This document shows positions 1-44,649 of a stretch of 44,649 nucleotides of DNA, piece after piece. The notes under the pieces were generated by a model, which saw only the letters and a list, made by a program, of their open reading frames with translations, was not told where the DNA came from and did not search any database. The position numbers and the translations under genes are program-made. The stretch is from a virus, in IMG/VR virus record IMGVR_UViG_3300009135_000004, positions 1 through 44,649 of that record; one strand, given 5' to 3'. Positions within the stretch are counted from its first letter, which is position 1; the number at the start of each line of letters is the position of its first letter.

Positions 1-77
1 GTAGCCGCCTCACTTCTTCCTCAAGCTCGGCGATGCGGGCGGCTTGCTCTAAAAATGCGTCAGCAAGCGGGATGTAA
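1..77. repeat. Terminal overlap: bases 1-77 are identical to 44573-44649, indicating a circularly closed or terminally redundant assembly
   Basis: Read directly. The same 77-mer (gtagccgcctcacttcttcc...cagcaagcgggatgtaa) is at both ends, and a minus-strand ORF is continuous across the junction. Confidence 0.9.
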
Positions 78-178
78 TCCTCGGTCGCATCACCTGTGTG
101 ATCCCACAAGTAGGGCTTGGTATACTCACCGGAATCATCCTTCACTGGATGCCACCACGGCGTTTCTTGCTCACTCAT
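1..178 (-). CDS. N-terminal part of a small protein whose gene wraps the contig ends (continues 44572..44367; about 127 aa in the circle). Member of the RIAELE / AQLK paralog family.
   Basis: ATG at 178..176 overlaps the upstream stop (ATGAGTGA). Translation MSEQETPWWHPVKDD...ARIAELEEEVRRL runs off base 1 and continues in frame into ORF 44367..44585 (QDIKRTCEC...). Confidence 0.6.
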   Translation of the reverse strand, partial: MSEQETPWWHPVKDDSGEYTKPYLWDHTGDATEDYIPLADAFLEQAARIAELEEEVRRL

Positions 179-440
179 CTGCTTGCTCCATTTGCCGGTT
201 GTAATCTTCTGCCTCATACATGGTTACCTCCGCCTCAAGCTCGGCGATGCGGGCGTCACGCTCTGCGATCTTGGCAACGTGACCCGCAACGTGCATGGCA
301 CTCACGACCACCGCATCGGCGGGGTCGATGTTGTCGGGGACGCGGAGGTAGGGAGTGTCGCCCGCGTCTTCGCTTCCGGCAAACATCAAGGCACCACCTA
401 TCTTGTTAATGAAGATTAGATTAAACATTCCATCAGTCAT
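171..440 (-). CDS. Hypothetical small protein (89 aa), RIAELE-family paralog
   Basis: Track ORF 171..572 trimmed to the ATG at 440. That ATG sits in a conserved junction (AAGGAGCAAGCAGATGACTGA) overlapping the upstream stop. Contains ARIAELEAEV and ends ...QMEQADE. Confidence 0.6.
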   Translation of the reverse strand: MTDGMFNLIFINKIGGALMFAGSEDAGDTPYLRVPDNIDPADAVVVSAMHVAGHVAKIAERDARIAELEAEVTMYEAEDYNRQMEQADE

Positions 441-669
441 CTGCTTGCTCCTTGAGTTGGGCGGCGAGGGCGTGGATGTGTGCCGTGTACGCAGATGCGT
501 CAGTGGAGATGATCGCCTCCACCAACTCCCGCGACTTGTCCTCGCGGGCCTCAAGTTCAGCGATCTTGTCACGCTGGCTCAACTCAAGGTCAGACGCTGG
601 CCTGCGGTCGGTGGTGCTGTTGCTTCCGCTCAGACACACCTCGTCAAAGTCGTTGATGTATTCAGTCAT
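433..669 (-). CDS. Hypothetical small protein (78 aa), RIAELE-family paralog
   Basis: Trimmed to the junction ATG at 669 (MTEYINDFDE...). Contains DKIAELEARE and ends AAQLKEQADD, with its stop overlapping the next start. Confidence 0.6.
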   Translation of the reverse strand: MTEYINDFDEVCLSGSNSTTDRRPASDLELSQRDKIAELEAREDKSRELVEAIISTDASAYTAHIHALAAQLKEQADD

Positions 670-862
670 CTTGCTGCTCCTTGAGTTGGGCGTACTCGCC
701 GTAGGGGTCCATGTCGATCTGCTTGGGGTCGCCACCGATCCGGCGGTAATGCTGACCACCATCGACAAAGCAGGCTCCGCAGGGACACGCAATTAAGTCG
801 TGGACGTGCTTCGACTCGATGATGGTGTTGCACTTGAGGCATTTAATCGCGTTGCGTGGCAT
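662..862 (-). CDS. Small zinc-ribbon-like protein (66 aa)
   Basis: CLKC...CPCGAC cysteine pairs followed by FVDGGQHYRR. Ends AQLKEQQDD in the same junction cassette. Confidence 0.6.
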   Translation of the reverse strand: MPRNAIKCLKCNTIIESKHVHDLIACPCGACFVDGGQHYRRIGGDPKQIDMDPYGEYAQLKEQQDD

Positions 863-1088
863 CTTGTTGCTCCGGCAAGGGAGGCAGGCCTTCGACGCCT
901 TGCTCTCCGAGGATACGGGTAAGCTCCGTGGCCGCCTTGCACCAGATCGCCGACTGACGGTGGGCGTCAGCAGCTTGGTCCCGGAGGCTTTGGGCTAGTT
1001 TGATTGCGTCTTCAAGTTCAGACTGAACCTGAGCCAACTCCTCTTGTTCAGGAGTCGGGCTTTCCGAGGATGATCTCAGTGGTGACAA
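843..1088 (-). CDS. Hypothetical protein (81 aa)
   Basis: Only ATG-initiated ORF in this slot. Helical-looking, non-repetitive composition. The start overlaps the upstream gene by 41 nt, so the start is uncertain. Confidence 0.45.
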   Translation of the reverse strand: MSPLRSSSESPTPEQEELAQVQSELEDAIKLAQSLRDQAADAHRQSAIWCKAATELTRILGEQGVEGLPPLPEQQDATQRD

Positions 1089-1422
1089 AGTTGTTTCCCT
1101 TCTTTTTGATGACGCGCAAAGGAAGGCCAGTGCGGGCTGACCATGCAGCCATGACCTTTCGGAATCCGTCAGTCATGACTCCCTTGACATCCACAAAGTA
1201 GGCGTCTTCGGGCTCGATGACCATGAAGTCGGGACGATACCACAGGTCACCGGCGAGGTGAACCTTCGGTTGGTCACAGTAGTCGATCACGTCGCCGGAA
1301 CGGACAAGCAAGTCGAGATGCTGAGCATATAACATCTCGGCCTTGCTGTCGTAAGTCCGTCCCTTGTACGTCCTGCGGTCAGCAGGAGCGACGTTGTACT
1401 TATTGCGTGACCAGTTGCCCAA
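1048..1422 (-). CDS. DUF1064-family PD-(D/E)XK-type nuclease (putative recombination/resolvase-like protein)
   Basis: Family-typical pattern: TYDSKAEMLYAQHLDLL...G.I......YRPDFMVIE...FVDVKG....F..K. Confidence 0.7.
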   Translation of the reverse strand: MGNWSRNKYNVAPADRRTYKGRTYDSKAEMLYAQHLDLLVRSGDVIDYCDQPKVHLAGDLWYRPDFMVIEPEDAYFVDVKGVMTDGFRKVMAAWSARTGLPLRVIKKKGNNFVTTEIILGKPDS

Positions 1423-1666
1423 TGTTGTGCTTGTCCTTGAGAATGCGGAGTGCCGATTTCGTCGTAGACTGATACTTTAGGCAAGTGATCTGCATTTCGT
1501 CAAGCAGAAGCTTGAACGTGCCATAGCTGACCGTGAGGCGTGTTGCTCCGATGGTCGCACGCAGAGCCTCGGAGACGCTCATTGTTTTGAACACCTCGCG
1601 GTTCTGCCACATGTAATCGCCGATGCAGACAACTTGGTTGGTAGTGAGTTTGTTTCGAGTAGCCAT
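1400..1666 (-). CDS. Hypothetical protein (88 aa)
   Basis: ATG-initiated ORF with non-repetitive composition. Overlaps the primase 3' end by 88 nt. Confidence 0.45.
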   Translation of the reverse strand: MATRNKLTTNQVVCIGDYMWQNREVFKTMSVSEALRATIGATRLTVSYGTFKLLLDEMQITCLKYQSTTKSALRILKDKHNIGQLVTQ

Positions 1667-2451
1667 TCGCGTAAGTCCTTCCCCTTTGAGGGGTAAAAGA
1701 TGCTGCCATAAGAGTATTGAGAGATCAGCTCGTTGGCAGCGTCACGAGCATGTTCCCTGTTAGCGTTGGTGTCGGCATCGAGTATCTGGTGGATTTCCGT
1801 GGGCTTGAGCCACTGGAACATCTCCATGATCTCGGGGTTGCCGGTGGTCGAACTGGGCCGACCAATGATGTTGAGCCCTTTTGTCCAGCCGACAAACGAG
1901 TCTGACGCACCATCGACGATGAGGATGGATGCTCGCTTGACGAGGCTCTGGGGATGGTAGAAGAGCCCATTCCTTGACCCGGAGACAGCGTACTTGAAGC
2001 CGTCATAATTCCGGAGGCGAAGCCCTACGACTTTCCCTTGCGCGTCCCTCATCGGGAAGGTCCAGCAGCCTAGAGAGTTGCAGGAAGTCCCCATGTCGTT
2101 GAGTTGACGGCTGGTGAGGTAGCCGACGCCCCAGTCTTTGAGTTCGTCCACCGAACTGCCCAGAAGCCGAGACAGGGGTCTGAGATGACGGCGAGGAGCG
2201 GTTGCCGACATTCCCATGGCCTTGTCCCAGTTCTGGACGGGGCGGTTTTGCTGTTGCTGTGGTGGCGGCGTAACGCCGTCGAAGTTGTGGCGATGGAAGA
2301 AGCCCACGCCCGCACGGTCCTTCTTTTGGCTGAAGGAGCCGTCTCCGACCTGTGTGCATTTCACAATGCCGTCAGCGGGGTTGAGCGTGCAGTAGTGCGA
2401 GCTACCGCAGATGGGGCATGGAAGTGCCGAACTTGCTTGCATCCAAGTCAT
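1579..2451 (-). CDS. DnaG-type primase-like protein: N-terminal Zn-ribbon plus TOPRIM domain, no helicase domain
   Basis: CPICGSSHYC...VKC zinc ribbon. ILIVDGASDSF and ILDADTNANREHA TOPRIM acidic motifs. KGKDLREWL near the C-terminus. Start set to the ATG at 2451, 4 nt after the upstream stop. Confidence 0.65.
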   Translation of the reverse strand: MTWMQASSALPCPICGSSHYCTLNPADGIVKCTQVGDGSFSQKKDRAGVGFFHRHNFDGVTPPPQQQQNRPVQNWDKAMGMSATAPRRHLRPLSRLLGSSVDELKDWGVGYLTSRQLNDMGTSCNSLGCWTFPMRDAQGKVVGLRLRNYDGFKYAVSGSRNGLFYHPQSLVKRASILIVDGASDSFVGWTKGLNIIGRPSSTTGNPEIMEMFQWLKPTEIHQILDADTNANREHARDAANELISQYSYGSIFYPSKGKDLREWLLETNSLPTKLSASAITCGRTARCSKQ

Positions 2452-2455
2452 GTCA

Positions 2456-2845
2456 TCAGTCCTCGCTTTTATCTGAGTCTCGGTACTCTCGGTATTCTCG
2501 GACTTCTCGAATGACATCTTGAACCACAGACATCAGTTCGGGGCTTTGGAGCGAAGTGATCTTGGCAAAAAATTGAAAGGGGGTTTTCAGGTAAGCGAGA
2601 TTTGTCACAAGATTATTGGCTGTCCCAAAAGGCCCGCCATGCTTGCTGAACCTTTCTGGCTTCGCCTGACTACCGTCAGGGAAGGAGTGCAGAGGGAAGG
2701 TTTTTTCTAGCTCTTTTAATGCGGCATTGCCTTCCAAGGCTGCATCAGAAAAGGTGTCGAAGACGCCCAGCGTGACTGTTTGAGAGCCGGGGCCGCGATC
2801 GACTCTTGGGTATCGAAACTCAATTTGAAGTAAATATCTTGTCAC
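2456..2845 (-). CDS. Hypothetical protein (129 aa)
   Basis: GTG at 2845 preceded by GGAG with 6-nt spacing, just after the upstream stop at 2847. The longer track ORF (to 2962) has a low-complexity out-of-frame-looking N-terminus. Confidence 0.5.
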   Translation of the reverse strand: MTRYLLQIEFRYPRVDRGPGSQTVTLGVFDTFSDAALEGNAALKELEKTFPLHSFPDGSQAKPERFSKHGGPFGTANNLVTNLAYLKTPFQFFAKITSLQSPELMSVVQDVIREVREYREYRDSDKSED

Positions 2846-2846
2846 A

Positions 2847-3023
2847 TTAGACTCCGCGGGCTTGAAGGAAGGTGTCTCGTTTGAATCGCGGGTTGGAGGT
2901 GGAGCAAGCCACCATGACCTCGTTGACGCAGCGAAGCCACTGGTCGTAGGCGGGGCCATCACTTTCGTAAGGCCGTGAGGCCTTCATCGCTTGAGCGATC
3001 AGGGTGAAGTGTCTTCGGTACAT
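2847..3023 (-). CDS. Hypothetical small protein (58 aa)
   Basis: ATG at 3023 preceded by CACCAAGGAGACATT (strong SD). Translation begins MYRRHFTLIAQAMK... Confidence 0.5.
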   Translation of the reverse strand: MYRRHFTLIAQAMKASRPYESDGPAYDQWLRCVNEVMVACSTSNPRFKRDTFLQARGV

Positions 3024-3070
3024 AATGTCTCCTTGGTGAAAGAGTGTGGCCGGGTATCCCCTTGCCACGC

Positions 3071-3316
3071 CTAAAAAACCCTTTGGACCAGAGTGCAGTT
3101 GATGATAAAAGGCTGAGAGTTGGCGAGAAATCGCCCTCGCTTTGTTGAAAATACCCTGTCGCAGCCCTCTGCATTGTCCTTCTTCATCTTCGTAATCACG
3201 ACTTGTACAGATGTATCCTTTTGCATCGTAACCAAGAAGTCTCCCGGCTCTAGCCTGAGCATCCTGTGGTGAAGTGATTCTTTTTCGAGATATCCTTTTT
3301 TGCGTCCTCTGGGCAT
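3071..3316 (-). CDS. Hypothetical basic protein (81 aa)
   Basis: ATG at 3316 preceded by the same leader CTTTCACCAAGGAGACACT as the gene at 3023. Translation begins MPRGRKKGYLEKE... Confidence 0.5.
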   Translation of the reverse strand: MPRGRKKGYLEKESLHHRMLRLEPGDFLVTMQKDTSVQVVITKMKKDNAEGCDRVFSTKRGRFLANSQPFIINCTLVQRVF

Positions 3317-3334
3317 AGTGTCTCCTTGGTGAAA

Positions 3335-3403
3335 GCCACGGGGAGGAGTCGAACCTCCCGTGCAACGCAACATCCGTGAAAGCGTCACACGCCCTGCCGT
3401 GGC
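3335..3403 (-). other. tRNA-like element (perfect 7-bp acceptor stem plus T-arm) lacking a canonical anticodon arm; degenerate tRNA or att-like relic
   Basis: Minus strand: GCCACGG ... GGAGG-TTCGACT-CCTCC-CCGTGGC, 69 nt. The D and anticodon regions do not fold canonically (best anticodon stem 3 bp; no U33). Confidence 0.3.
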
Positions 3404-3470
3404 AAAACCCGACTCGGGAAGGTGGAACTACACGTTCCGTCGGGAGCCTTGCGTTTAATCCCGAGTCGAG

Positions 3471-3507
3471 GAAAACCGCCGTACCCCATGTCAGAGTACG
3501 ACGGCGG
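3471..3507 (-). terminator. Possible intrinsic terminator after ssb
   Basis: Minus strand: CCGCCGT...ACGGCGG (7-bp GC stem with an inner GTAC/GTAC pairing) followed by TTTTCC. The U-tract is short. Confidence 0.35.
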
Positions 3508-3518
3508 AAAGAATCTTC

Positions 3519-3884
3519 TTAGAAGGGAGGGTCTTCTACAAAGGTTCCAGCGGCGACCGTCGCCGGGCTGTTGTTGTCGCGGGTCTTGACGAACTCGAAG
3601 TCATCGGCTTTCAGCTTGACAGCCTGACGCTTCTCGCCGTCCTTCTCCCAACGCTCTTGAACGAGACGGCCCACGATGTAGACCTTGTCGCCCTTGGCGT
3701 GATAGTTGGCAAAGGCTTCTGCACCCTTGCCCCACATCTCGCAGTTGAAGAAGTTAGCGGACTTGTCTTTGTCCTTCTGGAACGGGTCATTGCAGGCGAT
3801 ACTGAAGTTGACCTTGGTCGTCTCGCCAATCTTGACGACTTCGGGGTCTTGGGTAAGGTTGGCTACGCCATTGAAACGAATCAT
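3519..3884 (-). CDS. ssb: Single-stranded DNA-binding protein (OB fold)
   Basis: Typical SSB N-terminus (NGVANLTQDPEV...FSIA), internal W and F residues, and an acidic C-terminal tip ...FVEDPPF. ATGA-coupled to the upstream annealase gene. Confidence 0.85.
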   Translation of the reverse strand: MIRFNGVANLTQDPEVVKIGETTKVNFSIACNDPFQKDKDKSANFFNCEMWGKGAEAFANYHAKGDKVYIVGRLVQERWEKDGEKRQAVKLKADDFEFVKTRDNNSPATVAAGTFVEDPPF

Positions 3885-4555
3885 TTTGTCTCCTTTGGAG
3901 CGGTTTTGATTGCAAGCTCTTTGATCTTAGCGGCTTGCTCTGCGTCGAACGTCTCGAAGGGAACCAGTTTCCCGTCGTTGAATGATTTGATGGCCGCTTG
4001 GATGTGCTCCACAGCGTCATGTTTGCCAAGGTTGTGTTCCTTGACGATGGCAGCGAACAGGTCTGCTCGTGCCTTCTTGTGGTTGAACGGAGCCTCGACA
4101 CGGGTCTGGTCATCCTCGTAGAGGGCGAGGCCAAAGCGGTCGCCGATCTTCATGCAGGCACGCTTGAGAGCGTCTGTCTCGGCAGTCTTGGCCGCGAACT
4201 CGTGAGCCTCTGCCGTGTTGAACACGGGCATGGAGCTTGAGCCACCGCCTACGCCGTCGTGCTGGACTTTGTAGAGGGTGTCGTTGGGGCCGGGGATTTC
4301 AACGGCGACCTGAACGATGCAGGTGTACGCTACTTCGACCATTTCCTTGCCGTTTCGGTCATAAGGCCTTGTCAAGACAGGCTTGAGTTCGGCGACTTGG
4401 TTGCTCCAGCGGAAGCCGAAGACCTTGTTCATCTCGTTGATGACATCGTGGCCTTGGAGAAACGCGAGTCCCTTTTTGGCCCCGGTGTTGGAGCCGAAGG
4501 TTTTGACGCGGGATGCGTCGAGGGGAGCTTGGAGTTGTTTGATGAGATCGCTCAA
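3881..4555 (-). CDS. Rad52/Sak-type single-strand annealing protein
   Basis: Motifs AFLQGHDVINEMNKVFGFRWS ... DGVGGG ... HEFAAKTAETDALKRACMKIGDRFGLALY. TTG start at 4555 overlaps the exonuclease stop (TTGA). Confidence 0.75.
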   Translation of the reverse strand: MSDLIKQLQAPLDASRVKTFGSNTGAKKGLAFLQGHDVINEMNKVFGFRWSNQVAELKPVLTRPYDRNGKEMVEVAYTCIVQVAVEIPGPNDTLYKVQHDGVGGGSSSMPVFNTAEAHEFAAKTAETDALKRACMKIGDRFGLALYEDDQTRVEAPFNHKKARADLFAAIVKEHNLGKHDAVEHIQAAIKSFNDGKLVPFETFDAEQAAKIKELAIKTAPKETK

Positions 4556-5187
4556 AACAGGATGTCCTTTTCGTCAGGGGTGTCGGGGGGTGGGGTCTTG
4601 GTAACAATGTAGTTCTCCCAGAACTCCTCAATCTTACAGAGGAGCATCTGGCCAACGTGTTCCTTGTATGGAACGCGATACAGAAGCGTGCCTCGCCCTT
4701 GGAGATCGAGCAGGCCGATGAAGCCGTCTGTGATCTCCATGCTGTCTTCGAGAGCGAGGAGGTGCATCTGCTGTTGTAGTTGGTAGTAAACGTGGATGGG
4801 TATCTCGTCAGAGCCGCCCTTGCCGTAGTGGGCGTGGTAAGGCAGGCTCCCGCTGAGTCCAATGGTCTTGATGTCCATGGGAGCGGAGACGAACTTCCGT
4901 CGCTTGTAGGAGCCGTCAACGACAAGGGCGTCAAGAGTCGCTCCAGCGTGCTCGTGCCGCAAGTGCTTCTGGACGTAATTGGGGTCGTGTGACCCCTTGA
5001 GGTACTCCTCGCAAAAGTAGTTGGTGAGCCCGTCCTCGATATGGTTACCCAGCGAGGCGGCTTTGCCGGGCTTCTTGTCCTCGGTGAGGCCCATCTTCTC
5101 GTTGAAGATGTCGATGGGTTTCTTGAAGGGGTGGACTTCCAGAAGTGCTGCGACTTCAGAAGCACCTATAAATTCAGTGCGGTCCAT
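4552..5187 (-). CDS. YqaJ/lambda-Exo-like recombination exonuclease (PD-(D/E)XK)
   Basis: FIGASEVAALL...PIDIFNEKMG N-terminal YqaJ pattern. Sits immediately upstream of the annealase and SSB. Start trimmed to the ATG at 5187 (MDRTEFIG...). Confidence 0.7.
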   Translation of the reverse strand: MDRTEFIGASEVAALLEVHPFKKPIDIFNEKMGLTEDKKPGKAASLGNHIEDGLTNYFCEEYLKGSHDPNYVQKHLRHEHAGATLDALVVDGSYKRRKFVSAPMDIKTIGLSGSLPYHAHYGKGGSDEIPIHVYYQLQQQMHLLALEDSMEITDGFIGLLDLQGRGTLLYRVPYKEHVGQMLLCKIEEFWENYIVTKTPPPDTPDEKDILF

Positions 5188-5228
5188 GGTAAACTCGTGG
5201 TGATTAGTGAATGAAGAGAGTATAGCAG

Positions 5229-5849
5229 ATGGCCAAGAAAAAGCAAAAAGAACTTCGTGCGACGGACCACCAATGGACTTTTGCAAGTGATTACGTGCGG
5301 AATCGGTCCATGTTGTCGGCTTTTGAGGCCGCGTACCCGAAGCACGGGCCGAAGCCAATGCACCGCAAGCGGTCGATGGCCAAGCGAATCTTCGCACAAA
5401 AGGGGACTCAGTTAGCCATTAAGGAGCTGACTGAGGATGTCCGCCGTGCAGAGAAGCTGACCGTCGAGAGCCACATGGCCAAGCTTGGCGAGATTGGCGA
5501 AGCGGCTTACAAGGACGGCAAGTGGACTGCGGCCCTGAAAGCGGAAGAGCTTCGCGGTAAGTGTGCTGGGTTCTACGTCGAGCGGTCGATGAACGTGTCG
5601 GTGACCACCTCGGTAGACCAGATCAAGTCTCAGATGGAAGCTCTTCTGGAACAACATCCTCAGATGGCTCAGGTGATGGGAGTGGAACCCCCAAGGATTC
5701 TAATAGATCGTCAAGCACATGAGACGGAAGTGGTATCCGTGGAGTCTCTGGAACCTTCAGATCAATCGGATCAATCGTATAGTCAGCCAGAGACAGGCGA
5801 AGATACGGATATTCCGGAGTCCGACTCAGAGACGTGGTCCACAGACTGA
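5229..5849 (+). CDS. terS: Terminase small subunit (Terminase_2-like)
   Basis: Pattern ...F.SDYV...S...AFEAAYP...A.RIF....TQLAIKEL...KLTVESHMAKLGEI...AALKAEELRGKCAGFYVER matches the small-terminase HTH plus oligomerisation layout. It is the lone plus-strand gene inside minus-strand blocks. Confidence 0.65.
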   Translation: MAKKKQKELRATDHQWTFASDYVRNRSMLSAFEAAYPKHGPKPMHRKRSMAKRIFAQKGTQLAIKELTEDVRRAEKLTVESHMAKLGEIGEAAYKDGKWTAALKAEELRGKCAGFYVERSMNVSVTTSVDQIKSQMEALLEQHPQMAQVMGVEPPRILIDRQAHETEVVSVESLEPSDQSDQSYSQPETGEDTDIPESDSETWSTD

Positions 5850-6402
5850 CTGCGATGCCCGCGATGATGTTGCTGGTGAACAGCACGCTACGGGCGGTGC
5901 AGGGCTCGGGGTGAGCTTCCTCATTGGAGAAGAGGGTTGTCTTGTACTTCTCGTAGCCGTCGTTCTCGTCGTTGACAAAGTACGCCTGAGCATTCAGCCC
6001 TGACATACGGGTGTCAATGATGGGTACGGACTCTTCCTTGCACAGGCCAAAGAGGTCTTGCCGGGCGGTCATGCAGTCTACGCAGGCGAAGACAGCGGTG
6101 TAGTCCGAGATGCGAAAGCCGGGGCCGAACTTCTTGTTGTGGGCGTAGATGTGCATTTCGGGGTTAATGGCGAGCATGTCGGATTCAGTCGCCTCTACCT
6201 TGGGGAGCCGAAGTTGGTCGGGCCGGTAGCCCTGTGCTCCCATGTTGACTTCCTCGACCGTGTCGAAGTCGCATAGCTCGACGGAGCCAACGCCCATTGC
6301 AGCGAGCTGGAGGGCGACCTGACGGCCTATGGCTCCGACGCCGAGGACAAGGACATGGCTGTTGAGAAGCCTCTGAGGGCTAACCAGCCCCGAGTATCTC
6401 AT
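5623..6402 (-). CDS. ThiF/MoeB/E1-like Ubl-activating (adenylating) enzyme
   Basis: Rossmann motif VLVLGVGAIGRQVALQLAAMGVGSVELCDFDTVEEVNMGAQGY. Also INPEM...VFACVDCMTARQ and a later Cys (PEPCTARS). ATG at 6402 overlaps the JAB stop (ATGA). Upstream ATGs at 6432 and 6483 are alternatives. Confidence 0.8.
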   Translation of the reverse strand: MRYSGLVSPQRLLNSHVLVLGVGAIGRQVALQLAAMGVGSVELCDFDTVEEVNMGAQGYRPDQLRLPKVEATESDMLAINPEMHIYAHNKKFGPGFRISDYTAVFACVDCMTARQDLFGLCKEESVPIIDTRMSGLNAQAYFVNDENDGYEKYKTTLFSNEEAHPEPCTARSVLFTSNIIAGIAVSLWTTSLSRTPEYPYLRLSLADYTIDPIDLKVPETPRIPLPSHVLDDLLESLGVPLPSPEPSEDVVPEELPSET

Positions 6403-7757
6403 GTAACGTTCGCTTCGTGATCCTTCTGACATTGATCGTACTCTTCTTTCTGTTCTTGGAATGTGGTAATAAACGCTTTGCACGCATCATCGAGGTCTTT
6501 CCCATATTCGGGAAAATGGATCGAAGTGGATATAAGCATGGAGTAGGCCGTCTCCCGGTCAATCGGGGCGGAGCTTGTGAGCAAATCAGGCAAGTCCTTG
6601 GCAGGGCTGGGCTCCTCGGTGAAGAACCAGTCCTTTTTCTTCTGGTCGTACTTGATGTACTTGGTAACCTCGTCAGAGCCGTTCTTGGCCTGATCCGCAT
6701 TGATGTCACCGTCTCGTAAGGCGGCGATGAGAGCGATTGGGTCCCACCACATGGCGATGTCCGTGTCGTAGTTGTCGAACTCGGTGGGTTCGCCAATCAG
6801 CCCGTCAGAGACCTTCTCGACCAGCTTCCGGACCTTCTCCTCGTCGCGGGTGTCGAGGATATTGTGATAGCACTTCTGGAGTGCCAGCATGGTCCGCATT
6901 GGGCCGTGACTCATGATGTCGGTGAAGCTGGGGCTCCAGTCCTCAATCGAAGCGTAGTACGGACTGCCGGGCAACCCTTTAAGACCAAGGTTTAAGCCAG
7001 CCCAAGTGGGCTTGTCGATACTGCCCCAGAAAGGCAAGTCGAGGATAGGCTTTTTTCGCTTTTTTGCCTTCTGAGTGGTCCCACCTCCCATCATTTGGTA
7101 GCCACTGTACTTGGTGGTCGTCGTGTAGCCGGTGGTCTGGTAGGTCTTCTTCTTGATGTTGTCGAGTTCTGTCGTCCACTCATCAGGGATGGCCGTGGGC
7201 TCGATCTCGACAGTAAGATTCATCATCTGGTCCTTGACTCGGAAGACGCAGACGAACTCGTTGCTGGTTCCGAGGATGAGCATGACGCCCCATGGCATAC
7301 TGCCCATGGCTTCCTCGAAGGTGTCCCAGTCCGTGCTGCTGGGTGATGCAGACTGGCCGGGGTGAGTGTGAGCCCAGACGCGAGCGAAGGACTCGGGGCT
7401 GAGCCCGGCCTCCATTTGGTCCTGCACCCACTCATTTTGCGCGTCTGTATCGAAGTCCGTGTTTACCGCCGTGCATTCCTGCGGGAGGAAGACAAAGTCG
7501 GTGATGAACAAGGGATCATCCGGGTGAGAGATGCCCATGGCTCCGACTTCGGTATCTTTCTTGTCGCGGAACCATACGAGCTTCTTGTACGCGGTAGAGG
7601 AAAGGATAAGAGCTGACCGATTCAGTTCAGAAGCTCTCCGTGACCGGGTCAGCTGTCGCAGCTTCCTCTTGACTGCTGTCTTCTTCGGTTTCGCCTTCAC
7701 TGGCGTCACCATCTTCGGCTTGGATTGCTTGGTTGAGATCGTCTGGGGTGAATGCAA
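6399..7757 (-). CDS. JAB/MPN+ (JAMM) metalloprotease with a roughly 250-aa uncharacterised C-terminal extension
   Basis: Complete JAMM signature: E (DTEVGAMG) ... H-T-H-PGQSASP-S-ST-D at 7329..7370. The start is TTG 7757 or ATG 7712, and both overlap the E2-like gene. Confidence 0.8.
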   Translation of the reverse strand: MHSPQTISTKQSKPKMVTPVKAKPKKTAVKRKLRQLTRSRRASELNRSALILSSTAYKKLVWFRDKKDTEVGAMGISHPDDPLFITDFVFLPQECTAVNTDFDTDAQNEWVQDQMEAGLSPESFARVWAHTHPGQSASPSSTDWDTFEEAMGSMPWGVMLILGTSNEFVCVFRVKDQMMNLTVEIEPTAIPDEWTTELDNIKKKTYQTTGYTTTTKYSGYQMMGGGTTQKAKKRKKPILDLPFWGSIDKPTWAGLNLGLKGLPGSPYYASIEDWSPSFTDIMSHGPMRTMLALQKCYHNILDTRDEEKVRKLVEKVSDGLIGEPTEFDNYDTDIAMWWDPIALIAALRDGDINADQAKNGSDEVTKYIKYDQKKKDWFFTEEPSPAKDLPDLLTSSAPIDRETAYSMLISTSIHFPEYGKDLDDACKAFITTFQEQKEEYDQCQKDHEANVT

Positions 7758-8835
7758 TGGCGTGCTCCGTGGAGTAAGGGGTGTAAGCGGCGGTCATTTC
7801 AGCGTCCGAACCGTTGAACGCGGGAGAGATATTGATGCCCGAGGCCTCGGCTCTTGCGGTCCAGCTTTCGCCGGGCATGAAGATTCGATTTAAGAGTTGA
7901 TAGAAGTCTGGGTTTTCATCCTCAAGAGTCGAGCTGCCTGTGATGAGGTTGGGCAGATAGGCTTTGAGGTTTTGGCTCAGCCAGTCTCGAATGTATCGGT
8001 GTCCGTTCCGCAGGATGCGTTCACATTCGCGTGGCAGAAGGCGAATCTTGTAGCCGTCAACCTGAAGGACCACAAGGTCTTCGTCGGACCAGTCCTTGGG
8101 GACGCATTCGTAGTAGATTTGGGGATGTGCGAACAGCTCGGCTTCCATCACCGGCATCTCGATGGGCGATATGGAACCGGGGAACTTTTGGTTGAAGTGC
8201 TCAAAGGGGCTGACGGGGTTGTAGGTCTTCAGGATTTCCTCGAAGACACACACGAGGCTGTAGAGGTCACCTGCGGCCTTGAGATTGAAGTAGGTATCTT
8301 CTTCCGTGCCGAGGCACACTTCCCCGCCCTGACTGATATGCGGGTGTCGTATTCTCTTCCAGCGTTCATAAAGAGGGCTTGCTATGACTGTGTCGTAGTC
8401 GCATCGCTCCCACAGGTCAACCACACGGAAGGTGCTGTTTCTTGGGCGGACAAAGTAGGGTCCAGACCGGACGGCCCGCCCCAGCTCCTCGTCCACCCAG
8501 TAAGTCGCGGGGAGGTAGACAGCCGCGTTCCCGCCAACGCTGACCAGCTTGAAGTTCTGGGCAACTTCGACGACTCGCTTCAGGTCTTGCGTTGGCCAGT
8601 TACGAAAGAGTTCCTCTCGTCGGTTTTTAAGAAGGATGTCATGTTGGGCAAGCTCACGCTCGGCAAGGCGTCTGAGCATAGAGGGCGGGATAGGGTCGCA
8701 GTAGTAAGCGAGCTGGTGGACGTTTGCTTTGGTGACCGGGATTTCGTTTAAGGCGGCACGGTCGAGGTCCGCGATTGAGGACCGTTCGATTGGCCCTTGT
8801 GGGTATGTACGTCGAGGTGGTGAGAAGGTTTGCAT
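7627..8835 (-). CDS. E2/UBC-like Ubl-conjugating protein with N- and C-terminal extensions
   Basis: Active-site-like HPHISQGGEVCLG (Cys codon 8314..8316) followed by ...ILKTYNPVSPF, resembling the UBC HPN...G.ICL...P..P layout. ATG at 8835 is preceded by AAGGAG with 5-nt spacing. GTG 8898 (GTGA-coupled to the Ubl stop) is an alternative start. Confidence 0.65.
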   Translation of the reverse strand: MQTFSPPRRTYPQGPIERSSIADLDRAALNEIPVTKANVHQLAYYCDPIPPSMLRRLAERELAQHDILLKNRREELFRNWPTQDLKRVVEVAQNFKLVSVGGNAAVYLPATYWVDEELGRAVRSGPYFVRPRNSTFRVVDLWERCDYDTVIASPLYERWKRIRHPHISQGGEVCLGTEEDTYFNLKAAGDLYSLVCVFEEILKTYNPVSPFEHFNQKFPGSISPIEMPVMEAELFAHPQIYYECVPKDWSDEDLVVLQVDGYKIRLLPRECERILRNGHRYIRDWLSQNLKAYLPNLITGSSTLEDENPDFYQLLNRIFMPGESWTARAEASGINISPAFNGSDAEMTAAYTPYSTEHAIAFTPDDLNQAIQAEDGDASEGETEEDSSQEEAATADPVTESF

Positions 8836-8856
8836 GGGGTCTCCTTGAGTAGAGGT

Positions 8857-8888
8857 AAAAAAGACGGGCGATTTTGAGGCCGCCCGTC
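8857..8888 (-). terminator. Hairpin plus T6: intrinsic terminator or attenuator between the Ubl gene and the enzyme genes
   Basis: Minus strand: GACGGGCG-gcctcaaaat-CGCCCGTC-TTTTTT, starting 7 nt after the Ubl stop. Confidence 0.5.
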
Positions 8889-8894
8889 CCTGAA

Positions 8895-9116
8895 TCACGC
8901 ACCCTTGATCTGGGATGGGACGAGAGAGACGATGTCGCCCTCGGTCAGCGCGGCTTCGAGATCAGCCGCTTGGCGGTTGACCTTGACTACGGCGTTCTCC
9001 GGGACGCCGCCTTGGGTTTCGAGGAACGCACCAACAGTGGTTTCACTGGTGACGGGAACCTCAACCATTGGCTCTTGGCCGAAGGTGTTGGAGAACTTAA
9101 CGGTGATACGAGACAT
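8895..9116 (-). CDS. Ubiquitin-like beta-grasp protein (ThiS/MoaD-like), 73 aa, C-terminus ...IKGA
   Basis: Size and pattern fit ThiS/MoaD/Ub-type proteins: ITVKF....E..VEV....TVGAFL......VKVNRQ.......L.EGDIVSLVP....G-A. AAGGAG lies 6 nt upstream of the ATG. Confidence 0.7.
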   Translation of the reverse strand: MSRITVKFSNTFGQEPMVEVPVTSETTVGAFLETQGGVPENAVVKVNRQAADLEAALTEGDIVSLVPSQIKGA

Positions 9117-9134
9117 AACAAGCTCCTTTCGAGC

Positions 9135-9509
9135 TTAGGGGTGATGGCGGTCTTCTTCGGAAGACCAGTGATTAAAGAACGTTTGCTCGAAGGTCACGCG
9201 ACCTTCTCTGGCGATGGTGAGAACCATCGGTGATTTGTGCTTGAAGGACATCAGTTCACACAGCTCCCGCATACGCAACCGGAGGCTGGGAAAGAGGTCG
9301 TCCTTCATGGGGCAGTCCTCTCTGAATGACGAGATGACAACGGGGTCTTCCTCCTCTGGTGATGTGATGACAAGCCATGCGTATTCGGGGTCGTAATCTT
9401 CGTTGATGCTGAGTCTCCGTGCTCCTGCTTGGTTGTGGTTTAACTTTGAATGAGCCTGATCCGTCCAAGCTCTCTGATAGGGGTGTATTCGTTTGGAGTG
9501 TCGGACCAT
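9135..9509 (-). CDS. Hypothetical protein (124 aa) immediately upstream of the Ubl gene
   Basis: Only ATG-initiated ORF in this slot. No internal canonical start after the upstream stop at 9440, so it overlaps its neighbour by 70 nt. Confidence 0.45.
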   Translation of the reverse strand: MVRHSKRIHPYQRAWTDQAHSKLNHNQAGARRLSINEDYDPEYAWLVITSPEEEDPVVISSFREDCPMKDDLFPSLRLRMRELCELMSFKHKSPMVLTIAREGRVTFEQTFFNHWSSEEDRHHP

Positions 9510-9679
9510 TCGATTCCGCCAGATTCACTGAAGAATGCCACAGTTGTCCTGTTGATACGGACGCAGGCCTTTTTTACTCCGGAATTGGTATTTACGAGAT
9601 AAAAGCAGCCCAAGCGACCCCTTCCCATTGTCTGAGGGAGGGCTGGGATAGGCGGTTCGATTGTGAGTGAGTGGGTCAT
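9440..9679 (-). CDS. Hypothetical protein (79 aa)
   Basis: ATG at 9679 preceded by TAAGGACACC (SD). Confidence 0.5.
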   Translation of the reverse strand: MTHSLTIEPPIPALPQTMGRGRLGCFYLVNTNSGVKKACVRINRTTVAFFSESGGIEWSDTPNEYTPIRELGRIRLIQS

Positions 9680-9686
9680 GGTGTCC

Positions 9687-9830
9687 TTAGTAGGGGTTAG
9701 ATTGCATTAGCGCAAAGAAGACAGTGAGTGCCAATGCGGTCGAGATCGTGAGTCGGAAGCCCAGCCCGATGACGGCGTCGGCTGTTTTGTCGATCATCCG
9801 GCGAAGCTTGAGTCGTAGTCGCTTAATCAT
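9687..9830 (-). CDS. Small membrane protein (47 aa; below the ORF-track cutoff)
   Basis: My own translation: MIKRLRLKLRRMIDKTADAVIGLGFRLTISTALALTVFFALMQSNPY. ATG 9830 overlaps the upstream stop (ATGA). Basic N-terminus followed by a hydrophobic helix. Confidence 0.5.
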   Translation of the reverse strand: MIKRLRLKLRRMIDKTADAVIGLGFRLTISTALALTVFFALMQSNPY

Positions 9831-10135
9831 TTCTTGAGTGTCCTTGTTTCAAAGAAGTCGGAACGGGAAGGATTCTCACTGATCCATTTGCGGGCATAGT
9901 GAGGGCTGTACTTGTTGGGGATTTTGAAGCCGCCATCCTTCAGTGGATTGACGGCGTACTTCCAGCGGACAACCCAGAAGACACCTTGAGAGCCGAAGCG
10001 TCGGCAGCCTGCTTGCCATAGCTGCTCCACGGCACTTGAGTAGGCTTCATAGATGTCGGGGTGTGCTCTGTCGAAGACGATGAACTCAGCAGCGATGTCG
10101 CTGTCATCGAAGAGGGACATTTGATCGTCGTCCAT
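9827..10135 (-). CDS. Conserved-looking hypothetical phage protein (102 aa)
   Basis: ATG at 10135 preceded by GAGG. Translation MDDDQMSLFDD...FIVFDRAHPDIYEAY...GFKIPNKYSPHYARKWISENP...FFETR has globular composition. Confidence 0.55.
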   Translation of the reverse strand: MDDDQMSLFDDSDIAAEFIVFDRAHPDIYEAYSSAVEQLWQAGCRRFGSQGVFWVVRWKYAVNPLKDGGFKIPNKYSPHYARKWISENPSRSDFFETRTLKK

Positions 10136-10175
10136 AGTGGCCTCATAATGGGACGGGGTGATGGGGTGTGAGTCG

Positions 10176-10403
10176 TCATTGCTGCTCCCTGAGCAGGGTG
10201 GGCGTGATAACCAAGTGTGAATTAGCCGCCCGAGCCCGCAGCCTCTCGATGGTCGCCTCAAGCTCGGCGATGCGGTCGTCCTGCGTGCGGCGGGCGGCTG
10301 CTAGGCCAGCATTAAAGCCAGCGAGAAGCATGTCGTAGTCGTGGTGACACGGCGGGATGCCGTGTGTTAATTCCTCAAACTCTGCTCGGTCTTGGTCGGT
10401 CAT
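10176..10403 (-). CDS. Hypothetical small protein (75 aa), RIAELE-family paralog
   Basis: ATG at 10403 lies in the conserved junction cassette. Translation MTDQDRAEFEE...AARRTQDDRIAELEATIERL. Confidence 0.6.
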   Translation of the reverse strand: MTDQDRAEFEELTHGIPPCHHDYDMLLAGFNAGLAAARRTQDDRIAELEATIERLRARAANSHLVITPTLLREQQ

Positions 10404-10510
10404 CTGCTTGCTCCTGCTTGAGTTGGGCGAGGGCTTCGTCCAACTCGATTGATCGTTCTTCCAAAGCGTCACCAGCCTTATCCCACTGGTACGAGCCGGG
10501 TGTTCGACTG

Positions 10511-10735
10511 CTAAAGAAAGAACTCGTATTGCTTCCGCCACGCCCCCACCTTCTCCACCAACTCCCGCAACTGCTCGTCCTGCGTGCGGCGGGCGGCGAG
10601 CCAGCCATCCATAGCAGCTTGCGTTTGGGGCGACGAATACTTGGGCTGGCACAGGCTGTTGGTTGTCAGGGTAACGTCAAAGCCCTCTGTTACAGCCCAC
10701 GCCTCAAACTCTGCTCGGTCTTTTTCACCATTCAT
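10511..10735 (-). CDS. Hypothetical small protein (74 aa), paralog of 10176..10403
   Basis: Shares DRAEFE and AARRTQD(E/D) with its neighbour; the latter is a 21-nt identical DNA block at 10277-10297 and 10576-10596. ATGA-coupled to the lysozyme gene. Confidence 0.6.
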   Translation of the reverse strand: MNGEKDRAEFEAWAVTEGFDVTLTTNSLCQPKYSSPQTQAAMDGWLAARRTQDEQLRELVEKVGAWRKQYEFFL

Positions 10736-11148
10736 CGCTCTAGTTCCTTTCGTACTTTGGCCCAGTATTTATCATTCACTTCCGACTCTCGCAGATGGCC
10801 CTTCGGCCCGCCCTGCCAGCACCGGGCGATCCGCTCGTAGTCACCCTTGGGGTGGTAGTGGCGGTTGTAGATGTCGAACATCTCGCGGGACTTCTCGGCA
10901 CACCACGCATCGTCGTGGGTGTACTTCTCGCTGCCCACAATGCGGTTGATGTCTCGCACAAAGATCGGCGTGATCTGTGCGATGCCACGTGCGTCTTCGC
11001 CGGGGTTGTGTTCGCTGGGGTCGCCTCCACTCTCCACTTGGCAGATGGCCTGCCAGATGGCGTCGTGGTCGATCTCACCAGCTTGCCAGCCAAAGTTGGG
11101 CGGCACGATGATGGCGATGAAGGCTAGGATGAGGTGGCGGTGTTTCAT
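10732..11148 (-). CDS. SLT-domain lytic transglycosylase (putative endolysin) with N-terminal signal/anchor helix
   Basis: MKHRHLILAFIAIIVPP hydrophobic N-terminus. Catalytic-type motif QVESGGDP ... ARGIAQITP. Confidence 0.7.
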   Translation of the reverse strand: MKHRHLILAFIAIIVPPNFGWQAGEIDHDAIWQAICQVESGGDPSEHNPGEDARGIAQITPIFVRDINRIVGSEKYTHDDAWCAEKSREMFDIYNRHYHPKGDYERIARCWQGGPKGHLRESEVNDKYWAKVRKELER

Positions 11149-11387
11149 TTGTATGACTCCTTCCTTAGCCTGTCGCTTATGCTCAATCGGTGAACCTCTG
11201 CAAAGTGGATCGGAATGGCGTCTTCAATGATCTCGGCATCGGTCATATGGACTGAGGGAAGTGCGGCCCGTTGCTGCCGCACCATCTCGCCGCACGTAAT
11301 CTCGACGTATTGAACGCCGAGGTTCCTCGCCCCATCAGGCCAAGGCTCTACCCAGCTAATGTAGTGCTCAGGGTTGTATTCGATCAT
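11145..11387 (-). CDS. Hypothetical protein (80 aa)
   Basis: ATG 11387 overlaps the upstream stop (GGGGAATGA). Translation begins MIEYNPEHYISWVEPWPDG... Confidence 0.5.
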   Translation of the reverse strand: MIEYNPEHYISWVEPWPDGARNLGVQYVEITCGEMVRQQRAALPSVHMTDAEIIEDAIPIHFAEVHRLSISDRLRKESYK

Positions 11388-11602
11388 TCCCCACCCCCTT
11401 CCGCCCGATTGCTTTTGAGTTTCCACACCACCTTACCCTCCTCAACGACCTGCTCGTAGCCTAATTGATATCGTTTCAATTCAATGTCGTTGCACTCTTG
11501 CATATCTAGTCTGGTGCATGTTGTAATCTGCGCCAAGCACCACGCCAACGCGATGATTCCGACAATGACGCAGAGTGAGATTCCGACTGTTTTGCTGTCC
11601 AT
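11384..11602 (-). CDS. Small membrane protein (72 aa), one N-terminal TM helix (holin- or spanin-like candidate)
   Basis: MDSKTVGISLCVIVGIIALAWCLAQI followed by a charged C-terminal half. Lies two genes upstream of the SLT lysozyme. Confidence 0.5.
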   Translation of the reverse strand: MDSKTVGISLCVIVGIIALAWCLAQITTCTRLDMQECNDIELKRYQLGYEQVVEEGKVVWKLKSNRAEGGGE

Positions 11603-11644
11603 ATTATATTCCTTGTGTGTTAGATGTTATGGCTGCTCGAATAC

Positions 11645-12082
11645 TCATTCCCCACCCCCTTCGCCGCGATACACCTTGCCGTCGATCTCGATGCCGGTGA
11701 TCTTGCCGAGGCGGGTCCAGTCGGGTCCGATGGCGATGCCGTTATAGCTAGCACTGAGGGCTAGCGGATATGAGCCATCTGGATACTTCGCATAGACACC
11801 GTTAGAACGATCCCTCCAAAACGCCAATCCACCCTCGCCCTTCCACGCCACCCCCGGTTCCTCATCTGCCAGCGTCTTCGGGCGGGGCTTGCCGAGGGTG
11901 AGGGTGTGGGTGACGGTGTAGCCGGAGCCGTCGCCGTGGCACAGAGGGAAGGGGCGACAGTCGTAGGCTCGGCCGTCCCGATATTCCCGTACGCACTCAA
12001 AGCCGTTGGGGTCCGACACAATCGCCTTCGTGCCGTCTGGACATTCGTTCAGTTTCTTGCCGATGTAGTCTTCTGGTTTCAT
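11645..12082 (-). CDS. Hypothetical protein (145 aa)
   Basis: Clean ATG ORF with globular composition. Ends ...GEGGGE in the same 17-nt junction as ORF 11384..11602. Confidence 0.55.
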   Translation of the reverse strand: MKPEDYIGKKLNECPDGTKAIVSDPNGFECVREYRDGRAYDCRPFPLCHGDGSGYTVTHTLTLGKPRPKTLADEEPGVAWKGEGGLAFWRDRSNGVYAKYPDGSYPLALSASYNGIAIGPDWTRLGKITGIEIDGKVYRGEGGGE

Positions 12083-12108
12083 GGGGTTCCTTTCGTTGTG
12101 GGTGGGTG

Positions 12109-12594
12109 TTAGTACAGTTCGCCACGGAGTCGCTCAATCTCGGCCTCGGCTTTGCGGAGTTGCCGGGTCAGGCCATCCACAACTGATTCCAGGTCAAGCA
12201 CTCGCTCGTCTTTCAGTAGGTCGGGGAACGCCTCGACGATCTCGCGGCGCAGCTTCACGCCATCAGGTTCGTAAAGTTTGCCGTGGATTAACTTCGCCCA
12301 CGGCTCGCCCTCGTTGTACCCGCCCCGGACATACCGATCACAGCCATGTCTCTGGCCTAACAATTCCTTTGCGGCCATGCCGTCGCCCTGCATCACTCGC
12401 CGCAGGAACTTGTTTGAGTGATCTACTGCTGTATTAAGGATGAAGTTCGCCGCCTCGGTTTCGAGGTAGTAGTATTCATCGTCAACCAGACCAATCAATT
12501 CCCTCTTGATCGCTTCCTTGCGGGCCTCAGTCAGATATGTCTTGGCTACCTCGTCAGCCTTCTTGTCTAATTCTGCGTCAAATATCATCGTCAT
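12109..12594 (-). CDS. Hypothetical protein (161 aa)
   Basis: Clean ATG ORF. Helical/coiled C-terminus (RQLRKAEAEIERLRGELY). Confidence 0.55.
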   Translation of the reverse strand: MTMIFDAELDKKADEVAKTYLTEARKEAIKRELIGLVDDEYYYLETEAANFILNTAVDHSNKFLRRVMQGDGMAAKELLGQRHGCDRYVRGGYNEGEPWAKLIHGKLYEPDGVKLRREIVEAFPDLLKDERVLDLESVVDGLTRQLRKAEAEIERLRGELY

Positions 12595-12742
12595 CGCTCT
12601 GGTTCCTTTCGTTGGGGGTGAATCCCCCGCCAGCCGTTTCCGGCGTGACGGGGTTAGCGGCTGGACTCACGCCTCAGTAGGCGCTATCTGCCGCACATAT
12701 ACCCTAGACGCATCATCGCCGTATATCGGCGAGAGAGGGGTT

Positions 12743-12910
12743 CTAGGGCTTGCGTTGTGGCCGAGGCTCCAGCCCGTCAGCAAGGTAGTCTTGCGTGCCA
12801 CGGGCGGCAGCTTCAACGTCTGCGGCCATACCCGCGACGGTGTTGCAGCCACTTAGGGTGGTGAGGGTGACGAGAACGGAGAGAGCGATGATGAGGCGTT
12901 GATGTTTCAT
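12743..12910 (-). CDS. Small lipoprotein (55 aa), entericidin-like (below the ORF-track cutoff)
   Basis: My own translation: MKHQRLIIALSVLVTLTTLSGCNTVAGMAADVEAAARGTQDYLADGLEPRPQRKP. Signal peptide plus L-S-G-C lipobox followed by NT. AAAGGAA SD upstream. Confidence 0.6.
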   Translation of the reverse strand: MKHQRLIIALSVLVTLTTLSGCNTVAGMAADVEAAARGTQDYLADGLEPRPQRKP

Positions 12911-12978
12911 GATATTCCTTTGGTTAGGGGTAATATTCCCACGAGCTGTTCCTGCCGCAGGGCCGAAGCCCCTTTGGG

Positions 12979-13131
12979 TTAGTCTTCCAAGAAGCCCTTG
13001 ATGGCGTTGCGTGCGGACTTCTTTATCTTGCGATTAATGCCCTTGATGGGCTTGGGCATCTTGGCCCCGATGTTGATAAGAATCCAGACGCAGACAACAA
13101 ATGTGACGATGGAGAGAAGCGAGCCGAGCAT
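12979..13131 (-). CDS. Small membrane protein (50 aa)
   Basis: ATG 13131 after AAGGAAACTCCC. MLGSLLSIVTFVVCVWILINIG TM helix followed by a basic tail. Confidence 0.5.
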   Translation of the reverse strand: MLGSLLSIVTFVVCVWILINIGAKMPKPIKGINRKIKKSARNAIKGFLED

Positions 13132-13178
13132 GGGAGTTTCCTTGCGGTTTGGGGTGTGTCCGAGCTGTCTATAACAGC

Positions 13179-13218
13179 AAAAAAAGACAAGGCCGGGAAC
13201 CCGCGAAGGCTCCCGACC
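13179..13218 (-). terminator. Rho-independent terminator (minus strand)
   Basis: Minus strand: GGTCGGGAGCC-ttcgcg-GGTTCCCGGCC, an 11-bp stem whose G-U pairs form only in the minus-sense RNA, followed by TTGTCTTTTTTT. Confidence 0.7.
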
Positions 13219-13231
13219 CTGTCTAGGGGGA

Positions 13232-14080
13232 TTACAGTTCAACAGTGCTTGCGATGAAGTCTGCTACCCGTCCTGCCTTGGTCTCCAGCTGAGTGATGGT
13301 TTCGAGGCGAAGGTGTTTGCTGTGTTGCTTGCAGGCGTCCCGAACCTGACCGGGTAATGCCTGTGCTGCCACGGCTGCGTCTTCGACCTCTTGAAGGCCA
13401 ACCGCGTCGTCGTACTTCGTCTGAACGTGTTCGATGAGGTTGTCGATAAGTTCAGCGGCCTTTTCAGCGTCCATGACCTCGGTGAGGTACTCGTCGTTCT
13501 CGGAGTTGATGCGGTCAGTGACCTCTGCGACTGATTCGGTCCAGTCATCGGTGCAGAACTCGCGGAGTGCCTGAGCGGTCTGCGACTTAGTCGGCTCATC
13601 GCGTTGGCCGAGGTAGATGCTGACAACATCGAGTGCTCTGACAGTACCCATTGTCGAGGTAGTGACAGGGGTCTCTGTGCCAGTTTCCATGTTGAAGAGG
13701 CCAAAGGACTCAAGCCAAGCCACGAGGCCTTGACGGACGATCAGGTTGCCCTGCTTGGACTGCTGCGGGAAGAGGCGAGCGGCGGCTGACCACGGGTTGA
13801 CTGTGCCGAAGGCCTCTTTCAAGTTGCGAGCGACTTCCTCAAGCACGCCCATCTCGTGAAGCTTTGTGCAGGCGTCGATGAGCTTGTCGCCGAGAAGCGA
13901 AGTCTCTGGCCATTGGCGACGGCAAGCACCTCGTACTCGGGCCGAGCTAGCGGTCTTCTGTACGCGGAGAATCCTGACAGCCTCAGCGAGGATGTCATTG
14001 GCCACCTCTGCGTCGGTCGATGCCTTTGCAATGATGGCGTCTGCTGCGGTCTGGTCGATGAGGTTTGCGAAATCTGACAT
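13232..14080 (-). CDS. Hypothetical protein (282 aa)
   Basis: Long clean ATG ORF with acidic, helical composition. No motif recognised. Confidence 0.6.
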   Translation of the reverse strand: MSDFANLIDQTAADAIIAKASTDAEVANDILAEAVRILRVQKTASSARVRGACRRQWPETSLLGDKLIDACTKLHEMGVLEEVARNLKEAFGTVNPWSAAARLFPQQSKQGNLIVRQGLVAWLESFGLFNMETGTETPVTTSTMGTVRALDVVSIYLGQRDEPTKSQTAQALREFCTDDWTESVAEVTDRINSENDEYLTEVMDAEKAAELIDNLIEHVQTKYDDAVGLQEVEDAAVAAQALPGQVRDACKQHSKHLRLETITQLETKAGRVADFIASTVEL

Positions 14081-14178
14081 GGTGTGTTCCTTTCGAGAAC
14101 GTGTTGTGGTGTGCTACCGTTCACCTCGAACGATAGAAAACGAGCAAGGGTTGTTACGCCCTTACCCGCTGAGGTGTC

Positions 14179-14448
14179 TTAGTCGTTTGAGGTTGGCTCC
14201 CAGTTGGCCTGCTCAATCAATGACCATTTGTACCGCAAGTGGGCCGCCTGCTCTCTGTAGTAGCCTTTAAGCGTGTCTACATGTTGCAGGAGAAAGGCGT
14301 AGTTGCCTTTGTGGGCCTCCTTTTCAAGCGGTTGGATGTGCTCTTCCCAGATAGGGTACAAGTCATCCTCGGTGGCCGTGTCTTGCATAAGGTAGAATAC
14401 CTTTTCGAGGTGTTGCTCTCGTTGTTCGTGGGTGGTTGGGATGTCCAT
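14179..14448 (-). CDS. Hypothetical protein (89 aa)
   Basis: ATG 14448 after GAAAGGCATCAC. Translation begins MDIPTTHEQREQHLEKVFYLMQ... Confidence 0.5.
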   Translation of the reverse strand: MDIPTTHEQREQHLEKVFYLMQDTATEDDLYPIWEEHIQPLEKEAHKGNYAFLLQHVDTLKGYYREQAAHLRYKWSLIEQANWEPTSND

Positions 14449-14494
14449 GTGATGCCTTTCTGTCTTGCGGCGTTGCTGCTCCACATCGGAGCAA

Positions 14495-14534
14495 TTACAA
14501 AAACAAAGCAGCAAGCGATCAATGGGTTGATCGC
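14495..14534 (-). terminator. Candidate intrinsic terminator ending the ORF-poor transcript
   Basis: Minus strand: GCGATCAA-ccca-TTGATCGC (perfect 8-bp stem) followed by TTGCTGCTTTGTTTTTG. Confidence 0.45.
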
Positions 14535-15200
14535 AAATCTGTGCTCGGGGCTAAGAGGCGACATGTGTCAGGCTTCTCGACATAGGGTCCACAGGCCGGG
14601 CTTGCCCCGTGCCGAGTGGACAATGGCGAGAAGGCTGGAGGTTAGGAGCAGCTATTTTCATGCACTTCAGTTGGGATGTGCGTTTTGCGATCCGAAACAG
14701 TGAGTGCGAAATTGTGGTTTACCCCAGCCAGTAAGATTGCTGAGGCGAGGAGTGTGTCAAGAATCCGTTTAGTAGCCGACTTTGAGAGGGTGTTCTTTGG
14801 AGTTGGGCTGTGGCCGAAGCCTGAGCACTGGCTGTTTCGCCCATTGATTGCTTGCTAGACTGGATGAAAGCCGTTAGGCCCGTAGCGGGCGAGCACGACG
14901 CAGCCGAGTCAAGCTTTAGGTCGTAACCAAGAGCCTGTGTCAGGCTGTGATTGAGTGCTCGTTTGCGGGTCAATACCTTGTGAGTGCGATCCAGAGCACC
15001 TGTTCAGGGATGAGCCGAGGGGTAGAGTGCTTCGCAGGGAAATTGCCGGGTACGTGGTAGTGACAGAGAAGCATTCAGCACTGATATTTCTAGCGATGCC
15101 TGTGTTGGCCTTGCCAGCAATACAGAGAGCTGCTTATAGAACAGAGTGGATGACTTCAGTGATGTGGCGGTGTGTCACTGGCCCGGCAAATCGAGGAAGG

Positions 15201-15383
15201 TCAAGAGAGCAAGTACTTGAGAGCACCAAGGGCAATGCAGACCCAGCCAGCGATGCCTGCGAGCATGATGAAGGTGACCACGGCAGCGTAAAAGACGAGG
15301 ATTATGTTGGTAATGAGGCTTGGTCGAGCCTTCTTGGGCTGCTTAATGTGGGCCTTGGGGGTAATGTCATAGGGCTTATTCAT
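15201..15383 (-). CDS. Small membrane protein (60 aa)
   Basis: ATG 15383. Translation MNKPYDITPKAHIKQPKKARPSLITNIILVFYAAVVTFIMLAGIAGWVCIALGALKYLLS shows two hydrophobic helices. Confidence 0.5.
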   Translation of the reverse strand: MNKPYDITPKAHIKQPKKARPSLITNIILVFYAAVVTFIMLAGIAGWVCIALGALKYLLS

Positions 15384-16156
15384 AGCAGTGCCTTGGGGTG
15401 AGTGGGTGTGGTGGTGTGGGTGTGATACTGTACACACAAGCACAGTGGTGAGCAGGTGTTATGTGTGGTGAGGCGAGGACCAGCAGGGTAGAACACTGTC
15501 GGGTGGGGGTGAGATGGACGCTGATGACATGGGATATGGGGTATGGGATGAACGTTCCACCATCCATGTGTGTGTCCACCATAATCAACGCGACCCACTG
15601 TGATTGAAGTGGAAGGGGGGTGGGGTCCCCCAATCCGGTTGGGATGACCCTATTATGTTCCCATCTTATAGCCGCCCCCCAAACCCCCGCCCTAGTCACT
15701 TCGGGGTAGCCCGTCATTGTGGAAGACTATTGAAGATTGCGCAAGAAAGGCTGGGGGTATGGTCCTCGTAAGCCCCGGTCAGGTCGTTGGTTGAGTGGTT
15801 ATTTGGGGAGAAAAGAGGGGTACTTTTTCTGACCGAATGGTCTCGTGGATAAACTCGGGATACACCGATCCCTTAGCGGGAGGGGTGTTTACACCGCCCT
15901 GAGTGTTTGGTTCCGGCATCTCAGGGTCTCGCCCTGCCGGTTCTCGCAACGTTATCCGTGGTGTCCCCGGCTAAGTGTATCGGTAAGCCAAGCCGGGTAC
16001 GAGAAAAACTTCGGCCAACCGTCTTCACGCTGTCATCCTTGTGGTGGGGGAGAGGGAGCTAACGGAAGGTATCCATTTAGTTGAGTCCGAGCGATCTCTG
16101 CTCTGCCGGTGTCGAAGGCGGTCCTTGTCTCTGGGGGACTGCCAGCCTAATGAATG

Positions 16157-16336
16157 TCAGGGCTTCTTCTTGCCCATGAGCCTGTCGAGGGTTTCCCAGT
16201 CTCCGGTCTGTTCAGCCTTGCGGATAGCCGCCCACTTGCTCCTTTTGGGCAGGTGGTTGAGTCCGGTGCGGTTGCCTTTTTCCCAAGACTTCCTGCTGAA
16301 CATTTGAGTTGGGTGACCTGACTTACTCACGGCCAT
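16157..16336 (-). CDS. Hypothetical small basic protein (59 aa)
   Basis: ATG 16336. MAVSKSGHPTQMFSRKSWEKGNRTG...DWETLDRLMGKKKP has balanced composition. Start uncertain. Confidence 0.4.
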   Translation of the reverse strand: MAVSKSGHPTQMFSRKSWEKGNRTGLNHLPKRSKWAAIRKAEQTGDWETLDRLMGKKKP

Positions 16337-16355
16337 AATAATACCAGAATGGGGC

Positions 16356-16383
16356 TTGCACTTCAAGTCTCCTCTGGTATATT
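16356..16383 (+). promoter_or_regulatory. Candidate sigma70-type promoter for the plus-strand block (extended -10), possibly giving a leaderless mRNA
   Basis: TTGCAC - 16 nt - TGgTATATT. The -10 ends 6 nt before the ATG at 16390. Confidence 0.4.
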
Positions 16384-16389
16384 GGTGAG

Positions 16390-16674
16390 ATGCTCCCATC
16401 AGACATCATTGACCACTGTGCCGACAAGGGTAAGGCGATCTCGCTTATGTCCTTGGAGGGTAGCCCGAACCTGTTCACCGCCGACAATGCCCGGTTTGTC
16501 CACCGCTTCGAGTATCGAGGCGTTGACTGCTTCGTGCTTGTCCCCTACAAGGGGGAGGGGCTCAAGCGGTTCTGGGCCAAGCTGCTGCGGTACGTCCGCA
16601 AAGAGAAGCATAATGAGGATGATATGTGGGAGAATGGCATCGAGGAGAGCGTGTGGGAAAGGCGGGCGGCATGA
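16390..16674 (+). CDS. Hypothetical protein (94 aa)
   Basis: First plus-strand ORF after the divergent switch. Globular composition. Confidence 0.5.
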   Translation: MLPSDIIDHCADKGKAISLMSLEGSPNLFTADNARFVHRFEYRGVDCFVLVPYKGEGLKRFWAKLLRYVRKEKHNEDDMWENGIEESVWERRAA

Positions 16675-16907
16675 TTTACAGTATCGAGATATATCAGGCT
16701 CCACAGGAACTTGCATGGCGGCTGTCTGCGGACACGCTCAAGAAGGCCAAGCACCTCGGCGAGTTCCGTGGCAAGGGCTTTTTCAAGACTGAGATCGTCA
16801 AGGCCCGTCAGGTGAAGCCCGGCGAGACGATCCGCTGGCGACTCTACCGGCAGTCCAAGGAGTGGAGGCCCGTCACGGAGTCCCAAGTTCCGGCTACACT
16901 GTGGTAA
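16671..16907 (+). CDS. Hypothetical protein (78 aa)
   Basis: ATG 16671 overlaps the upstream stop (ATGA). Translation begins MIYSIEIYQAPQELAWRL... Confidence 0.5.
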   Translation: MIYSIEIYQAPQELAWRLSADTLKKAKHLGEFRGKGFFKTEIVKARQVKPGETIRWRLYRQSKEWRPVTESQVPATLW

Positions 16908-16951
16908 CACGCCGGAAGCAGCCCCCCTATTTCTTTTGCGCAAGGAAGATT

Positions 16952-17323
16952 ATGCTTGTTGAACTGGACCGAATATGCGACCTGATCGAATGGCGGATCG
17001 AGCCCAATAGGATTGTGGGCCGTCTCCGCATGAGAGATGTGAACACGGAGAGATCAGTCACGATGCGACTGGCCGGTTATTCTGTGCACGACCGCCTGCG
17101 TCGGCGGACTGAGGCTCAAGTTTCTATTGCTATCGAGATTGTTAAGGATGTTTACCATGGCCGATTGTTTGATACCAAACAGCTTGTCGATAATTCAGCT
17201 GTTCATGATGAGCCGGAGCCGGTCAGAGGATCAGGCGACAAGCCTGCTCCAGAAGCTCCACGAAGAGCACAACCCAAGAAAAAGAAGCGAAGTCGTCGGA
17301 ATGCTGGTGGATCAGCTGATTGA
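16952..17323 (+). CDS. Hypothetical protein (123 aa) with a strongly basic C-terminal tail, directly upstream of terL
   Basis: ATG 16952 after AAGGAAG. C-terminus ...RRAQPKKKKRSRRNAGGSAD. Its position is that of a small terminase or DNA-binding partner. Confidence 0.5.
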   Translation: MLVELDRICDLIEWRIEPNRIVGRLRMRDVNTERSVTMRLAGYSVHDRLRRRTEAQVSIAIEIVKDVYHGRLFDTKQLVDNSAVHDEPEPVRGSGDKPAPEAPRRAQPKKKKRSRRNAGGSAD

Positions 17324-18837
17324 GGACTTGTGCTGGACTGAGCGGAGGGGCGACCAAGACCTTGAGCCACGACCACAATATACCGCCTGAAGACCTCCAG
17401 AAGTTTGCCGATCTCCTCGGCAAGGCGAAAGAGATGGCTTCCAAGAAGAAGCTCTCTTGGGAGATGTCTAAGCCTTTCAACTACGATCTGCCTCCCGGTC
17501 CCGGCAACGTCGGGCCTTACGAGTGGCAGATTGACTTCCACAATGCCGGTGCTCACTACGTTGAACGCTGCCTCATGGCGGCGAACCAAGTGGGCAAGAC
17601 CCGTACTGGCGGGGCTGAGACTGCGATTCATGCGACGGGTCGGTATCCTGACTGGTGGCAGGGCAAGCGGTATAACCGGCCTGTTGAGTGGTGGGTCGGG
17701 TCCGAGACGAACCAGTCCAGTCGAGACATTGTCCAAAAGGAGCTCATTGGAGATTCCGATAGCCCCGGCTGGATTCCCAAGGACAGGATCATCAAGATCA
17801 ACTACCGCCAGTGCGGTATCCCCAGTGTCGCCGAGTCGGTGCTGGTGCGGCATAAGTCCGGTGGCGTGTCCAAGATCGGCTTCATGACCTACGAGCAGGG
17901 CCGGAGGAAGTGGCAGGGTGTCCGAATGGATGGCCTGTGGATGGACGAAGAGCCGCCGAACGATGTGTTCAGCGAAGCCTTGATCCGCTTGGTGGCCAAG
18001 CAGGGCATCATGTACCTGACGTTCACGCCTTTGGAGGGGATCAAGGATACCGTCCGCCACTTCATGGACGGCGGTCAGGGTATCAAGGTGTTCTCGGCAA
18101 CGTGGGATGATGCTCCCCACTTGAATGCGGAGCGTAAAGAGCAGCTCTACAACTCGATTCCGGCCCACGAGCGCAAGACACGGACTCAGGGCGTGCCGAT
18201 GGTCGGCACTGGCCTTGTCTATCCCATTAACGAAGAAGAGATCAAGTGTGATGCCTTCCAAATCCCCTCGCACTACGCTCGTATATGCGGGATCGACTTC
18301 GGTTTCGACCACCCCTTCGCCTCCGTCTGGATCGCTTGGGACCGGGATCAGGACATCATCTATGTCTACGACTGCTACGACCAGATCGGGGAAACCCCGG
18401 CGTACCATGTTGAAGCCATCAAGAAGCGGGGCGACACGATCCCGGTTTCGTGGCCGCATGATGGACAGCAACGAGAAAAGTCTTCAGGCGTTCATCTCGC
18501 GGAACAGTTCCGAGTGCAGCACCGACTTGAATCGATGCTTGGATTTTCTGCCCGATATGACAACGAGAAGGGGGGTGGCCAAGATACTGAGCCGATTGTT
18601 ATGGAAATCAACGAGAGAATGCGAACTGGACGTTTCAAGGTCTTCCGTCACCTTGACCGATTTTTTAGAGAGCTTCGCATGTACCATCGAAAAGACGGGC
18701 AGATCGTGAAGAAGAATGACGACATCATGGCTGCGATGCACTATGCCGTGATGATGAAAAGATTTGCGGAGCCCTTGACAAAGGCCGCTCCTATGCCCGA
18801 TAGTGTGTCTGACTACAATCCTCTGGAGATGTTCTGA
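17320..18837 (+). CDS. terL: Terminase large subunit
   Basis: Walker A-like AANQVGKTRTGG. YPDWWQG and GLWMDEEP (Walker B-like) ATPase motifs, then a nuclease-half pattern (GIDFGFDHP...). Start is TTG 17320 (TTGA-coupled) or ATG 17434. Confidence 0.85.
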   Translation: MRTCAGLSGGATKTLSHDHNIPPEDLQKFADLLGKAKEMASKKKLSWEMSKPFNYDLPPGPGNVGPYEWQIDFHNAGAHYVERCLMAANQVGKTRTGGAETAIHATGRYPDWWQGKRYNRPVEWWVGSETNQSSRDIVQKELIGDSDSPGWIPKDRIIKINYRQCGIPSVAESVLVRHKSGGVSKIGFMTYEQGRRKWQGVRMDGLWMDEEPPNDVFSEALIRLVAKQGIMYLTFTPLEGIKDTVRHFMDGGQGIKVFSATWDDAPHLNAERKEQLYNSIPAHERKTRTQGVPMVGTGLVYPINEEEIKCDAFQIPSHYARICGIDFGFDHPFASVWIAWDRDQDIIYVYDCYDQIGETPAYHVEAIKKRGDTIPVSWPHDGQQREKSSGVHLAEQFRVQHRLESMLGFSARYDNEKGGGQDTEPIVMEINERMRTGRFKVFRHLDRFFRELRMYHRKDGQIVKKNDDIMAAMHYAVMMKRFAEPLTKAAPMPDSVSDYNPLEMF

Positions 18838-19025
18838 TGTCTGGTCTTTTCTCAAGCCCCAAGGTAGCTGCACCCCCTAAGACGCCCGGCCCCGATGCCG
18901 CAGAGATCGCTTCGGCGAGGGCAAATCAGCGACGACAGGCGGCAAACCGTCAGGGTCGTGAAGACTCCCTTCTTGGTGGTAGTGCGACCGGGCAAATCTC
19001 CGGTAAAAAGCTTCTGGGCCAATAA
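18837..19025 (+). CDS. Hypothetical small protein (62 aa) between terL and portal
   Basis: TGATG-coupled on both sides. Pro/Ala-rich N-terminus and basic middle. Confidence 0.5.
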   Translation: MSGLFSSPKVAAPPKTPGPDAAEIASARANQRRQAANRQGREDSLLGGSATGQISGKKLLGQ

Positions 19026-20626
19026 TGTCTGATGGCAAGCGATATGTTGAGCGGTTCTCCCGGATGAAGTCCGAAAGGGCCAACTGGGAGCAGCACTGGC
19101 AGGATATTGCCGAGTTCGTGCTTCCTAACCGCGATTTCACCAAGGCGTTCACGCCGGGTTCGGAGCGTCGTAGCCGCATTTTCAATAACACGCCGGGTGA
19201 AAGCCTTGAGAGGCTTGTCGGCGGGATCAACTCGCTTTTGACCAACCAAGCCCAGAAGTGGTTTGACTTCGGGGTTCATCTGTATCAGCCCAACAATGAG
19301 GATGATCGGTGGTTGAGTCGCGCAAGGGATGTGGTGTTGGATTTGCTCGGCGACCCGAGCTTGAATCTGTACGCCACCTTGGACGAGTGCTATGAGAGCC
19401 TTGCCGGATTCGGGACAGGGGTTGTCTTCGCGGACACCGAGAACGGGCTTCGCTTCCGTTCCGTACCGCTTTCCGGAGCGTTTATCGACGAAGACCACAT
19501 GGGCGTCGTTGACACCGTCTACCGAAAGTTTGAATATACGCTGCGACAGGCCATTGCCGCCTTCGGCGTGGAGAATCTTCCTCCGGAAATCCAAGACAAG
19601 ATCAGGCTGAATCAGGATTCGGCTAAGTTCATGTCTGAAAAGCACAACTTCATTCACTGTGTCGGTCCCCGCGAGGACTACGACATGGAGAGCTTGTTTG
19701 CCACGAAGATGCCTTGGTACTCGGTGGTTGTCCACCTTGACAAGAAGCATATCGTCAAGGAGGGCGGCTTCAAGCGGAATCCGTACATGACTCCGCGATG
19801 GCGTCGTGGCTCAGGAGAGAAGTATGGCCGGTCACCCGGCATGGTCTTGCTTCAGGACATCCGGTACTGCAATGCGTTGAGTAAAGCGTCATTGAGTGCT
19901 GCGATGAAGGAAGCGGACCCACCCGTTCAAATGCCCGATAGCGGATTTCTCAAGCCAGCCAAACTGGGGCCGGGCGGTCTGAATGTATATCGCAGCTCGT
20001 CGATGGGACGTATTGAGCCCATACCGACTGGGGCTCGTTCAGACCGGGCTTACGCTTTGATTCAGGAAATTGAGAATCGCATCCGTGCGGGCTTTTACAA
20101 TGACATGTTCCAGATGCCGATGAATGATCGCATGACTGCGACTGAAATCGTTCAGCGGCAACAGGAGCAGCGAGGGCTCTTTGCACCGACGCTAAACCGT
20201 CTCTACAGCGAGCTACTTGATCCCTTGATCTTCGAGGCCTTTGACCTTGCGGTCAGCAACGGGCTATTGCCTGAAGCCCCTGATGGGATTCGCGGTTCAG
20301 GTTTGAAGATTCACTACACGAGCCCACTGGCCCGTGCTCAACGAGCATCTGAGCTTCAGTCGTTCATGGAGTGGTTTGCTCCCGTGGGTGCGGTTGCCGA
20401 GGCTGACCCAACGGTTCTGGACAATATCCACCCGGATCGCTTGGCTCGCCGCTTGGCGAAATCGGTGTCGTTGCCAGAAGAGCTGACACGCACTGACGAG
20501 GAACTTGGTATGCTTCGCCAAGAGCGAGGGCAGCAGCAGGCTCAACAGCAAGAGATGATGGCTGCTCAGACGGCTGCATCCGCCGCGAAGGACGGTGCTC
20601 AGGCGATCAGTGCAATGAGAGGTTGA
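19025..20626 (+). CDS. Portal (head-tail connector) protein, podovirus/T7 gp8-like
   Basis: N-terminus ...RFSRMKSERANWEQHWQDIAEFVLPNRD is typical of the podovirus head-to-tail connector family. Size 533 aa. Follows terL. Confidence 0.8.
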   Translation: MSDGKRYVERFSRMKSERANWEQHWQDIAEFVLPNRDFTKAFTPGSERRSRIFNNTPGESLERLVGGINSLLTNQAQKWFDFGVHLYQPNNEDDRWLSRARDVVLDLLGDPSLNLYATLDECYESLAGFGTGVVFADTENGLRFRSVPLSGAFIDEDHMGVVDTVYRKFEYTLRQAIAAFGVENLPPEIQDKIRLNQDSAKFMSEKHNFIHCVGPREDYDMESLFATKMPWYSVVVHLDKKHIVKEGGFKRNPYMTPRWRRGSGEKYGRSPGMVLLQDIRYCNALSKASLSAAMKEADPPVQMPDSGFLKPAKLGPGGLNVYRSSSMGRIEPIPTGARSDRAYALIQEIENRIRAGFYNDMFQMPMNDRMTATEIVQRQQEQRGLFAPTLNRLYSELLDPLIFEAFDLAVSNGLLPEAPDGIRGSGLKIHYTSPLARAQRASELQSFMEWFAPVGAVAEADPTVLDNIHPDRLARRLAKSVSLPEELTRTDEELGMLRQERGQQQAQQQEMMAAQTAASAAKDGAQAISAMRG

Positions 20627-20627
20627 C

Positions 20628-20939
20628 ATGGCTGAGGAAGACATCAATGAGGCGATTCACGCCTGTCTAGGTACGAGCAAGAAGGGCCAGATGGTTCTTC
20701 AGTGGCTCGCTGCCTATGCAAACGATCAATATCCACTCACGGTTTCAGGGGCAAATGGCACGGACCCTGTCTACGCTGCTTTCCGCGATGGCGGGGCAGC
20801 GATGGCTCGTGAGATTCTAGAACGTGCCGGGTATCGGATAACTTACGAAAGGAAGCCCGATGAGCGACGAGACGACGACGGAAACGACAGAGGCGACAAC
20901 GGAAACGACGGAGACCTCTTGGCTGAGTTCACTACCTGA
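20628..20939 (+). CDS. Hypothetical protein (103 aa) between portal and scaffold
   Basis: Clean ATG ORF. The 3' 80 nt overlap the scaffold gene out of frame. Confidence 0.5.
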   Translation: MAEEDINEAIHACLGTSKKGQMVLQWLAAYANDQYPLTVSGANGTDPVYAAFRDGGAAMAREILERAGYRITYERKPDERRDDDGNDRGDNGNDGDLLAEFTT

Positions 20940-21684
20940 CGAGCTTCAGACCAGCAAAAGCTTGGAGAAGTTCAAGGGGGTTGATGGCCTTGCCAAGAGC
21001 TATCTTGAGCTGGAGAAGTCCAATTCTTCCAAGGTCGGTGTTCCCGACAAGGAGGACAGCGAGGGCTGGGACCAGTTGTATGGCAAGCTTGGTCGGCCAG
21101 AGAAGGCGGAGGACTACACCTTTGAGGGGATCACTAATGAGTCCATGTTGGCTGATGATGCTAACAAGGTCACGATTGATCGTTTCAAGGAGATCGGTCA
21201 CCAGTACGGCTTGAATAACCGGCAGGTTGCGGGCATCGTTGATGATGTCCTTGGCATGACGATTGAGCAGCAAAAGGTGGCTGGTGAGGCGACAGCGGCG
21301 AATGTCTCCGAGCTGAAGCAGGAGTTCGGTCCTCAATTTGACGACCGCGTTGGCCTTGCGAACGACACGCTCAAACAGATCGTGGAGAAGGGCGGTGGTG
21401 ACTTTGATCGCTTGGGGCAGGCTCTCGCTGCTTCGGGTCTGGATAGCCAGCCCGACTTGGTCAAGGCACTTGCCGGTCTGGGCCGCATGATGCAGCAGGA
21501 CAAGATTTATGGTGCTGGCGGCGAGCCTCGTTCGATGACGGGCATGACTCCGCCTGAGATCAAGGCCAAGATCGACCAGATCACGGTTGACAACCTTGAC
21601 GACCTGAAGATGGGTACGCCCACTGGCCAGCAAAAGCAGGCAGAAATCAACAAGCTGATTGAAATGCTTGGTCAGGCCGTGTAA
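20860..21684 (+). CDS. Scaffolding protein
   Basis: Lies between the portal and capsid genes. Acidic T/E-rich N-terminus, then WLSSLPDELQTSKSLEKFKGVDGLAKSYLELEK, a motif common in phage scaffolds. Helical. AAAGGAAG SD. Confidence 0.65.
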   Translation: MSDETTTETTEATTETTETSWLSSLPDELQTSKSLEKFKGVDGLAKSYLELEKSNSSKVGVPDKEDSEGWDQLYGKLGRPEKAEDYTFEGITNESMLADDANKVTIDRFKEIGHQYGLNNRQVAGIVDDVLGMTIEQQKVAGEATAANVSELKQEFGPQFDDRVGLANDTLKQIVEKGGGDFDRLGQALAASGLDSQPDLVKALAGLGRMMQQDKIYGAGGEPRSMTGMTPPEIKAKIDQITVDNLDDLKMGTPTGQQKQAEINKLIEMLGQAV

Positions 21685-21748
21685 GATATTGACGGGTGTG
21701 ATGGCCCTGCTCTCGCTATGGTGATACGGCGATTGAGCAAAGAGACAG

Positions 21749-21787
21749 CGACCGGACTTGCTTTAGGGCGAGTCCGGTCGTTTTTTT
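21749..21787 (+). terminator. Rho-independent terminator after the scaffold gene
   Basis: CGACCGGACT-12 nt loop-AGTCCGGTCG (10-bp stem) followed by TTTTTTT. Confidence 0.75.
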
Positions 21788-21799
21788 ATTCTAAATCAG

Positions 21800-21829
21800 T
21801 TGACAGTCTTATTTGAGGTTGGCTATTTT
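21800..21829 (+). promoter_or_regulatory. Candidate sigma70-type promoter for the major capsid gene
   Basis: TTGACA - 18 nt - TATTTT, about 140 nt upstream of the capsid ATG and immediately after the terminator. Confidence 0.5.
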
Positions 21830-21969
21830 GTAAGTGACCGGCAACCGAAAGGCCCGGTCTGACGCGACCAAGTCGCCGCTGGCCCCGCAGGGCAAGAGCG
21901 TCCCGTCTTACGGATAAACGCCCGAAAACAGAACTAACCGTTTCCCTACCTGTTTTTGGAGTTTATCCA

Positions 21970-22908
21970 ATGGCTTCCTCAGTCCCCACCCATTTTGTCG
22001 ATCAATTCGACAGCAACATTCGGATTCTGGCCCAGCGTGCCGGTTCTACTCTTGAGCCGACCGTTCAGTCCAAGACCCTGAATGGCAATGAATGTACGTT
22101 CGAGCAGATTGGCTCGGTCGATGTCCAAGAGATTACCAGCCGCCACGCTGACACGGTCCTCACTGAAGCGGATCACGTCCGCCGATGGGTTGGTAGCCGT
22201 GACTTCGCGGTTGCTCAGCTCCACGACTGGACCGACGACTACCGCCTGCTCGTCCCTGTTTCCTCCGCTTACGTCCAGATTCAGGCTAAGGCCGTGGGTC
22301 GTAAGAAGGATGACCTGATCGTCGAGGCGTTTACCGCCGACGCGAAGAGCGACCGTACTGGTTCGACCACCGTTTCGTGGGCTCCAGCCGCCTACACCGG
22401 CTCGAACCCCACTGCGGACCAGCTCTATATTGACCACAACTACGATGAACTGGGCCAGCTTTCGAGCACCGGCACTGGCATGTCGTTGCTGAAGCTCCGT
22501 GCAGCTCGACGTATCCTTGAGATGCGTGACGTTGACCGGGATCAGCCTTGGTATCTGACGATGACTCCTAACCAAGAGCAAGACCTCTTGGCGGACCCCA
22601 ACCTGACCACCATTGATCGCATGAACCTGCGAGCCTACCAAGCTGGCGAAATGCCTAGCTTCTACGGCTTCCAGTTCGTGAAGACGACCGCTCTCGTCAA
22701 CGGCAGCCACGGCTTCCGCGAGTGCTACGCCTACACGAAGAACGCGATGGGCATGGCGGTCGGTGCTACCATGCAGTCCGAGATGGAACGTCGTGCTGAC
22801 AAGAACTACCACTTGCAGATTTACACCAAGTTCGCAGCCAACGCCTCGCGTCTGGATGAGACTGAAATTGTTCAGATTCGTTGCGAAGAAACCCCTGCCA
22901 CCAGCTGA
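21970..22908 (+). CDS. Major capsid protein (HK97-fold expected)
   Basis: 312 aa. Lies after the scaffold gene and has its own promoter and terminator. GGAG SD. Composition typical of major capsid proteins. Confidence 0.7.
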   Translation: MASSVPTHFVDQFDSNIRILAQRAGSTLEPTVQSKTLNGNECTFEQIGSVDVQEITSRHADTVLTEADHVRRWVGSRDFAVAQLHDWTDDYRLLVPVSSAYVQIQAKAVGRKKDDLIVEAFTADAKSDRTGSTTVSWAPAAYTGSNPTADQLYIDHNYDELGQLSSTGTGMSLLKLRAARRILEMRDVDRDQPWYLTMTPNQEQDLLADPNLTTIDRMNLRAYQAGEMPSFYGFQFVKTTALVNGSHGFRECYAYTKNAMGMAVGATMQSEMERRADKNYHLQIYTKFAANASRLDETEIVQIRCEETPATS

Positions 22909-22927
22909 TCCTGAAAGGACATAAGCA

Positions 22928-23362
22928 ATGCCTACTATTTACGGAACCAACATGACCAGCATCCTCTCTTCGCCGCCTTCGGACGGTACGAAGCTTGATG
23001 CTGCACAGATCGGCCCCAAGGTCCGGGCCTTTGTTGAAACCATTACTCTTGAGTCCGGGCTCACCGCAGGTTCGCTCCTGTATTGTGCTCGCATTCCCAA
23101 GAACTCTCGGATTTTGAAGGTTGACGTTGCCTCCAGCGTTTCCCTGACGACCGCGACCTTGGCTGTGACTGATGGTACGACCACGTTCGCTCCTGCGAAG
23201 GCGTATGGCACGACTGCTGATGAAGTCGTTTCGTACATCGACGCGACAGAAGTCGGTTCTGAGCTGACCGCTCAGACTGACCTGTATCTGCTGACGGCCA
23301 CCGCCACCCTGCCGACCTCCGGCACGATTACGGTTGTGACCTATTACGCGGACCTGAACTAG
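22928..23362 (+). CDS. Putative minor capsid or head-decoration protein (144 aa)
   Basis: Immediately downstream of the capsid gene within the same terminator-bounded unit. Beta-rich T/A/V composition. Confidence 0.4.
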   Translation: MPTIYGTNMTSILSSPPSDGTKLDAAQIGPKVRAFVETITLESGLTAGSLLYCARIPKNSRILKVDVASSVSLTTATLAVTDGTTTFAPAKAYGTTADEVVSYIDATEVGSELTAQTDLYLLTATATLPTSGTITVVTYYADLN

Positions 23363-23377
23363 GAAGTTCTTCCTCCG

Positions 23378-23415
23378 GCCTCCCTCTCTGTAATGGAGAG
23401 GGCGGCTTTTGATTT
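23378..23415 (+). terminator. Rho-independent terminator after the capsid unit
   Basis: GCCTCCCTCTC-tgtaatg-GAGAGGGCGGC (one mismatch) followed by TTTTGATTT. Confidence 0.65.
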
Positions 23416-23430
23416 GAGCTGGAGTCCAAA

Positions 23431-23853
23431 ATGAACAGCTATGACGCTAATCATGTTTGGTCCCACGGCGTCCCGCTCCGTCACCACGGTCCTGTGAAGG
23501 CTGTTGTGATGGAGGACATCGAAATCTTTGGGGTGAAGATTCCAAAGAACTACGACACCGATGGGGCCAGTGCTCCCCGTCTCGCCTTCTGGGTAATCGC
23601 TCCTTTCACGATTGCCCTGCTTGCCGCACTGGTTCACGACCTGCGGTATGATCCACCGGCAGACGAGGACGGGGTCAAGCGACGGCTGCTGACCCGTAAA
23701 GAGGCTGACCGCGAGTTCCGCGAGAACCTCAAGGCCTCTGGTATGAACTGGGCTCGTCGTCAGGCTGCATATCGGGCCGTGAGGCTCGCTGGCTGGAAGC
23801 CTTGGAATGCTGGTACGAAGCGTGGTATCCTCAACGTAAAGGACTGGGCATGA
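23431..23853 (+). CDS. DUF1353-family protein
   Basis: Family pattern NYDTDGASAPR...AALVHDLRY...LTRKEADREFRENL. Confidence 0.65.
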   Translation: MNSYDANHVWSHGVPLRHHGPVKAVVMEDIEIFGVKIPKNYDTDGASAPRLAFWVIAPFTIALLAALVHDLRYDPPADEDGVKRRLLTRKEADREFRENLKASGMNWARRQAAYRAVRLAGWKPWNAGTKRGILNVKDWA

Positions 23854-24113
23854 AAACATTCTTCCTAATCGCCACCTTGATCCTGTGTCAGGCCTGCACC
23901 TGCAAGACGGTCAACGTCCGCAAGGCCGACGGCACTGAGGTCACGATCACGCTGAACTCTCTCTTCAAGGACGAGAGTGCAGAGAACTTCTCCTATGGCC
24001 GAGACGGGGATACGCTGATGCTTGACATCGGCGCCGTCAATAGCCAGACCGACATCGAAGCAATTATTAAGGCGGCAGATACGCTCAAGCGGTTTGCTCC
24101 GGTTGTCCCCTAA
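23850..24113 (+). CDS. Secreted protein or possible lipoprotein (87 aa)
   Basis: ATGA-coupled start. MKTFFLIATLILCQAC signal-like N-terminus with Cys residues; the lipobox is not canonical. Confidence 0.5.
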   Translation: MKTFFLIATLILCQACTCKTVNVRKADGTEVTITLNSLFKDESAENFSYGRDGDTLMLDIGAVNSQTDIEAIIKAADTLKRFAPVVP

Positions 24114-24128
24114 GAATCAAGGATCATT

Positions 24129-24374
24129 ATGTCAGACAAACAAAAGTTTAGAACCATGGACTGTATTGTGGGCATCGCGTTGACGGCATTGTTGGCTGTA
24201 TCTTCGTGGGCCTTAATCAGCATCGTCACGCTCAATGAGCGGGTTGCTGTGATTGAGTCCACTCGGTTCACTGACGAGGACGCAAAGGAATTGATTCAGC
24301 CGAAGCTTGATTTGATGCTGCTGCATCTGGAGAATATGGCGGACGACATTGATAAACTGGAGAAGGCACAATGA
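24129..24374 (+). CDS. Membrane-anchored coiled-coil protein (81 aa)
   Basis: TM helix IVGIALTALLAVSSWALISIV followed by a charged helical tail. Confidence 0.5.
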   Translation: MSDKQKFRTMDCIVGIALTALLAVSSWALISIVTLNERVAVIESTRFTDEDAKELIQPKLDLMLLHLENMADDIDKLEKAQ

Positions 24375-24769
24375 AAGAGAAGTTACCTCCAACTAAGTTC
24401 CTTGACGGCATCTTCGCAGTTTCGCTCGTGTTGGTGGTGATCTTTCTCTCAACGGCTCACGCTGAGGTTCCACTGACGCACGAGATTCCGGACGATCGAC
24501 TGGCCCAGATTGAGGCGAAGCTCGACCTGCTTCTCACGCGCACTGATCCCTCTGAAGGTGAGCCTGAGCCGGGCGTAAACATTAACACGGCATCCTACGA
24601 TGACCTGCTGACTATCCCCGGTGTTGGCCCGATTACCGCTGGTTCGATCATCGCGGAACGAGGCCAGAATGGAACATTCTCTTCGTGGAACGACTTGACT
24701 ACCAGAGTCTCGGGCGTCGGCCCGGCGACCGTCGCCAACATGCAGGCGGGAGGAGCGGTCCTTGAGTAG
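24371..24769 (+). CDS. ComEA-like helix-hairpin-helix DNA-binding protein with N-terminal signal/anchor
   Basis: VNINTASYDDLLTIPGVGPITAGSIIAERGQNGTFSSWNDLTTRVSGVGPATVANM matches the ComEA tandem HhH signature (INTA...L..(L/I)PG(I/V)G...A..I...R...G.F....DL..V.G(I/V)G). Hydrophobic N-terminal helix ending AHA. Confidence 0.7.
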   Translation: MKEKLPPTKFLDGIFAVSLVLVVIFLSTAHAEVPLTHEIPDDRLAQIEAKLDLLLTRTDPSEGEPEPGVNINTASYDDLLTIPGVGPITAGSIIAERGQNGTFSSWNDLTTRVSGVGPATVANMQAGGAVLE

Positions 24770-25247
24770 TGCCGTAGCACACAATCAGGCCGAGAAAGCG
24801 ACCCATGATCGGATTGCCCTTCGTGATGAAACGGAGCAAATCCTCTCGCTTTCGCGGCATCTCACTCGACCGGAGTTTCGCCGGGTGATGGTGTTGCGTT
24901 ACCGTGAGGGATGGGCGACTGGGAAGATCGCCGAGAGCCTTGGGGCCAGCTACGACCAGACAGACAAGACCATTGCTCGCCTGACTCGCTTGGTGACGAG
25001 CCGCGAGTTCATCCTTTCGTCACTCTGCTTAGAGAAGGTTCCGCTGCGGCTACACCTGACTTGCGAGTGCCTGTACCTCGGTGCAATGACGCTTGATGAA
25101 GTGGCCGAGTCCACGGGCAAGACCCTCCATCAGGTCCGGGCAGAGAAACGAGAAATTGAAGGCCTCGCCATCGGCGTCGTCGGATCGAACACCCCGAGTT
25201 ACCGGGGCCGTCGGAATAGACCAAACCACTCCAACCAAGGAACCTAA
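24762..25247 (+). CDS. Sigma-70 region-4-like HTH regulator (two tandem HTH units)
   Basis: LTRPEFRRVMVLRYREGWATGKIAESLGASYDQTDKTIARL resembles sigma r4/LuxR HTH. A second unit is CECLYLGAMTLDEVAESTGKTLHQVRAEKREIE. TTG start 6 nt after GGGAGGAG. Confidence 0.5.
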   Translation: MSSAVAHNQAEKATHDRIALRDETEQILSLSRHLTRPEFRRVMVLRYREGWATGKIAESLGASYDQTDKTIARLTRLVTSREFILSSLCLEKVPLRLHLTCECLYLGAMTLDEVAESTGKTLHQVRAEKREIEGLAIGVVGSNTPSYRGRRNRPNHSNQGT

Positions 25248-25250
25248 ACC

Positions 25251-25418
25251 ATGAAACCCGATTCCATTCTCTCAGGCCAAGCCCGTATCGACGTTCTCAA
25301 CCGCATCAAGGAAGTCGAAGCCCTCCGCGACCGGACGACGATCCTTGACGACCTCGACGCCTCCGTTGATTCGCTGTCCGCTCAACTGAAAGCCTCCATC
25401 GCCGCTGCAAAGGGATAA
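25251..25418 (+). CDS. Small coiled-coil protein (55 aa; below the ORF-track cutoff)
   Basis: My own translation: MKPDSILSGQARIDVLNRIKEVEALRDRTTILDDLDASVDSLSAQLKASIAAAKG. Fills the gap between neighbouring genes exactly. Confidence 0.45.
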   Translation: MKPDSILSGQARIDVLNRIKEVEALRDRTTILDDLDASVDSLSAQLKASIAAAKG

Positions 25419-25422
25419 GTGA

Positions 25423-26784
25423 ATGGGATTCTGGTCAAACATCAACGCCGCCTTTGCCTACGCCGACACGCTTGGCTTGGTCGTCACGCGATCGGGCCTT
25501 AGCTACGCATGGACGCTCCCTGCGTCAGAGCTATCCATCACCTCATCGAACGTCTACTGGGTCAACCCAACCAGTGGCAACGACACGACCGGCGACGGCA
25601 GCGAAGGCACGCCCTACAAGACGATCAACAAGGCTGTTGCCCAACACAACACCGACGCGGTGAGTGATGCGATCGTTCGCATCTCCGCAGGCACGCACCA
25701 TCTAGCCGCGAAGTGGACGACCGTACCCGACATGCCGCTCCAGCTTGAGGGCGAGACGGCTGCGACCGTTATCAGCCGATTCGTTGAGGCGACCGCAGGT
25801 ACGTGGTCGCTTTCAGGCACCAACTACTACAACGCGACGTTCGCAGGCATGGGCCTCGCCTCTGGGTCGGGTCGGTGCGTGTTTGACACCGTTAATATGG
25901 CGGGCGGGTTAACAGACGCCTTCACGCTGGCGGCAGACAATACCGAGAACGACGCAATCGAGGGCAGCTTCCGACCCGGCTCAAGCTCAATTAACTGCCA
26001 CGCGGTCGGCGGTGGCGAACCGGGGTCAGGCATATTTATTGCCGACGCCGACTACACCATGATCGACATTGCGGCGACCGGAAAAGTGGTTGTCTGCAAC
26101 CTCACGATCTACGGCGCCATCGACCTAATCGGATCGGCTGGCGACCTTCGACTGGTAGACATTGCCCACAGCGGCGGCGGGCAGACAGGAGGTACGCCTA
26201 GTAATGGCATCTACATCGGCCACACTGGATCGCCCAACGCCATCCTCTGCCGTGTTGTTTCAGCGGGCAACATGGGCGATGCCGTCAACTACGAATCAAC
26301 AACGCAGGTCATCGAGCTTGACTGTACGTTCGCCAACAGTGGATACACCACCGCGATTAGCGACAACGGCAGCACGCTCCATGACACGGCATCGTGCATA
26401 AGCGTTAACCCCACCGTGACCAACTGCCTGCGAAACGTCCACGACGTAAACGCAACGCACCGGATGCTCATCAATCCGACGATCAACACCAGCCGAGCCG
26501 CGTCGGTTGCTAAAGAGTCCGTCAACCTGATGGTCGGCAGCACAGGGGGCGACACGACCGAGGCCTGGCTGATTGATGGCGACATTTCAGGCGGCGCGCT
26601 GGATGATCTGGTAGTCAATAGCGCATGCACGCTCAACTATTGGTACGCAGATTATGCCGAGCTAGATAAAATCGTTGACGGCACATCCTCGATGTTGAGC
26701 GAGAACCCTATTCCCCAGTCCGACGGCCTTTTGCAGCGTCTTCGCTACGCAATCTCGGGGATCGGTATCGGGGTTGTTCGCTGA
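25423..26784 (+). CDS. Right-handed beta-helix (pectate-lyase-fold) protein; putative tailspike or depolymerase
   Basis: VYWVNPTSGNDTTGDGSEGTPYKTINKAVAQ...DAIVRISAGTH is the classic N-terminal cap of pectin-lyase-fold proteins, followed by G/N/T-rich repeats. Confidence 0.55.
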   Translation: MGFWSNINAAFAYADTLGLVVTRSGLSYAWTLPASELSITSSNVYWVNPTSGNDTTGDGSEGTPYKTINKAVAQHNTDAVSDAIVRISAGTHHLAAKWTTVPDMPLQLEGETAATVISRFVEATAGTWSLSGTNYYNATFAGMGLASGSGRCVFDTVNMAGGLTDAFTLAADNTENDAIEGSFRPGSSSINCHAVGGGEPGSGIFIADADYTMIDIAATGKVVVCNLTIYGAIDLIGSAGDLRLVDIAHSGGGQTGGTPSNGIYIGHTGSPNAILCRVVSAGNMGDAVNYESTTQVIELDCTFANSGYTTAISDNGSTLHDTASCISVNPTVTNCLRNVHDVNATHRMLINPTINTSRAASVAKESVNLMVGSTGGDTTEAWLIDGDISGGALDDLVVNSACTLNYWYADYAELDKIVDGTSSMLSENPIPQSDGLLQRLRYAISGIGIGVVR

Positions 26785-26841
26785 TTCGATGGATTGTGGG
26801 GCTTGGCCCCGTTAATATGATCTTCAACAAAGGTGGCTAAT

Positions 26842-27168
26842 ATGCCTGTTAATGCAATTATCAATGAAACAATTTCCTCGAACACAACCACAGGGCCGAT
26901 CAAGGTTCGCCGTGGCGGTGCTCATGTCATCGAGTTCGTCCGAACGGCGGGCAGTATTGACCTCGAAGTTCAGATCAGCTTCGACGGCTCTACCTACGTT
27001 ACGCTAACCGATACGTCTGGAACCGATGTTTCCAGCACGCTTGACGGCACGACCGATTACAAGCGGTGGGAGCTGCTGGCTCAGGTGGACAGTTACTATC
27101 AGATTGTCAGCACCAACAACTCCAGCGGCAGCGTCGATGCAAAGATGACTCGTATTATCAGTGAGTGA
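26842..27168 (+). CDS. Hypothetical beta-rich protein (108 aa)
   Basis: ATG 26842 after AAAGGTGG; GTG 26833 is an alternative start. Confidence 0.5.
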   Translation: MPVNAIINETISSNTTTGPIKVRRGGAHVIEFVRTAGSIDLEVQISFDGSTYVTLTDTSGTDVSSTLDGTTDYKRWELLAQVDSYYQIVSTNNSSGSVDAKMTRIISE

Positions 27169-27173
27169 CGTAA

Positions 27174-27497
27174 ATGGCGTACACCTACCGAGCCAAGAGT
27201 ACCGGCTCCAACAGCAGGGGCTCTGTCCAAGAGAAGACGCAGGTCCAGTACAGTGATGCTGGCACTGTCACTGACGTTTCCGATGAGAGCCCGCTGCCCG
27301 TTGAGCTGCCTTCTGACTCGACAATAGGGCTAGAGATCGGCGGGGAAGCTTTGGTTGAGGGGCTGGTCTCGCTGCCCGTGAGCGACCAGCGTGGCAAAGC
27401 CGTATTGGACGACATATTGGTTCAACTCAAGATGATGAACAGATATTTGTCGGTGTTGACAAATGAACAATTTTCTGAGATTGATTTAAGGGAATAG
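27174..27497 (+). CDS. Hypothetical protein (107 aa)
   Basis: Clean ATG ORF, tightly packed. Confidence 0.5.
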   Translation: MAYTYRAKSTGSNSRGSVQEKTQVQYSDAGTVTDVSDESPLPVELPSDSTIGLEIGGEALVEGLVSLPVSDQRGKAVLDDILVQLKMMNRYLSVLTNEQFSEIDLRE

Positions 27498-27499
27498 CC

Positions 27500-28063
27500 A
27501 TGAGTTGGATTGATTACAATAACGATATTACCGGGGCTCACGAAACGGCAAAGGGTTCTGACGGTCGCCTGAACGTATCGGCCCGCTCCGACAGCCGAGA
27601 CTACTACAACAGCCGAGACAAGGGCCAGTGCTATGCCCTGACCTTCGCCCACACTGGGGCGGCGGCTGGCGAGTATTCGGTCTACCTCAAGAACACCAGC
27701 ACCGATAAGACCTTGGTCATTTCGACGCTGGAGGTGAACGCAGTCGAGAACGCCCAGATCAAGCTCTGGGAAGTGACTGGTACTGCGACCGGCCCCGCCG
27801 AGGTCACGCCGAAGAACCTGAACCTCACCTCGTCCAATGACGCGACGGTGCAGGCGATGTATGACGACGGCACGGCAATCTCTGGCCTGTCAACCGAGGG
27901 TACCAACATTGAGCACATCTTTGTCCCGGCAAACGGACACGGTAACGTGGACATGAAGGACCGCCTTCGCCTCGGGCAGAACGATGCGATCGCACTGGAG
28001 TACGACGCGGGGACGACGGGCCTGTTCGTAGGCACGATCTTCTTCTACCTTGAGGCTGAGTAA
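27500..28063 (+). CDS. Hypothetical beta-rich protein (187 aa)
   Basis: Clean ATG ORF, tightly packed. Likely structural by position. Confidence 0.5.
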   Translation: MSWIDYNNDITGAHETAKGSDGRLNVSARSDSRDYYNSRDKGQCYALTFAHTGAAAGEYSVYLKNTSTDKTLVISTLEVNAVENAQIKLWEVTGTATGPAEVTPKNLNLTSSNDATVQAMYDDGTAISGLSTEGTNIEHIFVPANGHGNVDMKDRLRLGQNDAIALEYDAGTTGLFVGTIFFYLEAE

Positions 28064-28494
28064 TGGCGCATACCGAGGTTCGGATCATTGGCCAGAACGG
28101 GCGGACGGCAAGGGTAGACGAGCAGGGCGAGCTAGTCGTCGGCTCCGGGTTCTTTGACGAGACGCAATTCTACGAACTGGACCTCGCCAACACCGCCTAC
28201 AACTTCTTCCCGCCCAAGGTGCGCAAGAAGTTCATTGTCACCGGCATCATTATGAAGGCCGACAAGCAGGTGAGCGCGACGGTGGATGCTGAGGTCGTGA
28301 TCTACACAGCCTCGGCACCTGACGCACTGACGGTTGATAAGGTGGTCATTCAGTCCGCAATGGTTGAGGGCGACCTACTCCCCCTGTTCCCGTTGAATGT
28401 GGAGATTCCACAGGGCAAGTATCTCAATGCGAAGACTACGGACGACGACATTCACATGACCATCATCGGCCACTACGTCCCAATAGTCACTTAA
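28063..28494 (+). CDS. Hypothetical beta-rich protein (143 aa)
   Basis: TAATG-coupled. Likely structural by position. Confidence 0.5.
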   Translation: MAHTEVRIIGQNGRTARVDEQGELVVGSGFFDETQFYELDLANTAYNFFPPKVRKKFIVTGIIMKADKQVSATVDAEVVIYTASAPDALTVDKVVIQSAMVEGDLLPLFPLNVEIPQGKYLNAKTTDDDIHMTIIGHYVPIVT

Positions 28495-28505
28495 CGGAGT
28501 AACCT

Positions 28506-29117
28506 ATGGCCCTCGACACTGAAGTAGAAATCTGCAACGCCGCCCTCCTGCGTGCGGGTATCACTCGCCGTATCGAGAACCTCAGCGACTCCACGCCCGA
28601 GGCTGATGCCTGCGAAGCGGAGTATTACGCTGTCCGGGATATGCTCCTTGAAGAGCACAGCTGGCAATGGGCGGTCAAGTACAGCACACTCGCTGCTGAC
28701 GCGACAGCTCCGACTTGGTACTGGAATGTTCAGTACACCTTGCCCAACGACTTTATCACGCTGTTAAACCTCGAAGCCGAAGAGATCGCCTACGAGATCA
28801 CAGACGACGGCATGTTGATGACCAACGAGACTGCTCCGCTGAAGATTCGGTACATCTCCCGCGAGGAGGATGTCACTCGTTTCCCTCAGCTATTCAAGCA
28901 GGCGTTGATAGCAAAGCTGGCCGCTCACCTTGCGATGGCTCTGGCAAAGGACTTGAAGCGGGTTGATTACTTGGAGCAGCGATACGACCGCCTGATTGCC
29001 GACGCTCGGTTCTCGGATTCAGGCCGACGTTCTTACCAGCCGCTTGACGCGACAGCCTTCCTCGACGCACGTCAGGTTGGGCCGGAGGCGGTTGACACTG
29101 AAGGCGACTTGAACTGA
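28506..29117 (+). CDS. Tail tubular protein A / adaptor (T7 gp11-like)
   Basis: N-terminus EICNAALLRAGI..I.NL.D....A..CE..Y...R..LL..H.W.WA matches the gp11-like adaptor layout. Immediately precedes the gp12-like gene. Confidence 0.6.
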   Translation: MALDTEVEICNAALLRAGITRRIENLSDSTPEADACEAEYYAVRDMLLEEHSWQWAVKYSTLAADATAPTWYWNVQYTLPNDFITLLNLEAEEIAYEITDDGMLMTNETAPLKIRYISREEDVTRFPQLFKQALIAKLAAHLAMALAKDLKRVDYLEQRYDRLIADARFSDSGRRSYQPLDATAFLDARQVGPEAVDTEGDLN

Positions 29118-29124
29118 GGGTTCC

Positions 29125-32037
29125 ATGGGCCGGGCAACGCACGTCCAGACTAATTTTACGGCAGGTGAGATCAGCCCACGCTTGATGGGTCGCTCTGACT
29201 TGAGTCGTTACCAGAACGGCTTGCAGACGGCGAATAACGCCATCATCTATCCGCACGGCATGATCGCCCGGCGACCGGGGACTAAGTACGTCTCGACGAC
29301 CAAGGACTCGTCCTCGGCGAGGTTGATCCCGTTCAAGTACAACGACGATCAGGCCTACGCGGTTGAGTTCGGGGACCAGTATCTCCGCTTCTACCGCGAC
29401 GACGGTCAGGTGCAGGCGACCGGAACTAACACCATCACCACGGCTTCGTGGTCAGCGGGCGTGGCCACTTACACTTCGGCCAGTCACACCATTGGAGCGG
29501 GTGATGTTGTTACGGTATCGGGTATCACTCCGAGTGGGTACAACGTGTCGGGGATCGTTCAATCGACGACCACAAACACATTCGCCCTGAACATCGCGGC
29601 TGACCCCGGCTCTTATAGCTCGGGCGGCACGACAGACTCGCCGTACCAGATCGAATCACCTTGGCCTGAAGCCGACGTTGACGGGATCAGCTACGTTCAG
29701 TCGGCGGACATCCTGTACTGCTTCCATCCAAACTACGCTCCACGCCAGATCGCTCGCACGGGGGCGGACCTCTTTAGCGTGTCGGCGTTTGAGATTGCCA
29801 ACGGCCCGTTTGACAGCATCTCGGAAACGGCGAGGCTCACGATTTCTGTCACGGCCCACAACGCTACGCTGGTAGACAACACGGAGTATCGGGCTGGCTT
29901 GGCCGCGAACGACTATCAGGGGGACGAGGCTGGCGAGCACGTTGCCATCATCGTCTCTGGCGATGGCTTCTCGTGGGATCACGACGGTATCAACGGCACG
30001 ACCGGCAAGCATATCGGTCGGCTGATTAAGTACAAGTGGGACAACGAAGACTTCGCAGTGGCCCTGATCTACCAGACGATCAACTCAACCACGGCGTATG
30101 CGATGGTCTTGCAGAAGGGCGGCACGATTGCGACTCAGGCCGACATCAGCCCTGCGGTGGTCGATAAAGACGAGTGGTATCTCGGCGACTTCTACGGCTC
30201 TTTCGAGGACACGAGTCACCGACGGGCCTTGATTGCCGGGGCCGCGCACTCGTCAGGCACGACCACGATCACCTGTGCAAGAAAGCACACTCTACAGGTT
30301 GGCGATGCTGTTGAGATCGAGTTCCTTGAGTCAGCGACGGACATCAACGGCTCTTATACGGTTCTGGGAAGCGGCCTGACGGACACGGCCTTTCAAATTA
30401 CGTCGGCTAACCCCGGTACGGTGACCGCCGATACGGGCAACGCTGTTGTGCCGGAGTTCTTGTCAAATACGTCCCAAGAGGGCTCTTCGACCGATATGAA
30501 CCAGCCTGCGATCCCTGCGTTCTACCAGCAGCGTATGTGGCTAGGCCGGACGACGCAGAACGTGAATCGCATCTACGCTTCGCGGACGGGGGACTTTGCA
30601 AACTTCCAAGAGGCGTCTCTTCTCAATGACGAGGCGTTTGCGGTTGTGGATACCGACTCGCTTCTCCTGACGATTGACGACGACCAAGTCAATGAGATTC
30701 GCTGGATTCGATCTGTTGCTCGCGGTCTTCTGATCGGCACGAACGGGGCCGAGTATGTTCTGATGGGCTCCCGTACCTCAGAGGTGATTACGCCCAGCAA
30801 CGTGCAGGTCCAGCGTCAAACGGACTACGGCTCTGCCCCGAATGTCCGACCTGAGCTAGTTGGCCGATCACTACTGTTCGCCCACCGATCCACGACCCGG
30901 ATTCTGGAGCTGGCCTACAGCCTCGAAGCGGATCAGCAGATTGGCAAGGATGTCAGTATTGTCAGCGAGCACCTACTTAAACCGGGCGTGAAAGCGATGG
31001 CCTTCCAAGAGGTTCCAGTTCGCACGCTCTGGATCGTCATGGACGACGGCTCCGTGGTGACGTTCGTTTACGAGAAGGAGCAGGATGTCCTCGGCTGGAC
31101 GAAGTGCGAGTTTGGTGGCAGCGGCTTAGCCGAGTCGGTGGTCGCTCTGCCTGAATCGGACGAGGACTCGATCTGGTTTGTGGTGAACCGGGGCGGAACG
31201 CGGACCATCGAGGTCATGAAGCCGCCTTTCGATACAGACTCCGAGCAGGTGGATGCTTGGTACGTGGACAACGGACTGGCCTTCGACCGGACCAACACCA
31301 CTTCCTCTGCGCTATTAACATTCACGGCCACGACCTACACGACGGGCTCGACAGGAACGCTCACCGCGACGGCACACACACCTTTCGCTGGGACTGCGGC
31401 AGACTTGGATGAACGGTATCGACTCTTCGCCGCTGACGGTAGTTGGTACGACGTGGAGATCACTGTCGCCGACACGACCTCAAGTTGCACGGCACGGGTG
31501 CTGACCTCTGGCTTCCCCACAGAGCTACAGGCGACGGCCACGAGCAGTTGGGCGAACCTGACGGATAGCTTCTCGGGGCTGGAGCACATGGCGTCACAGA
31601 CGGCCTCTGTCTTCGCGGACGGCGGCTCTCACGAGGATGTCTCCGTCTCCTCGACTGGAACGGTTACACTGAACAATCTCCACCACAAAGGGGTGATTGG
31701 CTATGGGTACACCACGACAATCAAAAGCCTCCCGATCCGAGTTCTCCAGTATTTCACAGAGACTCGCGGGAAAGCCCAAGCCCTCTATGCCGCAGAGATT
31801 CAGCTCTGGAAGTCCCTCGGTGGCGAAGTTGACTTCGGGGACACGGCGATTGACATCGCGTACCGGGAGACTGCGACGGCCCTTGGCACGGCTCCGGGCC
31901 TCGAAACCGGCATTATTGAGATGGCCCCGGCCAATTACTATGACTCGCAGGCTCGGGTGAATATCGTAATCAGCGAGCCCGTTCCGTTTAACCTTCTCTC
32001 GATGGTGTACGAAATTGACATCAACGACCAGATTTGA
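29125..32037 (+). CDS. Tail tubular protein B / nozzle (T7 gp12-like), enlarged (970 aa)
   Basis: N-terminus QTNFTAGEISPRLMGRSDLSRYQNGLQTANNAIIYPHGMIARRPGTKYV is the hallmark gp12-family start. Synteny also fits. Confidence 0.75.
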   Translation: MGRATHVQTNFTAGEISPRLMGRSDLSRYQNGLQTANNAIIYPHGMIARRPGTKYVSTTKDSSSARLIPFKYNDDQAYAVEFGDQYLRFYRDDGQVQATGTNTITTASWSAGVATYTSASHTIGAGDVVTVSGITPSGYNVSGIVQSTTTNTFALNIAADPGSYSSGGTTDSPYQIESPWPEADVDGISYVQSADILYCFHPNYAPRQIARTGADLFSVSAFEIANGPFDSISETARLTISVTAHNATLVDNTEYRAGLAANDYQGDEAGEHVAIIVSGDGFSWDHDGINGTTGKHIGRLIKYKWDNEDFAVALIYQTINSTTAYAMVLQKGGTIATQADISPAVVDKDEWYLGDFYGSFEDTSHRRALIAGAAHSSGTTTITCARKHTLQVGDAVEIEFLESATDINGSYTVLGSGLTDTAFQITSANPGTVTADTGNAVVPEFLSNTSQEGSSTDMNQPAIPAFYQQRMWLGRTTQNVNRIYASRTGDFANFQEASLLNDEAFAVVDTDSLLLTIDDDQVNEIRWIRSVARGLLIGTNGAEYVLMGSRTSEVITPSNVQVQRQTDYGSAPNVRPELVGRSLLFAHRSTTRILELAYSLEADQQIGKDVSIVSEHLLKPGVKAMAFQEVPVRTLWIVMDDGSVVTFVYEKEQDVLGWTKCEFGGSGLAESVVALPESDEDSIWFVVNRGGTRTIEVMKPPFDTDSEQVDAWYVDNGLAFDRTNTTSSALLTFTATTYTTGSTGTLTATAHTPFAGTAADLDERYRLFAADGSWYDVEITVADTTSSCTARVLTSGFPTELQATATSSWANLTDSFSGLEHMASQTASVFADGGSHEDVSVSSTGTVTLNNLHHKGVIGYGYTTTIKSLPIRVLQYFTETRGKAQALYAAEIQLWKSLGGEVDFGDTAIDIAYRETATALGTAPGLETGIIEMAPANYYDSQARVNIVISEPVPFNLLSMVYEIDINDQI

Positions 32038-32467
32038 AATAGAGCCGTTTGAGGAAGGTGACCTGAATGGCTTTATGCCGCAGGCGGCTCAGATGGAAGA
32101 GTTTCAGTGGATCAACACGGTCAACTGGAAGCAGTACGAGAAGACGGGCTTTGCCCTGACTGCGAAGATGTACGGCGAACCGATCTGTATCGGTGGCGTG
32201 AACCAGATTTTACCTCGGGTTGGGGACGGCTGGCTCCTGATCTCGAACCGCGTCCATGGGCCTGAGATGATCTATTTATTCAAGGCGTTCAAAGTAATGC
32301 TTCAAAGTGAGCTGAAAACAGCTTATGATCGTATCCAAATGACAGTGGACACTGACTTTAAGCCGGGTGTCCGCATGGCAAAGATGCTGGGCATGGCCTG
32401 TGAAGGGATGATGTCCAACTACCCTGAAAAGGGTAAACACAGTCTCCTGTACGCGAGGACTTCCTGA
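32015..32467 (+). CDS. Internal virion protein A-like (T7 gp13 position; acetyltransferase-like fold suspected)
   Basis: Lies directly after the gp12-like gene. 150 aa. The start is TTG 32015, with ATG 32075 as an alternative. Confidence 0.4.
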   Translation: MTSTTRFEIEPFEEGDLNGFMPQAAQMEEFQWINTVNWKQYEKTGFALTAKMYGEPICIGGVNQILPRVGDGWLLISNRVHGPEMIYLFKAFKVMLQSELKTAYDRIQMTVDTDFKPGVRMAKMLGMACEGMMSNYPEKGKHSLLYARTS

Positions 32468-32916
32468 TGGCATTAAGCTCACTTTTCATAGCCAGTTCAG
32501 TCGCGTCTATCGCCGGAGCAGGACTTGCGGCTGCTGGGCAGTACCAGTCAAACAAGACGCAGGAGGCGGTTGCCAGCCAAAACGCCATTACTGCCGAGTT
32601 GACGGCGAATGCTGAGGCCAGCCGTCAGGAGCGGGTTGACGCACGGGCTCTCGCTTCCGCTCAGGCCGCGATGGGAGCCTCTGGCGTGCTTGCCAGCTCT
32701 GGCTCATCTCTATCTGTCCTCTCGGACATGGCGGCACAGCAGGCTGAGAACGTCCTCCAGATTCGATACGGCGGACAGGTGCAGTCTGCCAACGCGAGGA
32801 ACCGGGCGACAGCCTATGGCCAGAAGGCGACGGGAGCCTTGATCGGCGGCGGGGCTAAGGTCGCTGGTGGGGTGGCCAGTGCAGCGTACACTTACAAGAA
32901 CACTTGGGGCGCTTAA
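32467..32916 (+). CDS. Internal virion protein B-like (T7 gp14 position)
   Basis: 149 aa. Hydrophobic, Ala/Gly-rich N- and C-termini. Position in the gp13-16 series. Confidence 0.45.
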   Translation: MALSSLFIASSVASIAGAGLAAAGQYQSNKTQEAVASQNAITAELTANAEASRQERVDARALASAQAAMGASGVLASSGSSLSVLSDMAAQQAENVLQIRYGGQVQSANARNRATAYGQKATGALIGGGAKVAGGVASAAYTYKNTWGA

Positions 32917-32920
32917 TCGG

Positions 32921-35900
32921 ATGAGCAGAATCAATACTCGAATCCTTCGTGTTCCCGGCGTCTCCGGGCAGATCGACGAGCGGCCCATGGGCTCGTTCAT
33001 GGCTCCTATGGAGGCGGCTGGCGAAGCCCTTGCCGACCTTGGCGACCTCGGCCAGCAGATCGCGGTCAAGGAGCAGGGGCTTCAAGACCGCATCTTGGCC
33101 AGCGATCTTGAGTCAGAGCTTCGAGAGTCCTCGATGCGAGCAAATGAGGCCGCAGCTAACGCGAAGTCAATCGAAGAGCTCGACGGCATTCAACGTGGCT
33201 TTGATGCTGACTTTGAATCCATCCAGCAGCGGGCTGACGGTATTCAGGGTGAAGAGGGAAAAGCGAACTTTGCCAATCGCGCTTCTCTGCTTGGAGGCAG
33301 GACCGCTCTTGGCTTGACTTCGCTAAAAGTCAATGCTGAAGTCTCCAAGGCGAAGCTGCAACGCAAGGACGAGGCGGGGCGGCTTCTTGCTGAAGGTATG
33401 TCAAGTGGCGACATCGACGGAGCGATTGCTCAGGTTGAGGCTCTTTACGAGGGCGGCGTCGGCACGCTTGACAGCGAGTGGGATGATATTGATGCCGAAA
33501 TTACAAGCATCGTGGGTGGGGCTCAGCACACAAACTGGCAGATCAAAGTGGACGAGGGGGAGGTTGGCGCAAAGGAGGTGCTGTCGGCCAAGCACCTGAC
33601 CGAGGGGGCTCGCCGGTCGCTTCTCAGTCAAATCGCAGGGAGAAAAGGCCGCGAGGAAGGCCTGGCTGAACGGCAGGCACTATCGGACATCTCGAATAAG
33701 GTCACGTTGCTTCCAGACCATCCGGACGGCATTCCCGCAGGTTTGGAGTCGTTGCGGGCAGAGCTTACTGAGTTCTACGGAGACGGGGCTCCTGAAGTCC
33801 AGATTGCCTACCAGCAAGCGGTGGAGTCTGCATATACAGAGCTTCTGGATCGGTCGGCATCTATTCCCGACGTCGCTGATCGTGAAGATAGCCTTGATAG
33901 TCTTGAGGGTGAGATTCGGCTTGCAAGTGAGGGCTCGCAGACTGGTGCGGAGAAAAAGGTCTATGACCGAGCGTTGCTTGGCATCCAGCAGCTCAGGTAT
34001 CAGATGGTTCGCACCACCGAAAAAGACCGGGCCGAGCAGCTCAAGCAGATGCACGACCAAATCAACCTCGGCATTATGGAAGCGAAGGTCAACGGCTATC
34101 TCAAGGCAGATGGCACGCAGATGGATGCGAAAGAGTTTGAGGACATGATGCTTCGTGCCGCAGGAATCGAGGGTCTCGATGCGAATGGGGCTTGGGATTC
34201 GGATAATAAGATTGTTCGAGAGAACTTCATCTCCGCGAAGGAATTGATCCTCCGGCAAAAGCTGGCTTACAAGGAGATGACCAGAACCCCCTTCGAGCGG
34301 ACATACGAGGCTGCGCTCGCGGGCGATATCAGAGCAATGGATTCTCTTTCGATGCAGGCGTGGCTTGGTGCTAGTGATGACGAGGCGTTTGAAGAATCAC
34401 TCGCTTCTGGCGAAAAGGATTCCGCCTACGGCAAGGTGATTCACGCATCGGCAAAGACTGGCGTTGCCCCATCCCACATCCGCGACTGGGTTTTGTCTCA
34501 CGACAATATGGCCGAGGCCGCTCGTAAATGGCTGGCCCAGCCCGACCGTGGATTTTTGCATTTTGATAAGGGTGGCTTGGATGAAAAGGATGCTATCAAG
34601 CTCCATGATTTTACCAGAGCTACTCTTGCAGTTCGTTCAGGCAGCGTTTCCATGGAAGATATTGACGGCCTATTTTCAGACAAGGAAGAGTCTCGGGTGG
34701 CTATTGGGGAGTCTGCGAGAGCGGAGCTTGAGAAAGATGATCTTCGCAACTTCTTGAAGAACTGGCGAGAGGGACTCCTTGAGAAGTCAGACTTTTCTCG
34801 CCGGAAAGAAGTTGGGGACGAAAAGGCGTACTTGGAGGAGATGGCCTCCAAGCTTGTCAGTGACGGGTTTTTCAAGACGGAGGACGAAGCCGCCGTCGCT
34901 ATCGCCAACGGCAAGAGCCGGGATATGGAAAATATGGCGATGCTGTTTTTGCAAAAACCCGGCAACGAGGCGGGGCTTGCCGCCTTCCTTGGTGAAAGCA
35001 CTGATCCTGTCGGGTGGGAGATTGCGAACTCTGCTTTTAGAGCTGCTGCGGGTGCTGTGTTTGGTAATCAGGGCCATAACTACTTCACCCCTCGGAGCCC
35101 GGGCGAGTACCGCCCGACGGACTTCTCCCCACCTACGGCCTATGGCTTGGTAAGCGGGCGAGGAAAGAGCCCGGCTATCAATCTGGCTAAGTCTGACAAA
35201 GCGGTGATGGAAGGGTCTTCGGCGTGGACGCCTGTCATGGTTGATCTCTATGACGCCATTAGGGAGGCCTATCCCGGTGCAATCGAGGACGACGTTCAGT
35301 GGACAAAGATTTTTGGCAAGGAAAATGCGAAGGGTGCTGATGCTCTTAGGGATGTGATTCGGAGTGCAGATGGCGCAAGAACCTTTTCGACGGAAGAGTC
35401 AATGGTTGCTGGGTGGATTCAGTCGAACGACTTCAAATCAAAGACTCCTCGTGAGATTAAAGCTACCATCGCTCACAAGCACGAGCAGCTCCCCTCTGAG
35501 AAGTTAAGGTGGGGCTCTCGGATGAAGCTCCCTCCCGAATCGTCTGTGAATGCCGGATCGTTGATGCGATTAATTAAATCGGGTATGGTTACAATATCCA
35601 AAGGCCCGATCGCTAACGAGCAAGAGACTCGCGTATGGAATGAGGGTGTGGACCGGCTTCGCCCAGCAGGTTACAAAGTTGATAACTCGGACTTCGTTTA
35701 CAAGGTTCGGTTTACTATTCAGACCTCCAGCGGGCCTGTTGTAATCGACCGGATGCCGTCCCCCATGAACCTGATATACGATGCACGGGCCTCTCAGGAG
35801 TCGGGTATATACATGAAGGAAATTGGCCCTGATTATCGGAAGAAGGGGCTTGACGTTGTAGGTACGATGCCGGGCAAAACCTATCGCAGCAAGAAGGCGA

Positions 35901-36049
35901 GCGATAGCCCCCGTGATTACCCTGAAGAACAGTCGGCTCTTGACATTGCCCAAGATTATTTGAATCGAACGGGGTCTGGGAAGACTTCGATCTGGGGCGA
36001 GAGTAAAAATGAAGGCCTTGTGCCTTACAGGAGACTGGACAATGAGTAG
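32921..36049 (+). CDS. Internal virion (core) protein C-like (T7 gp15 position), 1042 aa
   Basis: Large helical protein in the gp15 slot. Start set to ATG 32921, just after the upstream stop. Confidence 0.5.
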   Translation: MSRINTRILRVPGVSGQIDERPMGSFMAPMEAAGEALADLGDLGQQIAVKEQGLQDRILASDLESELRESSMRANEAAANAKSIEELDGIQRGFDADFESIQQRADGIQGEEGKANFANRASLLGGRTALGLTSLKVNAEVSKAKLQRKDEAGRLLAEGMSSGDIDGAIAQVEALYEGGVGTLDSEWDDIDAEITSIVGGAQHTNWQIKVDEGEVGAKEVLSAKHLTEGARRSLLSQIAGRKGREEGLAERQALSDISNKVTLLPDHPDGIPAGLESLRAELTEFYGDGAPEVQIAYQQAVESAYTELLDRSASIPDVADREDSLDSLEGEIRLASEGSQTGAEKKVYDRALLGIQQLRYQMVRTTEKDRAEQLKQMHDQINLGIMEAKVNGYLKADGTQMDAKEFEDMMLRAAGIEGLDANGAWDSDNKIVRENFISAKELILRQKLAYKEMTRTPFERTYEAALAGDIRAMDSLSMQAWLGASDDEAFEESLASGEKDSAYGKVIHASAKTGVAPSHIRDWVLSHDNMAEAARKWLAQPDRGFLHFDKGGLDEKDAIKLHDFTRATLAVRSGSVSMEDIDGLFSDKEESRVAIGESARAELEKDDLRNFLKNWREGLLEKSDFSRRKEVGDEKAYLEEMASKLVSDGFFKTEDEAAVAIANGKSRDMENMAMLFLQKPGNEAGLAAFLGESTDPVGWEIANSAFRAAAGAVFGNQGHNYFTPRSPGEYRPTDFSPPTAYGLVSGRGKSPAINLAKSDKAVMEGSSAWTPVMVDLYDAIREAYPGAIEDDVQWTKIFGKENAKGADALRDVIRSADGARTFSTEESMVAGWIQSNDFKSKTPREIKATIAHKHEQLPSEKLRWGSRMKLPPESSVNAGSLMRLIKSGMVTISKGPIANEQETRVWNEGVDRLRPAGYKVDNSDFVYKVRFTIQTSSGPVVIDRMPSPMNLIYDARASQESGIYMKEIGPDYRKKGLDVVGTMPGKTYRSKKASDSPRDYPEEQSALDIAQDYLNRTGSGKTSIWGESKNEGLVPYRRLDNE

Positions 36050-39000
36050 GCTTCCTGCAATGCCGCTTGGCCCTATTGAGGCCCAGCAAGAAGCCCCTTT
36101 CGATGTGACAGAGGCAGCTATCGCTGCGTCCCAGCTCGCTGCGTCGAGAAGTCGTCCGGACCGCCAGTATGATTTTGGGCGAAGGATGGGCTCTTCGCTT
36201 TATGCGGGGCCAGACAACCGGATGGGGAAAATGGAGGCCACCCTTGAAGAGGGGAACTTCTTGGTCTGGGGTGCTACTAGCTTGCAGAAGTATTTCGCAA
36301 GGCAGTTCAAATCGCCTGACCCGCACTTCAATTCCCAAGAGGCTGTCTCGGAAGCTTTCGGGGATGGCTTCTTAGAGAAGGCAGAGAGAGACTTTCTTGT
36401 TAAGTCTAGAAGCTCTGCCGAAATGCTGGAGCGGTGGAATCAGGTTGCTCACGAGCGAGAGCGGCATGAGGTCTTAGATAGCATGAGCTTCGGCGAGTCC
36501 CTTGGGCTCGGCCTTATTGCCGGGGTTACGGACCCGACGAGCTATATTCCTCTTTTTGGCCAAGCGGGAAGAGTCAAGAACGTCTCCTCAATGTATCGCA
36601 GAGCGAGTCAACTGGCCGCTCGTGGACCACTCGGGACTAAGGCGGCTCGTCGCTATTTGATTGATTCGACATCGGGTGGCTTCAAGCGGGGCTTCTGGCA
36701 TGGTGCGGCTGAAGCTGCTGTCTACGAGGGGGCGTTCCAGACGGTGCTCAGAGCGACTTCGATCAACAAGGAGCGAGTTGACGAGGGGTTCCTGCCTAGC
36801 ATCGCAATGACCGCTGCGTTCAGTGGCTTGTTCACGGGCGTTGGCGGGGCTGTTTCCCACCGCTCTGCACGCAAGCAGATCGGCAGTCGTGTTCAAGAGC
36901 GACTCAATCCGAGCATGGTCCCATTGATTCAGGCTTCCGCGAAAGGGCTTGATGCCTTGACGCCGGGCCAGATCGGTCGCGGTTCTGGTGCGAGAGTTCG
37001 AGCTGAGCACGCGAGGATCATTAGTGAAAGCAAGCTGAAGGCCAAGGACGACTTGATGGCCCTTCTACGGCATACGGGCATGGCCAGTGACGACGTTGAA
37101 GCGTCCTTTCTTGCGCAATCAATCCTCAATAAGAAGCCACAATGGGTTGCCCCTGTTCGGACGGACGGGACGATTCGCTCGACATCCTATGAGCTTCGTG
37201 CAGCAACCCTGCTTGCCGGTGAGGGAGCAGAGCTTCAGCCGAAGAACTTGGCTGCGGCGAAGGGGGCATTGACTCGGCGGATCAACAGGCTTGCCTCTGA
37301 TCCAGAGACGGACCCCACGTTGCTGGAGGAGCTTCGCTTGCAGCGGAAGGAGATGGATCAGTACGGCAAGGCTCTCACGGAAGCCGAAGAGCTAACGGAG
37401 GCCTCAAAGGACGCTGTGGCTCGCAACCTGAATAACCCTCGTCCGGCTTCTGACACGGCGACTCCCGAAGGCCTTGCTCGTGAAGGCGTGGGCGAGTCAC
37501 CGGCAGCTAAGGTAGCAGAGGTCTCCGGAGAAGCAAGGGCCGCAGAGTTCCGCCAGCGTCTCTCGGACGGCTACAACGGGACATTCGGCATCACCGACTT
37601 GTTCCGTTACGCCTTCGGTCGCGGCATGTTCGCGGCGATGGACGGTCGCACTGTACGGATCGGCTTCCCACGATCTCTTGGTGCGGAATACGCTGAATAC
37701 GCGGTGAAGGTTCGCGTTGTTGATGACTTGGATGACGACGCAGGCAACTGGTATGGCCTGTTCAAGCCGGGCAACGGCAAGAAGCCGGACCAAATCCTTG
37801 TCAACTATGACCGCATCATCGCTGACTACAACGAGCTTGACTCCCTAAACGAACTGGTTCTCCCCAAAGGGGCGGGCCTCCGTGATGACTTGTCTAAAAT
37901 TGACATCTCGAAGATTCAAAACGTCAACCTCAAAGAGTTCTTTTCGACGCCCGAAGAGTACGCTGACTTCGTGGTGATGCACGAGATTGCCCACCAAGCG
38001 TCGAAGAAGTTCCAGACTAAAGCTGAAGGCCGCTTCGTCGATGAGGGGCGTGGTGGTTACAAGCATATAAAAGAAAATGGAGACTGGTCTGACGCGAAGA
38101 AGGCTATTGAGGCCCACACCAACTCCACCGTGATGAGCTGGAAGCGAGCCGCCGACGACCTTGAGGCTGAGGGCGGGGCTCACGTCTCAGAGGGCTACGC
38201 ACACGGCCCCGAGCCTCGTGGTAGCTCCATTGTTGTGAACAAGGGCGACGGCCCGACGCATGGCTTGGTGGGCAGTTACATCGCTCAAGGCTGGGACAAG
38301 GCCAAGGCGACCAAGATCGCCCAGTGGCTTCGCACGACCTCCCCTCTGGCGAGAGCGGCCACAAGCCCGTCTCTGGTCCTCCGCACCGTGGTTCGTCACT
38401 TGACGGAGTCTCCGCTGTACCTGAACGGCTCTCCTGTTGAGGGCGGTGCTGCGTCGATGAAGGTGAAGTACCGTTACGAGCAGCCGGTCTACAAGGTCTA
38501 TCGAAAGCAGGAAAAGCTTTGGAAAGACATCTCCGATAACAAGGGCGGAAAGCTCAAGTGGGAGGACTATGACAGTCGCATCCACCGTGCCATTGCAACT
38601 GGCTCTGACAACGTGACCGACGACTTCACTTCTGCGGTGAATGAGATCGCCGCTGACTATGTCAAGTTCAACCGCAAGCTTGAGCTTGAAGGCCGTGGCA
38701 TCGGCTGGGTCGGTCGGCAAGTCTTCCCCGAGGGCGAAGGCTACTACCGTCGTATCTACAACATGCAGGCTGTTGAAGGACCGGGCTTCGTGAAGATGCT
38801 CATGGGCCGTGGTCTAGATGAGGATGAAGCCATTGCGATCCGAGATTCGATTCGCAGCAACTTCGGCGTTCCTTCGGATGAGTTCTCTGCCGAGTCCTCG
38901 CTTCGGGGAGCCCTGCGCAAGAGAAACAGTACGCTGGCTGAGATTCCCTACGATGAGCTCGCCCCGTACTTGGACACCAGTGCGTTCCGGACACAGTTAA

Positions 39001-40661
39001 ATGCGGCGAAGGCGATGGGTGGTGAGATCGAACTTCGCACCGGCGTCGTTAATGCGATCCGGGAGCTGAACAAGACGGCTCAGTACAAGATTGATGTTGA
39101 TTCCGTGCTGACCCGGAAGACCCTTGTGGACGAGGCGACTGGCGAGACTGAGGACGTGATCCTCTTCAATCTCGATCCGCTCCGTGAAGCCATGGTCAAT
39201 GAGTTCCGCACGATGCGTGACAAGGGCGGTCTGATCCTAGACGAAGAGAACATGAGCCTTGCCTTCGAGCGTGACTGGGGTAAGGGCTCTGAGCTGGCCG
39301 AGAAGTACCCTGACCATGCCGCTCACTTCCGCGAGTTCGCTGAGAACCCTTTGTCGGCAACCTTTGCGACACGGGAGCAGATCGCCAAAGAAGACATCTT
39401 TGCTGGCAAGTTCTTGGATCAGGTGGTTGCTACGCTTCAGCACCGCCGAGACATCGCCGAGAACCCTGATAGCTGGCTACAGTCCAGACTCCCCGCCTTC
39501 ATCAAGAACGCTTCACACGCGATTCTCGGTGGCTTTGTCGGTATCGCTAATGTCGCAGACTTCCATCGCTCCATTGCGGAGTACGGCTTCAAGCGTGCCT
39601 TCAAGAATGAGTGGGGCTTGCTCATTAAGGACATCGAGGGCTTTGCTGCCCGAGGTGAAGCGACGGAAGAGATGGGCCTTGCCCTTGAGCACATTTACGC
39701 TGGCGTGGACCGTTCGCTACGGAACATGAGCGAGCACATCACACCGAAGACGAAGGCCGAGTCATTGGCTGAGTCCGGTGCGTCGTTGATGTCGCGGCTC
39801 AACGGCATGGACCGGATTACCAACGCCCACCAGAAGATGTTCTCGTCGAGTACGCAGGGCTTCATCTTGGACAACTTGGATGACTTCCTGCTGGACAACT
39901 TGGAAGTCAACGATAAGCTTCGGATGGAGCGACTTGGCTTGGGCGGCAAGCAGGCCCGCGAGGTCAAAGAGTGGCTGGAGTCTGGTGCGTTGAAGACGAC
40001 CAAGGGCGGTACAACCTACGCTGACATGAGCGTTCAAGGTGCTGGTCGGGAGCTTTACCTCGCTGCGGTGCAGAAGGGCGTGTACGCACTCCAGACCGTT
40101 CCGTCTCGTGACGAGATGTTCGACAAGCAAGTTCAGGGCTGGTGGGGCGTTCTCACGATGTACCGCAACTGGGTCACCGCTGCGAATAACCGTGTAGCGG
40201 GGACCGCCTTGAGCAACGCGGACTCGGCAATGATGTCGGGTCTGGCTGCTTCGGTTGGCCTTGGTGCTTTGATTACGACTGTCCGCTGGATGATCGGTGG
40301 TCAGCAGGGCGAGTCGCCTTGGTCTGATCCCGATCAATTTTTGCGTGACTCTCTGCTCTCAGGTGGTTATCTTGGTCTTGCCGGGGAAGCCGGTAACTTG
40401 GTTGCTCGTGCGACCAATGACAAGATCGACCCGCTGATCCTTGGCGAGGGCAACAAGGCTCGGTTCCACAGTCACGATACTGTGATGTCGGCAATGGGCG
40501 GACCCGTATGGCACTATCCTAGCTTCGTGACTAAGACGTTTGATGATACGACGCTGGACCGGCATGATTGGAACCGCATTTGGGGCATGGTTCCCTTCAA
40601 TAATCTCTTTTATGTAGACGGCCTCTGGAACCAGATGGGACTTACTGCCGATGGCGATTGA
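36042..40661 (+). CDS. Internal virion (core/ejection) protein D-like (T7 gp16 position), 1539 aa, with an HExxH motif
   Basis: Largest gene, in the gp16 slot. ATG 36042 overlaps the upstream stop. VVMHEIAHQ at 37971-37997, with HEIAH at 37980-37994. Confidence 0.55.
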   Translation: MSRLPAMPLGPIEAQQEAPFDVTEAAIAASQLAASRSRPDRQYDFGRRMGSSLYAGPDNRMGKMEATLEEGNFLVWGATSLQKYFARQFKSPDPHFNSQEAVSEAFGDGFLEKAERDFLVKSRSSAEMLERWNQVAHERERHEVLDSMSFGESLGLGLIAGVTDPTSYIPLFGQAGRVKNVSSMYRRASQLAARGPLGTKAARRYLIDSTSGGFKRGFWHGAAEAAVYEGAFQTVLRATSINKERVDEGFLPSIAMTAAFSGLFTGVGGAVSHRSARKQIGSRVQERLNPSMVPLIQASAKGLDALTPGQIGRGSGARVRAEHARIISESKLKAKDDLMALLRHTGMASDDVEASFLAQSILNKKPQWVAPVRTDGTIRSTSYELRAATLLAGEGAELQPKNLAAAKGALTRRINRLASDPETDPTLLEELRLQRKEMDQYGKALTEAEELTEASKDAVARNLNNPRPASDTATPEGLAREGVGESPAAKVAEVSGEARAAEFRQRLSDGYNGTFGITDLFRYAFGRGMFAAMDGRTVRIGFPRSLGAEYAEYAVKVRVVDDLDDDAGNWYGLFKPGNGKKPDQILVNYDRIIADYNELDSLNELVLPKGAGLRDDLSKIDISKIQNVNLKEFFSTPEEYADFVVMHEIAHQASKKFQTKAEGRFVDEGRGGYKHIKENGDWSDAKKAIEAHTNSTVMSWKRAADDLEAEGGAHVSEGYAHGPEPRGSSIVVNKGDGPTHGLVGSYIAQGWDKAKATKIAQWLRTTSPLARAATSPSLVLRTVVRHLTESPLYLNGSPVEGGAASMKVKYRYEQPVYKVYRKQEKLWKDISDNKGGKLKWEDYDSRIHRAIATGSDNVTDDFTSAVNEIAADYVKFNRKLELEGRGIGWVGRQVFPEGEGYYRRIYNMQAVEGPGFVKMLMGRGLDEDEAIAIRDSIRSNFGVPSDEFSAESSLRGALRKRNSTLAEIPYDELAPYLDTSAFRTQLNAAKAMGGEIELRTGVVNAIRELNKTAQYKIDVDSVLTRKTLVDEATGETEDVILFNLDPLREAMVNEFRTMRDKGGLILDEENMSLAFERDWGKGSELAEKYPDHAAHFREFAENPLSATFATREQIAKEDIFAGKFLDQVVATLQHRRDIAENPDSWLQSRLPAFIKNASHAILGGFVGIANVADFHRSIAEYGFKRAFKNEWGLLIKDIEGFAARGEATEEMGLALEHIYAGVDRSLRNMSEHITPKTKAESLAESGASLMSRLNGMDRITNAHQKMFSSSTQGFILDNLDDFLLDNLEVNDKLRMERLGLGGKQAREVKEWLESGALKTTKGGTTYADMSVQGAGRELYLAAVQKGVYALQTVPSRDEMFDKQVQGWWGVLTMYRNWVTAANNRVAGTALSNADSAMMSGLAASVGLGALITTVRWMIGGQQGESPWSDPDQFLRDSLLSGGYLGLAGEAGNLVARATNDKIDPLILGEGNKARFHSHDTVMSAMGGPVWHYPSFVTKTFDDTTLDRHDWNRIWGMVPFNNLFYVDGLWNQMGLTADGD

Positions 40662-41319
40662 AACAACAGTTCGTAAAGTCGTATTCGACGGCGATGGCTC
40701 GACCACCGCGTTCTCTGTTCCGTTCCGCTATATCGAGGACAGTCATGTCATCGTGCTCTTGGTCACCAAGTCCACTGGGGCTGAAGTTGAGCAGGTCATC
40801 ACGACCGACTACACGATCAGCGGGATTGGCCTCAAGGGGACGGCTGTCGTCACCATGGTTACGGCCCCGGCTTCGACTGAGCGGCTGACCATCTACCGCG
40901 ACACGGAGATTCTTCAGCCTTACGAGTTATTCGACAACGAGGCTCAGACCGCGACTGACGTGGAAGCGGCTCTCGACCGGATGACGATGATCCTTCAGGA
41001 GCTTGAAGAGGGTCTGACTCGAACGGTGAAGCGGACGATCACGCTTGAGGGGACTTCCCCGCCGTCCGAGAACCTCGCGGTGACCGACGTGTTCCTTGGG
41101 CGTATCACGGGCTCGCCGACCGGGACAGATCATCCGTTCCGGGAAGAGCAGCCTGTGTCTGGTGCTGCGACGAACCAAGAGCTGACTTCTGGCCGGTCTG
41201 GGACGCTGAAGTTCATCAATGGATGCGACACCAGTAAGAGCGGCGACTACGTCTTTGTGATTGAGATGCTTGATACCGACGGCAATACCGTTTACCGGAG
41301 CTGGCTCCCTGCGACATAA
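40651..41319 (+). CDS. Tail fibre protein 1 with T7 gp17-type N-terminal adaptor domain (222 aa)
   Basis: FDGDGSTTAFSVPFRYIEDSHVIVLLV....DYTI....VTMVTAPASTERLTIYRDTE follows the pattern of the T7 tail-fibre N-terminal domain. Confidence 0.6.
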   Translation: MAIETTVRKVVFDGDGSTTAFSVPFRYIEDSHVIVLLVTKSTGAEVEQVITTDYTISGIGLKGTAVVTMVTAPASTERLTIYRDTEILQPYELFDNEAQTATDVEAALDRMTMILQELEEGLTRTVKRTITLEGTSPPSENLAVTDVFLGRITGSPTGTDHPFREEQPVSGAATNQELTSGRSGTLKFINGCDTSKSGDYVFVIEMLDTDGNTVYRSWLPAT

Positions 41320-41322
41320 CGA

Positions 41323-43032
41323 ATGAGTGTTACCTATACATCTTGGAATCTCTCTGCGACGGGAGACGGCACAACAACTGACTTCCTTTGCGCGTTCCCC
41401 ATGATGCGTCTGGAAGACCTGAAGGTGTACGTCGATGACGTGCTCCTGACGAAGACGCGGGATTACACCGTCATCAATGTGACGAAGACCTCGGTTCACA
41501 CGATCAATCCGAACTTCTCGGTGAGCTTTGTGGAAGCCCCTGCGGTCGGTGCGAGTATCTACATCCGTCGTCAGACGCCCCGCCATAACAGCAATAAGCT
41601 CTACAGCGGCGACAAGTTCAAGCTGCCGGTGTTCGAGAACAACTACGACAACATCGTGATGATGGCGCAAGAGATCGGGGGGCTCATTCTGGAGGGGTTT
41701 CAGGGTCCGATCCCGGAAGACTACCCGATTGGCGAGTGGGAGCCTGATACGGACGTGAGCTTTTTCCCGGCTCAGGTGATGACGACTGCGGATAGCGGCC
41801 AGTATATCATTCGGGCTACGGCCCCTGCTGGCTCTGGGTGGGTGGAGAACTCCTTGCCCGTCATCGACCTCACAGCAGCCGAGATCAACGGCAGGACGGA
41901 CTTGGGCATCGGGGACATCGTCCTAGCCCTCCCGATAGAGAACTCGGCAGAGGGGCTCTCATGGCGATTTGTGGGCTCTACAGCGTGTACCCCTTATGGG
42001 GGAGGCTATCTAGAGGTGGCCCAGTGTAACTACACGAGCGTCGATCAGCCGGTCTATGTCCGTGACGATGAGTTCTCGGCCAACGACACGTTCCTGCTCA
42101 ATGCGGCTTGCTACATCGTTCTGTCCGATGTCCCGGCTTCCACGCCCGACCCCGGCTCTGTGATCCGCCTTGCTGACGTGACGAGCACGGCCAGTTGTGC
42201 GGCGTGCAATGGGGGCAACGATCTTCCGTGGCCCGATCCAGAGCAGCCGCCCGTTCCGCCGCTTCCTGCAAACTTGTTCAGGGACATGATCCGCTGCACG
42301 GACGATGACGACAGCGAGTATTCGCTTCCCATCGAGATCATGGGCGTCCCGGTGGGCGAGGACTTGACCAAGATTTACAGCCTTCCCACGGGCATCGGCG
42401 TCTCTGGCTACACCGGAGACTGTTACTACGTTGGCAATCAGGACTTCGCACAGCCGAATAACCCACTGTTCCCCGTCGGAGCAGCGGATGTCTATGACGA
42501 CTGCGAGACTTGCCCTGCCCCTGACTGCACCCCCGTAGACCCCGATGATGAATGCACCAACTGCGACGACGTGACGCCCTCGCAATACACCGTGACATTC
42601 AGTGGGATTTCTTTATGTGAAGCCTGCGTGGGTCCGCCATCTCGAAAGCTGTCGTGGGCCGGTGGCTTTGATACCCTTAACACGGCTCACGTTCTGTCTC
42701 AGGATACGAGTTGTAAGTGGGTAAAGACGTTGGCGGCGGCAGTTGTCGTGGAGTACGGGTCTTCTTGTACTGCCGATTCTGACACCGTTGACGTTTCGAT
42801 TGTGCTTGAAAAGACAGGCGCGACAACATGGAGATTGTACGCAATCACCGAACTAACAGTGCCAGGTCTTCTTGAGTTCGGCCTGTTTTATGACACGGAA
42901 ACGACTTCAAGTGGTGATTGCTCGACGGCTCAGGCGTTTAGCAATCAGCAATCAAGCTGCACAGGTGGCTCCGGCATTGGGCTGGATGGAGACGCCGCAA
43001 CCGGCGGCGATGCAACGGTGGTGTGCGTATGA
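41323..43032 (+). CDS. Tail fibre protein 2 with the same N-terminal domain and a Cys-rich C-terminal region (569 aa)
   Basis: ATGDGTTTDFLCAFPMMRLEDLKVYVDDVLLTKTRDYTV....ASIYIRRQTP. The C-terminal part is rich in C, D and P (CETCPAPDCTPVDPDDECTNCDD). Confidence 0.6.
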   Translation: MSVTYTSWNLSATGDGTTTDFLCAFPMMRLEDLKVYVDDVLLTKTRDYTVINVTKTSVHTINPNFSVSFVEAPAVGASIYIRRQTPRHNSNKLYSGDKFKLPVFENNYDNIVMMAQEIGGLILEGFQGPIPEDYPIGEWEPDTDVSFFPAQVMTTADSGQYIIRATAPAGSGWVENSLPVIDLTAAEINGRTDLGIGDIVLALPIENSAEGLSWRFVGSTACTPYGGGYLEVAQCNYTSVDQPVYVRDDEFSANDTFLLNAACYIVLSDVPASTPDPGSVIRLADVTSTASCAACNGGNDLPWPDPEQPPVPPLPANLFRDMIRCTDDDDSEYSLPIEIMGVPVGEDLTKIYSLPTGIGVSGYTGDCYYVGNQDFAQPNNPLFPVGAADVYDDCETCPAPDCTPVDPDDECTNCDDVTPSQYTVTFSGISLCEACVGPPSRKLSWAGGFDTLNTAHVLSQDTSCKWVKTLAAAVVVEYGSSCTADSDTVDVSIVLEKTGATTWRLYAITELTVPGLLEFGLFYDTETTSSGDCSTAQAFSNQQSSCTGGSGIGLDGDAATGGDATVVCV

Positions 43033-43355
43033 CTATCACCCTTAAACAGCTCAAGCCCCTAGCCTGCCATACCCGAGCCCACTGCCTCGCCTGCCGCACC
43101 GACGCAGATTGGCGTGAGCGGGTCACAGGCGTCCGCGACTTTGAATGCCCCCACAGGGTCTACTGGAACGGCAAACGTCTCAGGCGGCGTCTCCGGGGCT
43201 TGGGGGACGTGCTGGAGTGGGCTATCAAGAAGATGGGCTTCACGCAGCAGGCTGGCTGCGGGTGCAAGGCCCGTCAGGAGTGGGTCAACAAGTGGTTCCC
43301 CATCCCGAAATGGTTTCAGCGTTTCTTAGATTGGGTTTCGCGGCTCTGGAGTTAG
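43029..43355 (+). CDS. Cys-rich small protein (108 aa) with an amphipathic W/F-rich C-terminus
   Basis: ATGA-coupled. CH..HCLAC...C.H...GCGC cysteine/histidine clusters. Confidence 0.5.
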   Translation: MTITLKQLKPLACHTRAHCLACRTDADWRERVTGVRDFECPHRVYWNGKRLRRRLRGLGDVLEWAIKKMGFTQQAGCGCKARQEWVNKWFPIPKWFQRFLDWVSRLWS

Positions 43356-43358
43356 ATC

Positions 43359-44075
43359 ATGCAACGATTCATGTATTGCACGGACACGCACGGCGACAAG
43401 ATTGACCCTGCGGCACGGGCAGCGGCCCTGAAGTTCAGGGACACCTTCAAGCCCGAGATCAGGATCGACGGCGGGGACGTATTCGACTTCCGTGCTCTTC
43501 GTAAAGGGGCCAGTGACCTAGAGAAGTCTGAGGCAGTCAAGGAGGACGTGGCCGCTGGAGAGTCGTGGCTACGCGACTATGCTCCCACGCAGATGCTCTG
43601 GGGCAACCACGACGCCCGCATCTTGGACGCCATCGAGGAGAGTGACGGCGACCGGCGTGAGTATTACAAGCTGCTTTACAACGGCATCATGGATCAGCTT
43701 GACCTGATCGGATGCGAATCATTCCCATACGACATTGAGCGAGGCGTCTTCAAGTACGGAGACACCTCGTTTTTGCATGGGTACGGGGCTCAGATGCACG
43801 TCGCTTACCAGCTCGCCATGGAGTACGGCAACGCGGTGATGGGACACGTTCACCAGTTCCAAGAGTCACCGGCACGTCGCACGGACCGGGCCATAGGCCG
43901 GACCTGCGGGTGCATGTGCTTGTTAGACATGGGCTACAATCGACGCCGAACGGCATCGCTGCGATGGAATCAGGGCTTCTTCTACGGATGGAAGGACGAC
44001 AACGACGTGTTGTACTTCAACTCCATCAGGCCCATGGGCGGCGAGTGGCACATTCCCAAGGAGTTCCCGATCTAA
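43359..44075 (+). CDS. Calcineurin-like metallophosphoesterase (phage Ser/Thr phosphatase / NinI-like class)
   Basis: Ordered motifs CTDTHGD, DGGDVFD, WGNHD, LHGY and MGHVH. Confidence 0.75.
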   Translation: MQRFMYCTDTHGDKIDPAARAAALKFRDTFKPEIRIDGGDVFDFRALRKGASDLEKSEAVKEDVAAGESWLRDYAPTQMLWGNHDARILDAIEESDGDRREYYKLLYNGIMDQLDLIGCESFPYDIERGVFKYGDTSFLHGYGAQMHVAYQLAMEYGNAVMGHVHQFQESPARRTDRAIGRTCGCMCLLDMGYNRRRTASLRWNQGFFYGWKDDNDVLYFNSIRPMGGEWHIPKEFPI

Positions 44076-44350
44076 TGAGCAAGCTAACAGACATCGCCGC
44101 GAAGATCGACGACCTGCTCGAAGAGCACGACGCCTCAAGGCTTCCCACGCCCGGTGGTGAGTACGATCTGAAGTCCGGCTGGGCGAAGCGGCTGGGCATG
44201 TCCAAGGACAGCAGTAAGTTCAGCAGAGCTTGGGCCTTGTTGCTGGAGAGGGACTTGGTTGTCCCGGTAAAGGGCCAGAGCAGGCGAGGCGAGACGTGGC
44301 AGCGGCATACGCTCTACAAGTCAGCGTACCTTGCCAGCCAATGCGACTAA
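44075..44350 (+). CDS. Hypothetical protein (91 aa), last gene of the plus block
   Basis: TAATG-coupled ATG at 44075. Translation begins MSKLTDIAAKIDDLLEEHD... Confidence 0.5.
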   Translation: MSKLTDIAAKIDDLLEEHDASRLPTPGGEYDLKSGWAKRLGMSKDSSKFSRAWALLLERDLVVPVKGQSRRGETWQRHTLYKSAYLASQCD

Positions 44351-44366
44351 ATCTTTGAGACGGGTG

Positions 44367-44649
44367 TTACCGGCTGTCATCGTGACCCTTAGCCTCGCAA
44401 TCCTCGCAGTAGTACGGGCTGGGCGGCACGCACCTGTCGAACTCGGTTGGGCCTCCGCAGCCGGGGCAGGATAGGGGGTCTTGATCCTTGAGTTGGGCGA
44501 GGGCGGCATCCCTTTCAGCGGCGAACGCACACTGATCCTGCTCGCTACATTCACATGTTCGCTTTATATCTTGTAGCCGCCTCACTTCTTCCTCAAGCTC
44601 GGCGATGCGGGCGGCTTGCTCTAAAAATGCGTCAGCAAGCGGGATGTAA
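44367..44649 (-). CDS. C-terminal part of the wrap-around small protein (see 1..178); Cys-rich zinc-ribbon-like tail
   Basis: In frame with 1..178 across the circle. ...RTCECSEQDQC...AALAQLKDQDPLSCPGCGG...CEDCEAKG. Bases 44573-44649 duplicate 1-77. Confidence 0.6.
   Translation of the reverse strand, partial: YIPLADAFLEQAARIAELEEEVRRLQDIKRTCECSEQDQCAFAAERDAALAQLKDQDPLSCPGCGGPTEFDRCVPPSPYYCEDCEAKGHDDSR
44573..44649. repeat. Second copy of the 77-nt terminal overlap
   Basis: Identical to bases 1-77. Confidence 0.9.

Follow-up and report, generated by a model that had tools for sequence, protein, structure and literature searches.

A putative ubiquitin-like protein-conjugation cassette (Ubl-E2-JAB-E1) in a podovirus-like phage genome

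The window (the whole stretch of DNA that was analysed, 44,649 nucleotides of IMG/VR record IMGVR_UViG_3300009135_000004) is a closed, complete genome of 44.6 kb with a 77-bp exact terminal direct repeat. It encodes T7-like portal, tail-tube, internal-virion and tail-fibre proteins and is podovirus-like, as had been claimed originally. In its early region, on the strand opposite to that of the structural genes and at a considerable distance from them, lie four minus-strand genes in one orientation, between 5623 and 9116 and in the order Ubl-E2-JAB-E1. These genes and a constant neighbour are:

8895..9116, minus strand: Ubl, 73 aa, with a ThiS/SAMP-like beta-grasp (Pfam ThiS; PDB profile matches)
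7627..8835, minus strand: E2-like protein, 402 aa (family profile, hhalign, AF2 model)
6399..7757, minus strand: JAMM/JAB metallopeptidase, 452 aa from TTG 7757 (Pfam, PADLOC, homologues)
5623..6432, minus strand: E1, single-domain ThiF/MoeB-type adenylating enzyme (Pfam ThiF; PDB profile)
5229..5849, plus strand: conserved opposite-strand ORF, 206 aa (ORF and its conservation in relatives)

All four ORFs of the original prediction were present where it had placed them, and the motifs it quoted for the Ubl tail, the E2, the JAMM protease and the E1 were found at exactly the positions claimed; the four ORFs and their motifs exceed chance expectation. The genes overlap or are closely spaced, giving the cassette an operon-like layout, and minus-strand promoter-like or terminator-like signals were not more frequent than by chance. 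No E3 or substrate gene could be identified. The 5229..5849 ORF, which had no match in Pfam or PHROG, is convergent with the cassette, overlaps the 3' end of the E1 gene by ~227 nt and accompanies the cassette in all relatives (59-69% identity in loci L001-L003, L006 and L010, 38% in L007). The convergent overlap was also called in L002, L006 and L007, and in L001 it was seen from the ORF list.

The E1 protein matched Pfam ThiF with E=5.7e-32 and its closest relatives in the PDB were UBA7, ThiF, MoeB, UBA5 and UBA6 (E 1e-17 to 1e-15), in line with the predicted ThiF/MoeB/E1 identity. A Gly-rich ATP loop (GVGAIGRQ) is found at 6319-6342, Asp109 lies within CVDCM, and PEPCTAR at 5890-5910 (a PxCTxR motif) holds the candidate catalytic Cys168 (codon 5899-5901); the loop, the Asp and Cys168 are invariant among homologues. 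In the alignment with UBA7, whose catalytic cysteine we take to be C599, PePCtaR is placed over P-VCTVR. In canonical E1s it is the VCTVR motif that holds the catalytic cysteine (C632 in hUBA1; PMC12355090). The N-terminal Rossmann part matched PADLOC 'E1-E2' models (E about 1e-10), and the C-terminal tail, which overlaps the opposite-strand gene, is variable, proline-/acidic-rich and disordered-looking. Translation starting at ATG 6432 gives a protein of 269 aa, and translation starting at ATG 6402 one of 259 aa. The former start (MSEGSRSERYMRYSG) is the more likely one, since it yields an N-terminus that agrees with that of the homologues (MSE..R..R(F/Y)(L/M)RYSG). The ATGA that had been proposed to couple the JAB and E1 genes thus exists (6399-6402), but with ATG 6432 it is replaced by an overlap of 34 nt with the 3' end of the JAB gene.

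In the JAB protein, the JAB domain (~45-175) follows an N-terminal tail that is basic and precedes a conserved C-terminal extension of ~280 aa. The domain carries the motif H130-T-H132-x7-S140-x2-D143 (HTHPGQSASPSSTD, at 7329-7370) and the upstream JAMM Glu70 (7548-7550), and the full E...HxHx7Sx2D set is invariant in 13 sequences (alignment A4), so that the JAMM motif is complete as predicted. The match to Pfam Prok-JAB had E=5.5e-5 (23.5 bits versus a cut-off of 25), seven PADLOC JAB models matched the protein (among the matches listed), eleven homologues showed 41-88% identity, and a profile search of the PDB gave AMSH-LP and RPN11 as weak matches (E 0.45-0.7). Among the matches listed for the cassette as a whole, PADLOC returned CBASS-type E1-E2 and JAB models only. 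The 5' end of the gene overlaps the 3' end of the E2 gene in a different frame. Candidate starts are TTG 7757, with GGAG 9 nt upstream, and ATG 7712; whichever is used, the start has to lie upstream of Met74, because the Glu-bearing stretch is conserved in the homologues that reach that far.

The Ubl, preceded by AAGGAG upstream of its ATG, matched Pfam ThiS exactly at the cut-off (E=1.7e-4), and its family profile matched SAMP2 (5lda, E=1e-3) and PF1061 (E=1.6e-3) in the PDB, which supports the predicted ThiS/ubiquitin beta-grasp. The protein terminates in ...PSQIKG72-A73 (SQIKGA* at 8895-8915), unchanged among relatives, with Q(I/V)KGA invariant in six sequences; distant homologues end in KGA followed by 18 aa, by QQ or by about 9-10 aa, or in KGGV. 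We predict from this tail that Gly72 (8901-8903) is the mature, activated residue and Ala73 (8898-8900) a one-residue pro-peptide. Alternatively, given that nearly all homologues have an Ala behind the conserved Gly, the mature protein could end in Gly-Ala, with the Ala itself being activated.

The E2-like protein required a more sensitive comparison. Searching Pfam and the PDB had been proposed as a check of all four proteins, and ThiF, JAB and ThiS were indeed matched, but the single E2 sequence had no match in Pfam (including the UQ_con and Prok-E2 models), PADLOC, PHROG or the PDB and a family profile was needed. With profile A3 (27 sequences) the best 10 PDB matches were all ubiquitin-conjugating enzymes (top E=0.002), and hhalign aligned the family with UbcH5B (probability 90.3%, E=1.5e-6) across HPN, Cys and PNPxxP, bearing out the E2/UBC identity. 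The UBC-type core (~85-217) is flanked by an N-terminal helical region (~85 extra residues) and by ~185 extra C-terminal residues, which comprise a fast-evolving, lineage-specific region and an acidic tail; the start at ATG 8835 is consistent with the homologues. HPHISQGGEVC is located at 8314-8346 (His164-Pro-His166 at 8338-8346), giving the motif HPH-x7-Cys with Cys174 (codon 8314-8316) as predicted catalytic residue and with a His where the HPN motif has its Asn, and YNPVSPF (the YNPxSP motif) follows at 8203-8223. H164, H166, C174, G176, Y205 and P210 are invariant in the 27 sequences (15-43% identity). The AF2 model (pLDDT 87.5) has a UBC-compatible order of elements (helix, beta-meander, HPH loop, Cys, helices), whereas the Foldseek search with the whole model, likewise a proposed check, gave UBE2S as a weak top PDB match (E=1.6; TM 0.44 on the target). 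Judged from the active-site half of the fold, and at the level of sequence comparison, the core of the 402-aa protein is a UBC/E2 homologue.

The cassette was found to be syntenic, adjoining YqaJ, Rad52 and SSB genes, in six or more relatives that were assembled independently and come from four data sources (ENA, NCBI, Logan and IMG/VR), and it occupies the same position in L001-L007 and L010; it was present in every relative of the phage lineage that was found. The synteny in other phage genomes that had been put forward as a check was therefore observed, and it rules out a chimeric join. That a metagenomic sequence holds misassembled host DNA, or that the cassette is a decaying acquisition without function, was worth considering given that the closest cellular E1 and JAB relatives are found in Planctomycetota genomes. 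It is nevertheless highly improbable, as the recurrence in independent assemblies is accompanied by a GC content equal to that of the remaining genome, intact reading frames and invariant catalytic residues, and rough NJ trees place the window-type E1 and E2 in a separate clade that does not fall within the cellular copies. The divergence of the cassette parallels that of the adjacent phage genes.

Three further phage-like contig types carry very diverged Ubl-E2-JAB-E1 cassettes, and related cassettes occur in mobile islands of Planctomycetota genomes, beside integrases and occasionally Cas and PLD genes, where the Ubl tail (P-T-K-I-E-G-A) closely resembles that of the phage (P-S-Q-I-K-G-A). 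The similarity of E1 and JAB suggests that Planctomycetota is the likely host phylum. Among deposited phages we found no window-type E2 or JAB; ThiF-like genes are labelled 'thiamine biosynthesis protein' in such records. In FpV4 and a crAss-like phage, a larger protein with an N-terminus that looks Ubl-like by eye is encoded upstream of JAB and ThiF. No description of a phage system of this kind was found in the literature searched, in agreement with the original remark that the arrangement was not known to have been characterised in a phage.

No integrase or other sign of lysogeny was recognised within the window, and a search of 185,579 reference genomes with the JAB profile yielded no copy, and hence no prophage copy; by these two negative results the phage looks lytic. 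Gene position suggests that the cassette may be expressed early, together with the recombination genes.

We consider it reasonably probable (roughly 65%) that the four genes constitute a working phage-owned ubiquitin-like protein-conjugation pathway, possibly acting in phage-host conflict. JAB would remove Ala73 from the 73-aa pro-Ubl and expose Gly72, which the E1, probably a homodimer like MoeB and UBA5, would adenylate to form a Ubl thioester on Cys168. The Ubl would then pass to Cys174 of the E2, a transfer that we assume, as the E1 lacks a UFD or other known E2-docking domain, and the E2 would move it onto lysines of target proteins. Since a separate E3 gene is absent, the choice of targets may be supplied by the fast-evolving C-terminal region of the E2. 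JAB may also strip the mark, and its ~280-aa extension may dock it to enzymes or targets. With low confidence, we suggest that the cassette modifies host proteins, or those of competing mobile elements, during such conflict. If so, it could serve host take-over or counter-defence, possibly with cross-talk to the cassettes in Planctomycetota islands. Ubiquitin-style tagging would seem to be used by bacterial viruses as well as by their hosts, the kit of tag, activating and conjugating enzymes and trimming protease recurring in related and distant uncultured phages.

Small ThiS-like Ubls and compact E1s are shared with sampylation (SAMP1-3, UbaA, HvJAMM1), ThiS/ThiF and MoaD/MoeB. Sampylation also has a JAMM partner, and the best solved relative of the window Ubl is SAMP2 in the JAMM1 complex (5lda). 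Because the Ubl and E1 fall in this size class, the cassette might instead serve sulfur transfer: a ThiS/MoaD/TtuB-type Ubl would be adenylated and thiocarboxylated by the E1 and matured by JAB as CysO is by Mec+, with the E2-like Cys as a persulfide relay for thio-modification of phage nucleic acid, tRNA or a cofactor. Sulfur operons with ThiS, JAB and E1 have been amply described (Iyer 2006, rows 4a-4e), and the thiamine annotation of ThiF-like phage genes points the same way. However, an E2 is missing from archaeal SAMP and ThiS/MoaD systems, whose Ubls end in Gly-Gly and many of which act in sulfur transfer beside biosynthetic genes. Neither the cassette nor its scanned window neighbours nor the called genes of the syntenic loci included a recognisable biosynthetic partner such as a rhodanese, cysteine desulfurase, PP-loop ATPase or cysteine synthase. 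Moreover, the third component is a UBC homologue with a His-x-His...Cys...NPxSP signature that is absent from sulfur-carrier pathways, and the gene order and Gly-Ala pro-Ubl are those of conjugating Bil operons, so that we regard a sulfur carrier as improbable.

TAPI/TAPK of lambda and T1 (Iyer et al. 2006) form an earlier described Ubl and JAB gene pair of phages. By analogy with lambda, the Ubl could be joined to or cut from the phage's own proteins, timing or assisting replication, recombination or virion assembly. The constant YqaJ/Rad52/SSB neighbours would fit this, and the arrangement in FpV4 and the crAss-like phage would suggest cleavage-dependent release. We think such a self-directed role unlikely: the cassette lies in the early region, with the structural genes distant and on the opposite strand, there is no evident candidate substrate, and TAPI/TAPK, which belong to a tail module with the JAB fused to NlpC/P60, lack E1 and E2 and were proposed for processing, not conjugation.

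For the conjugating pathway that we favour, eukaryotic enzymes offer matching motifs: the UBE2A/UBE2D signature HP(N/H)-x(5-8)-C ... (P/Y)NPxSP aligns with the window E2 residue for residue, and the catalytic-Cys motif of UBA7 with the E1 PxCTxR. Compared with UBA1 and UBA7, the window E1 is without FCCH/SCCH, UFD and the pseudo-dimeric form. Type II CBASS Cap2 and Cap3 use the same component chemistry (E1, E2 and JAB) in phage-host conflict, but Cap2 is an Atg7/Atg3-like E1-E2 fusion and the CBASS 'Ubl' is the C-terminus of the CD-NTase, while the window has a free-standing Ubl and lacks genes for a CD-NTase or an effector.

Type I BilABCD (ISG15-like, 6d operons; Hör et al., 10.1101/2023.09.04.556158) likewise combines Ubl, E2, JAB and E1 and conjugates its Ubl by a C-terminal Gly in phage-host conflict, but its BilA contains a pair of Ubl domains, its E1 (Cys385) is larger, its E2 is without the classical His and has one C-terminal to the Cys instead, and the system acts from the host side against phages. 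Type II BilABCD (CEHH/6C operons; Ensifer aridi, Chambers et al., PMC10557695) has the gene order of the present cassette. Its BilA is a single beta-grasp with a conserved Gly and a short tail, ending in Gly97-Ala98 exactly like Gly72-Ala73 here; the JAB enzyme BilC, which both pre-processes and deconjugates the Ubl, trims this terminal Gly-Ala, the Ala of which blocks ATP binding, and an E3 gene is absent there too (PMC10557695). BilD differs in being multidomain, with inactive and active adenylation domains and an inserted CYS domain (Cys417), against one 260-aa ThiF domain in the window E1, and BilB is a 'CEHH' E2 with its His after the Cys, against the classical-style His-Pro-His before it.

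Given the identical component set and gene order, the cassette might be Bil-like defence cargo, directed not at the host but at other phages, whose virion proteins it would tag to achieve superinfection exclusion or to gain in inter-phage competition. The fast-evolving E2 C-terminal region would suit an arms race, and the related bacterial cassettes sit near integrases and, occasionally, Cas and PLD genes in mobile islands, where defence systems travel. Yet Bil systems are host-encoded in defence islands and this cassette is phage-borne, it looks fixed in the lineage and not like a variable accessory island, and its E1 and E2 are unlike BilD and BilB. With no sign of lysogeny and no prophage copy found, any benefit of exclusion would be limited to a short lytic cycle, and we hold this reading to be rather doubtful. 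Because its E1 and E2 are built differently from BilD, BilB and Cap2, the cassette is, on domain comparison, a member of neither BilABCD nor CBASS; of the likeness to both that was originally drawn, what stands is an analogy, carried by the component set, the gene order and the Gly-Ala end shared with Type II BilA.

The cassette lies in a genome that had been taken for a closed podovirus, a reading that held up. An exact direct repeat of 77 bp (window positions 1-77 and 44573-44649) indicates a circularly closed assembly or a terminal repeat and therefore a genome of ~44.57 kb (unique length about 44,572 bp). On the plus-strand half lie genes for a large terminase, for a portal and tail-fibre N-termini of T7 type, and for a scaffold/protease, a major head protein, tail tube B and an internal virion protein. 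The cassette itself is located in a minus-strand block that also encodes a Rad52-type annealase and a YqaJ exonuclease. The larger non-structural ORFs of the window gave no recognisable integrase, and a tRNA scan of the window found no tRNA. Despite the T7-like structural genes, neither a DNA nor an RNA polymerase was recognised among the scanned window products, nor a primase or helicase. A Pfam scan of ten neighbouring products gave no match to nucleotidyltransferase or effector families. YqaJ and Rad52 apart, the products of the non-structural half are mostly without a family match (including that of a 1060-aa ORF at 32867-36049). Relatives of the window also carry SSB and DUF1064.

The ORFs and Pfam matches give the minus-strand order Ubl-E2-JAB-E1 from 9116 to 5623. 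All coordinates of the original prediction were re-derived and are exact; the starts of two genes, E1 and JAB, call for adjustment. The features are as follows.

8895-9116, minus strand: Ubl gene, 73 aa, with the C-terminal end SQIKGA
ATG 8835 to 7627, minus strand: E2 gene, 402 aa, holding HPHISQGGEVCLG and YNPVSPF
TTG 7757 or ATG 7712 to 6399, minus strand: JAB gene, holding TEVGAM and HTHPGQSASPSSTD
start probably ATG 6432, to 5623, minus strand: E1 gene, 259-269 aa, holding GVGAIGRQ and PEPCTAR
5229-5849, plus strand: opposite-strand ORF, 206 aa, converging on E1 with a 3' overlap of ~227 nt (5623-5849)

The N-termini of E1 homologues read MSE..R..R(F/Y)LRYSG and the matching peptide in the window begins at ATG 6432, so E1 probably starts there and overlaps JAB by 34 nt, which is more probable than the ATGA coupling of the two genes proposed before. 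For JAB, the automatic calls of several databases start at Met74, but the 30 residues before it, including the JAMM glutamate, are conserved in all homologues that reach that far, so the true start lies upstream; the 5' end of JAB thus overlaps the acidic tail of E2 in another frame. At 7627-7757 this JAB 5' end encodes a basic tail, KPKKTAVKRKLRQLTRSRR, which is also kept in the related phage contig L001, and the apparent dual coding with the acidic C-terminal tail of E2 extends over 86-130 nt, depending on the true JAB start. GC content is even over the cassette region and the promoter-like and terminator-like signals in the 5-10.5 kb segment occur in chance numbers, a picture compatible with one transcription unit and no proof of it.

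The assignment of 5623..6402 to the ThiF/MoeB/E1 family was confirmed by Pfam (ThiF, E=5.7e-32, one domain, residues 10-195) and by a profile of five phage E1 proteins, whose best matches among solved structures were UBA7, ThiF, MoeB, UBA5 and UBA6 (E 1e-17 to 1e-15). Members of the family have a Rossmann domain in which a GxGxxG loop takes the ATP and an Asp the Mg, together with an N-terminal Arg finger and a Cys located in the crossover loop or just after it; of these we found the GxGxxG loop, an Asp at the Mg-binding position, the N-terminal Arg motif and a Cys at the crossover-loop position. Invariant are G21-G26 (ATP loop), D109 in CVDCM and C168, and the N-terminal RYSG motif is common to all homologues extending to it. 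When aligned with UBA7, PePCtaR of the phage protein pairs with P-VCTVR and C168 falls on the motif Cys, which we take to be the catalytic C599 of UBA7. Canonical E1 enzymes carry their catalytic Cys in such a VCTVR-type motif (C632 of human UBA1; PMC12355090). The homologues are 225-267 aa long, and the window protein (~260 aa) is without a second adenylation domain, inserted Cys domain or UFD; it belongs to the 'minimal' class with MoeB and UBA5.

JAB stays just short of the cut-off for Pfam Prok-JAB (E=5.5e-5) and is matched by seven PADLOC JAB models. Its complete JAMM motif, recognised from the start, holds the zinc-site residues E ... H-x-H-x7-S-x2-D, with Glu70 and H130/H132/S140/D143 conserved in 13 sequences at 42-89% identity; a C-terminal extension of ~280 aa is conserved in the clade and has no known match. 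The product of 8895..9116, predicted to be a beta-grasp protein of the ThiS/MoaD/ubiquitin type, matches Pfam ThiS exactly on the cut-off, and its family profile finds archaeal SAMP2 in the PDB (5lda, the SAMP2-JAMM1 complex, E=1e-3), in agreement with that prediction. Its end, K-G72-A73, is invariant in the window clade. Diverged phage and cellular Ubls keep K-G, followed by A, GV, AQQ, A+9 or A+18 residues (tails of 1 to 19 residues beyond Gly in the distant homologues), and alignment with ThiS and SAMP2 sets Gly72 against the glycine at their end.

The E2 protein gave no match in single-sequence searches of Pfam (UQ_con and Prok-E2 included), PADLOC, PHROGs and, with phmmer, the PDB, and a word-indexed search returned two homologues only. 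A profile search through all of 1.8 billion cluster representatives brought up 35 proteins, of which 10 are full-length relatives and ~23 are distant, sharing a block of just 60-100 residues, HPH(I/V)xxxGx(V/I)C(L/W)G ... D ... LxxYNxxSP(Y/F); proteins with this block matched no Pfam family, except for one marginal UQ_con match. A giant protein among the representatives, P0025 (3688 aa), has five separate stretches matching the active-site block (E=4.9e-7) and AbrB_C as its sole Pfam match. When 27 of the block proteins were built into a profile and run against all PDB sequences, the ten top matches were all ubiquitin-conjugating enzymes (best E=0.002), headed by UBE2A/Rad6 types, with the HPN, the catalytic Cys and the LLxxPNPxSP helix cap aligned. 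Comparison of the profile with UbcH5B by hhalign gave a probability of 90.3% and E=1.5e-6 over the active-site block. H164-P-H166, N-terminal to Cys174, is invariant and pairs with the HPN of UBE2A/UbcH5B.

An AlphaFold model made with the 27-sequence alignment reached pLDDT 87.5 and pTM 0.81 (a 3-sequence run gave pLDDT 46), and its residues 85-217 run through helix, beta-meander, HPH loop, Cys and two helices, the order of a UBC domain. With the whole 402-aa model, Foldseek placed UBE2S on top among PDB entries, weakly (E=1.6), and in BFVD a single viral protein without a name came first (probability 0.96). A UBC domain is expected to show a catalytic Cys that follows an HPN-type motif by 7-10 residues, and a (P)NPxxP cap, on a helix, a four-strand meander and further helices; the protein has the HPN-type motif, the Cys downstream, the NPxxP cap and the order of elements, with the sequence aligning in the active-site half only. 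The E2 assignment is well supported for that half of the domain and a UBC fold is probable. Reading 7627..8835 as E2/UBC thus stood on the PDB profile matches, hhalign and the element order of the model, whereas Pfam and the single-sequence PDB search gave nothing for it and the Foldseek match was weak.

The cassette is not restricted to the window. Searching other phage genomes for homologues and synteny, we found it at the equivalent site in two ENA assemblies (L001, 35.9 kb and with a terminase, and L002), a further ENA contig (L006), a 27-kb metagenome record from NCBI that carries T7 tail genes (L003), three Logan assemblies (L004, L005 and L007) and an IMG/VR genome (L010, 39.9 kb), in the common order of a small-ORF block, Ubl-E2-JAB-E1, the opposite-strand ORF and YqaJ-Rad52-SSB. 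Identity to the window declines in parallel for cassette and non-cassette genes across these relatives; for instance, in L007 TerL is 70%, YqaJ 49% and Rad52 45% identical, and Ubl 51%, E1 46%, JAB 39% and E2 25%. A chimeric join with host DNA is therefore ruled out by the syntenic relatives, and their parallel divergence argues for a long vertical residence of the cassette, with E2 as its fastest-evolving member. A JAB profile search gave one IMG/VR locus and, against GTDB genomes, nothing; YqaJ queries for relatives devoid of the cassette found none.

Some local variation was seen at this site. A homing-endonuclease-type gene (NUMOD4 + HNH_3) lies directly upstream of Ubl in L004 (1261-1806) and L005 (1192-1737) and is missing in the window and L003. 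The opposite-strand ORF at 5229-5849 is 59-69% identical in five relatives and 38% in L007, its overlap with E1 recurs in L001, L002, L006 and L007, and the overlapping tails of both proteins are variable, proline- and acidic-rich. A by-eye assignment of this ORF as small terminase was dropped, as Pfam and PHROGs give no support.

Strongly diverged cassettes, with E2 proteins alike hardly beyond the motif block and in the order small Ubl, E2, JAB (HSHx7SGTD), ThiF, were found in three more types of phage-like contig. Their neighbours are, in L008/L009, a small terminase of Sf6 type and a portal of T7 type; in L066/L067, genes for a D5-type primase and an SNF2 helicase; and in L063 a Peptidase_M15_3 gene, of a type used by phages as endolysin. 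The cassette is therefore a recurrent phage module and no one-off.

Cellular relatives are concentrated in one phylum. An E1 profile scan of one genome per GTDB species yielded 50 loci, nearly all in Planctomycetota (Phycisphaerae, Pirellulales, Planctomycetaceae, Gemmatales and Tepidisphaerales) and including the complete chromosome of Lacipirellula limnantheis I41. At most of them the E1 is 35-43% identical and is preceded by a JAB of 35-50% identity with an HTHPGxSxxPSxxD site, before which lies an E2-like protein with HPHVxxxxLCxG(D/E)...YNxxS(P/A) and a Cys-rich C-terminal domain; where the upstream ORF was read or detected by tblastn, a Ubl of 73-100 aa ends in K-I-(E/A)-G-A, sometimes with extra residues. 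None of the window's phage genes were found at the cellular loci. Genes nearby include those for tyrosine and serine recombinases, GP88 and DUF3150, DUF2997 together with an AAA ATPase and, now and then, Cas or PLD genes; the loci are mobile islands. In rough NJ trees (distance only) the window-type E1 and E2 form a clade of their own, apart from the cellular proteins. Planctomycetota is therefore the likely host phylum, by inference only, from the similarity of E1 and JAB.

A related E2-JAB-E1 cassette is present in the L. limnantheis chromosome (NZ_CP036339, about 1.141-1.144 Mb; locus 6089-8639) and at ~30 further loci, mainly in Planctomycetota with a few other lineages, and has integrases or recombinases beside it. 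The cellular E2 C-terminal domain is rich in CxxC pairs and is possibly an E3-like zinc module, and at 5-8 loci genes for DUF2997, an AAA ATPase and a GHKL-like ATPase come after the cassette. Prokaryotic RING/E2 operons are reportedly the subject of work by Burroughs et al. from 2011, which may describe these cellular relatives. Eukaryote-like Ub/E1/E2/RING/JAB operons have been reported for Caldiarchaeum and for a small number of bacteria, Planctomycetes among them (PMC4197634), and may be related to the cellular cassettes.

Among 50,697 deposited phage records, the cassette region found no match by megablast, nor did the window E2, the window JAB and the distant E2 relative P0046 by tblastn. 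An E1 search of deposited phages did yield ThiF-like genes, labelled 'thiamine biosynthesis protein', in Flavobacterium FpV and crAss-like phages. In the cultured Flavobacterium phage FpV4 (KT876724, 59.9-68.5 kb), where the ThiF gene has this label, and in the crAss-like bajarodcaudo virus 1 (PQ006092), assembled from faeces and with a ThiF labelled 'E1 enzyme family protein', ThiF follows a JAB (HSHx7SGTD) whose C-terminal extension is long, this JAB follows a ~420-aa protein with MHSH...C.G, and the first protein (254-290 aa) has a Ubl-like N-terminus ending K(I/V)KSG(A/G). With hhalign the ~420-aa proteins aligned to the 27-sequence E2 profile at a probability of about 1%, which is not significant, and the FpV4 JAB did not match the JAB profile, though its JAMM motif is plain. 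By its gene layout the arrangement may be a homologous cassette, and the lead is valuable because those phages are in culture.

Our literature search returned no description of a complete phage-encoded Ubl/E1/E2/JAB pathway, in line with the original statement that the arrangement was uncharacterised in a phage, nor of viral-side use of Ubl conjugation by phages; the nearest described cases come from Asgard viruses, in which E1-like genes stand alone, and from lambda with its TAPI/TAPK pair. We see in the cassette a system of a familiar kind whose carrier, a phage, is unexpected.

The catalytic residues are present and conserved in the cassette, and from these we infer the chemical steps. JAB would remove Ala73 of the pro-Ubl, E1 would adenylate Gly72 and then form a thioester on Cys168, and the Ubl would pass to Cys174 of E2, which would hand it to lysines, the variable E2 C-terminal region standing in place of an E3; JAB could take the mark off again. 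Trimming by JAB followed by activation of Gly72 is proposed because K-G is kept, because Gly72 aligns with the terminal glycine of ThiS and SAMP2, and because Type II Bil sets a precedent: BilA ends in Gly97-Ala98, the Ala sterically blocks ATP binding by the E1, and BilC, the JAB enzyme, cleaves behind Gly97 (PMC10557695). Since the Ala is so well conserved, a mature Ubl that ends in Gly-Ala, with the Ala being activated, is an alternative to trimming at Gly72.

The Ubl tails of phages and planctomycete islands are nearly identical (PSQIKGA and PTKIEGA), and for this reason the phage cascade may cross-talk with the Planctomycetota-island cassettes. Together with the early/recombination position, the fixation in lineages, the fast-evolving E2 tail and the lack of lysogeny markers, the similar Ubl tails make it most plausible that the cassette serves in a phage-host or phage-element conflict, which could take the form of host take-over, counter-defence or cross-talk with island systems. 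Rival explanations are that the phage excludes superinfecting phages in the manner of Bil, or that it modifies its own proteins. A sulfur-carrier function is the weakest rival, because the cassette includes an E2 homologue and the window neighbours and syntenic loci gave no recognisable partner for sulfur transfer. The boldest reading still compatible with the data is that several unrelated tailed-phage lineages (the T7-tailed clade, three or more other phage types from metagenomes and possibly the FpV and crAss-like phages) carry a complete and active ubiquitination-type cascade that tags proteins of the host or of rival elements during lytic infection, as a virus-side counterpart of Bil and CBASS; we give this a probability of roughly 45%, slightly short of even.

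Bacterial Ubl conjugation has so far been characterised as host immunity, with Bil tagging phage tails and Cap2 priming CBASS, and viral-side ubiquitin chemistry is routine for eukaryotic viruses. A full set of tag, E1, E2 and deconjugase, fixed in phage lineages without sign of lysogeny, would show viral-side use in phages. The system is compact and tractable (a 73-aa Ubl, a 260-aa E1 and no E3) and allows one to ask what a relay from E1 to E2 minimally needs. Its family, in phage and Planctomycetota-island versions, has an E2 that Pfam, PHROGs and PADLOC do not recognise, and its eukaryote-like active-site motifs bear on the origin of the ubiquitin machinery; if the reading is true, viruses and mobile elements become candidate vehicles in the early spread of that machinery. 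The possible FpV4 and crAss-like cassettes in cultured phages would make the question directly testable.

Among the known systems, BilABCD is the closest in make-up. Its gene order Ubl-E2-JAB-E1 (PMC10557695), with the JAB acting as DUB, is that of the four-gene cassette, and the conserved Ubl Gly with a short tail is found here too by sequence, JAB cleavage being presumed by analogy. The differences are that BilD is a multidomain protein (inactive and active adenylation domains and an inserted CYS domain) whereas the phage E1 is a single ThiF domain, that BilB has its His C-terminal to the Cys (CEHH in Type II) and no classical His before it whereas here HPH precedes the Cys, and that BilABCD is host-encoded and tags a virion protein whereas the cassette lies in a phage genome. 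Hence the Bil comparison of the original prediction stands for component set, order and Gly-tail Ubl and fails for the E1 and E2 architecture: by analogy, the cassette would work like BilABCD in parts, order and pro-Ubl and lie outside the family by its E1 and E2. Cap2 is an E1-E2 fusion in an operon with a CD-NTase and an effector; as E1 and E2 are separate here and no CD-NTase was recognised among the ten scanned neighbours, the cassette is not Cap2/Cap3, and PADLOC E1-E2 models match just E1 residues 10-92. The sulfur-carrier operons of ThiS/MoaD have partners such as rhodanese, ThiG/H, MoaE or cysteine synthase and no E2, whereas the cassette has an E2 and no such partner was recognised beside it or at the syntenic loci. 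The archaeal SAMP/UbaA system resembles it in Ubl and E1 and is without an E2. A classical E2, with the His before the Cys, is absent from all five operon classes (6a-6e) of Iyer et al. 2006. In their motifs, the E1 (PxCTxR) and E2 (HPx...C...NPxSP) of the cassette are nearer to the canonical enzymes of eukaryotes than are the E1 and E2 of bacterial systems characterised so far.

What the first reader, a model, noticed from the sequence alone, without database searches (positions are those of the whole stretch)
14449..16156. About 1.9 kb almost devoid of ORFs in an otherwise tightly packed genome: candidate long structured RNA(s), origin or control region
Seen, coding density: between the divergent switch (about 16.34 kb) and gene 14179..14448, the minus strand carries only two tiny genes (59 aa and 60 aa). 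They are separated by ORF-free stretches of 773 nt (15384-16156) and 752 nt (14449-15200). The longer ORFs in the track here look like shadow ORFs, being low-complexity or antisense.

Seen, structure in the lower stretch:
- It ends in a perfect hairpin plus U-tract on the minus strand (14495-14534). This implies it is transcribed as a long 3' region or non-coding RNA.
- It contains several short GC hairpins: GGCcgaaGCC at 14812-14821, GCCCGtagCGGGC at 14878-14890 and AGCCTGtgtCAGGCT at 14932-14946.
- It contains repeated motifs: GTGAGTGCGA at 14700-14709 and 14980-14989, and TGCGATCC at 14686-14693 and 14985-14992.
- GCGATC occurs four times.

Seen, structure in the upper stretch:
- A GT-rich low-complexity tract lies at 15395-15475.
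- Opposed G-run and C-run blocks lie at 15611-15631 and 15671-15692.
- Nested stems occur, for example CCCGGC...GCCGGG around 15966-16003.

Inference: the region could hold phage non-coding RNA(s) such as regulatory, anti-defence or decoy RNAs. It could also hold the replication origin with iteron-like repeats, or the early-promoter/operator hub.
Basis: partly seen in the sequence, partly recalled or inferred. Interest (0 to 1): 0.6.

Follow-up and report, generated by a model that had tools for sequence, protein, structure and literature searches.

The report
Novel pseudoknotted RNA in phage hub
The gene-poor 1.9 kb of this marine phage is real non-coding DNA. Its right half holds a roughly 300-base pseudoknotted RNA-like element whose fold is kept by compensating mutations in at least ten phage lineages and which matches no catalogued RNA family, so it looks like a new phage RNA class of unknown function.

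Summary
Positions 14449-15200 and 15384-16156 are the two largest gene-free gaps of a complete 44.6-kb phage (median gap 48 nt), and no ORF in them scores as coding.

**Upper stretch.** It contains a conserved structured element on the + strand (about 15857-16150, core 15891-16050).
- A covariance model built from two lineages recovered it in 15-16 phage contigs.
- 92.6% of pair cells are paired, against 69.5% when shuffled and 28-46% when the partners are slid.
- 23 of 38 pairs show compensatory changes.
- A hairpin-loop pseudoknot covaries as A-U, C-G and U-A.
- Rfam 15 and ARAGORN find nothing. A specific motif hit only one of about 185,000 prokaryote species genomes.

**Core block.** Left of the RNA lies a 65-nt block (15612-15678). 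It is the most widely shared piece among relatives, and I read it as a promoter/operator.

**Lower stretch.** On the minus strand it folds into a stable three-way junction (z = -4.9) capped by a U-tract. This part is 98% identical in metagenome relatives whose flanks differ.

**Rejected readings.** There are no iterons and no skew inflection, and TerL is a Terminase_6 type, so an iteron origin or a cos site is unlikely.

Function is inferred only. I favour a stand-alone trans-acting RNA. Rivals are a replication primer RNA and a late-operon leader.

The parts
14498..14862 (-). Structured non-coding domain, read as a 3' UTR or sRNA. It forms a three-way junction closed by helix Pa (14857-14840 with 14526-14509). 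The branches are I2 (14839-14825 with 14707-14693) and Pb (14692-14684 with 14537-14529), and it includes a long hairpin (14637-14569). A U-tract (14508-14498) follows Pa directly.
   Evidence: Inverted repeats I1 and I2. Fold of 14490-14900(-): -142.6 kcal/mol, z = -4.91, centroid close to the MFE. Helix list. Metagenome contigs cover 14477-14887 with 7 differences in 411 nt, while their left flank is unlike and 14887-14965 is replaced. None of the 7 differences falls in Pa, Pb, I2 or the long hairpin.
14515..14534 (-). Local hairpin GCGAUCAA-CCCA-UUGAUCGC. Its two halves can pair instead with distal partners (Pb and Pa), giving alternative folds at the 3' end.
   Evidence: Sequence; folds.
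15201..15383 (-). Gene for a 60-aa single-pass membrane protein.
   Evidence: Coding score 18.9. C-terminal homologue in the syntenic ORF of L088, E 5e-5.
15384..15611 (-). CA-rich (GT-rich on the + strand), unstructured leader upstream of the 60-aa gene.
   Evidence: Sequence. Fold z = +1.1. About 90% conserved in metagenome contigs. Similar GT-rich tracts in L086 and L088.
15612..15678 (.). Core conserved block: G/C hairpin GGGGGGTGGGGTCCCCC (15615-15631), a variable 19-nt spacer, then TATTATGTTCCCATCTTATAGCC (15651-15673). I read it as a promoter/operator; its direction is unresolved.
   Evidence: 80-86% identical in L003, L086, L087, L088 and L091 while the flanks diverge. Unique in the genome, with 0 matches expected by chance. 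In marine metagenomes it appears as 64-nt unitigs with summed depth 54-137 in the three runs that cover it, against about 6-15 in most flanking bins. Minus strand reads TTGGGS-18/19-CATAAT; plus strand reads CCCCAA-17-TATTAT (read).
15679..15856 (+). Partly conserved spacer, possibly a 5' leader of the RNA. It contains the palindrome TTGCGCAA (15737-15744) and a weak promoter-like CTGACC-15-TAAACT (15829-15855).
   Evidence: The motif T(T/C/G)GCGC(A/G)A..GTGCTG recurs in L086, L087 and L088. 15731-15971 is 89% identical in a metagenome contig.
15857..16150 (+). Conserved structured RNA-like element of a new family. The covariance-model core is 15891-16050. Helices: H1 15897-15903/15920-15926; pseudoknot 15913-15917/15936-15940; P2 15933-15935/16046-16048; P3 15941-15948/15998-16005; H2 15966-15971/15992-15997; 3' hairpin 16117-16124/16136-16143.
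   Evidence: Pairwise consensus fold: 12 compensatory pairs, none broken. Covariance model R1 hits. Pair counts. Pseudoknot covariation. Coordinates. No Rfam match.
16157..16336 (-). Small gene (59 aa) convergent with the RNA. It is poorly conserved, and one metagenome relative has 344 unlike nt in its place.
   Evidence: Coding score 8.7. Weak homologue in L003, E 0.002. Replacement of 15971-16333.

Best explanation
The region is a non-coding control hub with three separate elements.

**1. RNA gene on the + strand (about 15857-16150).** This is the part best supported by the data.
- Fold: a hairpin (H1) whose 16-nt conserved loop forms a 5-bp pseudoknot with the bases just 3' of it, then a short helix P2 that encloses a two-helix arm (P3-H2) with a second conserved loop, then a lineage-specific 3' domain that ends in a hairpin.
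- Inference: it is made as a stand-alone, stable, trans-acting RNA that binds a phage or host protein, as a regulator, decoy or ribonucleoprotein part.

**2. Promoter/operator block (15612-15678).**
- Inference: it fires leftward into the CA-rich leader, the 60-aa membrane-protein gene and the early genes.
- It may also fire rightward towards the RNA.

**3. Structured end of the leftward transcript (14862-14498, minus strand).**
- The transcript ends in a 360-nt three-way junction whose closing helix sits directly before a U-tract.
- This junction competes with a small local hairpin.
- Inference: it acts as a terminator and stabiliser, and could gate read-through into gene 14179-14448.

**Shown:** the absence of genes, the conservation, the covariation, the pseudoknot and the fold stability.

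**Inferred:** transcription itself, the RNA ends and all functions.

**My odds:** the upper element is a real structured RNA, 0.8. Given that, trans-acting stand-alone RNA 0.45, primer/origin RNA 0.2, cis leader 0.15, other 0.2. The confidence figure of 0.6 is for the three-element reading as a whole, not for any one function.
For: **No coding capacity.**

**Conservation.**
- Non-coding blocks are conserved where the neighbouring small genes are not.
- Relatives keep ORF-poor stretches at the same place.

**Homologues found by the model.** R1, built from the window plus the near-identical L003 and L091 (two lineages), found syntenic + strand copies:
- L087, 3.5e-10
- L086, 5.6e-7
- L088, 2.5e-5

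It also found copies in unrelated IMG/VR contigs. These carry the H2 loop CAGUGYGUCG..CGCCGA, which was not part of the search pattern.

**Covariation** (14 sequences).
- 92.6% of cells paired, against 69.5 +/- 1.5 shuffled and 28-46% slid.
- 23 of 38 pairs compensatory.
- Every pair of H1, P3 and H2 covaries.

**Pseudoknot.**
- In the 14-sequence alignment the variable pair reads A-U in 9 sequences, C-G in 2, U-A in 2, with one mismatch.
- Adding L116, 14 of 15 members pair at that position.

**Strand.**
- G-U 19 against A-C 10.
- The reverse-complement model scores lower in 10 of 13 non-training members.
- L107, L142, L149, L155 and L163 have strong hairpin terminators 60-100 nt downstream on the same strand.

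**Stand-alone gene.**
- Its neighbours differ: primase/helicase, terL, exonuclease, integrase.
- In five members it is followed by a terminator and convergent genes.

**Phage-specific.** One hit in about 185,000 species genomes.

**Core block.**

**Lower element.**
Against: **No expression data.** No RNA run holds the region, so transcription, strand and ends are inferred.

**Limits of the covariation evidence.**
- The family alignments were fitted to the model's structure, which inflates the pairing percentages. The slid controls and the plain MAFFT alignments mitigate this but do not remove it.
- P2 never covaries, and it overlaps the pseudoknot by three bases.
- The strand signal is modest.

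**No clear promoter for the RNA.**
- The consensus scan found none at the RNA or in the block.
- The best manual matches are 8 of 12.

**Stability.** The upper stretch is not thermodynamically unusual (z about 0).

**Lower element.**
- It has no homologue that I could align.
- Its 98% identity may reflect recent recombination rather than selection.
- Two of the 7 variants break minor predicted helices.

**Function.** Adjacency to primase/helicase in six members fits a replication role at least as well as a trans-acting one.
Confidence: 0.6

Rival explanations
1. The upper element is an origin-associated primer RNA or a structured single-strand initiation signal. The RNA would be transcribed at the origin, fold, stay hybridised to the template and prime DNA synthesis, as ColE1 RNA II and the phage T4 oriF/oriG R-loops do.
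For: - In L107, L149, L155, L142, L163 and L135 the element lies beside a Toprim-primase-like gene and a ResIII/DEAD helicase gene.
- In the window it sits at the early/late divergence, a common place for phage origins.
- A G-rich tract (16040-16056) follows the core.
Against: - The window phage shows no primase or helicase next to the element. Elsewhere the element sits by terL, an exonuclease or an integrase.
- There is no AT-rich unwinding element, no iterons and no skew inflection.
- The G-rich tract is not conserved in L003.
- Same-strand terminators follow the RNA in five members. This suits a discrete RNA better than a persistent hybrid.
Confidence: 0.15
2. The upper element is a cis-acting leader of the rightward (late/packaging) operon. 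It would work either as a riboswitch-like sensor or as a put-like RNA that modifies the transcribing polymerase so that it reads through terminators.
For: - In the window group the element is on the same strand as, and 240-600 nt upstream of, the conserved 94-aa gene and terL.
- Conserved loops and a pseudoknot are typical of aptamers.
- P2 and the pseudoknot compete for the same GCC, which looks like a switch.
Against: - In L107, L142, L149, L155 and L163 the element is followed by a terminator and convergent genes, so there is nothing downstream to regulate.
- In the window and L003 a convergent small gene and a separate conserved sigma-70-type promoter (16356-16383) lie between the element and the operon.
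- Gene neighbourhoods are not constant.
Confidence: 0.12
3. The region is mostly decayed or unannotated coding sequence (small proteins, pseudogenes) or neutral filler left by mosaic recombination, and the apparent structures are by-products.
For: - Mosaic junctions are frequent here: 14477, 14887-14965, 15705-15731 and 15971-16333.
- Mean fold stability of the region is ordinary.
- A short ORF start, M(F/L)PSYS, overlaps the core block, and the block's two variable positions fall on its third codon positions.
Against: - No ORF scores as coding.
- tblastx hits occur in all frames.
- The MFPSYS ORF ends after 11 to more than 120 codons in different lineages, and its upstream in-frame part changes non-conservatively.
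- 23 of 38 pairs have compensatory changes and the pseudoknot covaries; coding or neutral decay does not predict either.
Confidence: 0.05
4. The conserved block and the stems are DNA-level sites for packaging (cos or pac) placed just upstream of the terminase genes.
For: - The block lies 1.6 kb upstream of terL and is G/C-rich, like many cohesive ends.
- It is unique in the genome and very widely conserved.
Against: - TerL is of the Terminase_6N/6C type.
- The record ends in a direct repeat, as circularly permuted assemblies do.
- From what I know of characterised phages, this terminase type and end structure usually go with headful rather than cos packaging; the packaging mode was not tested here.
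- Contigs in the metagenome runs cross the block without a pile-up of ends, although contigs are poor evidence for ends.
- Covariation that keeps base pairs is not expected for a double-stranded protein-binding site.
Confidence: 0.05

Closest known systems
GOLLD and ROOL (large ornate non-coding RNAs often carried by phages and prophages; Rfam families)
   Same: - Phage-borne, stand-alone structured RNA of unknown function.
- Multi-helix with pseudoknots and highly conserved loops.
- Found in intergenic DNA without a constant gene partner.
   Different: - No sequence or structure match: cmscan of Rfam 15 at E <= 1 on the window and E <= 0.5 on eight other members found nothing.
- About 300 nt here, against roughly 580 nt (ROOL) and 800 nt (GOLLD) as I recall them.
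- Different hosts and habitats: marine, and several other environmental samples I did not look up.
ColE1 RNA II and phage T4 oriF/oriG primer transcripts
   Same: A structured transcript at a module boundary, next to replication genes in several members. The fold is needed before any function.
   Different: No RNase H-type origin features, no antisense partner and no conserved G-rich/C-rich hybrid-forming pair were seen. Terminators follow the RNA.
HK022 put RNA and lambda nut sites (cis-acting antitermination RNAs just downstream of early promoters)
   Same: - A conserved stem-loop RNA close to a phage early promoter.
- The G/C hairpin in the core block lies about 15-30 nt downstream of the leftward CATAAT.
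- A terminator further along (14498-14534) would need to be read through.
   Different: - As I recall, put is two stem-loops of about 70 nt in total and nut has boxA/boxB. Neither motif is present.
- The large element is at operon ends in other phages.
phi29 prohead RNA (pRNA)
   Same: A phage non-coding RNA with loop-loop pairing. In the window group and in L104 it lies next to the large terminase gene.
   Different: - pRNA is known only in phi29-like phages, whose packaging ATPase differs from Terminase_6.
- The loop pairing here is intramolecular as modelled.
- Most family members are not next to packaging genes.
IMG/VR candidate structured RNAs of Fremin et al. 2023 (PMC10690425)
   Same: The same data source and the same kind of evidence (covariation in phage intergenic regions). 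The catalogue holds 8,495 novel candidates.
   Different: - Those candidates average 67 nt (29-151 nt), so at most fragments such as H1 or H2 could be listed.
- The supplement is not held, so any overlap could not be checked.

Membership tests
Any Rfam 15 family (4227 covariance models) | Score at or above the family's gathering threshold, or at least a suggestive E-value. | tested here: not met
   Window at gathering thresholds: 0 hits. Positions 14000-16600 at E <= 1: only a spurious HOTTIP_2 hit at 15 bits against a threshold of 80. Eight other family members at E <= 0.5: only a tRNA elsewhere in L169.
tRNA / tmRNA | Cloverleaf, or tRNA-like domain plus tag reading frame. | tested here: not met
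   ARAGORN finds no gene in the whole window.
Conserved structured RNA (generic criterion) | Base pairs maintained by compensatory substitutions, beyond what shuffled and slid controls give. | tested here: met
   92.6% paired against 69.5% shuffled and 28-46% slid. 23 of 38 pairs compensatory, against 14.4 +/- 1.9 shuffled and 4-8 slid; 0 of 500 shuffles reach the observed value. The pseudoknot pair occurs in three Watson-Crick types. Caveat: the alignment was fitted to the model.
Riboswitch / cis-regulatory leader | Constant position upstream of the regulated gene(s), with an expression platform. | tested here: not met
   Five members are followed by a terminator and convergent genes. The neighbours vary.
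Iteron-type replication origin | Three or more direct repeats of about 17-22 nt at regular spacing, an AT-rich unwinding element and often a skew inflection. | tested here: not met
   Only two-copy repeats of 10-21 nt, scattered. GC content of the 14-16 kb stretch is 0.535-0.547, near the genome average, and cumulative skew rises monotonically.
Intrinsic (Rho-independent) terminator, for 14498-14534(-) | G+C-rich stem directly followed by a U-run. | tested here: inconclusive
   The local 8-bp hairpin is 8 nt away from the U-run and was not called by the scan. The long-range helix Pa abuts the U-tract CUUUGUUUUUG. No 3' end data.
Sigma-70 promoter, for the core block 15612-15678 | -35 TTGACA and -10 TATAAT at 16-18 nt spacing. 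| tested here: inconclusive
   No site passes the 9-of-12 scan. The best manual readings are TTGGGS-18/19-CATAAT on the minus strand (8 of 12) and TATTAT without a -35 on the plus strand. The -10 is invariant in five lineages.
cos site | Terminase of a cos type, and defined genome ends at the site. | tested here: not met
   TerL is Terminase_6N/6C and the record has direct terminal repeats. As far as I know these usually go with headful packaging. No end pile-up in the contigs (weak evidence).

The most novel reading that the evidence does not exclude
The + strand element at 15857-16150 is the first recognised member of an undescribed, phage-specific class of pseudoknotted non-coding RNA. Its signature is GUGUUUGGKUCNGGCAU ... 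CCCUGCCN'G ... CAGUGYGUCG..CGCCGA. The class has spread by module exchange among unrelated tailed phages from marine and other environmental samples, and it has a biochemical role of its own, for example binding a polymerase, primase or defence protein. In the window phage it sits beside a second, unrelated structured RNA domain, which makes the early/late junction an RNA-rich control centre.
Probability: 0.55. Interest if true: 0.75.

Novelty: new variant of a known kind. Interest (0 to 1): 0.62.

Why it matters
Few large structured RNAs are known in phages (GOLLD, ROOL, pRNA, introns), and most have no known function. This candidate has an unusually clean comparative signal:
- three helices in which every pair covaries;
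- a covarying pseudoknot;
- two invariant loops;
- at least ten lineages;
- almost no presence in cellular genomes.

It is small enough (a 160-nt core) for probing, pull-downs, cryo-EM or crystallography. It also moves between phage backbones as a module, which suggests a portable function such as replication control or counter-defence.

For annotation, the result shows that the largest gene desert of this phage is functional non-coding DNA rather than an assembly or gene-calling gap. It also supplies a motif and a covariance model with which more members can be collected.

Tried and rejected
**Searches that found nothing.**
- blastn (distant mode) of 14100-16500 against 50,697 GenBank phages: no match.
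- Exact-pattern scans of IMG/VR with AGTGTATCGGTAAGCC: two chance hits without homology.
- The block 22-mer found only L003's contig.
- The lower hairpin 20-mer found nothing.
- The search for related loci with the single 94-aa protein in IMG/VR: nothing. The aligned query in metagenomes gave L085-L091.
- blastn of 14401-15620 against all 188 fetched loci: nothing, so the lower element could not be tested by covariation.
- Earlier-findings look-ups by sequence: nothing relevant.

**Tools and data I could not use.**
Contigs for P0002-P0008, including a 27-kb one, could not be fetched.
- Sequencing runs: no RNA holder listed. The four DNA runs laid were Logan contigs from one study, so they carry no start, end or strand information.

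**Models that did not hold up.**
- A MAFFT-only five-way consensus fold was poor because of misaligned arms. I replaced it with model-based alignment.
- The long-range pairing ACACCG (15862) / CGGUGU (16107) from the pairwise fold is not consistently supported in L086 and L087, so it is left open.
- The L043 hit (E = 0.2) is treated as noise.
- The idea that the core block encodes a conserved peptide is rejected: ORF length varies and the changes are non-conservative.

**Not done.**
- G-quadruplex: only two G-runs at 15615-15625. The tract at 16040-16056 is not conserved. No dedicated predictor was run.
- Literature searches found no description of this family. The supplement of PMC10690425 is not held.
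Full report
**What the window is.** The window is a complete IMG/VR virus record of 44,649 bp with direct terminal repeats. Minus-strand early genes run leftward from about 16.3 kb. Plus-strand packaging and structural genes run rightward, and TerL at 17320-18837 is of the Terminase_6N/6C type. The finding covers the DNA just left of this divergence.

**Checking the observation.**
- I trained a codon-usage log-odds score on 19 long genes.
- Between 14100 and 16450 only four ORFs look coding: 14179..14448(-), 15201..15383(-), 16157..16336(-, weak) and 16390..16674(+). All others of 30 aa or more score 4.7 or less.
- The resulting gaps, 15384-16156 (773 nt) and 14449-15200 (752 nt), are the two largest of the genome. 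The median gap is 48 nt and coding density is about 90%.
- The direct repeats (GTGAGTGCGA twice and the like) are no more than chance gives, since 15 such families occur in 2 kb.
- Cumulative GC skew has no inflection.
- Rfam 15 and ARAGORN find nothing.

**Relatives.**
- GenBank phages hold nothing similar.
- Through TerL and an alignment of the neighbouring 94-aa protein I obtained fragments of related phages: L003, L090 and L091 (nearly identical to one another), and L086, L087 and L088/L089.
- These relatives also have ORF-poor stretches of 1.5-1.8 kb at the same place.
- blastn and tblastx show that what is conserved is DNA, not protein. Block 15612-15714 is 80-86% identical in five loci and block 15858-16033 is 75% identical in the L003 group. 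tblastx hits fall in all six frames, while the small genes between the blocks are barely alignable.

**The upper element.**
- A pairwise consensus fold of window against L003 gave 12 pairs with both sides changed and none broken.
- A plain MAFFT alignment of all lineages already shows the compensations:
  - hairpin H1 is CCUGAG/CUCAGG, CCAACG/CGUUGG, CUGCA/UGCAG or GCAAGA/UCUUGC;
  - hairpin H2 is CCCGGC/GCCGGG, CCCCAG/CUGGGG, CCCCGG/CCGGGG or GCUCGA/UCGAGC;
  - both have conserved loops.
- Covariance model R1, built from the window plus L003 and L091, found the element on the + strand at the syntenic place in L087 (3.5e-10), L086 (5.6e-7) and L088/L089 (2.5e-5). It found none in 74 more distant TerL loci.
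- A degenerate motif (H1 loop plus CCCTGCC) pulled 98 stretches from IMG/VR, most of them chance.
- R1 picked out L163, L107, L149, L155, L135, L148, L104, L169, L142 and L116 among them. Their alignments show P3, H2 and the H2 loop CAGUGYGUCG..CGCCGA, none of which was in the pattern.
- On 14 sequences, 92.6% of pair cells are standard pairs, against 69.5 +/- 1.5% shuffled and 28-46% with partners slid. 23 of 38 pairs have compensatory changes, and every pair in H1, P3 and H2 covaries (the smaller set is).

**The pseudoknot.**
- The H1 loop bases C-N-G-G-C are complementary to G-C-C-N'-G immediately after CCCU.
- In the 14-sequence alignment N/N' reads A-U nine times, C-G twice and U-A twice, with one mismatch. 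Adding L116, which also reads C-G, 14 of 15 members pair there.
- In the window the elements lie at H1 15897-15903/15920-15926, pseudoknot 15913-15917/15936-15940, P2 15933-15935/16046-16048, P3 15941-15948/15998-16005 and H2 15966-15971/15992-15997.
- The 3' domain (16051-16150) is lineage-specific. It keeps a terminal hairpin (16117-16124/16136-16143), and the L086-L088 subgroup has its own covarying helix there.

**Strand.** Three modest indications favour the + strand of the window.
- G-U pairs outnumber A-C 19 to 10.
- A reverse-complement model scores lower in 10 of 13 non-training members.
- Five members carry a strong hairpin terminator 60-100 nt downstream on that strand.

**Context and identity.**
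- The element sits beside Toprim-primase-like and helicase genes in six contigs.
- It sits upstream of terL in the window group and downstream of terL in L104.
- It sits near a RecE-like exonuclease in L148 and near an integrase in L169.
- One 53-kb contig has two copies.
- In five members it is followed by a terminator and convergent genes, which argues against a leader or riboswitch role and for an independent RNA gene.
- Rfam finds nothing in eight further members.
- A 23-base-specific motif hits one contig, a Planctomycetes MAG, among about 185,000 species genomes.
- I found no description in the literature. The IMG/VR catalogue of Fremin et al. (PMC10690425; 8,495 candidates, mean 67 nt) could contain fragments, and its supplement was not available.

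**The core block (15612-15678).**
- It consists of a G/C hairpin, a variable 19-nt spacer of constant length, and then TATTATGTTNCCATCTTAYAGCC.
- It is conserved in all five window-group lineages and is unique in the genome.
- In four marine metagenome runs (one study) it appears as 64-nt unitigs. In the three runs that cover it, summed depth is 54-137, against about 6-15 in most flanking bins, so it is shared by many more phages than its neighbours.
- It is not coding: the ORF that starts inside it varies from 11 to more than 120 codons.
- It fits sigma-70 only loosely. The best readings are TTGGGS-18/19-CATAAT leftward and TATTAT rightward with a conserved CCCCAA 17 nt upstream in place of a -35.
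- I read it as the early-left promoter with an operator or activator site, possibly bidirectional. This is inference.

**The lower stretch.**
- On the minus strand, 14490-14900 folds to -142.6 kcal/mol (z = -4.91), with the centroid close to the MFE. The plus strand gives z = -3.65.
- The fold is a three-way junction: Pa (14857-14840/14526-14509), I2 (14839-14825/14707-14693) and Pb (14692-14684/14537-14529).
- Pa abuts the U-tract at 14508-14498. The small 'perfect hairpin' at 14515-14534 is an alternative that uses the same bases.
- Metagenome contigs carry 14477-14887 with 7 differences in 411 nt, although their left flank is unrelated and 14887-14965 is replaced by 124 other bases.
- None of the seven differences touches the main helices.
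- No alignable, diverged homologue was found, so the structure is not tested by covariation. The high identity could also be recent exchange.

**Overall reading.**
- The early/late junction of this phage is filled with functional non-coding DNA rather than missed genes.
- Best supported: a new pseudoknotted RNA family.
- Plausible: a conserved promoter/operator block and a structured, terminator-capped end of the first leftward transcript.
- All functions are inferred.
- The iteron-origin and cos-site readings are not supported.
- A primer-RNA role or a late-leader role for the upper element remains possible.

**Limits.**
- There are no expression data.
- The family alignments were fitted to the model.
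- The closing helix and the exact ends of the RNA are unresolved.

Noticed in passing
L104:3894-3981 and L148:9400-9490 (both from contig IMGVR_UViG_3300020577_005687): One 53-kb phage contig carries two copies of the RNA core. One lies about 900 nt downstream of terL and the other next to a RecE-like exonuclease gene.
   Followed up: partly
L086:5745-5790: A minus-strand intrinsic terminator (CCCGAG...CUCGGG followed by GGAUUUUUU) sits between the divergent promoter region and the RNA element, in a relative that lacks the small leftward gene. It would shield the element from antisense transcription.
   Followed up: no
window 15655-15771 (+), and homologous starts in L003, L086, L087 and L088: An ORF beginning M(F/L)PSYS overlaps the conserved block, and the block's only two variable positions are its third codon positions. 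The ORF length varies from 11 to more than 120 codons, so this is probably coincidence. A leader peptide is not fully excluded.
   Followed up: partly
window 16338-16383, and the aligned ends of L003, L086, L087 and L088: The divergent sigma-70-type promoter pair next to the 94-aa gene is conserved in all five lineages, including those without the small leftward gene. The pair is TTGCAC-16/17-TATATT rightward and TTGAAG-17-TATTAT leftward.
   Followed up: partly
window 15737-15744: A perfect 8-nt palindrome, TTGCGCAA, lies between the core block and the RNA. Related motifs followed by GTGCTG recur in L086, L087 and L088.
   Followed up: no
L149:3226-11139 (-) and L107:5937-10985 (-): Giant ORFs (2,637 aa, and at least 1,682 aa) with no Pfam or PHROG match lie just upstream of the RNA in these roughly 43-kb phages.
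   Followed up: no
L088:1710-1765 (-): In this relative a strong intrinsic terminator (a hairpin of about 23 bp followed by UUUUU) directly follows the small membrane-protein gene. About 420 nt of non-coding DNA then precede the homologue of the 282-aa gene. The window has no such terminator after 15201.
   Followed up: no
L169:503-575 (-) and L169:2441-3553 (-): This family member carries a tRNA gene and a tyrosine-integrase gene, so the RNA also occurs in a temperate phage or prophage.
   Followed up: no
window 14434-14454 and 15637-15657: A 21-nt direct repeat (81% identical, GGTTGGGATG...). One copy spans the start codon of gene 14179-14448 and the other lies in the variable spacer of the core block. 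Probably chance.
   Followed up: no
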